Part shown: one piece after another, positions 1-64,000 of the stretch | Layout of the letters: every line of letters starts with the position of its first letter | Position numbering within the stretch: the stretch's first letter is position 1 | Assembly: GCA_050230475.1 (NCBI GenBank) | Contig: JBFLGF010000143.1 | Location: 1 to 64,000, forward strand | Reading direction: 5' to 3' | DNA from: Ancylonema sp. | Lineage: Eukaryota | Length of the DNA: 64,000 nucleotides | Translations under genes and position numbers: made by a program | Notes under the pieces: model-generated | Told to the model about the DNA's origin: nothing | The model's database searches: none | What the model saw: only the letters and a program-made list of their open reading frames with translations

Positions 1-106
1 GTTATTGCGCATTCTGAGTAAGAGTTGAGTTTGGGTCCGAGTTGAGTCTAAAGAGTTTTAGAGTTGAGTTAAGTGGACGTCTCTATGGCGTCCATAAGCG
101 ATACAA
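1..106. mobile_element. LTR-like repeat fragment, inverted copy of 12267-12363
   Basis: Bases 1-96 are the near-exact reverse complement of 12267-12363. Both are rich in CAACTCAAC/GTTGAGTT motifs also seen in the copia LTR at 10351. Confidence 0.65.
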
Positions 107-3100
107 TCTTACCACTTGTCGAATAAATGGCTCGAACCACACCATGAATTTCCAAAATGTGGAAGCCTTCTCCCCGTCCATGCTTTCGCTGGCCACACGT
201 GTAAAGGAGGAACAGTCATGTGGTCGATCCATTTTACGATTGCTTCACTCTCCACACATGCTAAGGAGACATGAGCATAAAAAATTAACGAGTCGGGATA
301 CTTCCACATGACTGGTCTAGATTTACAGCCAAGGATACAAATTTCCAGCTGCGAAATCTCTATCTCAATGATTCTTCTATCCATCCGGTGGTCAATATCC
401 TGACACGCTTGGTCTACCGTCCGCTGTTCCTACTTTCTACTTAGACCCGTATGCCTCCGAACCGCATAACACGCTGCTCTTTAACAAACTTCTGCATGTC
501 CACATTGTAATCTGCATCAGAATCAGATACTACTTTTTCTCCAACACTTGATGATCCTAAACAGAGCATGTTCAGCCAAAACAAAAACAAAAAGTTTCGT
601 CAGGAGCACTAATGGCAAGCCATGATATAGGGAACCAGTGACCGTACAGAAAGTGTCTGGCGAGGGCTAACACTTACCCGAGCATTTTCGTCGATGTTGG
701 TGACGTGCTTCTCATCCTCATTAGCGGCGTCACTTCAAGATGATAACTCCCGCGGCTCGCTGCCTCCGAGAATATGGAGCGTCCCGCCTCCATTTCACCT
801 CTGTTGCTATTGCAATGTTTTTACGTGACGTCAGCACCAAAAATATCAGGTCAACGCTGAAGGAATCAGCTATAAATTTCGATCGCAGTATAAATGCACT
901 GGTTGATTCTCCACGTGCTTGTGGTGCTGTTGCAGCCGTCGATGCCTTTTCTGCTACCTCTGTACTTTCCAGATCGGAAACCTACTTGGGAAAAAATGGA
1001 ATTCCACAAGACTATGGTAGCCCTCCAGCATAGAGATGGCCGATATCGATACAGATGCATTCAATTGAAGGATCTCTTTTCTGTGTTGTCGGCTAGTTTG
1101 AACATTTTCTGACGATCTTCAAGACTGCGGCGGCGCTCTCTCGTTTGTCAATGTTCTTGTTGGATATCGATGCCGTGCTGAATTTTTTTCGTCAGCAATG
1201 ATACCTTGCGTAAAATATCCTAGATAAAAGCGAGCGGTTCGCAGTCCGTGAGCCGTGTCAACGACTAATAATCAGTCTCGTTAATCTTGACTTCATGTCA
1301 AAAATCTCATAACGACACGGTGATACGGAAACATATAGCGACAAATAATTTTCCCCGACAGCCACAAATCATTATGTTGTGAAGAGCACGGTTATGATTA
1401 TCCGGATCGTCATGTCGTCGTATCCGACGTGGCGTGTCGAGCAAAAATTGCAAAAACAACACACTCGGCAAATGTTGTATCGAACACGGCCCGTGTGTGG
1501 CGCGCGTTCGACACGGGTCGTATCACTTGTAACCGAAACGACCCCTCACTGACATATCGTTCGGCCGTGAAATTATGAAAATGAGATGAAATAAGATTAG
1601 AGTTACTGCTCCACATCGTAGTGAATAGTATTTAACCGATGCATGCAAAATATATGAATCAATGAATGTAAGTTTCTTGACAAATGATGATTATGCAATT
1701 GCTTTAATCATGTGAGAGATTCCTTTTTTTGCTTACGGCGCACGATTGACCTTGGATAATGTATTTGAGTTCACGGCATGCAATTGCCAAAAAACATTGT
1801 CATTCATACGTTGCTGCTTCTCGATGGAGGGACTGGTCACCATATATCATGTAGGTTGTGGGGGGAGTGTACCGTAATACATGGTATCTAAAAAGCGTGC
1901 AAAAGGAGTAAATGCGAAGAAAAGCTTCAAGAATATGTGATTTATGAAAAAAATGAAGTTTGCTAACACGTCGATAGTGACATTTCAATATGAATTTTTA
2001 CAAACCGTGGATGGATGTACCAACGCAACCATCGATGTTTGAGGTGCATCTGCCATGACTTGAATTTGTCATTTCGCAACATGTGATATTGGTATTTTAT
2101 GTGTCCGAATATGCAGGTGCACACCCTTTCATCTGAACTCGCAACCTCAATTATTGAGCACTAGTTCATTATCTAATATGAAAAAGGGGAAGATGAACGC
2201 CAATGGCCCATTGTCTAATTCTCTACTAGTCGCATCGTATCATATTGTATATCTCACACATCCTACCTAGCCGCTACACGCGGATGGCATCACGCTTGTG
2301 TCGAGCAAGCAATCGATGCAATGATAGATTGCTACGGCATGCATCGTATGTTATGTACATAGGTGCGAATGTACAAAGTATACGATTCCATGCGCTCATC
2401 GATCAATGTCATCGATTTCATACCAAAAAAATGGTATCGCCCTTTCCCAAAAATCCCACGGTAAGATGACGCCATCAAGGTCTAATTATTAGCCGCCGGT
2501 GTTCACAATGGAGTGAAAGCATTACGTACAAGACGATGTCTATGTTGCTGACGGTGTGAATCGCAACAATCTCTACGCTAGGCCCATCCAGGTGCGCCAA
2601 ACGTCTACAACTACATCAACACTTCTCGGGACCGTGAAGCGACAGGTGGTCAAAACGTACCGCGCATGTCGAAAAGCACGCCTCGCATGATACCAAGGTG
2701 GCGCTGCTCGACATATGCAAATAATGTCGCTATATGCCAGCCTCAAATACCGCAATGTAACACGCTCAAACGTCGACTATGCGGTATGTCAAACAACTCA
2801 TACAAACATGCCCAATCATACCCGTAGAATCTAGTGGCGGTTATGCACAATTGCCAGGACCATCCCAAGTTGGTTGACTTACTCTTCAATGAGTTGTTAA
2901 CCTCCCTTTCACATAAAGAGCCATGCGAATCACATGTGGTCTTCGCAAAAGAAAGTGCTACAATCCACCACCTCCATCAACATATATAGCCTAATGAATG
3001 GTAGCTCTCAATCAACCTTGTTGTTTATGTACGATTGTTGTAACAAAAAGGGGCTTACACAAGTATACGCCGTATTTGCCATATGCACAACCGTACCACA

Positions 3101-6100
3101 AGCGGGTCAAGCAAGCTGTACAATTGGACCGTGTATTTGTAAGGAAGGGCCTTGATGATACTTATGATAATGATCCTCTTACTCTTACTCAATACTCAAC
3201 AAATATTTCTCGTGTACAAAAAGCTACCATTCTGAGTTGTGATCAGCAATACTAAAAGACAGACACACCAACTGGTCATCCCACTTTCAGGCGACTCTGG
3301 GAACGGTTTGCCTCACAAGGGAAGAGGCTCTTTTGATATGAGGCCCTCTACGGACACACCATTGCCAAGTGGCGCTACCTGAGTTGGTATCAGATTCAGC
3401 GTGCGTAGCTCTCGCAAGAGTCTCTTCTCAGCGAACGCCTGCGCCAACACACATCCTGCTCAACATCACTTCCTCTTCTGCGCAACAAGCCTTCTGGATA
3501 GGAAGCTCGTGGAACATTGGAGTCGACTAGAGCTCGTTCCCATTTCTTATGAAATATCAACAACAGGGGGGAAAGGTGTTGTGCGTTTCTTGTAGAGATA
3601 AGGTTCCATGGCTGTCTAGAAGGGACGCATCGTAAAGTGAGTCAGTGCGATGTGAGATGGAACAAGCCTCAGAAATGAAGGTTCTACTCTTTCCCATTCG
3701 TCATGAGGGCAGAGGACTCCTTTTGTCGATGTTATCTACATCCTAAAAACATAGTCGCACGACACGCGTATCTAATGGATACGTTTCCGATACGATACGG
3801 CGATTTGCCCCGTATCGGACACGCAACACGCGTGTCCCGCCAATCTTGTGTACATGGGGCTATTGCACGAAGTTACAACAAAAATCATATGTTATAACGA
3901 AAAAAATCAACGCATCAGATACAGCGTACTGGAGGGTCTAGGAACCACATCGTGCAACTATGCCTTCAAGTTATTCAGAATGTGTTGCACTGATTTTGGA
4001 CTCGGAAAGGGTGAGGGGAGAGAGGTATAACCAATGAGAGGGCATCGTTGCGCGTGTGAGAGCGACATATCACCTCTAGAGTAGGAGAATTCGGAGGGAC
4101 ACTGGACGCCAGAAGCACGCTGCGCTTCAATTTCATGGCTGACAGAGGAAGAAAAAAGGAAGAATGAGTACTGAGCAAAGACTGGATATCCGGCTCCAAT
4201 CCCACCCCAATTGCAATGCTCAAACATGTGCACCAAAAAAATTGAAGTTCTAAAGCGATGTGCCTCACAGACATGGCACACCAACGCAGTCAAGGCAACT
4301 TTCAGACTATCCATAATCAAAACCCTAACTCTTAGCCTGCCTCGATTTAGGGTACAAAAAATATGGTAGCCTGCTCCCCAGTGCCAGGTGGCATCCATAC
4401 ACATCGCACTTTCCTTGGCCTCAACACATTAACCAGTACCGAGTCTGCGTGCCATGCCGGCTCCTGCGCTGTCCGTGCTCCCTCCAATCAGAGCGCTGAC
4501 ACTTGGCACTGCGTCCTGCGTTCAATCCGGTGCCTCATCACGTCTTGTCACCATAGGTGCCTCCATAGGAGGTTCACGTGTATTCTATGTCTACCCCCCT
4601 CCATGTGTCTGACTGTGCAGGACACTCAATTCCTTAGCTTGCGACAAGCCCCTCTGCTCATTGATCACCAGACTGGCAATGTGAAGTGGGTCGGACGTTC
4701 TTTCCCGGAAGGTTCTATGTGAGACCTGGGACCTTCTCCCAATGGTCAAAGTGAAGATCGCAGTTTCGTTGTTTCAGTGATCCAGGCTGGTGGGATATAT
4801 GACATCGGTGGTCCCGGGGACTCGATCCAAGCAAATTGAATTTGTGAGTTTGGTGACTCGCGTGGGGTGGATGAGCAGATACTCATCCACCACAAAATCC
4901 GTTTCATACTCACAGATTTGTTCTTCTTTTTCTTTCTGATTCTTCTGCCGATTGTTATCTGCTTGGCATCTGGATCCCGAGGTATTCTAGGTATGTGTAG
5001 GTGTGTAGACGTTGTTGAAGAAAAAAAAAATGAAAAAAATATCCTGATTGCGTTTTTATTTAGTTTAAATGGTTTCATAAAACCTGAATGTGGAAAAGAG
5101 TGATCCACTTCATATCGAAGATGGATGAATCGTGTGATGTAATCCACTCTTTCCTAGAGTGGATTCTCTGCATATTCTCTGAAATATTTTTTGACTCACA
5201 AATCGAGTCGGCACTGCTGCAAACAACTCTCCCATGCGAGCCCCGTTGCAGCCCACCCATAGATAGACCTGGCCAGAAAAGGGCTGTCTAGGCATTGTTG
5301 GTGGTGACGTGGCAAATGGCGAACAGAGGTGCCAGGCTGTAATCTGCCATAATCATGTTTGTGGTGGCTGCCATCCAGCAATAAGCAAAATATATTCTGG
5401 CATAGCGCCAGCTCAGCTCACATCATCAAACCAAGGTTTCATCACAGCTTTGCAGAATTCTGCACACATCATGTGGTGCTAGGTGTCGCATCTTCGAAGG
5501 TGGCATCCATCTCCTCTATGGAATTGCTGCTGACGCATACTCATCTTTTCCAGGTGATCCATGCTCAGATTTCATTCGTTGGTTGAGTTCATGGAAGCCG
5601 CAAGAAACGAAAGTCATGGCAAAGGGTGAAGATGAAGGGTGAAGGGCGAAGGTGCCAAACACACCTGGGATTCCAACGGAATGATTTGGAAGTTGAAGCT
5701 TGTGTCCATATTTTCGTCGCTGAAGTTATGAGGCACCATTCCGATCTCAGAACATGACTGCTCCGTCGAGTCTGGGGCCATAGTTCAGAGTTGGCAGCCG
5801 ACAGTGATCAAGATAGGAAAACGAGACACAAAATGTCACGGATAACGTCCCGTTTCTGAGTCATATAGCTGAAACCGAATAACGAGAGGAGATATTCTGC
5901 AGTATTTTTTAAAGTCTAATGCTCGAAAAGGCCCTTCCATAACATACTGTGGCCACGGTGCTTGCTGAAGGGGGTTGGGGCAGCAATTGTGCAAAAAAGA
6001 AATACCACACTTCACAAAAACCGAACCAAAAACCAACACCCACAACTCATTCGATGGTGACAACCCTGAACATGAAACATTGTGCTGGGGAGTGGATCGG

Positions 6101-6600
6101 TGCTTTTCGCAGTGAGTGTCGCACCACTCTTCGCCCGGACTGAATTACTGATGACATTCTTTCGTCATCTCTATACGTATTTACCTGCGTGGAGCTTGGT
6201 GCCAGAGCTGCGGAAGTGCCGTACACAAACGACATGGTTACTACCGTACCGCTCAGAGATAATGATCCGAAAACAATTCCCAACAGGGTGGATCGGATCA
6301 CTTAATTAATTTCCTTTTTTTTTAAGATGGATCATTATCTTTTTGGGGGGTTTTTGAAGGCGCCTGCCTCTCTTCTCTGTCGACCGTTAAAAATTTCTAC
6401 CGATTGAATCACTCGCAATTCTAGATTTTAGACGAACTAATATGGAGCTCGCTCAATAAAACACTGTCGCCAGGGGTCCATTATTCCGACACGTGCGTAG
6501 TGAACATCTTGTTAATTTCGACCAACGCCTTGACTTCAGTCACGAAACTCTACACCATGCTCTCATGATCCGCAGGAGTCTACGACCTCAGGCTTGTGAT

Positions 6601-7133
6601 CAGGGTTGCGTTTACGATTACAAATTACGACCGTGATTCGTAATATTACGTCTTTAATTTCGGGACCCCTGTGAAAGATGTAAGATTACACGACATCGTC
6701 AGGATTACTAGTTACAGGGAAATTGAGCGTAACTCGCAAAATTTTACCGAAAATGTACGGTACGGACGGGTATGGTAATGTACTTCTTTTTATGGTACGG
6801 TGGATGATAGCCAGAAAAATCAAGTGTTTTGCCTTTTTGATCGTGTCAAATTTCGTTTTGCCATAAATTCGTTTTGCCACTTTTGAATATTCAAAAGTTA
6901 TAGCTTTTGCTTTCCCGGAATAGGTTCAGCAATCTCAATGTACGGAATTTCCTTATAACGATGACAACCCCTCAGTAAGGAGCAAAAATGTACTTTACGT
7001 CTTTCGGTAATATCATCGGCCCAAAAGTAATTTCACATTTTCAATGTACAAATCACGCGATTACGTGCAATCGCGTGATTACGCATGTAAATTACGGGGT
7101 CTAAACCCGAATTACATCATTTTCGAAACCCTA
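6601..7133. mobile_element. Non-autonomous hAT-type DNA transposon (MITE)
   Basis: Termini CAGGGTTGCG...CGAAACCCTA form an imperfect inverted repeat. An 8-bp direct repeat CTTGTGAT flanks it at 6593-6600 and 7134-7141. Internal hairpin at 7051-7080. Confidence 0.85.
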
Positions 7134-7917
7134 CTTGTGATCTTGTGCAGTCCGCAAACCCGCTAGAACAATTAGATGCACGCTAGATCGCAAAACAACA
7201 TGCACCGCTCTACCGCATGCACCAGCCCTTGGGAACAACCGGCGGCATAGCTTCCATACGACACTAAATGGACTGACATACAACCATCCCGCGAGGTGTA
7301 ACGCCCAAGAGATATTGTTTGGCCCAAAAAAGGCGATTTGGGATGGATCTTTATCCCAAGGATCAGGCTAAAATAAACACATTTTACCCCGGATCTTTTT
7401 TAATGAAACACGTTTTAATAATTACATTTACCCTGGATCGTTGGCTGGAACGGGTTTAAACATTTTTATTTTCCCCCCTCTGGATCATCATCTCTGGGCG
7501 GTACGGATAGTGTAGTTTCGCTATCGTTAGTTGCGCTGCGCTACACATACACGACGATACATTTCCAGCCCCGACTAGGTATCTCCCAACCCAATTAGGC
7601 CATCCATTCCGAGCCCAGATCGGAGAACGCTTTGGTCGGGGCTGCCGTATCTTTTGCCCCAGCCTCCAATAGCAAGCTCGAGTGGACAATGCACTCATCA
7701 GACAGACCAGACGTCACTAAATCCAGACAAGGACATGTGTGGCCAAAAGCAGATAGCAAAGCACTAATATGGTTTTCTTGTGTTGATGTGATCTTTAATT
7801 TCTCAAGCAAGGGAAGCACACGACTTATGCATCCGGCAGCCGGTCTACTCTTCGTCATCAACTCTCTCAGTAGGTCTAAAAGGATTTTTTTACCTTCTCT
7901 TTATCAAATTCACATCG

Positions 7918-9374
7918 ATGGCTGCAAGTCAGATAATTCCTAATTCTTCATTTTCTACCATCAGCGAAATACAGCCGGCTGGCACATGCTTTCGAACAAG
8001 CTTCTATCAGCAGTCGCGTCGTTGGATGCCCGTGACAGCTTCGAGAGGCTCTCTTGACCATTTCTCAGGGCTTCTTACTTCTTCAAGCGATGCTTTTCGT
8101 ATAACTGTAGCTGGAAGTCAGTCTAGAGACGGGGGTCAGTGCTGTTGCTCTGCGGAGGATAATGGACCACCCTTATCTGATCGATTGTCTGACGACGGCA
8201 GAGAGGTGATTTTTTCCCCCACATTGAATGGGCTAGTTGAGTGTATCATGGCCAAGATGCACAGGTACCTGACGAGTCAGGGAGGCCGAGGATGGCGCCC
8301 ACTCAAGATAATGCAGCTCGCAGTCCTATATGCTGGGAGAGCAGTACCACATTTCAATGCTATAGGTTGCTTACTGAATCATTGTGCAAAAAAATGAAAG
8401 TTCATCACCAATCAGAGAATCACGCAGTGCCAATATCCTTTTCTTAGTTTCAGAAGTGACTGCAAGTGTCTTGAACAGATACATAAAAAGCACAGATTCC
8501 ATAACAAGCACCTATTCTAGTTTGGTGATTACTTTAAAAAAATTAAAAATCAGAATGCTCCCAGCAATCATACGTGTCCCATGAAGTGCTGCAGCATACG
8601 TGACTGAGCTTTAGACGCCTGCGATTGTGCCTCTAGATGTTCCACAAATTTTATGGAGTGTTATTTTATACATTGACGTTTCCTTTATGAAAATGTAGCC
8701 CAGATCTTGTAGTGCACTCGTGGTCGAGCAGCATTAGTATTCTAGCCTCGTTGGCTCGCCCCTTTCCCCTTCCCCATTGCATTCATTTTCTTATGCCACT
8801 CACACTCACCTCTCTTGATGGCCCTTCTCTCGCAAGGGCAGGCAAGCAAGCCTGGGCGAAACCCCCTCCCGAGCGAGGCTGTGCGATATCGCTCTAAATT
8901 GGAACACCTATTTCACTCCAACACAGCAATTCCAGAGGAAGAAATCGAGAAGCCTCGTGCTGTGGCAGACATGAAGGTCAAAAACATTGGAAGCCATTTA
9001 CCTTGCCCCCATTGTCGGTGTGTGGGCGTTGTGGAGTGCGGGACATGCGAGGCCTCGGGGCTTTATGTGGAACCGAGTCTTGAGAGTCAAGGTGTCATTG
9101 TGAAGGTCCGCTGCATGGGTAAGTTTTTGAAAATTCCTCTTGTGTCTCTAAGTTTGTATCTATTATTATCAATGTCGTAGGTTTGTGAACAAGTCTATAA
9201 AATGTGACTACATGCGTGACAATTTGATATCACTCCGTGGATGGAGTGTTTTATAGAATGTCGATGTTGTGTATGTGGCATCGTACCAACATGCATACAT
9301 TTGTTGTAATTGCAGGTTGTGGTGGTTCCGGCTCTCTTATGTGCTCAGAATGTGGTGGGAGGGGGCATTTATAG
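7918..9374 (+). CDS. DnaJ-like cysteine-rich zinc-finger protein, probably plastid-targeted
   Basis: Exon ~8927-9118 joined to 9316-9374 gives CPHCRCVGVVECGTCEASGLYVEPSLESQGVIVKVRCMGCGGSGSLMCSECGGRGHL*, four CxxCxGxG-like motifs. A Ser-rich first exon at 7918-8264 is tentative because its phase does not match directly, so a small exon may be missing. Confidence 0.8.
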
Positions 9375-9959
9375 AAAGAGCGTAACTAGCTTATGCTTAA
9401 AAACTCGGAATGCTTTGAACTGTGGAATGCATAGGATGCCATGGTGATAACGTAGTCTAAGATCCATAGTTGGGGTATTGGGTGTGTGGAACGAGAGGTG
9501 GTGCTATACAACTATGTAGGGGCATGTTCATTATGTTTTGTGAATACTTGAGGTGATATCCGATTTGAAAATGATGGTATTTATACTCACAATACAATCA
9601 CATTCAATCATCATGACAACGAAAAAAAACTTCAATTCTTTGAAGTCTTATTTGAAAAATCTTATTGCGTGGATCATAAAACTTTACTATGACGGTCGCT
9701 TGGAACCATTACTCGCTACCGCTTCATCTCATTTTTAGGGTCCCAAATCATGATATTCTGGAGTTGTGGCGGCCGTTTCATACTACTGATTTGATGACAA
9801 AAAAATGATTTAAAATAAAAAGATAATATAAATGTCACTAAACATAATAAATTTATGAAATTGAGAAATTTTGGCAATCATGATCTCTCTATCGATAGCA
9901 TAAAATTTGTATGAGATCTAGAAAAAAGTAAGCCGTTCGGAAGATTTTTGAGAACACTT

Positions 9960-10580
9960 ATTACTCGTCCATACTGAATGCGTTCCAACTATCCAAAGAG
10001 TACCGTACATGAAACATATATGCTTATGCAGCGCTAGCTTTGCTTTGTATTCATGCATGTATCATCTCAAGCACAGTTGCCAAACCGGTTTAGAAAACCT
10101 GAGATCTGAAATCCTTGATTTCAGCCCGTCTAACATCCACAACTGTCTAATTCACTGGCAAGTTGTTTACATCGTTCACAATAGCAATTCCGACCGGTTC
10201 TATTTCTGTCCCATATACAATATCCCAGCAGTCTTCCGTGCCTAAGATTGAATTTCGCTTTGCCTTCCATGGCCCGTAAGTTCCTGCGTCCTTCAATATT
10301 GTTCTCTTTACGTAATCCTCGGATCCAAATCCACTTGCTCTGATACCACTTGTAGAAGCCATTTGGATTTTCAACTCAACTCAACTTGTCAATTAACTCT
10401 TATTGACAAGTACACATACTCAACTCAGAACTCACAATTCAGAACTTAGAACTCAGAGAGTACGATGACTATCAACACATACTCATGAACTCATAAACAC
10501 ATACTCATTTGCACAACACACAAACAAAGCTTCTTTCTTAATAAAGCAAAGTAACCACAACGTAGAAGAATTGTCTCTAT
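9960..10580 (-). mobile_element. Ty1/copia LTR retrotransposon remnant: LTR, Met-tRNAi primer binding site and degenerate gag start
   Basis: TGGTATCAGAGC primer binding site on the minus strand at 10337-10348, next to an LTR end (CA on minus, 10351-10352). The downstream ORF SGIRA...YGPWKAKRNSILGTEDCWDIVYG resembles a copia gag N-terminus and ends at a stop. Outer limits are approximate. Confidence 0.8.
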
Positions 10581-10857
10581 AATAGTCAGGTCACTAAATC
10601 TGGGACAGTTCATGAAAGATATCACCTTGCAAAAACGAATTTTTCATTAAAAAAAAATCCGGCCCATATAATTCATCTGTTTGGTTTATACGGCCACTAT
10701 TGGGCGCCCAATCTATACAATCAATACGCTCCGGGCGTGCCTGTTGGGATATAAGTGGTCAGACATGCCACCTAGTATGCCACCTAAGCATGTTACCTAG
10801 GGGCCGGGTACGATTCTACCCGGGCACACGACTTGTGCGGATACGGTCACCTTGTTA

Positions 10858-11399
10858 GAGCATAGTTTATGACCACTCCTTTTGACCACTCCTTATCGGT
10901 CGATACCCGGCGGTTTTCAAAATAAGGAGTGGCCAAAAGGAGTGACGCCCATTTTTTCGCACGTATGTGGAAGAATTATTTGGCCTTCAAAAACGTTGTT
11001 GTTTATGACCACTCCTTTGGAATCCGTTCCCCTGTCCCGTTTAGCTATCCAAATTAGTACCCAGCAACTGGAGACGCAGGCCATCTGGACACGCAGACGA
11101 GTGATCGGTTTCGGGTTCGTTTTTGGTTTCGCGAAATGTTTCGCGAAACTTTTCGCGGGCAAAAAGTAATCATTTCCCACGCGAGATGAACGCTCCGCGT
11201 GGGGAACACGTCCGTCTCTGAGCCTGCCTTATATTGGGCAGACCACTCCTTAGCGTAAACAAGGAGTGGTCCGCCCCAATATTGGACAGCCTACCTTTTC
11301 AAGTTTTCGTTCTATACGAAAAAGGAGTGGTCAGAAACAATACACCAAACCCGGTTTCCGCCCATTTTGGATTATTTTCAGTAGTCATAAACAATGCTC
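10858..11399. mobile_element. MITE, PIF/Harbinger-like
   Basis: Terminal inverted repeat GAGCATAGTTTATGACCAC / GTAGTCATAAACAATGCTC, flanked by TTA and CTA. Internal GACCACTCCTT motif occurs on both strands. Confidence 0.7.
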
Positions 11400-12197
11400 C
11401 TAGGAACCGTGATGTGAGTCGACATAGTAGTTAGTCGGTCATAATGACCGTTATAATATGTCGTCATGTGAAAAGTGTGATGGCGTAATATGAGTGGCTA
11501 GAAGCGTTTACCGCGTGGCCGTTACCAACCGATCATATCGTACCAACGTTGTTTGTGCACCGTGGATCGGGTGATATAGCCCGATCGCATTTCATTCAAC
11601 AAAAAATCCGTCTATCATTCTTGTCGTGTGATTGTTGCATACAATCAAGCTTGAGCCCCTCGGTACCGCACTCTGATTGGCCAATTCCACCGCACATAAA
11701 TATAAAAGGTTACGGGCCCACGTACTGTACTCCGGGACGCTTGACTTGCGCGGCTTCGGCTCCCAAAGGTTCCACGCGTCCACCGCAATTTTTTAAAAAA
11801 ATTATCGCAACCTCGGGTTTTTGCCGCACCTAATAGATTTAAACAAACATAAAACGAGAAGCAAGAGAGCATCCGTTTGGATCTAACATATATTGTAATT
11901 TGTGTTTTCTTTCAATCTCAAAATTGTTTGGAAAGCATCGGCACCATTAGTTCGGAAATCCAGTGGCTTCCCAATGTCTCAATATCATTACATATCCCAT
12001 GTTCTTTATCATCGTCATAACCCTCACCCTTAGCAATTTCATTTCCACGACTCAAATCCGGCTACAAAGCTCGACGACAAACTCTACAACATCTCTCTCA
12101 GCCCTTGTCTTTTCATTCCGTTCGACCTCGGCCGGATCACGTATCACAAACTTGTTAATGGCGATGAAGTGTTTTCAAAGCTTACCTGCGGCGAGAT

Positions 12198-12752
12198 TGT
12201 GGACGCCATGGAGACGTCCACTCAACTCAACTCTTAACTCTTTAAGTCAACTCAGACTTGTTGTTTCTATGAACGCCATAGAGACGTCCACTTAACTCAA
12301 CTCTAAAACTCTTTAGACTCAACTCGGACCCAAACTCAACTCTTACTCAGAAGGCGCAATAACTAATTCACATACTCATTGTACACATACACATATGGCG
12401 CATCACATAGACGAAGCTTCTTTCTCATAAAGCAAGTGAAAAACCAATCACGTCTCTATAGTTGTCCGGAAGCAAATCTAGATCTCTCTTTAGCCAAAAA
12501 AGAAAACAAGTCCAACCTTTTGTCACGTAGCTAAGTCAGGTCAGATATTATTTAAGACTAACTGACCTTGAGGCATCGAACGATCAATCTAAACCGTTCA
12601 CACCAACTTCAAATATCATATCGCGCGCGCCATTCAAATTAGCGTCGTCGCCACGTTGTCACGATACCAGCTTTAATTTTACCGATACAAAATACGCTTC
12701 GATCCAAAATACACGCGTCACAATTCTAAGTTACTTTGATAGAGTCACAACA
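12198..12752. mobile_element. Probable solo LTR related to the LTR at 10351 and the fragment at 1-106
   Basis: Shares CATACTCATT...AAGCTTCTTTCT.ATAAAGCAA and CAACTCAAC blocks with 10370-10560. No TSD was found, so the boundaries are approximate. Confidence 0.5.
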
Positions 12753-14513
12753 TTCATGTATCTCATTTCATAGACACATGCGCACACGCGCATAAAACCA
12801 CAACCAACACCAAACCACCACAACTACCCGAACAACTAAATAGGCAACTTTGGCCAACTACAAATAAAACCAAACACTAACATTAATATACAAGATTGTT
12901 GCAGCACTTATATCTCACAGAGATAAGTTATATGATTTAATAGTCCCACCACTTTTTTCTTTCTCATTCCCCTCCAAGTCTGAATTGGACTCCCCCCAAC
13001 CCGGATTTTCAACCCTTAGAAGGTCGGGGTTTGGGATTGTGCACAATATTGTCGAAATGGCCCACATGCCGTGTCGCATTAAAAAAAAAACAAAAAAAAC
13101 CATGTTTTTAATTTTTCCGGGAGAGCACCACATCTATGTTACTATACTGCTCTAATTTTTAGGCGAAAATTCGCATATTTTATGTGCCCATGACGTGGTG
13201 TGTCAGTGCCTATAACAAACATGATTTGGCGGGGGCAAGTCTGTACTCAGCATTTGTTGCCTATGACGCAGAATGACCTCATAAAGAGTATGCTTCCGAT
13301 GAAACCGAACTGAATCTTAATTGTGTATCTTTGCGTCGCCGGTCACAACGATATGATCAATAATTATCACGTTGAATCGGCGAGATGTTTGACAACCGAC
13401 CACTGCCAGCGCAGACCAGACAGACTGTTCCTTCTGATTGACATCAGACATTTGGCAGTATCCTGTCGGTGCAGATATATATTGTTCCCAATGGTGATCG
13501 TGGCAGGCGACTTAATGGCCACCGAAGTTTGAGTTGGCCGCGCAATGGTGAAATCTGGGCTAGGGCGCCATTACCCGAACGTCGTGAGGCTCTATCGGTG
13601 ATCGTGAGGTGACGTGCTGTTCCCTAGTATCGTTCGTGCGAAATTAATGATTAATCGGCTCGGCGGATAGTTTTGCAGAATAGCGTGGCAAGCTTTCAGT
13701 GGAGATTGAAAGCACGAGTTTCACAGACGTGCTCGACAGCCAATCCTTTGTCTAGCCTGTTGCAAGTTGATTGGCTAGCGGATGTTGTTCAAAAAAACAC
13801 TCTACTGGTTCAGGTGTCGCCATGTGTACGACACAGATGTAAGATCTTTGCACTTCAGTAGATTGAGTTGCTTCTAGGCGATCAATATCGACCCAGACAG
13901 TCGCCAGCGCGACAGCCGCTCAACAGAAGAAAAGCAATGACCAGTCTCACTTGCTAAAACCAGTCAGCTTGCATGCGGTCCTGAGCCGCGTGGCACGCGG
14001 TCCTGATCCGCGTGGCAAGCTCGGGCACATATTTTCCGTGGACTTCGTTTCTAAATAACGGTACGGTATTAGACCATCACCATATGGTTCACCAGAGAGA
14101 GGTAGTCTTGCCATGTCTGACAATTTACAGATTACTCATTCAAAGCACCTCATTCTGACGCTTTGGTTGGCGTCCGTCGCAGTTACCTTAAGTGACCGTT
14201 CAGCTGTCGGAAGGGAATAGCTATTGCGATATGTTGTGCGGACACTGAATGACTGATGTTAGAGTTTGGTATCTGCCCACTGCCCTGCAAATGTGCATTA
14301 TATTATCCTTCTAGACTCCATCCGTTCCCAGTCTGCTTTGGAGGCAATCGTAGTAGGAATGGTGGCATCAGGTAGCCTGGAGGCATGTGTAGATTTCTCT
14401 TCTTGTGCAGTCGCGACAGACAGGCCATCTGGAAGGCAGAACGGCCCCTGGAAGAGAATGGGCGATGACAATCACGGACCTGGAAACGCACAGCTCACAC
14501 CACATCGGAGCGG

Positions 14514-17500
14514 ATGGAACACGAGCCAGTGAGTCCAAAGCCGTTAAGAATCTGGGAACAACTCGGGAATCTGGTTCTTCCGTTGTTGCTCCGTTGTCAT
14601 TTAGCATCTTGGTATGTAATAGCCGCGGGTATTCCGGTGAAACCATGCTCAACCCCACCACTAGCCAGCTGGCTCAGATCTTTGTCAATTTATTTTGGCA
14701 TATTGAATGACAAAGATGATTCCTGGTGCAGGATGGTAGAGGGCCATGGGCCCCGGGCGTCAATCTGCGCAGTGACATGTGCGGGCGGGTTCGTCTTTAC
14801 TGGCTCTTCTGAGTGCACCGTCCGTGTCTGGACTCTCTGCATGCGCAATCTCGTGGCTACATTGAGGGGCCATTCAGCCACAGTGCTCTCCATTCTGGTC
14901 TCAGGTATGCTGCTACGCACTCTTTCTTGTCCCACAATTTTTCCCGGGAAACTGATGAGCGTTGGTCTTTTCTTAGCGTCCTCATGTCTTTAATGAATAA
15001 GAGTAGAAGCAGTCAGTCTAACTCTGCTTAGGTTACCAAAGCAAAGGTGGCCATACTTGTCGATCTTTGTAAAGGGCGAATTGCGGTCAACATTCCTGTC
15101 GTTTCTGAGCCGTTGAAGTACATCGTCTTTTCATGCAGGATCCACACTATACAGAGGAGATGCCACAGGTGTCATTCGCTGCTGGAACATAAGAAACTGG
15201 GCGGCCGGATGCCCGCTGGTTGGTCACAAAGGTGCAGTGTGGTGCCTTGCTGCGAACTCCACTGGCACTCGCCTCTTCTCCGGCTCCAGTGATTTCAAGA
15301 TTATCATGTGGGGCGCTTCTACTGCTGGCCAGCCAATGAAATTGCTCCACGTGCTAAGGACCTGCACATCTCCAGTCTACTCCCTTGTCATTGGTGACAA
15401 CTGCCTCTATTCAGCATCAGGAGACAGCAAGATCCGAGTCTGGTTTCTAGCGCCAGACTCTCAGCCATTCAGATTGAGTCACCACCTGGAGGCTCGCATT
15501 CGGTCCCGGGATTCTAGCACCTCAAAAACTGGAAGCGAGCTTGGCAGAAGTCCGTTAGGCAACCTTGCGGCTGCTTCAAGAGGAGAGGGCCTCAGGATAC
15601 GTCACAGTAGCAGCTGTGCAGATCTGCCTTGCAAGACTAAGCTGAAATACGAGTTTCTACCTCCAAGTCTGGAGGATGCTCTTATACCTTTTGTATTAAT
15701 CAATATTGGTGACAAGAAGGTATCACCTCAATCTTCCCTTCAGTTCCCCACTTCCCCTACATCCCCAACCTCCATGGGCGAGATGGACGAAGATTTCTTG
15801 TCCTGCCGTTTCTCTTTCAGGACAAAGCCGTCCACAGCAGAGCCCCCTTCGCCCCTCCCTCCCTTTCCTCTCATCCATTGTCAGCCAGTTTTCCCTCCTC
15901 TCAATTATAGCCGGCAACCTCAATCAAACTCTAAGCCCATCCAAAGCCCTCCCTCTCCTCCCTCTCCCTCCTCCCCTCCATCTGCAACCTTCAGCTTTCC
16001 TCCCCCCCCCACCCCTCTCAGTTCGTCCCTTACCTTACCTGCCAATACCGGCACCACTTCTCCCAGATCGCCACCTGTCTTACCAGAAAGAGCACCCCTC
16101 GCACACCCCCAGTTGCATCACTTTGTCTGCCCATCCGCCGTCATCCTGCCTCACATTCCTTTCCTCAGCCTCTCGCACAGCAGCAAAGATTCAGCCCCGT
16201 CGTACCTTCCGGCTGGTCAGCAGCTTGTGAGTGGCTGCGATGAGCAGAGCAGGAGGTCTCATTCTAGCAGTTACAAACAAAACCCCCACAAGGCTGGTGC
16301 CCTTTCATCCTCCCTCAGATCCGCCCTCCCCCTCAAGCAGTCTCCTCCACCCCCGTCCCCAACCCACAGCTGTGGGCCGGTGCTTCTGCCGACCTTCTCC
16401 GTCCCCTCCAAGGCACCTCCTTCCCCATCCAGACCTCCACCTGCTGCAGCAGTCAAAGAAACAGCAGTCAACTTGGGGAAGGATGATGAGGACATGGTAG
16501 CGCCTCAAATCTGGGGTGAGTTTGAAGCTCATTGAATGTGCAGGGGATGTGTGCCCTCATGCTCGAGTATGCTCCATGCTCTAGCTGGGCATCGGCTACA
16601 ATCTGATCTTCTCTAAGTCGAGGTAGAAACTTAAGGTTGGGTTCAATTCAGGTTGAGAGAGGATGGATAGGTAGCAAGTGTAGTGGACGCTCTCTTCGGG
16701 ATTCGTCTCTGCACCGTTGGGAATCCGACCACCTTTACTTGAAAGGGGAGAGCCGGGATGAAAGAGAAAGAACAATTCGCGTGGTAGCGTGTGTGCCACA
16801 CTCGTCCTGTTCGAAGACTATTTTTGGTTCGAACCCTTCCACTAATTTCCAGTCTCTGTTATTCTGACAGACTGCCCAGTGAGAGTGGCGACGTTCGAGG
16901 GGCATGAGAACGAGGTGCTCTCTCTCTGCTGGGACCGAGGCATCCTGTTCAGTGGCGACCGAGACGGAGTGGTGAAAGTGTGGGCTGGGTGGGACCCTGC
17001 CACGCGATTCTGCGTAAAGGCAGATCGTATCAAGAGCTCTGTCTCCACCATCCGATCCGGCCTCAAGTTTGTGCGAGCGCTGGCATGCAGTGGCGATTCG
17101 GTGTTCGTGGGAGGAAACGGAATGGAAATGTGGAGGTGGTCCCGGAGCAACAAGGAGTTTGTGGCGGATTTGGGAGTGAGGTCGACGAGGAGCGTGTTCT
17201 CTCTTTCGGTCGCTTATCCCACGATGGGGACGTTTCATGGGGTATGTCGTGAGAGCGCGACGAAATCCCGGAGAAAGGGACAAGCGGCATGTGACGCAGC
17301 GTTTTCGGTCCCTGCACGAGGGACAGGTGACAATGGACACATTGATGGAGGGGAAGGAGTGTGTGGGCGAGAGGTGGTGTCCAAGCGACCTGTGCTAGTC
17401 AGCGCTGGCGAGGATTCGATTGTGAGAGCGTTGTGGAGGGGGGGATATGAGGTGGTGTCCCCTCGAGGTGCAAGAATGTCAAGCGTGCAGAGTTCACCTC

Positions 17501-17526
17501 AGCTTAACAGCGTGCGGAGTTCGTGA
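14514..17526 (+). CDS. WD40-repeat protein with a long Pro/Ser-rich insert
   Basis: Exons 14514-14611, 14732-14904, 15139-16515 and 16871-17526 join in phase. WD repeats include FVFTGSSECTVRVW, LVGHKGAVWCL...LFSGSSDFKIIMW, LYSASGDSKIRVW and FEGHENEVLSL...LFSGDRDGVVKVW. Confidence 0.8.
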
Positions 17527-19236
17527 CAGTGGCGAATGCTGGCACTTGTACGCAAAGAACGGATGGCGCCCGGGTTTTGCCAAAAGTGTCAGAAGACAAC
17601 GATAGCTTTTTGATATGAATATGAGACAACATTCCAACTGTCATCATCTGAGGTGAGCAATTGCAGGCCATCTAATGTGTGTTATCCTGCTGATAAGCGA
17701 TCAAGAAGTCTCTGTAAATAATTACCAACAACAAATATCCTAGTAAGGGTGTTTGGTATAAGTCTCTTGAGTTCTGTGTTGAACCTCGGGTATAGAAGTT
17801 ATTTTCACAAATTCCTAGACTTAAATGCGTTCTTGGGTTAAATTGTGTTACACACACTCATTTTTTGTTGTGTAAGTGGACTTTGATTGGGTGGTTGTAT
17901 GTAATTTGCATTGAATCAGTGCTTACAACCACCATTGCTCTTAAAAAGATGTAACAAATTTATATTGAGACCATGAGTTTAGTATGATAAAAGATTGGGC
18001 AAGTAAAATCTGAAAACACTTTCTGCGACTCTCGTCTTCCGCACTGGGTCAATCATCCAAGCCAATATGTCGGTTTCTGACCAATTCAAGTTCTCGAGGG
18101 AATGCCAACATTGCACGTCGCACATCACATGTATGACTCACATGTAAGTGTACAACACAGACTCCATGTACGTCCTGGCTCGGCTAAATTCATACAGAAT
18201 GTATAATTATATTAAAATAAACGTAAACAACTTGTGAGCACATTTGTGGCGGCTAGGTAGATTACTGGTGTGATTTTGGTGTGCAAACAATTCCGTTTTT
18301 GTGTACCGTCCAGAATTGACTTGTAATTACATTGTGGAACATAATCGATTGTATTGACAGTATGATTGTTGCTTACAATGGAACTATGTAGGAACTCAAT
18401 GCAATCATCCTTTGATATTTGTACATCAAAAATTGTATGCAAATATTCAACAGAATGCTAGATATTTTTTTGTATAATATCCCAAAAAACTTTAAAGAAA
18501 CCCTGCATTTTTTTGGGTAGAGGATGAAGTTCTAGGGTTGAGTGTGTGAAAAGTGTGAGTTTGGGCAACATCTTGCGACTCAATTATCGCATGCATCGGT
18601 CTTGCGTCGTGTACAAGATGCGTATATTAAACTAGTTCTAAAGATACTAAAGATGCAGAGTTGCCATCATTTTACATGCTCGATTGTACTTACAAACTGT
18701 ATCTAGGGAAATCCTAGGGAAATCCTAGGGAAATCCTAACGTCACAAATCTCAGAACCGAATCAAAACAGATTCGGAATGAGTTTAGTCCAGGATCCCCA
18801 GCGCATAGTGATACCAGCCGTCACAAGTTCATACTATGAGACACATTGTGTATACTTCAATGCTTTGTATAGACTTTACATCGTATGTCACATACATCCA
18901 TACTTATTTGATCCAGGCATATTGTGAATGAACCTCGCGTGCTGAAGCAGACAGATGAACCTCATACAAGGCTTACACATTTCATCAAAAGCCAGTGAAG
19001 CATATCACTCTTGATTAACTAGAAAGCATTAACCAGGCAATTTGTGCACTGTCAAATTGTCACAGATTGCTCTTTGCAACCTGTCTTACTACGTTAGAAG
19101 CACAGCTGCTTTCACAAAATCAACCTAATAGCATACATCTCTGATCTGCACCAGCTCGGCGCAGCAAAGTGTCTACAGCAGTAGAAGTAGAGGATGAACA
19201 CAACTATCCTAGCATATAGCCAGTGACCTCAGGGCC

Positions 19237-19932
19237 TCAGCCTGCATGAGCAGACTCAGCTTGCGGCTCTGTAGGTGGTTGCCTTGGTTTTGCATTGGTA
19301 ACGCGCATTTTGTACAGAAACTCCCTGTCTATGGCTTTTTTCTTCCCTCTTCTTTGGACAGGTGGAAATACTGGTTCCTCAGAGGGTGCCTTGGGCGCAC
19401 ATACCACAGTTATGTGTTTTTTTTCTTGCAGCCACCGCAACGCAAGTTTCATTTGGCGCTTGCTTTTCATTCCAGCAGCCTGCTCCCGTACCATAAAATC
19501 AGAAGCCCAGAAGGGCATGACGGGCTTCAAGTTTCCTTTTGTTGTGCTTCGAATCAAGATGCATGCCGCGATCGTGCAAGTTTAAATAGCAACATCGGAA
19601 TACGCTAACCCTGATCAGGTGATAAGGAATTCGACATCGAAAGGACCAATCACGGACAGTCAGCGTCCTTTGATGATTTGGCGGGGGTACAGGGTAAGCA
19701 GTAACGACATAACATAGTTCGCAGAGGGTACAACTAATTTCGATAAAAGGTATGCATTAAGCAATATAGTGCGCAGGAACTTAGGACTTACTTCGCACTT
19801 CTCCCAAATTTCGTCTTTCTTCCATTGACGTCCATCTCGAAGACATTTAACGATGGACGCAGCTGGTCCGATTTGCGCGACTTCCCCCACGTGACTTTCT
19901 CTAGAAAACAGCCTCAAAGCTGTCCTGAACAT
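19237..19932 (-). CDS. Small basic protein with a mitochondrial-type presequence, possibly a plant mitoribosomal (mL80-like) protein
   Basis: Exons 19792-19932 and 19237-19479 with GTAAGT...CAG. N-terminus MFRTALRLFSR. The core EIWEKCEAAGMKSKRQMKLALRWLQEKKHITVVC resembles this family from memory, so the family call is tentative. Confidence 0.55.
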
Positions 19933-20228
19933 GGTCAGCTGCGTCACTTAATTAAGGTGTCTTCACCTCGACTCTATTCCAACAAACTCGCGAAGAGGGG
20001 CACGTAATCCGTATTGGGCATTGAATCAAATTGCGGTCTCACTGTGGGCACCAATATTGCACCATCGCACCATTGCTGCCAGCACTACCGAAGTTTAGCG
20101 AAACCTCAGCCGACCAAAACTTCTCATGAGTTTCCTCAACCATGAAACTCGTGTCCGTTCCAAAAAATAAATGCCCTGTCGTACCATTTTACCAATATAA
20201 AAATAATTATAAATGATAAAATAAATAC

Positions 20229-20800
20229 TTGGTACTCCAACACGTGCATCGGGAGCGCACTGGCTTCCTTCCTTCATCGGTACCTGGGGGGCGCGGAGGG
20301 CGTATGGACATTGTGATTTCGGGTGCAGCGGCGGGGCACACTTTGGTCGACATTGTTGTTGCGGACCCTACCCGTCGTGATTTGGTGGAGCGCGCCGCTA
20401 GACAGGATCTCATCGCCGCTACAGATGCGGAGCGAAGGAAGGAAACCCGCTATCGAGATCGCGCACCGAAATTCGTGCCCTTCGCTCTTGAGGTGCATAC
20501 GGTGCATTGTCGGACAACAGGTCGGATCGATATTTGGTCGAGTGTGCAATGTTAGCATCTAGAGAGTCTGCATGATCGGGGCCCTCCATTAGCTTGTTGT
20601 GCACATAGTTCCGTCAGAGAATGTCGATTGCATTGCAACAATCGCTAGCACATGCGATACATGCTAGAACCATGTGTCTAGAGCAATCCACAGCCTTGTT
20701 GCCTCCCCCACCAGTGCGCGCTCCACTTTCCACGAAGTTGCATATTGTTGCTAGTTTTGTCTAGTGCGATCAGCTCATATATTTGTCGTTTTTAGGATAG
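20229..20800 (+). mobile_element. 3' remnant of a non-LTR retrotransposon with a restriction-like endonuclease (CRE/R2-type)
   Basis: RMDIV...LVDIVVADP...AATDAERRKETRY...KFVPFALE fits the RLE pattern (D, D, E..K, F.P...E). It is frameshifted downstream. A shorter copy lies at ~23083-23370. Confidence 0.65.
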
Positions 20801-21422
20801 GTAGTTTCTATACAGGCACGTTCTTGTAATGAGATGGGGTTCCCGTCGTTTCTCCATAATTACAGTAAGTACAGTACAGTAGTCGGTTGTCAATGGCGCA
20901 ATACACATTGGGGTAATCTGGCGCTGTAAAAATTGAATATTGCCGTATATGACCGCTACTTCTGTGTGTTGGCCTCACCACTCCGAGGATGATGCAGCTC
21001 TTGACCGACGAAGAAATGCCCATCGATCGGAAGCCTTCATCTTCCGCACTCGCAGCCCAAATATTTTTTCAAAACTGTAAAACATGACAGCACAAGTAAA
21101 CAAATTGTTCTGGCAATGACTGTGCCTTTTGCGGTGGAAACGTGGCCGGGGTGCCATCAATATGCCTAAGGCTGCCCTAAACATTTGAAATTTCATAACT
21201 TTTATTCGAGAATGCAGAAATCTGCATTGCAGCCTGCGGTAGAATCTCCGCCTCCATCATCAACTGCCTGGCCCGCAGCCAGAATATCTTCTCCAAATCT
21301 GCGCAGCCCGTCCAAAGGTGAAGAACAAACCCAGTTCCGAGAAGAACATTCGATATTATGGTGGCATCACGGCTTGCTCCTCTGCTATAGAAATATGAAG
21401 GAAGTGCTGACAGCAGGTGCTA
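20519..21422 (+). repeat. ~0.9-kb direct repeat, copy 1 (copy 2 at ~23082-24002)
   Basis: Colinear similarity, for example the translations MQKSALQPAVESPPP...EEHSILWWHH occur in both copies. Confidence 0.9.
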
Positions 21423-21487
21423 TTCTGTCGTGTACTTGTGTCGGAAATACTTATTTTATTGCAAACTTCTTCGTTTTCCCACTCCAG

Positions 21488-22920
21488 TAAGCAACGTCGC
21501 AGCAGCAGCAGTGGCTGCAGCAGCTGCCGCCGGAGTCGGAACAGGAGGCCTTGTGGCAGAAGTGGAGCCGAGACCCGATTTCGCGCTCTGGACCACCGAG
21601 GATGATCTGCAACTCTTAGACGCCATGGAGGTAGGAGTCACCCTAATTGTACAAAATTGCTCACATAGAACCCGGACATCGAAAATACCAGGATTATTGG
21701 AAGCACTCCTATGAATATGCCGAACGCTGCTAATGCGACATGTGCAGGTAGCAAATGCAATACAAGTCGTCCAGATGATCGTCAATTCACGTCTCATTTC
21801 TCTTGCCTCACCAGAGCGGCGCTGCCATGGAGGCCCTCGCCAAGGGCGCTCTCCAGTTCTCTCGGCGCTTCACGGTGAAGGAACTTCGTGCGAGGTGGCG
21901 AGCCCTCCTCTATGATCCCGTCATCGGCCCTCGCGCAGCGGCTCCACTCGTGCGATCTGAGCCGAAAGACGTGGCGCATCCTGGGAAGCACACAGGAAGG
22001 CACGGATATAGCGGCGGTCGGAAGAGGAGAGCGCAGGAATCGAACATGGTGCGGGCGGAGTTCCACAGGCGTCAGCGAATGCGGGCCATGGAAGCAATGG
22101 GTGGGGTAGGAATGGATAACCTCCTTTGTCATGGAGGGAACGGCGAACAGGCGGAGATGTTAAACTACGAAGGGCTGGGAGATGAGATGGGGGACGAGGC
22201 GTTTCTGAGGCATAACTATGAGGTGTTGGAGGGGCTGGAGGCGTGCGAGAAGCTGGAGCTGGGAGGGGTAGACGATATGGAGGCAGAGGATCCTGCTTTC
22301 TCCCACATGGTGCACCTGTTGGCGGCTGGGGGGTTTGACGCGTTGGGGAAGGACCTTCCTGGAAGTTTCCTGGAGGGGGCTGGCAGGGATGAGGATTTAG
22401 ACGAGTTTGTGGACGGTGCGGAGGTGGGGGGTAGTCACAGAGAGGAGTACAGACAGAATTCAGAAAATGTGGTGCCCTCGGTCCCTCCCCCCCCCTCTGA
22501 TGGAATGGGAAGAGAGGGTTTGGGAGGGGGAGGTGCTGCTGACTCGGCACTGACACGTCCCGTGAAGGAGGAGGAGGACAGCGCAATGTATTACGCGTAT
22601 GACTCGGTTTTGGGGGGAGCGGGGATGGGCGCAGCACTGTCATTGGCTCCAGAGGAGAGGCAGGAGGGGGTGGCAGCATGGACAGCTGGCATCCCCTTAC
22701 CCCATGCAGAGTCTACCAGTGCTCTCCCGCCACCTGGCAGTATGGCAACGGGGCCGAAGAAGTCGGATGTGAACTCCACTTCCCTGTCGAGGCTAGCAGA
22801 CGTGCAGCCAATGACTGCGATGCTGGGGGGAGGGGCCAATGGGGTGACACCAGCTGTCGCTGAGGTGCCCACGGCCTCCCATGGAGATGATGCGGAGGGC
22901 ACAGCCATGAGTTCGGAGGA
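21488..22920 (+). pseudogene. MCRS1 (microspherule protein 1)-like N-terminal fragment, no FHA domain visible
   Basis: WTTEDDLQLLDAME|SGAAMEALAKGALQFSRRFTVKELRARWRALLYDP with an intron at 21631-21814 is the MCRS N-terminal motif. The frame runs into an N at 22921 and then into repeat sequence. Confidence 0.7.
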
Positions 22921-23081
22921 NAAATGTGACGAACCGAAACCGTGGCCAAAGTCAGGCGCAAGTCCGAACCATATTCATATTCATAGTCACTAAGGAATGC
23001 TCTAATAGATAAAAATAGGTGTTTATTATAACCGAATGACGGGGTTCCCATCCTCTTACGACGAAAAAATAAGTGTCTTGT

Positions 23082-24002
23082 AGGTCGGATCGATATCTGG
23101 TCGAGTGTGCAACGTTTGCATTTAGTGTGTAGGATCAGGGTCCTCTATTAGCTTGTTGTGCACATGGGTCCATCAGAGAGTGTCGATTGTATTGCAACAG
23201 TCGCTAGCACATACGATACATGCTATAACTCTACGTCTAGAGCAATCCATGGCCTTGTTGCCCCCCCACTACCGTGCGCTCCACATTCTTCGGCGAAATT
23301 GCATATTGCTTCTAGTTTTGTCTATGTGCGATCAGCTCACATATTTGTCGTTTTGAAGGATATGTAGTTTCTATACAGGCACGTTCTTGTAATGAGATGG
23401 GGTTCGTTTTTCATAAACAGGCGACAATATTTGCCTATCAATCACTTCCTGGTACAGTTGTCGGTTGTAAATGGCGCAATACACATTGGCGTAATGTGGC
23501 GCTGTAAAAATTGAATATTGCCGCATATGACCGCTACTTGTGTGTGCTGGCCTTACCAGTGAGGATGATGCAGCTCTTGACCGACAAAGAAATGCCCATC
23601 GACGCGAGGCCTTCATCTTCCTCACTCGCAGCACGAGGATTTTCTCAAAACTGTAAAACATGATAGAATGAAGTGAACTAATTGTTCTCGCAATGACTGT
23701 GCCTTTCGCGGTGAAAACGTGGCCGGGGTGCCATCAGTTTGCCTAAGGCTGCCCTGAATATTTGAAAGTAATAAACTTTTCTTCGAGAATGCAGAAATCT
23801 GCATTGCAGCCTGCGGTAGAATCTCCACCTCCAACATCATCTGCCTGGCCCGCAGCCAGAATGTCTTCTCCAAATCTGCGCAGCCCCTCCAAAGGTGAAG
23901 AACAAACGCAGTTCCGAGAAGAGCATTCGATATTATGGTGGCATCACAGCTTGCTCCCCTGCTACATAAAAATGAAGGAAATGCTGACATCAGGTGGTGC
24001 TA
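23082..24002 (+). repeat. ~0.9-kb direct repeat, copy 2
   Basis: Colinear with 20519-21422. Confidence 0.9.
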
Positions 24003-25557
24003 CCAGGTCGTGCACAAGCTGCTAGGAGGGTAAGGTTCAGGGGTAGGGGAGGGTAAGGTTCAAGTCGTTGTTTTCTTCCAGGTCTTTGGGTCGGATTACA
24101 TGTTTTGTTTGACACGTTTGCATCGAGATGGGAAGGGAGTGGTCTGGTGCAGTGAGAAATTGTGTTATTTCGGAAGATTAGTGTCATTCTGTCGCTATTT
24201 GGGGTCAAGATTCATGTCCAGATTGTTCTTGCTGTCGCGAGGAAGGTCGAGTGAATGCACATCTTACTGACAACACCCACTGTGTTCCTCAGGTGGGCGG
24301 TATGCGCCTCATTTTCGAAATAAATAAGCCGCTAGTGGAAGAGACAGTGGCAAGGATGAGGGCTGCAGGTCCCCCTCCCAGACTAGACCACAACCAGAAA
24401 CAATAAATAAGTCAGAGCAGATAGCCAAAGGCAGTGATGACTTTGCCCTCCTGCGGATCAGAGAAACAGGTTTGTACATATAGATGATGCTGTCACTTGT
24501 ACCCAGTGGTGTTCAGCTTTAGAATGGCTAATATATGTAATTGTAGCTAATTTTAAAACCGTCATGGTGTGTTGGTGCACCTTGAAGATGTGAAGCACAA
24601 CACAATGGTTGCCCTACAGAGAATGGATCTTGTATCTGGAAATGCTATTTATCTCGAAGTATGTACGGTGGAACAATTGTAAACATCATAAGACGTATTG
24701 GATGTTGTTGTCGGTGAGGACAGTCCTGATCAGGACAAGAAAAAGTTTTTGTGAATTATCTTCTGCCAGACTACCTGCCATGATTATCAGGAAGATGCAA
24801 ATATGTTTGCAAAGGTGTACAGACATCTGATGGAGGTATGGGCATGCAATACAATCATTCAGACATTACAAGGTCAGAAAATTTGCATATTCGCTGAGAC
24901 ATTTAATAACACTTATCAAGGTACAGTCTTGTATGCGGAAGGACAGGCAGCCCTTCCTTAATCCTTAACCACCTTTCCGACATCTACCCTTCACAATTCA
25001 CAACAAATAACAAATAACAAATAACAACCTTAAGGTGCCACATTTCATGTGACACTTCCGCCTACAGTGGACATCTACAAACACCAACACTCCACCCTGC
25101 TACTCTTACACAATTTGTATTGAGACAGCACATAGAGTGCGTTGATGATTGCTACAACCCTGCACTTTTCCGCAGGGCATAGAAGGCACAGATCCTTCTC
25201 GCACGATTCACCTTGTGGTGTTTCTGCGAATTACTTTCTACTTCCCTCAGGGCATTGGCCCTCAAAGACTGCTCTCTACTTACATGAGAAACTTGGCTTG
25301 GTTCTTGTCCTCGCCTCTCTATTCTCCCCTCTTTCCCTACGTTCAACTAAACTTCCATCCTACCATTCATCACAGCTTCAAATAATACATTGGGCCTACT
25401 GCCACGTCCTGTTTCCATCCACTTCGGGCCTTCCATTCCCATGCTTGCTGAGAGCATTCCAAGCCTTTTGTGACACTTGGCACTCTTGTGACACTACATT
25501 TGGCCACCTCAGTGGGCTCACAGCTGGTCATGTTTGATTCGTCTGACTTCATTCAAT

Positions 25558-28294
25558 TCAATCCCTCGCCATCCCTCTCCTCGCCTTCCTCTTTGTCTCG
25601 GTCTCACCAAACTCCCTTATCACTTCCTCCATCAGCTCTTCCAGAATGGCCTTCTCAAGTGTGCACACGACATCCACCTCCTCTGCGCCAAACTCATCCC
25701 ACTTGTACGATCCCTTCACCATGTCTCGCCTCGCAGCGTCATCCAAGATGTCGTACACCTCCTCCGAACTGGGCGCTGGCCAGTCATGTATTTCACTCCA
25801 CACCTCCTGCAGCAGTTTCCTGCCAATCGGCCTGGGCTTAATGGTTACTTTCGCCCTCTTTTGCCACACTGGTAGCTTTTTGTATGGCAATAATCGCCGG
25901 ACCAGCGCCTCGTTGACAGCGTCAAACAGGAGCATTCTCTGCCTCCTCTCCTCCTGCCTCCGTTGCTGCTCCACACTCCCCTGCCCTCGCCCCACAGCCG
26001 GCACCTCCCCAGCACTTCCAGGGGCCATCCCCTTCTCCAGCTGCTCGAAGAGGGTGGGGTTCACAGCGAGCGAGTCCGAGTGCCACTCGGGCATGTTGCT
26101 GCCCCCAAATCTAGAGGAAACCAGAATCTGACGCACATAGTCCAGGTCTGGCTCCATGCCCTCCGCCTCGCCCATAAAACTGAGGGAGGCGAATTCCAAA
26201 GACTCTGCTGAGCTGGCACTGGAACTTGCGACTAGAGGGTGGTAGTTGCTGACATCGGTGGGGCCCGCCATGCCTTTCAAGTATTTGAGCTCTGCAGCTG
26301 TGGAAAGAAACAAGGGAGCAATCATGACATGAGTACGTTTCAACAATAAGACGGTCCCATTCACATACTTCCAAACCCATAATCTGCATTGAGTCAGCAT
26401 GAAAGCCCGCTCTACCGACCCCAGAACCGAGGGAACTCACAGCAATGGCATGCATGCAAAGCTATGTGCTCTGCTGCGGAGAGCGACATGGAAAGAAAGT
26501 CGTACCAGAGAGACCGAGCTCCATACTCTCGTCTTCCGTTGACCCCGGCGAGGAAGACTGGGCTCGATCCAGGACGGATTTGGGGCTAGTGCTTGCCTCT
26601 CCCGGCAGATGCCAGTTGAGGTGTGAGGCCATGTTGTCAACATCCACGCCCAACTTCTCCTTGCCCCCACCCGCCTGCTTCACAACCCCTGGACACTTCT
26701 TCTCGTTCTCACTGGTCCTTGGCGGCTGCAGGGAGGTCTGTGGCGGCACTTCAGGCAGTGTGTCCGGGATCTGAAAAGAACACAGCCACAGGTTAGTAGG
26801 GGGAGAGGCAGTCGGTGAGGCAGACATTTGACAAGAAAGATCAACATATTTGGAAGATTTGATCAATGCCCCTACGCCTGTATGCACCTTGAGCATCATT
26901 TTGACCGGTTGACAGTAGCAGATGCTCCTTCGTGAGGCTAACACCAAGCGAGGAGAAAACAACAATTGTCGACAATTGAGCATAATCCTACTGCCAATTC
27001 CACACCACAACTGCACATTTCATTATTCAAGGACCTGGACACTGTCCTCCGATATCAAACCTCTCCTCACCTTGCTAGTGAGCTTGTGCTGGTCATATGC
27101 AACCGGCCAGATCGGGTTCCGAACAGAGACCACACTCGCTTGGCCTGCCCTTATTTGCGATGACTTGACACCCTCCACCTTGATAACTAGGGCAATTTCT
27201 GGAGAGTCAGATCTGAGTTTGTCCTCTCCAGCACCACCGAAGCACTTTCCCGGTGCCACGTACACTCGTCGGATTGCATCAGCCTCTTCTCTAGGCGCTT
27301 CATCCATGATCCCGCTGCACCCTCCGTGATCTCGGCTGACTGCGGCCTTTGGGGTGTCCGCTCTTCTGCCCTCAGATGCCTTCATTTTTGCCCGAACAAC
27401 TATCGGCTTGACAGATGAACTCTTCCTTGGAGCTGATGCTTCTGCTACCTCCGATAACCCATTGACCCTTGGTGAAGACGGCCGGGAGGTAGACCTTGGT
27501 TTGAGCTCGTCACCTGTCCGACTGCTTCTGCTCTGCTTCCGTAATGTAGACGCATTGACTTTCCCGTCATCTGACTGCGAGGCACTAATGTCTGCGTCGA
27601 TTGTCCCCCGACCTCGTTCTCTCCCTCCCTGCGGACTTTTCAAATTTGCCAATCGGACACCCAGAGAGTAAACCTTAGCTGCCGACTTCGAATCGATACC
27701 CTTGCCACCAGGGACGGCCACCTTCCTACTGTTCGGACTCCGACTGCGTTGCATTTTGTCGACTTTCACCGCACGAGACACATCCGCTGTAGCATTTGTT
27801 GCTTTCATCTTCTTACCCGTCGACTCGATCTCTCCTCCCTGCCCATACTTTCGTGTCCCATCCCCAGAATCCTCGAGTCGCCTCCCTTGCCATCTGCTGA
27901 CCTTTTCAGATCCCGACATTGTAGGTGTCGGACTAATCGTCGGACTGAATCCTGTTGGAGTAAAGCCCTGTACAGGATACTCTTCCATGTGGATTGCACC
28001 CTCGGTTCCAACCTGGCTCTTGAACCATTTGAAGAATAAGTCAAGAGAAACAGCCTCTCCGACCTCGTAGGAACCACCGAAAGAAAACTCAGAAGGCGTG
28101 GCGGCATCGGGTGTAGGAGCCAAAATGTGGGTGGCGGATCCTACGGATTTGGGACTCTTAACCAGGAAGCTACTCATATTTTGGCCTATATCTGGCCCCC
28201 TGCTTTCGATCTGTGCTGCTTTCCTGAGATATGCACTGTTATTATTCCCTCCCACTTTTGTGTCCCTTCCCTGAGACATCTTCCTCAGAGGCAC
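25558..28294 (-). CDS. TON1-recruiting motif (TRM)/LONGIFOLIA-family protein with a DUF4378 C-terminus
   Basis: Exons ~27035-28294, 26506-26770 and 25558-26297. Motifs SPKSVLD, YVRQILVSSRF, RMLLFDAVNEAL and EKAILEELMEE, plus a basic Ser-rich central region. The 5' end is uncertain. Confidence 0.85.
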
Positions 28295-28321
28295 GCCGCT
28301 GATACTGCGCGAATGTGTAAC

Positions 28322-29975
28322 AGTACTGGTGAGATGCAGGTCTGGGCAGCACTCGACGCCGGGAGAAGCCGATCAAAAATCGCATGTGTGTTGGCGGTGG
28401 TACAGTTAAATCAGATCGGGCAAGTTAGTTGGTGCCGCTCGAAGTATATCTCCCGTGACTTGACATGACACGTGTGGGCAAGAATGCAACGGCCGTATAT
28501 CTCGAGATTTGGAGCAAAGATACAGAACTCCGCCGATCGGACCGGTGCATACAAACAACTCGATGTGATTGGTGTTCACCTTTCCTGATATCTCTGACAA
28601 TCTTAGCCGCCAGGCACGTCTGGAACTTGAGATGTACCCGAGATATGACCTCACGTAGGAGGCCAATGAGGGAGTAAGTTCAGTCTGTCTACGAGCTTGG
28701 CGCGCTGCACAATTGCTGACGCGAGCGCTTGTCAATGTCAAGTTCAGCCTCGGCGGTGGTTGGCCACAGGGCGCCGACAAATCATGGGACGGGTTTCGAT
28801 CCGATGTTGACGAGTCCAGCTGGGCATACCGTACCGAACCTGTTGATTTCCTCGCCCTTTCACGATTTGAACAAATACAACCACACCTTGGGTTGTGCGA
28901 CCCGCCAGCCCGCCCAATCGCCCACCCGCACGGCCTTTTTCCCATCTGCGGCTGGAAGCCTCTTGACCGCGGGTGGAAGCCTCCCGACCGCGGGTGGATC
29001 CTCCCCAGTCGCGTGAGAGGTGGGTGGGTGGGTGAGTGGGATATGGCACAGCAAACGATTTGAAAGTACTGGAACCACGCAAGGATCTTGGAGGTGAAAT
29101 GGTGTCGTGCTGTATAGCATCGTGTATGTACACACGTGTGAAACCCTCGTTATAACAAGACTCGTTGTACATGTGTGTTGTAATGGGTGTGAATGCAATC
29201 TGAGAGAGGCAGTAGTACTGGTGAGATGTAGGACTGGGCAGCAATTGACGCTGGATGAAGCTGATCAAAAGTAACTTATGAGTTGCGGCGGTGATACGGT
29301 TAAATCAGATCGGGCAGCTTTTGTATGGTACCGCTCGAAGCATATCTCCCGTGACTTGACATGACACGTGTGAGCAAGAATGCAACGGCCGTATATCTCG
29401 AGATTTGGAGCAAAGATACAAAACTCCGCTGATCGGACGGGTGCATACAAGCAACTCGATGTGATTGGTGTTCACTTTTCATTATAGCTCTGACAATCTT
29501 AGCCGCCAGGCACGCCTGGAACTTGAGGTGGAGACCTCACATATGAGCCAATGAGGGAGTATGTTCATTCTGTCTACGAGCTTGGCGCGCTGCACAATTG
29601 CTGACGAGAACGGTTGTCAATGTCAAGTTCAGCCTCGGCGGTGGTTGGCCACAGGGCACCGACAAATTATGGGACGGGTCACGATCTGATGTTGACTAGT
29701 CCACCTGGGCATACCGTACCGAACCTGTCGATTTCCTCGCCCTTTCACGATTTGATCAAATACCACCACACCTGGGGTTGTGCGACCCGCCAGCCCGCCC
29801 AACCGCCCACCCGCGGACGGCCTTTATCCCATCTGCGGCTGGCAGCCTCCCGACCGCGGGTGGATCCCCCCAGTCGCGTGAGGGGCGGGTGGGTAGGTGG
29901 GTGGGTGTGTGGATGAGTATGATATGGCACAGCAAACGATTTGAAACTACTGGAACCACGCAAGGGTCTTGCTGG
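28322..29975 (+). repeat. Tandem duplication of a ~770-bp unit (~28322-29091 and ~29214-29975)
   Basis: Both copies run from AGTACTGGTGAGATG through GGAACCACGCAAGG with high identity. Confidence 0.9.
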
Positions 29976-31147
29976 TGACTTGAAACGCAAGCATTGCAAA
30001 TGCACATGAGCGTGAGCTGGGGCGCCCCACGGAATTTGATGATGAGATCATCGACGTCCTTCAGGCGATGGGTATAAGCAATGGGGAATCCGATGTGGAA
30101 GAGTTTATCTCCCCGCCAATAGGGGATCAGGAGTTTGGCATCATGACGGTGCATTGGGTCACAAATGCAAAAGCAACTCTGGCATTGAGGCTCCTTGTTG
30201 GCAAGTGGAAGAAATGTGGACCATGTTCAACACATGGGATGTGAGGAGATGCGTGTTGAGCTCATTGAGAGTGATGAGGATGATGTCGACATGGAACCAT
30301 ACAAGATGACTCTCGTGGAATGTAGGGAGTCTCATGAAGGCATTGCATACTTTATCGCCCGAGTTGTTTATCTTGGAGACGAAGATTTGGTACAAAGCCG
30401 ACGACTAGCGATTACTAGCAATGCAAGCAACGTGTGTTGTGAACCGCAAGAAAGAGGGAATTAAGAAAAATTTTCCGGTAGTGGATGTCTAAGGTTATAT
30501 CAAACAAAGTGCAAGTACTCTACATGCAATTTCGGAAAAAAAAGATGTGGCTGCTCTCTTGTATTGATATTCATTTTATTGGCTTTGGTAAAGATAATGG
30601 CATGCATATCTGAATCTATATTTGTCAACAAAAAAATAAAAACAAGACCACCATATCATGAATTTTTTTTGTTTGATCAGCATGTAGTCGCTTGGTGCAA
30701 AGGATGCCTTTGGATGGTCCCATCCCCCACCACAAACCAACCGGTACCTCTCCTTGTCTCATTGTTGTGCTACCGCCAAGTTTCTCATGGTCAGGGTTAT
30801 CACCCGATTGAAGGCTTGGCCCCGCCGATCGAAGAATGTTTTCGATCGCTCCTGTGAAGTGTTGAGGTCTACCTCTTCCTCCAAAAGATGTTGAAGTTTG
30901 CTCTGCATGATGGGATCCCTACCAAACTGTTAGGACCCTCGCCATTGTCACTACTTTCCCCCTAGCGAGTGCCCTATCCTAGTGTGCTTGTCATAAACTA
31001 CAGTGTGCTTATATCGAGTCTAGTGCCCTTACCTTTCCGGTTGTTCTTATAACAAGTCCTTGACTTCTCCCACTAAGCTCCTTCTCTGATTCCTAGCTAG
31101 AGTATACAGCCTTTCTTTGTGTATTTATATAAACTCATATACCTCTC

Positions 31148-31305
31148 TGTCGGACATTAATCGATCGTGTGCCTATATGATGACATGTTAAGGCAAACGA
31201 GTGAATGTGCCTAAAACGATAAATGTGCCTATACGGTGAAATATGCCTACACGGTGAAATGTGCACATAAGGTAGAATGGGACGGGTGTGGCATTTTCGC
31301 TCTTT
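31148..31305. repeat. ~19-20-bp repeat array (GTGCCTATACGGTGAAAT-like), probable transposon subterminal region
   Basis: Several degenerate units. A homologous inverted array lies at ~63080-63337, including the shared flank TGTCGGACA...GATCGTGTGCC. Confidence 0.65.
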
Positions 31306-32375
31306 AGCCATGTTTGACGCTTGTGGGTTTTTTGCGATGTCATTTCAAGTGACACATGTCCGAATGGGCGTATTTCTTATTTCAGTTTCGTTTGACGACC
31401 GAGAGCCTTAGTTAGGTAGGAACATTATGATTGCTCCGCCCTTCTCGGCACCATACTCGCCAGGGTTGCAGACAACATGTTTCTAATCAGTAGCAGGAAC
31501 ACATACATTTTCCATACAATGTGCCGTAAAATAGACACCCCTGTCCGAAGCTTATGTGTCTAAGAGTATTTGTTACGATAGCAACAAAATACTGAAGATG
31601 ACGACATTGTGTCCTTTTATGTATCCTATGCGATTGATGGCGGACGAAAGAAATGCAACTGTACGACAAGAGAAGCTATATTGTAGCCATGCATTGTTTC
31701 TAGCTGCATTAGTGATGTACATGACGTAGCCATTATAATACTAATGTCATTCGAATATAAAATAACAATCACCAATTTGAAATGAAGCTATCACAAATTG
31801 TATTAGTTCTAATATAGACATTCATATTTTTACATGGAAAATTACCTTCTTGCCACAGTGTACCTTCACAGAACCAATTCCTAATTTTATTTGACGAAGT
31901 CATAGGAGAAGAATATGGCATGCGATCAAGCCCTGAAATTTATAGAAGGAGCCACTCTCTCTTGTGAGAAAGTGGTAGTAGTGACCCTCAATTCCTGTCT
32001 CAAACAATTTAGATGTAATTCCCCCCCACTTATAAACGCGGGCCAAATGGTGATGATGCTACAAATGTACAAGACAACCAATAACATCACAAATATTTCA
32101 TGCAGCGAAGGTGCATGGTACGACGAAGAAAACCTCGCAATCAATACCAGAGATGCATTGAGAAGCTACCCTAAGGCACCGCTTCATACGCGAAACCCAA
32201 TGGCATTAGAAATAAGCCTATTCAATCGCTCATTCACTTTCGCACGTTGTGTTGCCCATAACTATAACCAATCCCAATTCTGCCAATGCAATGAGACCAC
32301 GTTCCGGACTGTCTTTTTCCTCCCACCTCCCAAACCCGTCTTCTATTTTCGCCCCATTGACATTCATGGTACATC

Positions 32376-33955
32376 CTACACCGCCGCGCAGCCATTGGTG
32401 ACCGCTTCCCCTCCCCCTGCAGGCGGCACTGATGGAGCTACTTGGAATTTGGACCCCCCGTGGTGCTCCGGCTGATGAGAGACCTCAAAGTCCAAGTGAA
32501 CACACGCTCTCTCAATCTCGGGCAGCCTCTCTAATTTGTTTTGCAACGCCTCTCCTATGTCGTGCGCTTTCTGCAGCACCAAAACAAGAATACGTTCCAT
32601 GTTAGGCGATCTGTACGCGACAACCTCAACCTCTTCATGAACAAGACCAAACACGTCTTCTTCGATTTCTTTCAAAAGTGACGCACACACCAGTCTGACG
32701 CACACATAATGATAAAACAGACCATACCTGGCCGACCATGTGAGCAACATGTACAAAGAAAGAGACGAGAACACAAAGAAGACCCTCTCATGATTGCTAG
32801 CCAATCGAGTGACTGCCGGCAAAGTTGGTTCGTCTTCCACCTCTTCCACCTCTTCTTGTATGTACAATGAATGGACGGAACCAGTTGCACGTGTCACGCT
32901 CAAGAGGCATAAAATCCGGTGGCCAGAATCCACCACCATACTCACGTGCAGGGGCATGTCTCTGGACAGCACGATGTCCACTTCCGTGAAGTAGTGCGAG
33001 CCGAAGGTGTAGGCTCTGACGGTGTCGATGAAGATGATCTCCGGGTGGTGGTTCCAGCACAAGTAGGTAAGCTTCTGGAGGTACTCTGGCGGCGCAGTTC
33101 TGCCGGTCAACGAATTCACGTTCTCCCACACCGTCGACCCCCAAACCTTCATAGTGTACAGAGATAACTGTGGGGGGGGGAGGGGGTTCGTGGCAGCATC
33201 AGCATCACGTACCGCGTGCCTCAGCGCAGTGCCAGCTCAGCTGCCCTCCCTTCCTCCTATCAAAACCATGCCTCCCCCCCACCTGTCCCGTCCCATCCCA
33301 TCCCATCCCATCCCATTCTCACCAGGATGGCTCCTGCTGGGTCCACCCACCACGCAAAGGCCTGCCCCAGCAGAGCAGCTGCCAGCCCCACGGTGTTGGT
33401 GACCACGTCGAAGAAGTGGTCGGTGGCGTACGTTTGCACAATGTCGTTGCTGAAGGTGGAGCAGAAGAGGAAGAGGGCGAGCTTCACGACGGTGGCGATG
33501 CCCATCACTGCCACCAGCCAGGGCCAGGTGGACTCCAGGTGGGGAGCTCCTGTATGCTGGAGGGGATGGGGGGGGTGGGAGGTGGGAGGTGGGATGCGGG
33601 GATGGGGATGAGTCTGAATGAGAAATGAGAAATGAGAAGGAGAAGGAGAATCTGCTGAGGAGGTGGGGTTCGATTTCGGTGTTTGGTGGTTTGAGAGCAG
33701 CATGCTAAGGCTGTCAGCGTTTGGCAGAACGTAGGGAGCACCCATGGGGGCCCATGGGTGGCAAATCATACTCATCGGATGAGAATCCAGTCCAAGAAAT
33801 AGAGAACGCAAGTTGATCCTGGGAACGAATCGTATGAGGTTTTATGGCAATCATTCGTCTGCAGAAACCTGAACCTGAACCTGAACCTGAACCTGTTGTT
33901 CTGGGAGCAACATGACGGGTGAAATGGAGGCAGGAGGTGGGCAGCCACCGGGCAT

Positions 33956-34021
<66 letters not shown>

Positions 34022-35772
34022 GCAGCCGCTCACCCCTGCGATGAACGTGCGTCCGGCTTCGAACAGCACTTGGAAGCCGAGCGTGGTCATAAGGGATGCA
34101 AAGACGATGATGCCCTGCCACCACATTGGTAGAGGGAGAGTGGCTTGAGGGGACGCTTCCCACTGCCACTAACACTCTCCAGTATCCACTCCAGTATATG
34201 GTTGAGAAGGCAAGGGACTGCATACTAGGCGGTGCTCAGCTTCACCTGCAACACAAATATCCTAAAACCGAATCTGTTTTCACATCCTTTTCCTTCTATG
34301 TGAAGAAAGTGAAGGAGAGTTGCCGAGAATCTTATGTGCCATCACCCGATCCTGATTCGAATCCAGACTCGATAGTTTCTTTACCAGCGGCTGCATGCGC
34401 TTCTTGCCGATGGGGTACTTGTACGGGTTTTCGCGGCGCATGGAGTGCGCGGTGTACCAGAGGATGAAGCCAGAGAGGAGGTCCAGAAGGGAGTCGAGGG
34501 TGGAGGCGATGATGGAGAGGCTGCGACTTTCCACACAGGCGAAAATCTTGGCAGCAAGCAGCAAAACGTTGCAGGAGTTGGAGAGGGAGATGGCGAATCG
34601 CTCCCCTCGCTCCAGGTTGGCTTGAGCGAGAACGTCCTGCCCGATGGTAAAAAGTTGCGGGGCAAGTCTTGTTAGGTGATGAAGTACCAATGTCAATGGA
34701 CCTGTGTCTAAAGAAATGATCTTCTGCACGGCTGTTGCTGTCACGTTGATACGCTGATTGTGGACAACATTTCAATAATGACAGAGATCACTTCCAGATG
34801 CCTTTCCAACCCTTCCAAATTCCGTTCCATGTTTTGACCAAATGTCTCAGATGCATATGTCGGTTAGGAACTCCTTGGTGTCCCCCACGCAAGAGAAAAG
34901 ATTCGAAAAATAAGCAGAGAGGGAGCCACAACCCTGCCCCACATACAGGATACATCAGGGCAGCGTTTCAGCACTACTTGGGAGTGAGTTGCAAGAATTC
35001 CATAGCCGTACCGCAGCAGTGGGCAGTAAATGCTCTTCCAGGGCGTCCATTTCCGAGAAACCATCAATCATCTCATTTTGGCGTTGGTAATATCCACTCA
35101 GTGCGCTTTTACCGCCTGCAGACGTCAGCATGGTCGCGAGTGAGGGCAGGTCTATGCGCTAAGAAACCAAAGCGAGCAGCAAAGATCCGCAACATCAAAA
35201 CACGAGAGAGTCATTGTGGTTTTAGAGCCTTTGCACACGGTTGCCTTCACCAACCCGGCTGCAGTGTATTGTTTCAATTCACAGTCTCATTAGATAAACT
35301 TCCATTCCTAAAGTGTCGGCGTACATATAGCCCGATGTGTGGTTCACCCTGGTATCCCCGGTATCCTACCTGCCTATCTTGCCTACGGGCAACAGCTCTA
35401 CACTATATTCGAACGCAACCATCCATCTACCTCAACATTTCACAGACGAGCAAGGATGCGATTCCGATTCGTTCGGACCCCCCCCTGGAAGTGGGTGAGT
35501 ATGACAAACATCAATTGCATCAGACCTACAGGATCACAACGTAAATGCGTATGTTAACTCGCAGCCGACCCGGACTCACCAAATCTGAATCTTCGGTTGT
35601 CAACCATGGAGTCTGGTCCCATGCGGAACGCCTCAAAGCGCGAATGATCACGGCGCCATTGTGAGTCATTTTTTGAAGTATCATCTGCGTAGAAGGGGCT
35701 TGCAGTCGCGTTCATCGGCAGGGCCTCAATTAACGCGCCCGCCGTACTACAAGAATCGTCGATACGGTCCAT
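32376..35772 (-). CDS. Metal tolerance protein, Mn-CDF group (MTP8-11-like cation efflux transporter)
   Basis: About seven exons: [94 protein letters not shown] and [28 protein letters not shown]. The DxxxD motifs are typical of Mn-CDFs. Confidence 0.93.
33960..34017. repeat. (GA)n microsatellite in an MTP intron, with (AACCTG)n nearby at ~33866-33895
   Basis: Read directly from the sequence. Confidence 0.97.
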
Positions 35773-36708
35773 TGACACTTCTGTAATCGCAGTGTCCCTC
35801 CAAGAGCGTATGCAAGCCCTTCTGGCAGACGAATTGTGTGGCACTGGTCTTCAAAACCGGTCGGACATCTGATTTGACCAGCACAGGCACTGGATTGTGC
35901 GGATCTGCCTGAAATCATTTTGATGTGTTTCTGTAGTAAGAGCAGTGCTGCGGGCGGTGTTGGGGGCTGCGTGGGGGCCAGCAGTGAGTCCGACGAGATC
36001 CCTCCGCTCGTGTGCTTGACCTTCTCATCCCACGCAGCTGCCTTCGATAGACACGTGCTACAATCGCCAGGGAACGATCTTGGGTCAAACCATGACAACT
36101 TCTCTCATCTGCACGTAGATTCTGGATTGGTATAAAAAGTTGGAACTCCATCGACGGCTCCTAGACGAACAAATTCGGTCATTCCCTTCGTACAGAAATT
36201 CGTTGTAACGTGATTAATAGTACAAATCACTGATTTGGTACGCGAGAAGCACGGGTTGACCTCCACGGCACGTACAGCGCGCGAGCAAGGTGATGCTTCG
36301 TGTGCACTGAAGAGCAAGCTGATTGTCAACTTTGGCAAGCAGCCAGCACGCATGACCTAACGTGAGTCGGATATCTTCTGGCAGTGTCCGAGTCGTACGA
36401 TGGCATCGTCGAAGTACATGTCACAACCAAGATACGACTGTACATAACATGTATTGAAATCTGAGCTTGAACCCGGGGTGATCCAGAATCGTAATCTGAG
36501 CAGTGACGCATGACATACTGAGTTTCTTGATGAGGACAGCCCAGTCCAAATTTCTATCCGGGACAGTGGGAACAGTGGCGTCTGGATAAGGGCTGCCACT
36601 CTTCTAGCTCCTCTTGTATTGGACGAAACACAGCCGATAATTGACAGTTTCCTGTACTTCCTAAATTTCATGGCTCTAGAATGAGTACTGTCATGCTCTA
36701 GCGCCGTC

Positions 36709-38571
36709 ATGCTGACAAGGGTACTTCAGGTGTACGCTGTGGAAAGCCTGAGGAGGTCTTTCGCGACATGCCTAAATGGAAATTCCGGAAGCGTTATAGA
36801 AGCTCCATCTCCGTCCGTTCCAAACGGTCAAATCGCGCATTCTGGCGTGCCAAGAATGTCGAGTGTGCCTCATGGTCTCACTCACAAGGCGCTGCTAGTT
36901 GATGCAGCTGGAACTTTGTTCGAGCCTTCCGAGCCTGTCTCACAGGTATTGCAACCTGTGTGAGGTCGAGTAACATTCGAGTAACATGTCGCCGAGATTT
37001 TATTTTTTTTTAGTCCAGATCGTAAAAAAATATCTGAAAGGGTTGCGTGTTCGGTTGATGTCCGGAGGAGCTTCAAATCCGTATTTTGGAGACCTGTGAT
37101 CCATTTGCGAGTAACCATGACTCTTCTCTCTTGTGCGAAGGTTTACCTTCGACTGGGCCTCAAATACGGTGTCAGCTTACCTGCAGAGGAGATTCTTCGG
37201 CGTTACCGTCGAGCCTATGCACAGCCATGGGTCCACTCAACCTTACGGTACGCCACATAGCCGTTGCCGAACACATACAGGCAGCAGTGCACATGATATG
37301 AAGGCAGCAGTGAATTGTACTCGGGTGTGGCTTCCGTTGATATCAAGTCCCTTCGATGGTGACAGGTATGTTGACGATGGGCGTCCATTCTGGCACCACA
37401 TCCTCTCAGAATCCTGCGGGTGCAACAGTCTTGATTTTGCTGAAGAGGTATATGAGTATTACACAACGTCGGAGGTAGGCACCGGCAGGGAGTGGCGCGC
37501 TCTTCTTTAATTCAGCCATTGGTGCTGACTGGATTGATACCAAGCAGTGCACTTGTGTTTGCCCCTGCTAAGAAGCATGAAGCAAGCAAGTGGAGTGTAG
37601 CGCAATCGTTCTTGTGGAGCTAGGGAAAGCTGCAAACTTATCCACAAGGCTTTTTTCAAAGAAAGCTTTCGCACTGCTTGTGCAGGCTTGGAGGATCATA
37701 GATCCGAGAGCAGGAGAGGCGTTTGCAGCTCTAAGGAAGGCAGGTGTGAAGACAGCGGTGGTATCTAATTTTGACACACGTCTCCGACCCATTCTAAAAG
37801 CTCTGGACTGCGACCACTGGTTTGATGCCATGGCTATATCTGCCGAGGTGATATACCCACGAAATTAAACTGTCGCTTCGATAGAATCGGTGTTTGCACA
37901 CTCCACCACTGCTTGCATTGCTGTTTACTCCTTATGCAAAGAGAAAAGGAGAACAGAAGGAGATGTATCCATGTTCCTCTCTCGTAGCATTGAAGTTGCC
38001 AAACAGGATCCAATCAAGGAACAGCCTAACAGGCATGAAGAATCCACAAAAAAGTGCCGCTCAGTTACATGGGAGCCTTCGAACTTGTTTGGATGATGCT
38101 CAATCAAATCAGAAGTGGATGTCTCCCCAGGTGCGTGCTGAGAAGCCGAATCCAATCATATTCCATAAAGCGTGTGAGCTGCTTCAAGTAGAGCCCCATG
38201 AGGCTATACATGTGGGAGATGACCGGAGAAACGATGTGTGGGGGGCAAGAGATGCCGGTTGTGCGACCTTGCATTGGGGATGTGATGTCTTCACCTTCTC
38301 TGAAGTGAGTGCTTCTATTCTATGAAACGAGTCATGAGTCGGAACTGGATCCTGGACAGGAGATAACAAAGGCTAGCAGCATCATAATTGCAAAACTATC
38401 AAGTGGCATGTGTTGGCAGGCGTACCTCTTTGCTTCTATTAAAGACATACAACGGATCGACACTCATTCGAAGAGACTCGTGTTGTCTCTATAGGTGGTA
38501 CGAAAGAAGGCTGTTTCATCTTATATATCATCTTATCTTTATCTCACACATTATCTTATCTCATCTTTTAT
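36709..38571 (+). CDS. HAD-superfamily hydrolase, HDHD3/REG-2-like
   Basis: Exons ~36709-36945, 37141-37247, 37366-37473, 37686-37847, 38131-38304 and a tentative 38494-38571. Motifs LLVDAAGTL, VVSNFDTRL, EKPNPIIF and HVGDDRRNDVWGA. Confidence 0.9.
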
Positions 38572-39720
38572 AATATCCACTGTTGTAGTAATAAGACGGC
38601 GTGGTTGTTTTGATTGCTCTCGATAACTTGTTGCACTACTAGATGCCAATCGAGGCGCACTAATTGATTTGATTGTGTGTGGTGGTGTGTGGCTAGGTGG
38701 CGCAGGAGTTGGGTGTACGTGTTGAGGAGTCATAGGACGTGGCTTGACGACAAGACTACAATGAATATGTAGAAATTGCAAAAGCTCGATGGACTAGCAC
38801 ATGGATAGTAGGATGGTTGCAATTGTCAGAGACAATTGCCACTAATTGTGTGCATGCTGCAAAGTACGATAAATCACTACCTTGTTTCTATTCAAGTGGT
38901 GGGATAAAAGAGGCCAAGGAGGTGGTACACTTGGGCTAAGGAGGTGGAGCACTTGTTTACCAAATCACACCGACATTCACATTTTCTCTGCACTTTACCA
39001 CCATCAATATCGTCTACATCTATTTCCCTTGGTTGGTCAACTTGCTGACCAATATTTTGTTATTTGTGAAGAGTTTCGTAGTGGCTTCATGCATGCTCAT
39101 GCTCATGCTCATGTTTCATAACTCCATTCAATCATTGAAGTTTGGTATAATCATGTAGATGATGGATGGTGAACTATTGTCGGCTAGTAAATAAGGGCTC
39201 TTGGTCATGATGTCTCTACATTGGTTTCGTTTGTACCTCTGTGTGTACTATTCATCCATATAAATGTGCATGTATTATCTTCTGGCATTTGTTTGACAGC
39301 GTCATTTTCCTTGGCATTCGATCATATGAAATCATTCATTGTGATAACAATGTGAGATAAAATTGGTAAAATATGTGCCAATTACATTTCACAATGCTAT
39401 ACTGGATAAATGACCAGACAAACACTACTAGACCACCTAAAAAGCTCAAAACTAACGAAGCAATGACATATGCGTTGGATTTTGTACAAGAAGAGTAACG
39501 AGACCTAGCCTATCATAATGTACATATTCTTTCCTTCTCTCCATGCTCCACAATCTTCTTTCGTCCTAGGTGCCAGCATAATGTCAACGACATTGCTAGT
39601 GCCTTGAGCAAATATCACAATTCATTCTCGATTGCGTGTTTCTACATCTTTTCCAAGAATCAGCAGAATCACTCTATAAAACTTCATCGAGTTACATACC
39701 CATACTACTGGACAAGTTAC

Positions 39721-39816
39721 TCACATGATGATTTCTGGTTTGAAGATGGAGACTTTGATTTCTTTGTGAGGGAGAATCTTGGCGCCGTTGACGTACAACT
39801 CGTCGCTGATGTGGAC
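39721..39816 (-). pseudogene. Orphan 3' fragment of a GMP last exon
   Basis: The minus strand encodes [31 protein letters not shown] and is cut at the duplication junction. Confidence 0.9.
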
Positions 39817-40790
39817 TTACACAACGTCGGAGGTAGGCACCGGCAGCGAGTGGCGCGCTCTTCTTTCATTCAGCCATTGATGCTGACTGGATTCATACCA
39901 AGCAGTGCACTTGCGTTTGCCCTTCTTGCTAAGAAGCGTGAAGCAAGCAAGTGGAGCGAGGGGAAGCTGCAGACTTGTCCACGAGTTTGCAGCTTTTTTA
40001 AAGAACGCTTTCGTACTGCTTGTGCAGGCTTGGAAGATCATAGATCCGAGGGCAGGGGAGGCGTTTGCAGCCCTGAGGAAGGCAGGTGTGAAGACAGCGG
40101 TAGTATCTAATTTTGACACCCGTCTCCGACCCATTCTGAAAGCTCTGGAGTGCGACCACTGGTTTGATGCCATGGCTATATCTGCTGAGGTGATAAATCC
40201 ACGAAATTATATTGTCGCTTCGATAGAATCGGTGTTTGTACACTCCACCACCGCTTGCATTGCTGTCGACTCCTTTAGCAAAGAGAAAAGGAGAAGAGAA
40301 GGGGGTGTGTCCATGTTCCTCTCTCGTAACATTGAAGTTGCCAAACATCATCCAATCAAGGAACAAGCTGACATGCACGAAGAATCCGCAAAAAAAAGTG
40401 CCCCTCAGTTACATGGGAGCTTTCGACCGTGTTTGGATGTCTCCCCAGGTGCGTGCAGAGAAGCCGAATCCAATCATATTCCATAAAGCGTGTGAGCTGC
40501 TTCAAGTAGAGCCCCATGAGGCCATTCACGTGGGGGATGACCGGAGAAACGATGTGTGGGGGGCAAGAGATGCCGGTTGCGCGACTTTGCATTGGGGATG
40601 CGATGTCTTCACCTTCTCTCAAGTGAGGGCTCCTGTTGTGTTGTTGTGTGAAACGGGTCAACACTCATTGGAAGACATTGAAGGCAGCGCTCGTGCGTGT
40701 TGTCTCTATAGGTGGTATGAAAGAAGGTTCTTTCATCTTATATGTCACCTCATCTTTATCTCATGTATCATCTTATCTCATCTTTTATAA
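39817..40790 (+). pseudogene. 5'-truncated duplicate of the HAD hydrolase (end of exon 3 onward)
   Basis: Near-identical exons AWKIIDPRAGEAF...AISAE and VRAEKPNPIIF...DVFTFSQ. HAD motif I and the start codon are absent. Confidence 0.88.
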
Positions 40791-41878
40791 TATCCACTGT
40801 TGGAGTAGTAAGACGGCGCTTGTTGCACCACTAGATGCCAATGGAGGCGCACGTGCTGATTTGATTGTGTGTGGTGGTGTGTGGCTAGGTGGCGCAGGAG
40901 CTCGGTGTACACATTGAGGAGTCATAGGACGTGGCTCAATGTCGAGACGACAATGTGTAGAAATTGCAACGGCCAAATGGACTTGCACATGGATAGTTGG
41001 TGTAGTTGCAAATGTGATATACTATTGCCGTTGGTTGTGTGAGTGCCACGAAGTACGGCAGAAGTACGACACTGCCTTGTTTATATTCAAGTAATGGGAT
41101 ACATCGGGCCAAGGAGGTGCAGCACTTGTTTTCCAAATCACACCGACATTCACATATATTTTCTACACTTTACCACCATCAATATCTTCTACACCTATTC
41201 CCATTGGTTGGTGATATTGCTCACCAAGATTTTGTTATTTATGAAGATTTTTGTAGTGGCGTCATGCATGCTCATAGTGATGCTTTATGTGTCATACCTC
41301 CAATCAATCATTGAAGTTTAGTACAATCAAGTCAATGATGAATGGTGAACTGTTGCCGTCAAGTAAAGAAGGGCTCTTGGTCATGATGTATATGTGTTAG
41401 CTTCGTTTGTACCCGTGTGTCTACTATTCATCCGAATAAGTACACATGTATCATCTTATGGCATTTGTACGAAAGCCTCAAATTTTCTTGGCATCCGATC
41501 AGATGAAATCATTCATCGTGACAACACGAGTGAGATAAATTGGTTGAATATGTGACAATTACATTTCACAATGCTTTACTGGATTAGTAACCAGACAAAT
41601 GTTGCTCGACCACCAAAAAAGGCTCAAAATTACCGAAGCAATGCCACATGCATTTGATTTTGTACAAGAAGAGTATGGAGACCTAGCCTACCCTAATGTA
41701 CATATTCTTTCCTTCTCTCCATGCTCCCCAATCTTCTTTCGTGCCAGCATCATGTCGACGACATTGCTAGTGCTGTGCGCAAAAACCACGATTAATTATC
41801 GATTGCGTCTTTCTACATCTATTCCAAACTCAGCGGAATCACTTTATTGAGTTATACACGTACCACCGACCAAATTGT

Positions 41879-43627
41879 TCACATGATGATTTCTGGTTTG
41901 AAGATGGAGACTTTGATTTCTTTGTGAGGAAGGATCTTGGCCCCGTTGACATACAACTCGTCGCTGATGTGGACATCCTCGCCAAGCACTTTGTTAGAAA
42001 ACTCATGTAGAGAGGCTCTCCACGCGGACCCAGGAGCCAATCCAGATTCTTGTGGAATGCCACCTGTCAACACATGTCCATTATCGACCCCTCGCTGCGT
42101 CAGAAAACTCATGCAACATGCAGGTTGCGGTGGTAGAGAGGCTTAGTCCAGTGTGTGGGGCCATAATTACCCCACGAGAACCCCTCAGTGCTGGACGGGG
42201 TTTTGACCCTTTGGTTTGGGCTCTGACTACGGCAGCAGTCACTCCTTGGCTCACCCCACGATGCTCCCCGTGACGCACGCGTGTTTCTTGATCCTGACAC
42301 CCCTCATGATGGTGCAGCGAGTGAGGCGCACGCCGTCCTCGATGACGCACCCCGGGCCGATGCACACGTCGGGGCCGAAGAGGCAGCCCTCCCCCACGCT
42401 GGCGGAGGCGTCGATCATCACGCACGTTCCCCACCGTGTGGGCCCCGCTGGCCAGCCGCTCCGGGAAGCGGTGGCGGAGGGAGTCGAGGTAGAGGACGAG
42501 GCCGGTGAGGACGTCCTTGGGCTGCCCGATGTCCATCCAGAACCCCGGGAGCTCCGGAGCTCCATGGCGAACAGCTTGCCCTCCTTGGCGATGAAGGGGA
42601 ACACCTCCTTCTCGATGCTGGTGGGCTTGAGCGGGATGCGCGGAGGGCGAGAGGAGGTAGATGCCCGCGTTGATCTTGGTGCCCACAAAGATCTTCGGCT
42701 TCTCCACAAACCGCTGCACCTGCCCGCTGCTCTCCTCCAGAATCACCACCCCGTACTTGGACGGCTCCTCCACCCTCGTCACCAGCAGCGTGGCTTCCGC
42801 GCCGCGGGCCGTGTGGAAGGCGGCCATGGCCGTCAGGGGGTACTCGCTGATGACGTCGCTGTTGAGCACGAAGAAGGGGTCCCCGCTGCCGTCGTCCAGA
42901 ATGTGCTTGGCCAGTGCCAGGGGGCCAGCTGTCCCCATGGGCTCCGTCTCCTGCGAGCACACGATCTTGATGTCCAGGCGGGACTCGAACTCCTTCAGAA
43001 ACGACAACATCACCTGCCGCCAAACAGAGCCGGGAAAACGAATTAAGTTTTTCAGATCCGCAATAAAAGAGGAAACCTCCAGCAGCGACATTGGCGACAT
43101 CATATGAGCGAATGCAGTGAAGGAGCATCGTGACATGTCAGCGCAATACCTCGGGCTGTTAGTTGATGGCGAGCACACCTTCATCGACTCCCGCTTCCTT
43201 TAGTGCCTCAATCTGAAGAAAAAAAAACAGCGATGATTTGAGCACCTGGTGCACCTGTTCCCCTGCTCACGAAATGCTGACTGCAGTAGCTTGTCTCTTT
43301 ATTACAAACTAATCCACACTGCCTGCATGCTTCAACGGGATTTTTGAGGAAGTAGGCGACGAGGACGTACGTTGAATGATGCCACATTAACAGCTGGACG
43401 ATGCCAAATGAACGCTCAGGAATCCACGAGTTCTCAATGTCACTAGCAGCAAAGGTAGTTCGTGTTCTGTCGAGACTGCAAGAGCGACAGCCACGTGTTG
43501 AACCTGTCTAACTCACCTGATGCAGAATCATCGGCTTGTTGGCAAAATCCACTAGCGGTTTAGGAACGCTTAATGTCAGTGGACGCAGGCGGGTGCCGAA
43601 CCCACCGACGAGAATTAATGCTTTCAT
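41879..43627 (-). pseudogene. GDP-mannose pyrophosphorylase (VTC1/CYT1-like) pseudogene
   Basis: Exon 1 at 43517-43627 is intact ([18 protein letters not shown]). Exon 2 reads AIN*QPE. Exon 3 has frameshifting indels near 42645, 42555 and 42425, and exon 4 has insertions. Confidence 0.88.
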
Positions 43628-45314
43628 ATTTTTTGTCCGGCGGATTGCTACGGAGCAGAAAGAGTGACTGCGAATCGCAAAAAGGATGAACTTTGGGTTG
43701 GCAGGTGAGATGATGCAGACGCTGCAGGTCTATCGATGTATCCAGGCGGAGGACAAGACGTGCAGCTGAATAGCGTTCTTTTCTTTCAACGTGAGTGAGG
43801 CTGCGCTTGCTGGTATGCGGTGATCAGCACAGAAGTCTATGAAAGCCTCCAAAGTTGTGTTCACACCGTTTCAGTTCACAGTCATTTCTATGATCTGTAT
43901 CAACTCCGTCGCGAATCACGGAACTGGAACGTGCGGAAGTTCCGCCGATATCATCGGGATGATACCAATCGCATTTATCGCACACCCAGTCTTCGCCATG
44001 GTAATCAGGTGTTTTTTTGGTGTACTAGCCAGGAGAATTGATAAATCTCCTGGCCGGCTGGAAATCGACCGAATTACGAGTTAGTTTCTGGTAGGAATCA
44101 ATTTCCCATCCACTAGGTTTGACCGCCCGTACCGAGGGTAGACCTCCTGCGTGGAATCGTCTTAAATTTATTGAATCAGCTGAATTAGGCTTGACAAGAA
44201 TTGCCCGTCAAAAGGATATGGCAATTGACACGTGCGCAATTAATCAATCAAATGCATACGTGCATTTTCCGCGTGCACAAGATACGACCATTTGAGTGTG
44301 TGGGTGGCACATATACTAATAAGTGCATTACTAATATGTGCATACTATCATTCTTCGCTTCGTCGGACGTGCCCATCGTGTACGATATGGATTGCTTTCA
44401 TATCCGATACGAGCTATACTTCAAACCGATGGAGGACCGATGTGTAGGTCATTGTTGCTCTATTTGTCAGAATGTCGAGCGAAAATAAATAATGCTGTCG
44501 TTTTCGTACTATTATCCATCATAACATAACATTCCATTGTGTGCAAGTAGGCGCAAATTTGCAAAACAAAGTACCAAAATACCAATACACCAAAATACTA
44601 GTAAATCCCTTGTTGTGGGGGGCTAGAACATGCCGGTTCCGAGCGGAACAGAACTGAACAAAAAAGATGCTCAAACAGAACATTGAATGAAGTATTGATG
44701 AGGGTTTGAAGGTAAGACTTTCGCTCAATAAACGTGTGCACACAAGTGTGATCGCACGTGTATGCTAGAAAAACTAGGTTGATTACACTCGGAATGGGGG
44801 TTTGGTGAAATACAAGGTTGATGACACGTGCGATCGCACGTGTTACTATTCTGGATTGACAAACTTCGCTGAAAGCGTGTATCACGAATGTGATGTATGA
44901 ATGTGATTTGTACAAAGGAAGAACTCACGAGGGGTTTTAACTCCGTGTTGTATTTCATATTAGGGGTTTTACTCCGACAACCTATATTCCAAAAAGCACC
45001 AGTTTCCGAGGGGCGGGGTCCTTCAATAATGATGCTCTGACGGACCGACCCAGCGAGTGGCGCGTGCGTGCAGGCCTTTGTGAAGCAACGACGAATCAGA
45101 TCAAAGATTCCTCCAACACCTGGCCATGTGCCTCCAGACTCTCTGGCATACTCCCGTCAACGGAAAATGAGGGACTCACAGCACTCCTTTGGCCGACCTT
45201 GGAAAAGTTACGTGTTACGCTGATACATCCATCTCCAGCAACGGCATTGCCTCAATCCTGCATTTCCCACAGTCATACATACATTCTAATTGGCTTCCCA
45301 TTCTAGTGCCGAAG

Positions 45315-47107
45315 ATGAAGGCTTTAATTCTTGTGGGTGGTTTCGGGACTCGCCTCCGTCCACTAACACTGAGCGTCCCGAAGCCGTTGGTGGACTTCGC
45401 CAACAAGCCTATGATTTTGCACCAGGTGATAGCACTGATAATGCTGAATGCCGATGCTCGTAATTTTCGCAGGGCAAGTCAGGGAGTAATCTGGGAGGAA
45501 ATTGACGACGTCTATGGTGTGGTATTGTATTTATCATGGTTGGAAGCTGACGATCGTCTATGGTGTGGTATTGTATTTATCCTGGTTGGAAGCTGACGAT
45601 CGTCATCTCGTCATAATCATCGCGTTTTCCCCAAGACCCGTCCTTTTAATTCATGCGATTACCTGGTGCCATTCTTTCATAACTTTTCGCAACCTCAGAC
45701 ACTGTCCTGCAATGTCATAATAAACGCCATCATTCTTTGAGGGGGAAAAATCGCCTGCTCATGTGATGTCTTCCGCTGCGCCCTTTTTCTTGTAGATCGA
45801 GGCTCTAAAAGCCGCTGGAGTTGACGAGGTCGTCCTCGCGATCAACTACCAGCCCGAGGTGCGCCACAGTGTCGCTTGACTTACGTCCAATACCATTATC
45901 CTTACAGTGCCGCATTTTGGCTTCCGCTTGATTTTGATTTTGAAAATTTCCCCATAAACCAGAAATATTGCCCTGGAACCTTATCTGCAAGAGGTCCTCA
46001 CATCGCTCGCCCCACCTGGCTCTGTTTGGCGGCAGGTGATGTTGTCGTTTCTGAAGGAGTTCGAGTCCCGCCTGGACATCAAGATCGTGTGCTCGCAGGA
46101 GACGGAGCCCATGGGGACAGCTGGCCCCCTGGCACTGGCCAAGCACATTCTGGACGACGGCAGCGGGGACCCCTTCTTCGTGCTCAACAGCGACGTCATC
46201 AGCGAGTACCCCCTGACGGCCATGGCCGCCTTCCACACGGCCCGCGGCGCGGAAGCCACGCTGCTGGTGACGAGGGTGGAGGAGCCGTCCAAGTACGGGG
46301 TGGTGATTCTGGAGGAGAGCAGCGGGCAGGTGCAGCGGTTTGTGGAGAAGCCGAAGATCTTTGTGGGCACCAAGATCAACGCGGGCATCTACCTCCTCTC
46401 GCCCTCCACCCTGGCGCGCATCCCGCTCAAGCCCACCAGCATCGAGACGGAGGTGTTCCCCTTCATCGCCAAGGAGGGCAAGCTGTTCGCCATGGAGCTC
46501 CCGGGGTTCTGGATGGACATCGGGCAGCCCAAGGACTTCCTCACCGGCCTCGTCCTCTACCTCGACTCCCTCCGCCACCGCTTCCCGGAGCGGCTTGCCA
46601 GCGGGGCCCACACGGTGGGGAACGTGATGATCGACGCCTCCGCCAGCGTGGGGGAGGGGTGCCTCGTCGGCCCGGACGTGTGCATCGGCCCGGGGTGCGT
46701 CATCGAAGACGGCGTGCGCCTCACGCGCTGCACCATCATGAGAGGCGTGAGGATCAAGAAACACGCGTGCGTCACGGGGAGCATCGTGGGGTGAGCCAAG
46801 GAGTGACTGCTGCCGTAGTCAGAGCCCAAACCAAAGGGTCAAAACCCCGTCCAGCACTGAGGGGTTCTCGTGGCCCCACACACTTAAGCCTCTCTACCAC
46901 CGCAACCTGCATTGAGTTTTCTGACGCAGCGAGGGGGCATGTGTTGACAGGTGGCATTCCACCATTGGCTCCTGGGTCCGCGTGGAGAACATGAGTGTGC
47001 TTGGCGAGGATGTCCACATCAGCGACGAGTTGTACGTCAACGGGGCCAAGATCCTTCCTCACAAAGAAATCAAAGTCTCCATCTTCAAACCAGAAATCAT
47101 CATGTGA
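45315..47107 (+). CDS. VTC1: GDP-mannose pyrophosphorylase (mannose-1-phosphate guanylyltransferase), 361 aa
   Basis: Exons 45315-45425, 45796-45858, 46036-46790 and 46951-47107 total 1086 nt in one open frame. Motifs [35 protein letters not shown] and a C-terminal hexapeptide region ending PEIIM*. Confidence 0.96.
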
Positions 47108-48147
47108 ACATGTGAGCCACGCCATGAAGTCGAGGAGGAGCTGTGGTTGATCCGATACATCTCTCCTTCCACTTGGAAGTCGATATACATTTTATTCATT
47201 GTGGGAGAAAATAATGCCCAAACTCCCCAGATACGACCCTTTCAAAATGTCACTCACTCATTGGTAGCGGAGCTACCTTGCGTGAGTCTCCAATTTTGAG
47301 CGTAGTTTTTTCTTACGTCTTGTAGCACACAACCGTCTCGGACAGGTATGCCTCCATTAATGTACAGCTATAGCAGCATGTGGAGCAGCATAGCAGTCAG
47401 TACGAGCTTTAATTGACAACACGAATTGTCCATAGATTGCGAAAAAACATGCAAAGAGCGCTGTCATAAGCCCCGTGAGAGAATGCGGGGGACGATCGGA
47501 TGCCCTCTTTCACATTTGATGTACATGGAGAACAGCGATGGCTGTACTATTTGAAACACATCGATGTCCGCAACATTCAAATTTTATGGTTACCGCCAGC
47601 TGAGTCAACATATAAGATGCGTATCCCACACAACCCACCACACCATCGGCTTGTGGATAATAAAAACTTGCCTTCTGCCTAAAGAGTGACACGTGTTGAC
47701 ACATGTTGCACTTGGAGAATTCACATTCACAAGCAAAATTGTGTACTCATCTGCGCATCGATCATATCACACACATAAGTACCGCCACTCCCTCTTAAAG
47801 CTACCTTGAGACTCTAGATGGGTACTGAAATTGTGAACACAAAATAATGACCTCCTTCCAGCCGTAGGATCTGCCTCTAAACCACATAAGACCTGAACCA
47901 AAGGAAATTTCCCGTCTTTCCAAACCGCCCTCTAACAATCACTTTAGTCCACAATCCCGGGTGAGAGAAACAGTGTGACAAACAACAGATTCGATCCAGA
48001 AAAGACACCTGTTCTTCACCTCTCACCCTCACTCTGCTTCTGTGCGGAGCGTGTGACAAGCCTCTGTGGAACCGCCACGTGTCATTCTGCCAACAACGTC
48101 ACATAGATGCCAGAGATGCCACGTGTCTTCCTCCTGGGCTGCCACCT

Positions 48148-49029
48148 GTCAGACAATCAGCCGTCTCGCCCAGTCCAGCGCCTTGAGCAGCACCTTCAGA
48201 GGCGGCGGCACCTTGAGGCCGTCCACCAGACTCTCTCCCGGCTTCATCACCAACACCTGTCGCCCACCCATCATTCACAACAATCATTCAGAATTATAAT
48301 AGAATTATAATAGAATTATAATAGAATTATAATAGAATTATAATAGAATTGTAATAGAATTATAATAGAATTGTAATAGAATTATAATAGAATTATAATA
48401 TAATTACAACAGAATTATTACAGAATTATTATATAATTATTATATAATATGATTATGATATGATTATAATATGATTATAATATGATTATAATATGATTAT
48501 AATATGATTATAACATAGCTTTTCACAAGACCCGTGCTCCGATTAGTGAGAGTAGCCAACCAGGCGTGAGTGCTGCCATGGGCCTCGAGTGAGTCCCTCT
48601 GTTTTTGGGATGGTGTGAACCCCAAGGAAAGCAGCACAGCAGTGGTACTCCTTGGATTGATCCACACCTTCTCCGACTTTCTCCGAAACTTCCTGTCTCC
48701 TGCCATCAACTGCCTCATCCACACCCCCCCCCCCACTCACTTCCACCTTCCTCCACCCCCACTTGTTTGCGTCTGCGTGCGAGTAGTGGTACAGATCCAG
48801 TCTGGTGGGGCCTTGAATGGCCGACCCCCGATCCTCCACCACTCCCCAACCGTATCCGGGGATGTGCATCCGAGTTCCGAAGGGGAAGTGGCGGGTATCA
48901 GCAGCGATGGTGCCGTGACGCGGAAAAAACCTCCACGGAAAGAGAAGTAACCTGCCGGGAATGCGCTCCACTTGCCGCAGGCTGAGAGGACTGAGGATGG
49001 CGGGGCGAGACTGAGCCGGGTATGTGCCC
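48148..49029 (-). pseudogene. 5'-truncated duplicate of the 3D-domain gene lacking introns 3 and 4
   Basis: Contiguous GTYPAQSRPA...HGTIAADTRHFPFGTRMHIPGYGWGVVEDRGSAIQGPTRLDLY, then an intron, then VLVMKPGESLVDGLKVPPPLKVLLKALDWARRLIV*. The TAYC-containing 5' exons are absent. Confidence 0.85.
48289..48512. repeat. AT-rich 11-mer minisatellite (TAGAATTATAA / ATATGATTATA), with a degenerate counterpart at ~50130-50400
   Basis: Read directly. It lies in the last intron of both 3D-gene copies. Confidence 0.95.
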
Positions 49030-49979
49030 AAACTAGCAAGGTATGACCCTTTCAAAATGTCACCCACTCATTGGTGGCGGAGCTACCTTGCGTGAGTCAG
49101 AAATTTTGAGCATAGTTTTTTCTTACATCTTGTAGCCCGCCACTCGGACAGTTATGCCTTCATTAGTGTAGAGCTATAGCAGTGTGTGAAGCAGTATAGC
49201 AATAGTGTACGAGCTTTAATTGACAACACATAGCGTCCATTGTTTGCGTAAAAACATGCGAAAAGCGATGTCAGAAGCATTGTTTTGAGCATCGTACGGG
49301 AATGCAGCAAACAGTCGGATGCCCTCTTTCACAGTTGACGTAGATGGGGAACAGCAACGGCTGTACTCGTTGTGACGAATCGATATCTGTAACATTCAAA
49401 TTTTATGATTCCCGCCAGCTGAGTCAACAAATAAATGTACATCCCACACAACCCACCACACCATCGGTTTGCGCATAATAAACACTAGCCTTATGCCTTA
49501 AGAGCGACACGCGTGAACACATCTTGCACTTGGAGTATGCACATTCACAAGCATAGTGTGTCAAATCAGTGCATCGATCACACTACACACAAGTACCGCC
49601 AGTCCCTCTTTTTGTTATCTTGAGACTCTAGATGGGTACTGCAATTGTAAAATTGCAGTACAAAATAATGACCACCATCCTCACTGACCTCCTTCCAGCC
49701 GTAGGGGCTGCCTCTATACCACATAAGGTCTGAACCAAAGAAAATTTCCGTCTTTCCAAACTGTCCTCTAACAGTCTCTCTAGTCCACAATCACAGTGTG
49801 AAAAACAACACAAACAGATTCGATCCAAAAAACGTTCTTCATTCCCATCGCCATGCACACCCTCACTCTCACTCTGCTTCTGTGCTGAACGTGTGACAAG
49901 CCTCTGTGGAACCGCCACGTGTCAGTCTGCCAACAAGGTCACATAGATGCCACGTGTCTTCCTCCTGAACCGCTACCTG

Positions 49980-51909
49980 TCACACAATCAGCCGTCTCGC
50001 CCAGTCCAGCGCCTTCAGCAGCACCTTCAGAGGTGGGGGCACCATGAGGCCATCCACCAGACTCTCTCCCGGCATCATCACTAACACCTGTCGCCCACAC
50101 ATGCCCAGCCATCATTGACAGTAATCATTCATAATTAGTATATAATGAGTATATAATTATAATAAAATCATAATATAGTTAGTATATTATTATAATATAA
50201 TTATAAGGCAATTATAATATAATTAGTATATAATTATAATATAATTATAATATTGTCATAGTATAATCATAACATAATTATAATGTAATTATAATATAAC
50301 TATAACATAATTCTAATATAATCATAATGTAATTATAATATAGTTTTAACATAATTATAATACAATTACAATGTAATTATAAAATGATCATAATATAGTT
50401 TTTCATATGAGTTGTGCTCCGATTAGTGAGAGAAGCCAAACAGGCGTCACTGCTGCCATGGGGCTTGAGTAAGTCCCTCTGTTTTGGGGATGGCGTGGCC
50501 ATGAAGGAAAGCAGCACAGAAGGGGTATTCCTTGGATTGGTCCACACACCACACCTTCTCCGAAACTTCCTGTCTACTGCCATCAACTCATGCCATGCCT
50601 CATGCCCTGCCTCATTTTCACACACCCTCCACTCACTTCGACCTTCCTCCTCCCCCATTTGTTTGCATCCGCATGCGAGTAATGATACAGATCCAGTCTG
50701 GTGGGGCCTTGTATGGCAGACCCCCGATCCTCCACCTGTCCGCAACCAGGGTGGCAGGAGATATGAGAGGTGGGGGTTGCAGGATCCGACACAATCTTCC
50801 ACAACTCTCGAGAAGTAATATGTCGCACGTTTGCACTGGGGGGCCGAAAATACAAGTGTAGAGGGACTGGGGGGGTGGAGAAGGGGTGAGGGAAAGAGTG
50901 AGTGGGTGGGGAGTACCCACCACTCCCCAACCGTAGCCGGGGATGTGCATTCGAGTTCCGAAGGGGAAGTGTCGGGTATCAGCGGCTATTGTGCCGTGAC
51001 GCGGCAGAAATCTCCACGGAAAGAGAAGTATTCTGCCAGGAATGCGCTCCACTTGGCGTAGGCTGAGAGGACTGAGACTGGCGGGGCGAGACTGGAGGCA
51101 CCAATCGGAGAGAGAGAGGTGGAGTGAGTTGTGGTGCAGCGATGAGGAGGCGGGGTATGCGGCCTGACCTGAGCCGGGTATGTGCCCCGTGCGGTTAGTC
51201 CCTGGTAGTGGTATCCCAACAGATTGGTGTCCGTCCAATATCTGAAGGGGAAAGCAAACGTACGGCTGAGATGATGTGAGGCACTGAAAGCAGATGTGAG
51301 CAGAATAGAGAAGGAAAGAGACACGCGAATGAGTCGTGGACGGATAAGGAGTAGGGAGGATGGGTGGCTGGGTGGCTGGGTGGATGGCGGGGCAGTACTT
51401 GGCCAGAAACGGGATGCTGGTCTTTTTCACTGCCCTTTTGCGAGAGCGGATGCGTATGGGAATGAGGGAGGGGGCGAAGCCAATGTAGAAATTTCCGGGA
51501 AGCTTCAAGCCCCACTCCCACTTGCAGCAGTGGCCGCAGCTGGGAGCGCAAAGGAGGGATATGAGGGGGGCAGAGTATGTGCGGAATCACAAGATCGTAC
51601 TCTGGTGATGTCTGTTGTTTTATCGTACATTGTGTGGAGATTTTTGCTGACTGGATCAGTGGTGAAGCATGGGGTGAGATGTGAATGAGACTTTTGCGCA
51701 AAAACAAGCGGAAGAGCAGCATACTGGCAACGGCCCTGCAACTGCGTGTCAGCCTGACGTCAGCTCCAGAAATATATCACACGATTTCAGAAGTCCGATG
51801 TGGCGCATTCGTTCTATTCTGATACGTGATCTTTACAGTACTTGATGGGCACAGGTAGATTAATTTACCTGCAATACGCAGTGCATTCCAGCAAACTCGT
51901 CGTCGGCAT
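49980..51909 (-). CDS. 3D (Asp-Asp-Asp) domain protein of bacterial type, 210 aa
   Basis: Exons 51869-51909, 51399-51539, 51169-51241, 50921-51091, 50637-50735 and 49980-50087 are all GT-AG, in phase, and total 633 nt. Protein: MPTTSLLECTAYCSCGHCCKWEWG...GLTARGT...GTIAADTRHFPFGTRMHIPGYGWGVVEDRGSAIQGPTRLDLYHYSHADANKWGRRKVEV. Confidence 0.88.
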
Positions 51910-53736
51910 TGTAGCCGACGCTTGTACACTGGTTTTAATGTGCGCACTGCACAACCGGTCATGTCACCATACACTGGAATTTGTTTAGAACGACCACAGT
52001 ACGGGCTGTCAGTCACATCGTCAGCTTTGATCCTTCCTACATTGGCACTGCATGATGTGCCACACACGTCTTGTTAAAAGCGCAATGACCACGGAATTGG
52101 TTGCATGATAGCACTGTACGTGTCGAGCTGGAGTGTTCTACATGAACGGCCTGAGGCTCTTCCGGCTCTTTCGGCTTTTCATCAATTGTATTTTCTTGTT
52201 GCGAATTGGATGGACACACTTGTATCCAGATGACAGAAACACAAACAGACAGAGTCTGAGCAGAAGGGGCGACGCTAGTCGTTAAATCGAAGTTTGGATA
52301 CATTCCGAGTCCTGCGTACTTCGTCTTAGCAATATTCCACACAACTTGGTGCAAACCAACCCCCAAATTAGTACAACACCGAACGCTCTGTGGACTGTCC
52401 GTGTTGACGATTTCACCCATGATGACGTCATAAAAGTGTTCATTCTTTACTCTGAAAGCGACAACGCCGTACTTATCTCGAATTTCGAGCGAGTGAAATT
52501 CACTTGGGTCGAGTGAAGAAAAATTTCCGAAATATTTTTGGATGCTCATGCTCTCCACGGATCTATTTAATGTCTTTCGAAGTGACCTGATAGCATAACA
52601 GAAATCTGTCGTTCAGAAAAATGTGACTTGTACATGGACTGGCAAGGCCGAAGCCAACCATGTCAGATTTATTTTTATGCTAAATTTCTTGTTCAGAGGA
52701 TGCTAACGTCGGACCCTCGATTCGCAACACAAAAAATATTACTCCATAAGGTCTATTAGTTTGCCTCGCCACAAATTGATTTCTTAAGTTTCGCTCCCCA
52801 TAGAAGATTCGGAAAGTAACAACAACGCACAGCCGCTACTTGTGTTGACATAAACCAAGTAAATATTGTTATTTATGGTAGCAGAGAACATGTGTTGTGG
52901 ATGATTTTTTGTGATGGTGTATTGCTGTGTCAATTGATCATCAATATATATTGCCACATGTCCACGATTCGTGTATTTACGATGAGAAGAGGTTAAACGT
53001 CTTGTCATACTATGATATTTCGTTGCACAACGATTTTCCATGCTGATGGCACAAAATTTAACCAAGTTTGTTAAAGAAATATCAACACTTCATGTTACTT
53101 TGCAAGGGTCACACTCCATACCATTGAGGCAGGGGATGTGTGTGAAGACCAATGGAGAATTTGTGCAGGAGCATATATGTCGTAACGATGTCTAGAGCCA
53201 TTTCCATTACGATTTTTAGGACTTGTGCGATAGCAGTACGGATTCAAACATCAAATTTTTCATGTTTTACAACAAATAGTTTGTATGCTTCTACGAAAGT
53301 TTCGTGCAAAAACCTCCACTCTGGTGTATTTCCAGCTGTCGTTATTTTATGGTGACATCCTTAGTCCCTCCCCTTATGAGTGCCCCGAAGAGCATTGAAA
53401 CCTTTCACTTGATGAAAGCAGAAACAAATGATGAAACAGATGTAAAGCAAACTGCAGCGCACGCACCAGTAGTGCCAAACTTTGTGCTTGTAATTCTATT
53501 CCGGCAATTTTATTTGGTCAATTCTATTATATTAGATACCCACTTATTTGGTACACCTCTTGGTCCTCCTAAATATCACTCAGTTTCATGTCACAAGTCA
53601 TAACACTACACCACCAGAGCCATAAATGATCACCAGTGACTACGAAGCGCTGACATAAATCCACTTATTATACAAAGCAAAACTCAAAAATTTGTCTCCT
53701 CAGATTTAGACACGGTCTCTCCTGTTTTCTCAATCT

Positions 53737-55179
53737 TTAGTGCTGGCTCCACTGAATGCTGTTGATGTCAATGCCCTCTTGTACCATCTCCCACAAAGGA
53801 CTCAGTTCTCGTAGCTTATTCACCTGATTGACAGTAAGCTCCACAGCCCTATCAACTTCCTCTGCTGTAGTAAATCTGCCAATTCCAAATCGAATGGAAG
53901 TGTGTGCCATATCCTCTTCTACCCCTAGTGCCCTAAGAACGTACGAAGGCTCCAGACTTGCACTTGTGCAGGCACTGCCGCTGGACACAGCCACCTCCTT
54001 CAGCCCCATCAGAAGAGACTCGCCCTCAACAAATGCGAATGACAAGTTTACATTTCCAGCATACCGGTGCTCCTCCTTACTACCATTCAGAATTACTCCA
54101 TCCAGCTTCGAGGTAATACCGTCACACAACCGTTTCTGCAGCTTGGCAGCATGCTCCATATCATCCGGTAACTCCCTCTCAGCTATCTCACACGCTGCCC
54201 CGAAACCAACGGCTAACGGAGTTGGAACAGTGTCCCGCTTCTCAGTCCCCTCTCCTGACCGCCCCCACTCATCTGAGGCTCAATTCTCACCCTGGGTCTC
54301 CTGCGAACGTAAAGTGCACCCACGCCTTTGGGACCGTAGATCTTATGTGCACTGATGGACATGAGATCTATTTTCATGTCCTCCACGTCCACAGGTATCT
54401 TCCCAACTGCCTGTGCAGCATCGGTGTGGAAAAATATCTTGCGTTGCCTACACAGCTCTGCAATTTCCTTTACTGGCTGCACCACGCCGATCTCGTTGTT
54501 AACGAGCATGATAGACACCAGCACAGTGTCTTCCCTCAGCTGCCTGCAGCTCCTCTAAATCCACCAGTCCGTCTTGCTTCACGGGAAGGTAAGTAACATC
54601 GAACCCTTCTTGCTGCAGGTAGCGGCATGAGTCCAAAACGCACTTGTGTTCCGTCTGAGTTGTGATAATATGTCTTTTCTTCTCCTTGTAGAAATGAGCA
54701 ACGCCTTTCAGCGATATATTGTTCGACTCTGTAGCCCCAGATGTGAAAATGATCTCCTTAGGATTGGCATTAATTAAAGAGGCAACCTGGGCACGTGCTT
54801 TCTCAACCGCATCCTCACTCTCCCACCCATACATATGCGTGCGAGAGTGAGGATTCCCATACAGATCTATATAGTAAGGCACCATCGAATCCCGAACTCT
54901 GGGGTCCACTGGAGCTGTCGCCTGCATGTCTAGATACAACGGTCTTCCTGGCATGACCACGCCTTTCATGACCACACTAGCCTCTGGAGGCGTAGGAGCT
55001 TCCGCTGTAGCAGCGGCAGAGCTGTAACCTCGAACAGCACCGTGGGATTCAGCAGCATGGTGTGGTATGCTCCTGTGATCTCTTGTGCAACAACGTGGCT
55101 GTATTTGACTGAAGCTACAAAGTTTCGTCACAGTCTTCTTCCTGATAATATAGCCCAAAGCTTTGGAAATTGAGGCCAT
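53737..55179 (-). CDS. NFS1: Mitochondrial cysteine desulfurase, with two frameshifts in this sequence (pseudogene or assembly error)
   Basis: Motifs [64 protein letters not shown] and C-terminal IQWSQH*. Split over three ORFs with breaks near 54538 and 54232. Confidence 0.93.
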
Positions 55180-56089
55180 TTTCTGCAAAACGAGGATGCC
55201 AGAATTATACAGACTACAGAGAAGCAGCTTCAGCAACAATAGTTCGTGGGGACGGTACTTGTAACCGACTGTCTGTGCGGCTCGGGAGATTTTACTACTT
55301 TGATACAAGGTTCTCTATTCGAAGTTTCTGTCTTGCTGACATAAAATCACCTCATTAAAAATGAACAGGTCGCTTGCGTGTACGAATTTATACGGACGTG
55401 CGTACGTATTTGCGTGCATTGATGCATGCACTCGTGCCGCAGGTGGGCGTGTGGATCCGTGTGGATCCGTGTGGATCCGTGGTCGCTGCTGCAGCAATGC
55501 TGCAGAACAAAGTTGTGTCAACCGAAACCCGGACAAAGTTTGCTTCGGTTATCTACCAAGTCATGGATGACGTGAAAGAATGTTCCGCGATTTCACACGT
55601 GTACCATTTCGTTTCACACGTACGATGGACCCCGGTCAATCTCGAATCCGTCCTGGATGATACTTCTAACCGTGTGCGCGTGCGAAATATTGGTGACTGT
55701 AATTGTGGTAACCGCTTATGCTTCTTTTATTGAGGACGTCATCGAAGCTTTTATGGCGTCATTGGGAAAAGAAGGGGGTTCCACGTCTGACGTCATTTCC
55801 TTCCAATGCTAGCGATGCTAGCGATGCTGGTCTGACTGCACCTCCAACCCCATTCTATGCACAAGCTTGGCGTGTCTTAGCAGCGAAGTGGCATAGTCGT
55901 CCTTGTCTGCTCTCCGGTAGCGTGCTGAAACTCTGCAACCCTGTGATAAAAAATTTTGAAGCTTTGTAGTCCCTGTTCACGAAGAAATGTGCGTTACATC
56001 ATTTCTACCAATTCAGAGGAGGGAAATTATCTAAGGTGTGCTGATCGCTGACACAAGTGCGTTCGAGCCACTGTCGCGGGAAGTAGCTC

Positions 56090-57754
56090 ATGGTAAGCTC
56101 ATGGCTTTTCCAGCTAGTGTGCAGTAGGAGACGCGCACACGGGAGGCACTATGCTATTTTATATGATTAACGCAGATATACTGCTGACCTCTTCGTAGGT
56201 TGGAATATTCCAGATCGCTATCTTTTTTATGTGTTCGACCCAGGAGACAGAAGCGATTCTGCTTAGTGTCTTCTACGGGGTGATCATATCAGAATATAAA
56301 GGCAGCTTACCCTCGCTCTCTTGAAACAGCTTATTTTAGCTGACTTCCGTATCTGAGTTGGTGTGTTACTATTGCAATGGAAAAGTTGCATGATTCTATT
56401 ACATCGTGAAACTTTGGTTTAAGTCGGAATTTGAGAGGTGAATGCAGATGCACCCAGCTTCTTCCACATGTAACTGATGCCTGGTCCAAACCCCTGTCCA
56501 TGCAATTCCATTCTATCTATTGTTATTCATCCCGTGTTTGGATTTCTAGTAAAACGTTAACTCGTTCTGCTTTGTATAGAGAGAACGAGGGCCTTTGGTT
56601 TTCTCAAATCCCGGTAGTCGGCGCACACCTTCTTCTCCTTTCTCCTTTCTAATGATTTATCACCAATTCAAATTTGTGCTCTGCTCGCGTTCCATCCCCC
56701 AGGCCACCCCCCTCGTGGCTGGCGTGGCGGTCGCGGCATCTGCTCTCGCTGCCAAATACGGCATTGAAGCTTATCAGGCGTGGCGGTTGCGGCCAGTAGC
56801 AGCTCGGGCTCGGCGCTTTTACGAGGGAGGCTTTCAACCAGCGATGACGAAGCGAGAAGCAGCATTGATTTTGGGGATCAGGTGAGAGCAGCAGCACACT
56901 AAAGTAATCAGACTCCAACAGATCATCGACACCTGTTCTGAAGTTAATAATTGCATCCTGAAAACAACTCGAAGTGTACGATACTATCGTTGCCACCTTG
57001 AGTAGTGATGACATATGCAGCCCTGCAGGGGAGTTTTGATGGTCATCAGACAATAGCATGTGAAGCACTGCACCTTGCTGAAGTGCCTTTGCCGCCTTTT
57101 CTCACATTTTATTTCAATCATACACTCCTCCTATTACATGATGCTGTCCCACACCTAATTGAAGCACCAGATGTGGCGACTATAGGCTTATGATTAGATC
57201 CGAGGACCGTGTCACAGATTCACCCACCCTCACCTATAACACTGTCAAGGAGGTACATGTTTTGTCGTGGAAGGCTATGTGCACTCAGGTAGACATGTGC
57301 AAGCTCAGGCTGTGAGTGGTATTCATAAGTTTTCTGACAGGGTGGGACGGACAGAATTGAGGATGCCCGAAAACCAAAAAATAAATGAATCGAAAATTAT
57401 TGTTTGTAACGCCCACACATGAGTTTCCATCTTCTACGCCCCCCTGAGTGCATGACAAGTTTTAGATTTTCTTACAAGAGGTAAACTTGGGTTGGAGTTG
57501 TTGATAGACTCGAGAAATGAGCACCGCAAGGTACGGACAGGGGCCACATGCCCTAACGTTGACCACGAATGTGATGTGATCTAATTATCATTTGTAGGGA
57601 GAGTGTGGCCATGGATAAGGTTAGAGAAGCGCATCGGAGAGTGATGATTGCGAATCATCCAGATGCGGGAGGAAGTGACTACTTAGCGTCGAAGATAAAC
57701 GAAGCGAAGGATCATCTCATGGGGAATGTGAAAGGGAATCATTCCGCATTTTAG
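56090..57754 (+). CDS. TIM14: Mitochondrial import motor J-protein TIM14/PAM18
   Basis: An ATG-only coding exon (56090-56092, followed by GTAAGC), then 56703-56881 and 57598-57754. Motifs [20 protein letters not shown] and [27 protein letters not shown]. Confidence 0.94.
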
Positions 57755-58315
57755 TATGATATTATTTCTCTCTCCCTTTTTCTCGTGTTGTATACACTCA
57801 TGCTAGCTGGTAGTGATGGTGTTTCAGGTTCGGAAATCTGTACATAGGTCTTTTGTAGATGATGCAACTTTGGTTTAGATGCGGAAAAATAATATTTCCT
57901 GCCCATTATTTTTTGTTCATCTTCATGGACAAGCCTCTCTCTCTCTCTCGACAGCAACACTACTGGCTTATGCACAAGCAATGGAGTCGGTGGTGAGGAC
58001 CTAGTGGTGACCACCACTTATAAAGTTCTGATTGGCATCATTCCTATTATAGAGCGTTGACGAATGAAGCAAATTTGCATTATCGAATATGGTGAGGTCA
58101 AAAGAGTTGATGGCAGTATCGTAAAGTATCGTACTGTACATGGTCTAGTATCTTACTCTACATGCGTACGCACACATTGTACTGCGTGGGGTTCATAGTG
58201 TTACATTGAGTGATTGTGCATTGTGGTACTTCGGTCACTATGGCTTTACATCTCAACCTTAATAATCATACAAAGGTGCCTAAAACACGAGCGTACACTA
58301 AAATGACTTAAGTCT

Positions 58316-61110
58316 TCATTGTAGGGATTGGAATAACTTATCAGCTTTCAAGCGCCAAACGTCCCATATGGGCTCATCGAACAGTACAAAATGAATCTAC
58401 AAACACAAAGCAGGGAGGAGGGTGAGTTGTGAAAGGGAAATCTGAAAAGGGCAAGCCAAAAACTAAAAGCCAGAAAAACATGCATGATGTCAATGGCGAG
58501 GCCGACATAGCATTACCACCATCCGCCATCTCATTCGATGCATCCCTAGACGAGAGGTTGGAGGGAGGCAGTCGTACCTCGTTCAGGTTTCCTCCGTATA
58601 TATGCGCCATAGTAAGTGCTACAAAAGCAGCATCATCAAAGGGGTACCTGCGACAAAGCGACATACTTCGCTTTATGCAACCTACATTAAGGGAGGTCAA
58701 ACATTGATTGAAGGGAAGGATGTGAGCCAATCACTGCCCAGCATTGCATTGCAGTGATGTGTACACTCAAAAATGATAGTTTGACTAAAATGGAAAGGGG
58801 GCACTGCTAGTGTGACTTGTAGTGACTTCATGGATGGCCCCAAATGTTATATTTTGGAGCGTGAAGGCGCTCTCATCTCACCCATAGATGCCGCAAGAGA
58901 GGGCGGGAAAGCAGACATACTTCAGCTTGTTTGCATTGGCAAGGTCCAGACAACTCCTGCAGCATACAAACAGGAGTGACCCAATGACTTTCCACAATAT
59001 TTTAAAAGGCTTAGAATCAGAGTAAGCATTTTGGGTGACTGGATCTGGGGAGGCGGGCGGGCGCACCTGTAAGCTGCGGCCAAGAGTGGGGCAGGATGTG
59101 GGTATTGGGTGTAGATGGGACCCACGGTATGGATGACATGGGCTGCCGGGAGAAGGAACCCCCTGACAGAAAAGGGAAAAAGAAAAAGGATTTCCTCAGA
59201 AAAGCCGCAACGTCACCGGTCACATCCCCAACCAGAACGAGGGCTATGTGAGAAGCAGCATGTCCCTAAGGTTGTGTGAACAGGCACTACTCCGCCTCAG
59301 TACTGTGGTTTTTTCCAGATGCGCAGCTAGAATAGCGACCACCTTCCTCACCGTACCTTTCTTCATTAAGCTTCATTGCCATTGCATCCAGTCCATCTCC
59401 AACACAATTTGATAGATTAGCAAATTTGCTAATTTGCTGAACCTCCTAGACAGCTGTCATCTTGCCCCGGAGGGTAGCGATGTATACCCGGTGATGCGGG
59501 CCTCCCCAGTCGGACATCGCACGCCTTTTCCGACTTGCGGCTCTTTTCGGCAAGCCTCCAGGAGTCCCCTGCCAGCTGCTCTATGGATGGCTGGCCTGCA
59601 ACGAACGCAGAGGCTCTCAACACACAAGAAGGTCGTGACTTTGACCTCACGCCCTTTCGGCCGTACGTGGCATGCACTTTGGTTGCAATGACGATGTGAT
59701 TGTATTGTGTACAGGACTTGAAATTTCGGAACATGGAAAAAATGATGTGATTCGACTCCACACAGGCCCTGCGAAATTGGAATGCAACAGAAATTCAGAC
59801 ATGATTTTTAGCAAACTTTGAGCATTTCATCCCACACTCTCAAGCAGGAGGTGAGCAAGAAGGTTAGAGGTATACCTCCATCCACACCACCTCCTCCAAG
59901 CATTGCTTCATTGGCTGCATTCACCTGAATGCAGCACAAAGCTATGTCTCTTCACATCCTTCTTCAGCAGCACATTCTTACATAAAGACAGGATGGGTGC
60001 ACTACCAAACGACAGAGACGAGGAGACATGGAGGCATGGCGGGTTCATTATGTCCACAAATTTTACTGCCACAGCGGTCAAAGATAGAGACATTCACAGG
60101 TAGGTTGCAGGGGGTGTGGACAAAAATATGGAGGCTCCGGAACACGACCATGCCCAATTCAAGTCTTGGAGGTGAGCTCAGTTGCTCGGTTGCTGAGCTC
60201 ACAATTGCGTCAGAATGGCCATCGATGGACCAAGTGGTAATGTCTCCCTTCGAGAGAATGAGCACACAGTCCCCTCGTAGCCTGTATCGTCCGACAAAGG
60301 GGTCAACAACCCTCGTACGCTTCACACTTTGCAGACCCTCCTCATGCCCCGAATCTGCAGCCGTTGCTCTTCGTCAACATGCTAATTTGCATCCAAGCTT
60401 CTGTGAGACATCTCGATTGCAGATAGAAAGATGCGATTCCATCACCCATGTGGTCGTAACATACCACACATCATCCATGCGAAACAATCCTTGCAGGAAG
60501 GGTATCGCCACAATTCACAAGAGCTGGGCACGTGCGTATCGAGGAACCAAGTGCGCGAGAAGGCGATATGGGCACTTCAGGATGGCCCTGTATGCCATCT
60601 TGCTACGTGAGCAAAGGCGGACTGTGATTTTTGGCACGGTCAACATACCCCTGCCTGATACGAGGGGACAGCTGTTACACTCACCACTTTCTGGTGGGCC
60701 TATCTGTTCAGGAAATTCTTCGGCAATCTCCGTAACCAGATTGTCGTCGGCAATTGCTGTGATGAAACGGAAAGTAATGGATAATTATTCTCTCTTGATT
60801 ATCTCTCCGTCATAAATGTTATCTCTGATTTCTGTGATGATCCACTCGCAGCGATTTTAAGCATTGCAATACACAGGCGCAGAAAGCGCTTACCACAGTC
60901 TTCCACCGGTTCCCATGTCTCCTGATCCATTTTCGTTGCAGAGGCTTCACGCATTCTTAATGGTTTTCGGAGGCTGAAAACCGGAGATACGGAGGCAGCC
61001 CAGTAACCTAGCCCCATTAAAGAGCCCGGCACAATACGCGCTCTGATACTACAACGAGGCGGATTCCCTCGTAACAGATATGTAGTTGATGCCTTCGACA
61101 CCGATAACAT
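58316..61110 (-). CDS. Macro-domain (ADP-ribose binding/hydrolase, MacroD-type) protein with an N-terminal extension
   Basis: Exons encode KGDITTW...DAI|VNAANEAMLGGGGVDG|AIHRAAG...CPTGEARIT|HVIHTVGPIY|FPALSCGIYG|YPFDDAA|IHFVLFDE...Q*. The 5' exons and start codon are tentative. Confidence 0.88.
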
Positions 61111-61231
61111 GCGGAGATATGGCGCTAATATGCCTTCTTGCTTGCTGGCAATTAGGGGAGCAGTAAACACTGCTAAGTGTGCACATGGCAGGAAATGTTA
61201 CTAAGGCCCTAGGAACTAGTCCAGTAAGTCC

Positions 61232-61682
61232 GAATATGTTTTATCGGCGAGCACTTCGAGTATCACTTTGACGCGAGACCCGCAGGTTAACCTCGCGAAG
61301 TGCAGAGTATCACTTCGAGGCGATAAGGCGTATATAATAAAATTGATACCCAATCATAGTCCGTATCACAGCAAGTTTTTTCAGGAGTATCACTCCGAAG
61401 GATCGTCTGCGCGCGAAAAAGACACGTCACGTCACACTCCCTTCGAAAATTGCAGCGACGTCTACACGCGACAAAAATGAAGCAGAAGGCTCCACGCCGA
61501 CAGCAACGAGTGTCACAATTGTGAAACGAGTATCACTTTGTGATACCCAAATCAGAGTTGTGATACGGCGCTCAGAGCGTATCACTTCGCGAAATCTAAA
61601 ACGCCACGATGTGATACCCCGTAAAACTTGAAGGGATACTCAAAATCAGGCGCATCGAAGTGCTCGCCGATAAAACATGCTC
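61232..61682. mobile_element. MITE with a 24-bp perfect terminal inverted repeat, Harbinger-like
   Basis: ATGTTTTATCGGCGAGCACTTCGA at 61236-61259 and its reverse complement at 61655-61678. The right end is ATGCTC followed by TTA. GTATCAC/GTGATAC motifs repeat internally. Confidence 0.8.
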
Positions 61683-63079
61683 TTAAGAGTTTGGTACTCA
61701 ATAATGAGTAGCGTTGTCCACCCCCTGATCATCAACCCGTACGATTGACGCCGTCAAAATCTCCCGAGAACCGAAAGTTGGGAGCGGTTACGCAGAGCGG
61801 GGCATGTACGGTTGCACCTGCTTCAGTGCAGTTCGGAGAACCGGTTCGGTGATTTCCACCTCCATTCCATTTCCATCGCCTACTGCGACTCGAAACATAA
61901 CTGTGCCGGCGCAGGTGTTTATTACGGATTGTGCCCGGCGATCAGGTGGCGGCGCTAGGATGTGTTGATGTTGATGGATAATGGGATATTTGTGTGTAGG
62001 GAAACCGTGCTACGAATCAGCAGCAGTGACGCTCCGGCAGAGTTAGAAAAACTTGAACCAGTTGCATCTGTCGTGCCGTTAAGCATCGTGCCCCATTCAC
62101 ACGTGTAATCCATTCGATATAACGAACATTGTTATAATGAGTATGAATCCCGTGCGAATTATGTGTCGTCCCATCACATGGATTGTTCACATATGGAAGC
62201 ATGACCTAGTCGAGGTCCGCCACACACACGTGCGCGCCAATAAATAACATTGTACAAGCGTCGCGCAAGTCTACCACATGTCAAATATTATTTTCTAGTC
62301 TACCTATGGCAAGGCGTTGCCGTTGGTCTGAACGTAGAGTGTTCGAAACTTATGAAAGGTGTGAGATTGCAATGCACGATCAAACGAGATCTGAAATGAA
62401 TTCTCACACAATTGCAAGGAGTATTGGTAACAAGATAGTATATTTAATGGAAGATGGTATTGAATTACATAGCGGTTCCCGAGGAGTGATAAGACCGATT
62501 AAAGGTCTGATCACTCATGTTACAAAATTTATAGAACTCAGCCTAGCACACTGCGCTAGTTACAAGGAAGCTACCATTCCTGCTGTATCGACTTACAGTG
62601 CCGGCTCGGCGGTTCTCGCTAGCCGACTTACTAGTTTATCCAATCATAAACTAGCACACTAGGACAAATGGTGCATCATGCTACACTCGAGCAGATGTTA
62701 AACTAAGATATGGTAGTAGTGTCGTATGCACAGTGCTACTGACCAGGATCCGCATAAGTCACAAAATGCCCCTCCACGCCTTGTCGCCTTCCCGCAACTT
62801 AGATGCTAACTTACGGCGCCTTTAACGCGGTGCGAAGAGTGCTAGTCGCTGACGGAGGAACTTGTACGCTGAGCAGACAGTGGCCTGATAACGCAGCTGT
62901 CAGTACAGTCCGTCCTTGGTGCCGCCAAATGTGCCGTAGGTGGCGGAGCAATTATATCGTTCGGTCTAACTAAGGCCTTAGATCCCTTCACTAATGACAA
63001 ATCCGTCCAAGGGACACGTGTCACTTCGAACATTTCGATAAATAACCACGCGCATACGTATTCCGAATTTTAAATATAG

Positions 63080-63337
63080 TCGGGAATATCCGTACCCGTG
63101 TTACCTCACCGAATAAGCACATTCGCCATACAAGCACTTCCACCTAATAAGCGTTTGTCAGCGTTATAAGTAGCACGGAGCATATAGGCACACTTCACCG
63201 TTTAGGCGTATTCACTCTATAGGTACTCTCACCGTATAGGCACACTTCTAGTAAAGGCATTCTCACTCTATAGGCGCTTCTTACCGTATAAGCGTTAATC
63301 CTCGTTATAAAGGCACACGATCTAATATTGTCCGACA
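63080..63337. repeat. Inverted homolog of the 31148-31305 repeat array
   Basis: Units like TCACCGTATAGGCAC plus a shared flank. Confidence 0.65.
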
Positions 63338-64000
63338 CAACCAACTTGCAACCTTGACACACCCTTGCATTAAACTCTGCGACGTTGACGAGACTGTCGA
63401 GCACAAACTCACTACATACCGTGACTAAGTGTTCATATTTTGTGTCACGTACATTCATCCATGTACTACCATGTACAAGCCCAAGAGATTAAAGATGTTG
63501 TTGATATCTAAAATGGAATGGCATAATGCCTCCTACCTAGAACGATGCAGAAGTCAGTCTCGAATGCGGTACGAAATTACAGGAACTTGTTTTATCGCAT
63601 TTCCAAAATGCGGCTACAGTGCTTTTGCTGCTCGCTACAGATCGAAAGATGAGTGTTGCTCTCGGGTAGAACGACCTCTTTGCAAACTTGTCTATCAAAA
63701 TGGAAGTAAAATGTCGGAAAAAGAACTTGAGCACGCGGGTTGGGGATACATCCCACTCCGATAGTCTGTTTACCTGGAGAATATGGTCAAAGGGGAAGTC
63801 GGAGATACAAGTCTGTTCCAAGGTTTAAACCTTCTCTACCATGTCTGCCTCAACGATCGAGCAGGTGTCGGGCTTGCATCTTTAAAAAGATCCGAACCCA
63901 AAGGAGTCGTCTTCAGAGTGTATCTCAGTTTCAACCGGAGGGGAATCGAACGATTCATAATCAACACGGATAAACTACTCTCTCGGTTCATGGTACCATT

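What the first reader, a model, noticed from the sequence alone, without database searches (positions are those of the whole stretch)
49980..51909. Intron-containing plant gene encoding a bacterial-type 3D-domain peptidoglycan enzyme
Seen: six in-phase GT-AG exons, not captured by any single ORF in the track, give a 210-aa protein with TAYCxCxxCCxW, GLTARGT, GTIAADT, FPFGT, IPGYGWGVVEDRG, RLDLY and WGRRKV. All three aspartates are kept, and the C-terminal helix looks amphipathic. Known: this layout is the 3D domain (Pfam PF06725) of bacterial MltA/YuiC/YocH-type lytic transglycosylases, and several non-flowering plant lineages retain plastid peptidoglycan. Inference: a domesticated bacterial gene, from horizontal or endosymbiotic transfer, that remodels plastid peptidoglycan or acts on symbiotic or pathogenic bacteria. 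No clear transit or signal peptide is visible, but a possible acceptor near 51947 allows a further 5' exon. Its position among plant genes argues against contamination.
Basis: partly seen in the sequence, partly recalled or inferred. Interest (0 to 1): 0.9.

Follow-up and report, generated by a model that had tools for sequence, protein, structure and literature searches.

The report
Ancient green-plant peptidoglycan-cutting enzyme gene
This spliced algal gene encodes a small bacterial-type enzyme, shared from green algae to conifers, that likely trims the remnant bacterial wall around chloroplasts, which makes it an untested candidate for how that wall is remodelled.

Summary
Six GT-AG exons give a 210-aa 3D-domain (PF06725) protein. 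RNA contigs of a close relative splice four of the five introns and run unspliced across the proposed extra 5' exon. The gene is not a one-off. It belongs to a family found in Prasinodermophyta, Chlorophyta, streptophyte algae, bryophytes, lycophytes, ferns and gymnosperms, with only two named angiosperms. All 33 green-type rows form one clade (97/93), beside lipoproteins that come mostly from Thermodesulfobacteriota, so one ancient acquisition is likely. The three aspartates are invariant in 50 of 50 eukaryotic rows. A confident model of a 71%-identical homolog matches YuiC and MltA. The named range follows the published range of the plastid peptidoglycan genes, and one Pyramimonas member carries a LysM domain. 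Best reading (0.55): a membrane-tethered lytic transglycosylase acting on the plastid's own peptidoglycan. Against it: the family has no transit peptide, moss already has MltB, and activity and location are untested. Databases label the family automatically; ten literature searches found no study of it.

The parts
51869..51909 (-). exon 1: start codon and first strand with the conserved Thr10-Ala-Tyr-Cys
   Evidence: RNA joint 51539/51869 in 4 of 4 runs
51399..51539 (-). exon 2: rest of the CxCxxCC motif and the eukaryote-specific hydrophobic and basic insert (about residues 25-56, net charge +8)
   Evidence: covered by RNA contigs
51169..51241 (-). exon 3: GLTARGT motif
50921..51091 (-). exon 4: subfamily-specific amphipathic stretch (about residues 92-113), first aspartate D123, IPGYGWG
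   Evidence: joints at both ends
50637..50735 (-). exon 5: D145 and catalytic D157 (YuiC D151 and D162), WGRR motif
   Evidence: PF06725 hit; YuiC alignment; RNA joint of 185 nt in run X2
49980..50087 (-). exon 6: last strand, C-terminal amphipathic helix and stop
   Evidence: RNA contigs cover 49883-50077 but none bridges intron 5
51910..52162 (-). unspliced 5' leader with an in-frame stop and several upstream ATGs; no coding exon
48149..49030 (-). 5'-truncated tandem copy: tail of exon 3 joined to exons 4 and 5 with no introns 3 and 4, intron 5 kept (48740-48257), exon 6 intact; no start codon of its own seen
   Evidence: dN/dS 0.06 over 131 codons
47215..50747 (.). tandem duplication: 49025-50747 matches 47215-48851 at 78-79% identity, including the 3' flank

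Best explanation
The gene encodes a 3D-domain protein of a green-plant-wide family that likely works as a membrane-tethered lytic transglycosylase, predicted to cut the glycan strands of the plastid's own peptidoglycan layer. Shown: gene structure, splicing of four introns, family range, one clade, invariant T/D/D/D. Predicted: a double-psi barrel as in YuiC and MltA. Inferred from YuiC chemistry: D157 protonates the glycosidic oxygen and the strand is released with a 1,6-anhydro end, D145 holds the -2 sugar, T10 orients D157. Inferred origin: one transfer from a non-cyanobacterial bacterium before the green phyla split, with loss of the signal peptide and lipid-anchor cysteine. Inferred anchoring: the basic-hydrophobic insert and C-terminal amphipathic helix (a glycine-rich hydrophobic segment in prasinophyte forms) would replace the lipid anchor and hold the enzyme at the plastid envelope without a cleavable transit peptide. 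Inferred role: opening, trimming or turning over the wall during plastid growth and division, alongside MltB.
For: Catalytic set: D123, D145, D157 in 50 of 50 eukaryote-type rows; T in 42 of 42 ungapped rows; the three Asp align with YuiC D129/D151/D162 (roles from passages of PMC4499186). Fold of homolog P0004: pLDDT 94.5, pTM 0.88; top VIA match YuiC Z 11.6, rmsd 2.5, 96 aligned; six MltA-type chains Z 8.4-10.7. Range by name: Prasinoderma (two clusters), Pyramimonas, a pedinophyte, Chlorokybus, Klebsormidium, Chara, Closterium, liverworts, mosses, lycophytes, ferns, Ginkgo, Picea, Araucaria, Cryptomeria, Taxus, and only Tasmannia and Colocasia among angiosperms. PMC7455551 (passages) gives nearly the same range for the ten core peptidoglycan enzymes, lost in core chlorophytes and most seed plants; PMC12681378 (passages) reports the set in Picea abies. 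No Arabidopsis, rice, Chlamydomonas, Chlorella or Ostreococcus name appears in the three 120-row lists. A Pyramimonas member has a C-terminal LysM domain above cut-off (22.5 vs 20.9 bits). Most plastid peptidoglycan enzymes are reported to be non-cyanobacterial too (PMC8227023 passages). In bacteria a class A PBP gene lies in the fetched flank of 32 of 100 loci (related genomes, not independent). There is no signal peptide for export towards bacteria.
Against: No transit peptide: 45 of 51 hand-picked eukaryote-type sequences have 25 or fewer residues before the first catalytic strand, and 30 of 31 Chara-to-seed-plant-type sequences have exactly 10. PMC4815162 reports predicted transit peptides on representative pathway enzymes (section read). 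The co-distribution is a comparison of hit names with literature, not a genome-by-genome test; most rows are unnamed and only top lists were seen. Several lineages reported to hold most or all of the pathway did not appear by name: Cyanophora, Micromonas pusilla, Ulva, Asparagus, Citrus. Whether Tasmannia, Colocasia or the pedinophyte keep the Mur genes was not tested. Another lytic transglycosylase is already on record: MltB in moss (citing sentence only) and in Prasinoderma (supplement row). PMC4815162 searched Phytozome for families tracking the pathway and reported a LysM protein (PPASP), not this one.
Confidence: 0.55

Rival explanations
1. It cuts the plant's own plastid-derived peptidoglycan, but outside the plastid: on the cytosolic face of the envelope or during plastid breakdown, clearing or recycling glycan fragments.
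For: The conserved lack of any targeting peptide points to synthesis and residence on the cytosolic side. The range still tracks the pathway. Cytosolic moss NagZ and LdcA homologs are recalled from Utsunomiya 2021, which could not be read.
Against: Polymeric substrate lies between the envelope membranes (PMC8227023 passage); no export of glycan strands is known to me. Amphipathic elements suggest a fixed membrane site.
Confidence: 0.15
2. It is an antibacterial or digestive enzyme acting on the walls of ingested, symbiotic or invading bacteria.
For: Strongly basic protein (net +16); YuiC degrades peptidoglycan in zymograms. Some pyramimonads eat bacteria (search listing of PMC5167767 on Cymbomonas). 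LysM fusion would also suit this.
Against: No signal peptide in the family. Scarce among named angiosperms and unseen in core chlorophyte models, which also meet bacteria. Low copy number and about 60% identity from this alga to conifers look like a housekeeping gene.
Confidence: 0.15
3. The barrel was repurposed for another glycan (chitin-like GlcNAc oligomers or a wall polymer, as in expansin-like barrels) or for binding only.
For: YuiC also cleaved penta-GlcNAc (passage). Expansins and loosenins share the fold (Z 7.5-8.0). Three of the four cysteines are lost in 3 of 42 eukaryote rows.
Against: All YuiC/MltA catalytic residues are invariant; the sequence match is to YuiC only (3 PDB sequences at E<1); the range follows plastid peptidoglycan rather than wall type.
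Confidence: 0.12
4. Bacterial contamination or a recent, lineage-specific transfer.
For: Bacterial relatives reach about 60% identity over the core.
Against: Five GT-AG introns, four seen spliced; neighbours include a DUF4378 gene and WD40, cation-efflux and NifS-like genes; the gene nests among zygnematophyte-type sequences at 99/96.
Confidence: 0.01

Closest known systems
YuiC / SpsC of Bacillus subtilis (3D domain, PF06725; PDB 4WJT, 4WLI, 4WLK)
   Same: Stand-alone double-psi barrel; three aspartates in register; best sequence (E 3e-16) and structure match (Z 11.6).
   Different: No signal peptide; CxCxxCC motif; two inserts and a C-terminal amphipathic helix; 60-69 bits against a 280-bit cut-off for the SpsC model; eukaryotic and spliced.
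MltA membrane-bound lytic transglycosylase
   Same: Catalytic barrel (Z 8.4-10.7) and aspartate set (PMC4499186); membrane-associated way of life (inferred for the plant protein).
   Different: 210 aa against 325-405 aa chains; lacks the large inserted domain; no lipoprotein anchor.
Uncharacterised 3D lipoproteins of Desulfobulbales and other bacteria
   Same: Nearest bacterial relatives; share the cysteine motif and the amphipathic stretch before the first Asp.
   Different: They carry a signal peptide and lipobox-like Cys (48 of 48 by a loose rule; 41 of 49 by a stricter one). The plant protein starts just after that Cys and adds the insert and the tail helix.
Known plastid peptidoglycan toolkit (MurA-G, MraY, Ddl, PBP; MurJ, MltB, VanY, DipM in moss; PPASP)
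   Same: Similar patchy range across green plants; largely non-cyanobacterial origin.
   Different: No 3D/MltA-type member is named in the texts searched. MltB is GH103, a different fold family (recalled). The Mur enzymes have predicted transit peptides; this family has none.

Membership tests
3D domain (PF06725) | profile score above the curated cut-off | tested here: met
   32.4 bits on the exon-5 ORF, 53.1 on the tandem copy, cut-off 23.8; 57.5 on homolog P0004
3D domain (PF06725) | three conserved aspartates | tested here: met
   D123, D145, D157; align to YuiC D129/D151/D162; 50 of 50 eukaryote-type rows
3D/MltA lytic transglycosylases | double-psi beta-barrel fold | tested here: met
   model of the 71%-identical homolog P0004, pLDDT 94.5; YuiC Z 11.6, rmsd 2.5, 96 aligned; the window protein itself was not folded
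3D/MltA lytic transglycosylases | Thr that orients the catalytic Asp (YuiC T91, MltA T99) | tested here: inconclusive
   T10 is invariant (42 of 42) and lies in the aligned range (model 1-171 to chain 81-176), but no residue-level pairing was shown
3D/MltA lytic transglycosylases | cleaves peptidoglycan to 1,6-anhydro products | not testable with these tools
   needs an enzyme assay
SpsC/YuiC equivalog (NF058633) | score above the 280-bit cut-off; signal peptide | tested here: not met
   60.6-69.4 bits for the copy ORF and plant homologs; no signal peptide
MltA (full length) | inserted second domain and lipoprotein anchor | tested here: not met
   210 aa; only PF06725 found on window ORFs and homologs; no lipobox
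Plastid peptidoglycan toolkit | cleavable N-terminal transit peptide | tested here: not met
   9 residues before the first catalytic Thr, upstream in-frame stop, unspliced leader; no targeting predictor was run
Plastid peptidoglycan toolkit | co-occurs with Mur/PBP genes | tested here: inconclusive
   named hits match the published range, but no genome-by-genome test was possible
Plastid peptidoglycan toolkit | envelope location and plastid division phenotype | not testable with these tools
   needs tagging and knockouts

The most novel reading that the evidence does not exclude
An overlooked core component of the plastid wall machinery: a YuiC/MltA-type lytic transglycosylase taken once from a non-cyanobacterial bacterium at the root of green plants, re-anchored by amphipathic elements in place of its lipid anchor, reaching the envelope without a transit peptide, and lost wherever the plastid wall was lost. 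It would then also mark which angiosperms still build a plastid wall.
Probability: 0.4. Interest if true: 0.8.

Novelty: new variant of a known kind. Interest (0 to 1): 0.6.

Why it matters
How the peptidoglycan layer of plant and algal plastids is opened and turned over, and which seed plants still have it, are open questions. This family is a concrete candidate with named orthologs in Marchantia and Physcomitrium, a clear catalytic residue to mutate and a standard assay. If it acts on the plastid wall it adds a second lytic transglycosylase class to the toolkit, shows a route to the envelope without a transit peptide, and supports the view that the wall machinery was assembled from several bacterial donors. 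If it acts on bacteria, it is an ancient, undescribed plant lysozyme-like enzyme.

Tried and rejected
No whole genome is held, so Mur/PBP genes of this organism could not be sought. Wrong acceptors and donors at introns 1, 3, 4 and 5 were tried and gave frameshifts. The RNA joint 49010/51169 looked like splicing into the tandem copy; laid on the main gene alone, the same contigs give the 77-nt and 185-nt introns, so I treat it as a placement artefact. Intron 5 has no RNA bridge; with contigs that proves nothing. Introns 3 and 4 have no second copy in the window, so there is no sign of repeated mobile introns here. The careful mixture-model tree did not finish; its quick form put a Sumerlaeota sequence next to the eukaryotes at 86, while the second tree did not, so no donor is named. 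In one search the outgroup was not one side of a branch (2 rows off). Cyanobacteria: Synechococcus elongatus has a PF06725 match (control) but its sequence was not obtainable, so cyanobacterial origin was not tested by tree. Marine contigs with the prasinophyte form are eukaryotic and syntenic (GC 54-70%) but could not be named, so the Micromonas pusilla versus M. commoda test stayed open. Literature searches that found nothing relevant. Supplements of PMC4815162 and PMC7455551 had no PF06725, IPR010611 or '3D domain'. Utsunomiya 2021 is not held. Three look-ups of earlier findings were empty. No complex prediction was run.

Full report
1. The observation. On the minus strand six exons (51909-51869, 51539-51399, 51241-51169, 51091-50921, 50735-50637, 50087-49980) join in frame to 210 aa, with GT..AG introns of 329, 157, 77, 185 and 549 nt. 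PF06725 hits the ORF with exon 5 at 32.4 bits and a neighbouring copy without intron 4 at 53.1 bits, cut-off 23.8. Four polyA metatranscriptome runs of one study, labelled ice metagenome, hold a small share of the words (0.07-0.09). Laid on the gene, their contigs give the intron 1 joint in 4 of 4 runs, intron 3 in 4 of 4, intron 4 in 1 of 4, and skip intron 2 inside single contigs; none bridges intron 5. They differ from the window by about 1-9% per piece, so they come from a related strain or allele. The N-terminus is therefore very likely complete. Neighbours are eukaryotic: a nucleotidyl transferase with hexapeptide repeats, an aminotransferase class V (NifS-like) gene, DUF4378, cation efflux, HAD and WD40 genes.

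2. A second copy. Directly downstream lies a tandem duplicate (49025-50747 against 47215-48851, 78-79% identity). It begins in the last 20 nt of exon 3, lacks introns 3 and 4 precisely, keeps intron 5 and has an intact exon 6. Over 131 codons, 26 differ synonymously and 6 change the residue; dN/dS is 0.06. That points to purifying selection for most of the time since the copies split, yet no start codon or 5' exons were seen. Whether the copy lost two introns through a cDNA or the main gene gained them is unresolved.

3. The family. A search with the 98-aa core returned 331 proteins among 373 candidates; the top of the 120 listed were streptophyte proteins of about 210 aa, followed by bacteria. 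A profile of 16 plant rows gave 1144 among 4055, a 24-row profile over 50% representatives gave 45 at E<=1e-30, and a prasinophyte-type profile gave 302 among 7988. Thirty clusters were looked up. Named members: Prasinoderma coloniale (two clusters), Pyramimonas (two), Pedinophyceae sp., Chlorokybus, Klebsormidium, Chara, Closterium, Marchantia, Calypogeia, Riccia, Sphagnum, Physcomitrium, Ceratodon, Selaginella, Diphasiastrum, Ceratopteris, Adiantum, Pteridium, Ginkgo, Picea, Araucaria, Cryptomeria, Taxus, Tasmannia and Colocasia. My reading of the labels Mesen1, Mesvir1 and SM as Mesotaenium, Mesostigma and Spirogloea is recalled. The Colocasia model lacks an inner stretch and the tail helix. 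A few unnamed sequences resemble the angiosperm ones (P0173 groups with them). The ESM Atlas gave one mostly streptophyte cluster, one chlorophyte cluster and bacterial clusters led by Thermodesulfobacteriota and Verrucomicrobiota (taxa rest on few members). The window protein is 71-72% identical to its two nearest homologs and about 60% to Picea.

4. Origin. In a 72-row tree (152 columns filled in at least 70% of rows, LG+G4) all 33 eukaryote-type rows form one clade at 97/93, and the window gene sits with Closterium and the Mesen1 sequence at 99/96. A quick mixture-model tree of 65 rows agreed (26 rows, SH-aLRT 97). I labelled unnamed rows as eukaryote-type from their insert and missing lipobox; the fill threshold should drop most of those columns. 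The sister group is a set of bacterial proteins, mostly Thermodesulfobacteriota among those named (91/91), but its sampling came from a Desulforhopalus query, the two trees differ on the nearest row, and no cyanobacterial sequence was included. One early acquisition from a bacterium is supported; the donor is not identified. The bacterial proteins look like lipoproteins (48 of 48 with the motif by a loose rule, one fragment of 49 loci dropped; 41 of 49 by a stricter rule). Plant proteins start just after that cysteine.

5. Anatomy and mechanism. The spliced protein could only be used inside scripts, so homolog P0004 was folded: pLDDT 94.5, pTM 0.88 with 143 rows. Foldseek and VIA both rank YuiC first (E 4e-6; Z 11.6, rmsd 2.5, 96 aligned), then MltA-type chains and a diffocin baseplate chain (Z 8.4-10.7), then expansin-like barrels (Z 8 and below). 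The profile aligns the three aspartates with YuiC D129, D151 and D162; D162 is the catalytic carboxylate, oriented by T91, and D151 binds the -2 sugar (PMC4499186, passages). In the 143-row alignment D123, D145 and D157 are kept in 50 of 50 eukaryote-type rows and T in 42 of 42 ungapped ones; three of the four cysteines in 39 of 42. The eukaryotic additions are a hydrophobic and basic insert and an amphipathic tail helix; several prasinophyte-type forms have a glycine-rich hydrophobic segment (19-residue hydropathy 1.7-2.3) and no tail helix. I infer that these replace the lost lipid anchor. One Pyramimonas member adds a LysM domain. No member type has a regular transit or signal peptide: 45 of 51 have 25 or fewer residues before the first strand (hand-picked full-length rows, some near-identical).

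6. Which substrate. The named range matches the published range of the ten core plastid peptidoglycan enzymes: kept in Prasinoderma, streptophyte algae, bryophytes and ferns, lost in core chlorophytes and most seed plants (PMC7455551, passages), and kept in Picea (PMC12681378, passages). Closterium plastid division depends on the layer (PMC13519894, passage). Most of those enzymes are reported to be non-cyanobacterial (PMC8227023, passages), so the origin is no obstacle. Against this stand the missing transit peptide, the presence of MltB, the absence by name of Cyanophora, Micromonas pusilla, Ulva, Asparagus and Citrus from my lists although they are reported to hold most or all of the pathway (PMC10784329, parts 1-2 of 3; PMC4815162, part 5 of 12), and the fact that absence from top lists is weak evidence either way. 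I put a plastid-envelope role at 0.55, cytosol-side clearance of plastid wall fragments at 0.15, action on bacteria at 0.15 and another glycan at 0.12.

7. Novelty. UniProt and GenBank label many members '3D domain-containing protein', so the sequences are known. Ten full-text searches found no paper on a plant or algal 3D protein. Term searches inside PMC13519894, PMC12681378, PMC8227023, PMC4815162 and PMC9954125 found no '3D domain', PMC9434261 had no 'MltA', and two sets of supplements had no PF06725. The library lacks most subscription papers, among them Utsunomiya 2021, and supplements of other genome or gene-transfer papers may list the family. Verdict: a real gene, a new variant of a known enzyme kind, apparently unstudied, and a testable candidate for plastid wall turnover.

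Noticed in passing
window 48149-49030 (-): 5'-truncated tandem copy that lacks introns 3 and 4 exactly but keeps intron 5; dN/dS 0.06 against the main gene.
   Followed up: partly
window 50130-50400 and 48280-48515: AT-rich low-complexity repeat inside intron 5 of both copies.
   Followed up: no
window 41876-43034 and 46015-47110: Inverted duplicate at 92% identity of a nucleotidyl-transferase gene (GDP-mannose pyrophosphorylase-like; name inferred from Pfam hits).
   Followed up: no
window 20519-23996, 28322-29978, 37459-41974: Further local duplications at 80-87% identity, one over HAD hydrolase genes; the window is rich in local duplicates.
   Followed up: no
window 51910-52200 (-): Eight ATGs in the 290 nt upstream of the start codon; possible upstream ORFs in the leader.
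   Followed up: no
window 52037-52612 (-): 191-codon open frame just upstream of the gene with no Pfam hit; its end overlaps the RNA-covered leader.
   Followed up: no
P0276 / P0418 (Pyramimonas): 3D protein with a C-terminal LysM domain above cut-off and weak N-terminal EF-hand hits.
   Followed up: partly
L001:1-7222, L013:4-5878 and related loci: Conserved order in many Desulfobulbales: class A PBP (opposite strand), mutL, 3D lipoprotein, optional MFS transporter, GidA-family gene.
   Followed up: partly
L064, L072, L074, L076 (marine contigs): The prasinophyte form lies in a conserved eukaryotic block with a SUMO-activating enzyme gene and, in most of these loci, fibrillin and cytochrome c assembly genes; one group appears to carry an intron (971-nt match span).
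   Followed up: partly
P0003, P0015: Longer database models fuse the 3D protein to other domains (Closterium: PF12352, PF27021; Adiantum nelumboides: PF00665, PF17921); probably merged gene models.
   Followed up: no
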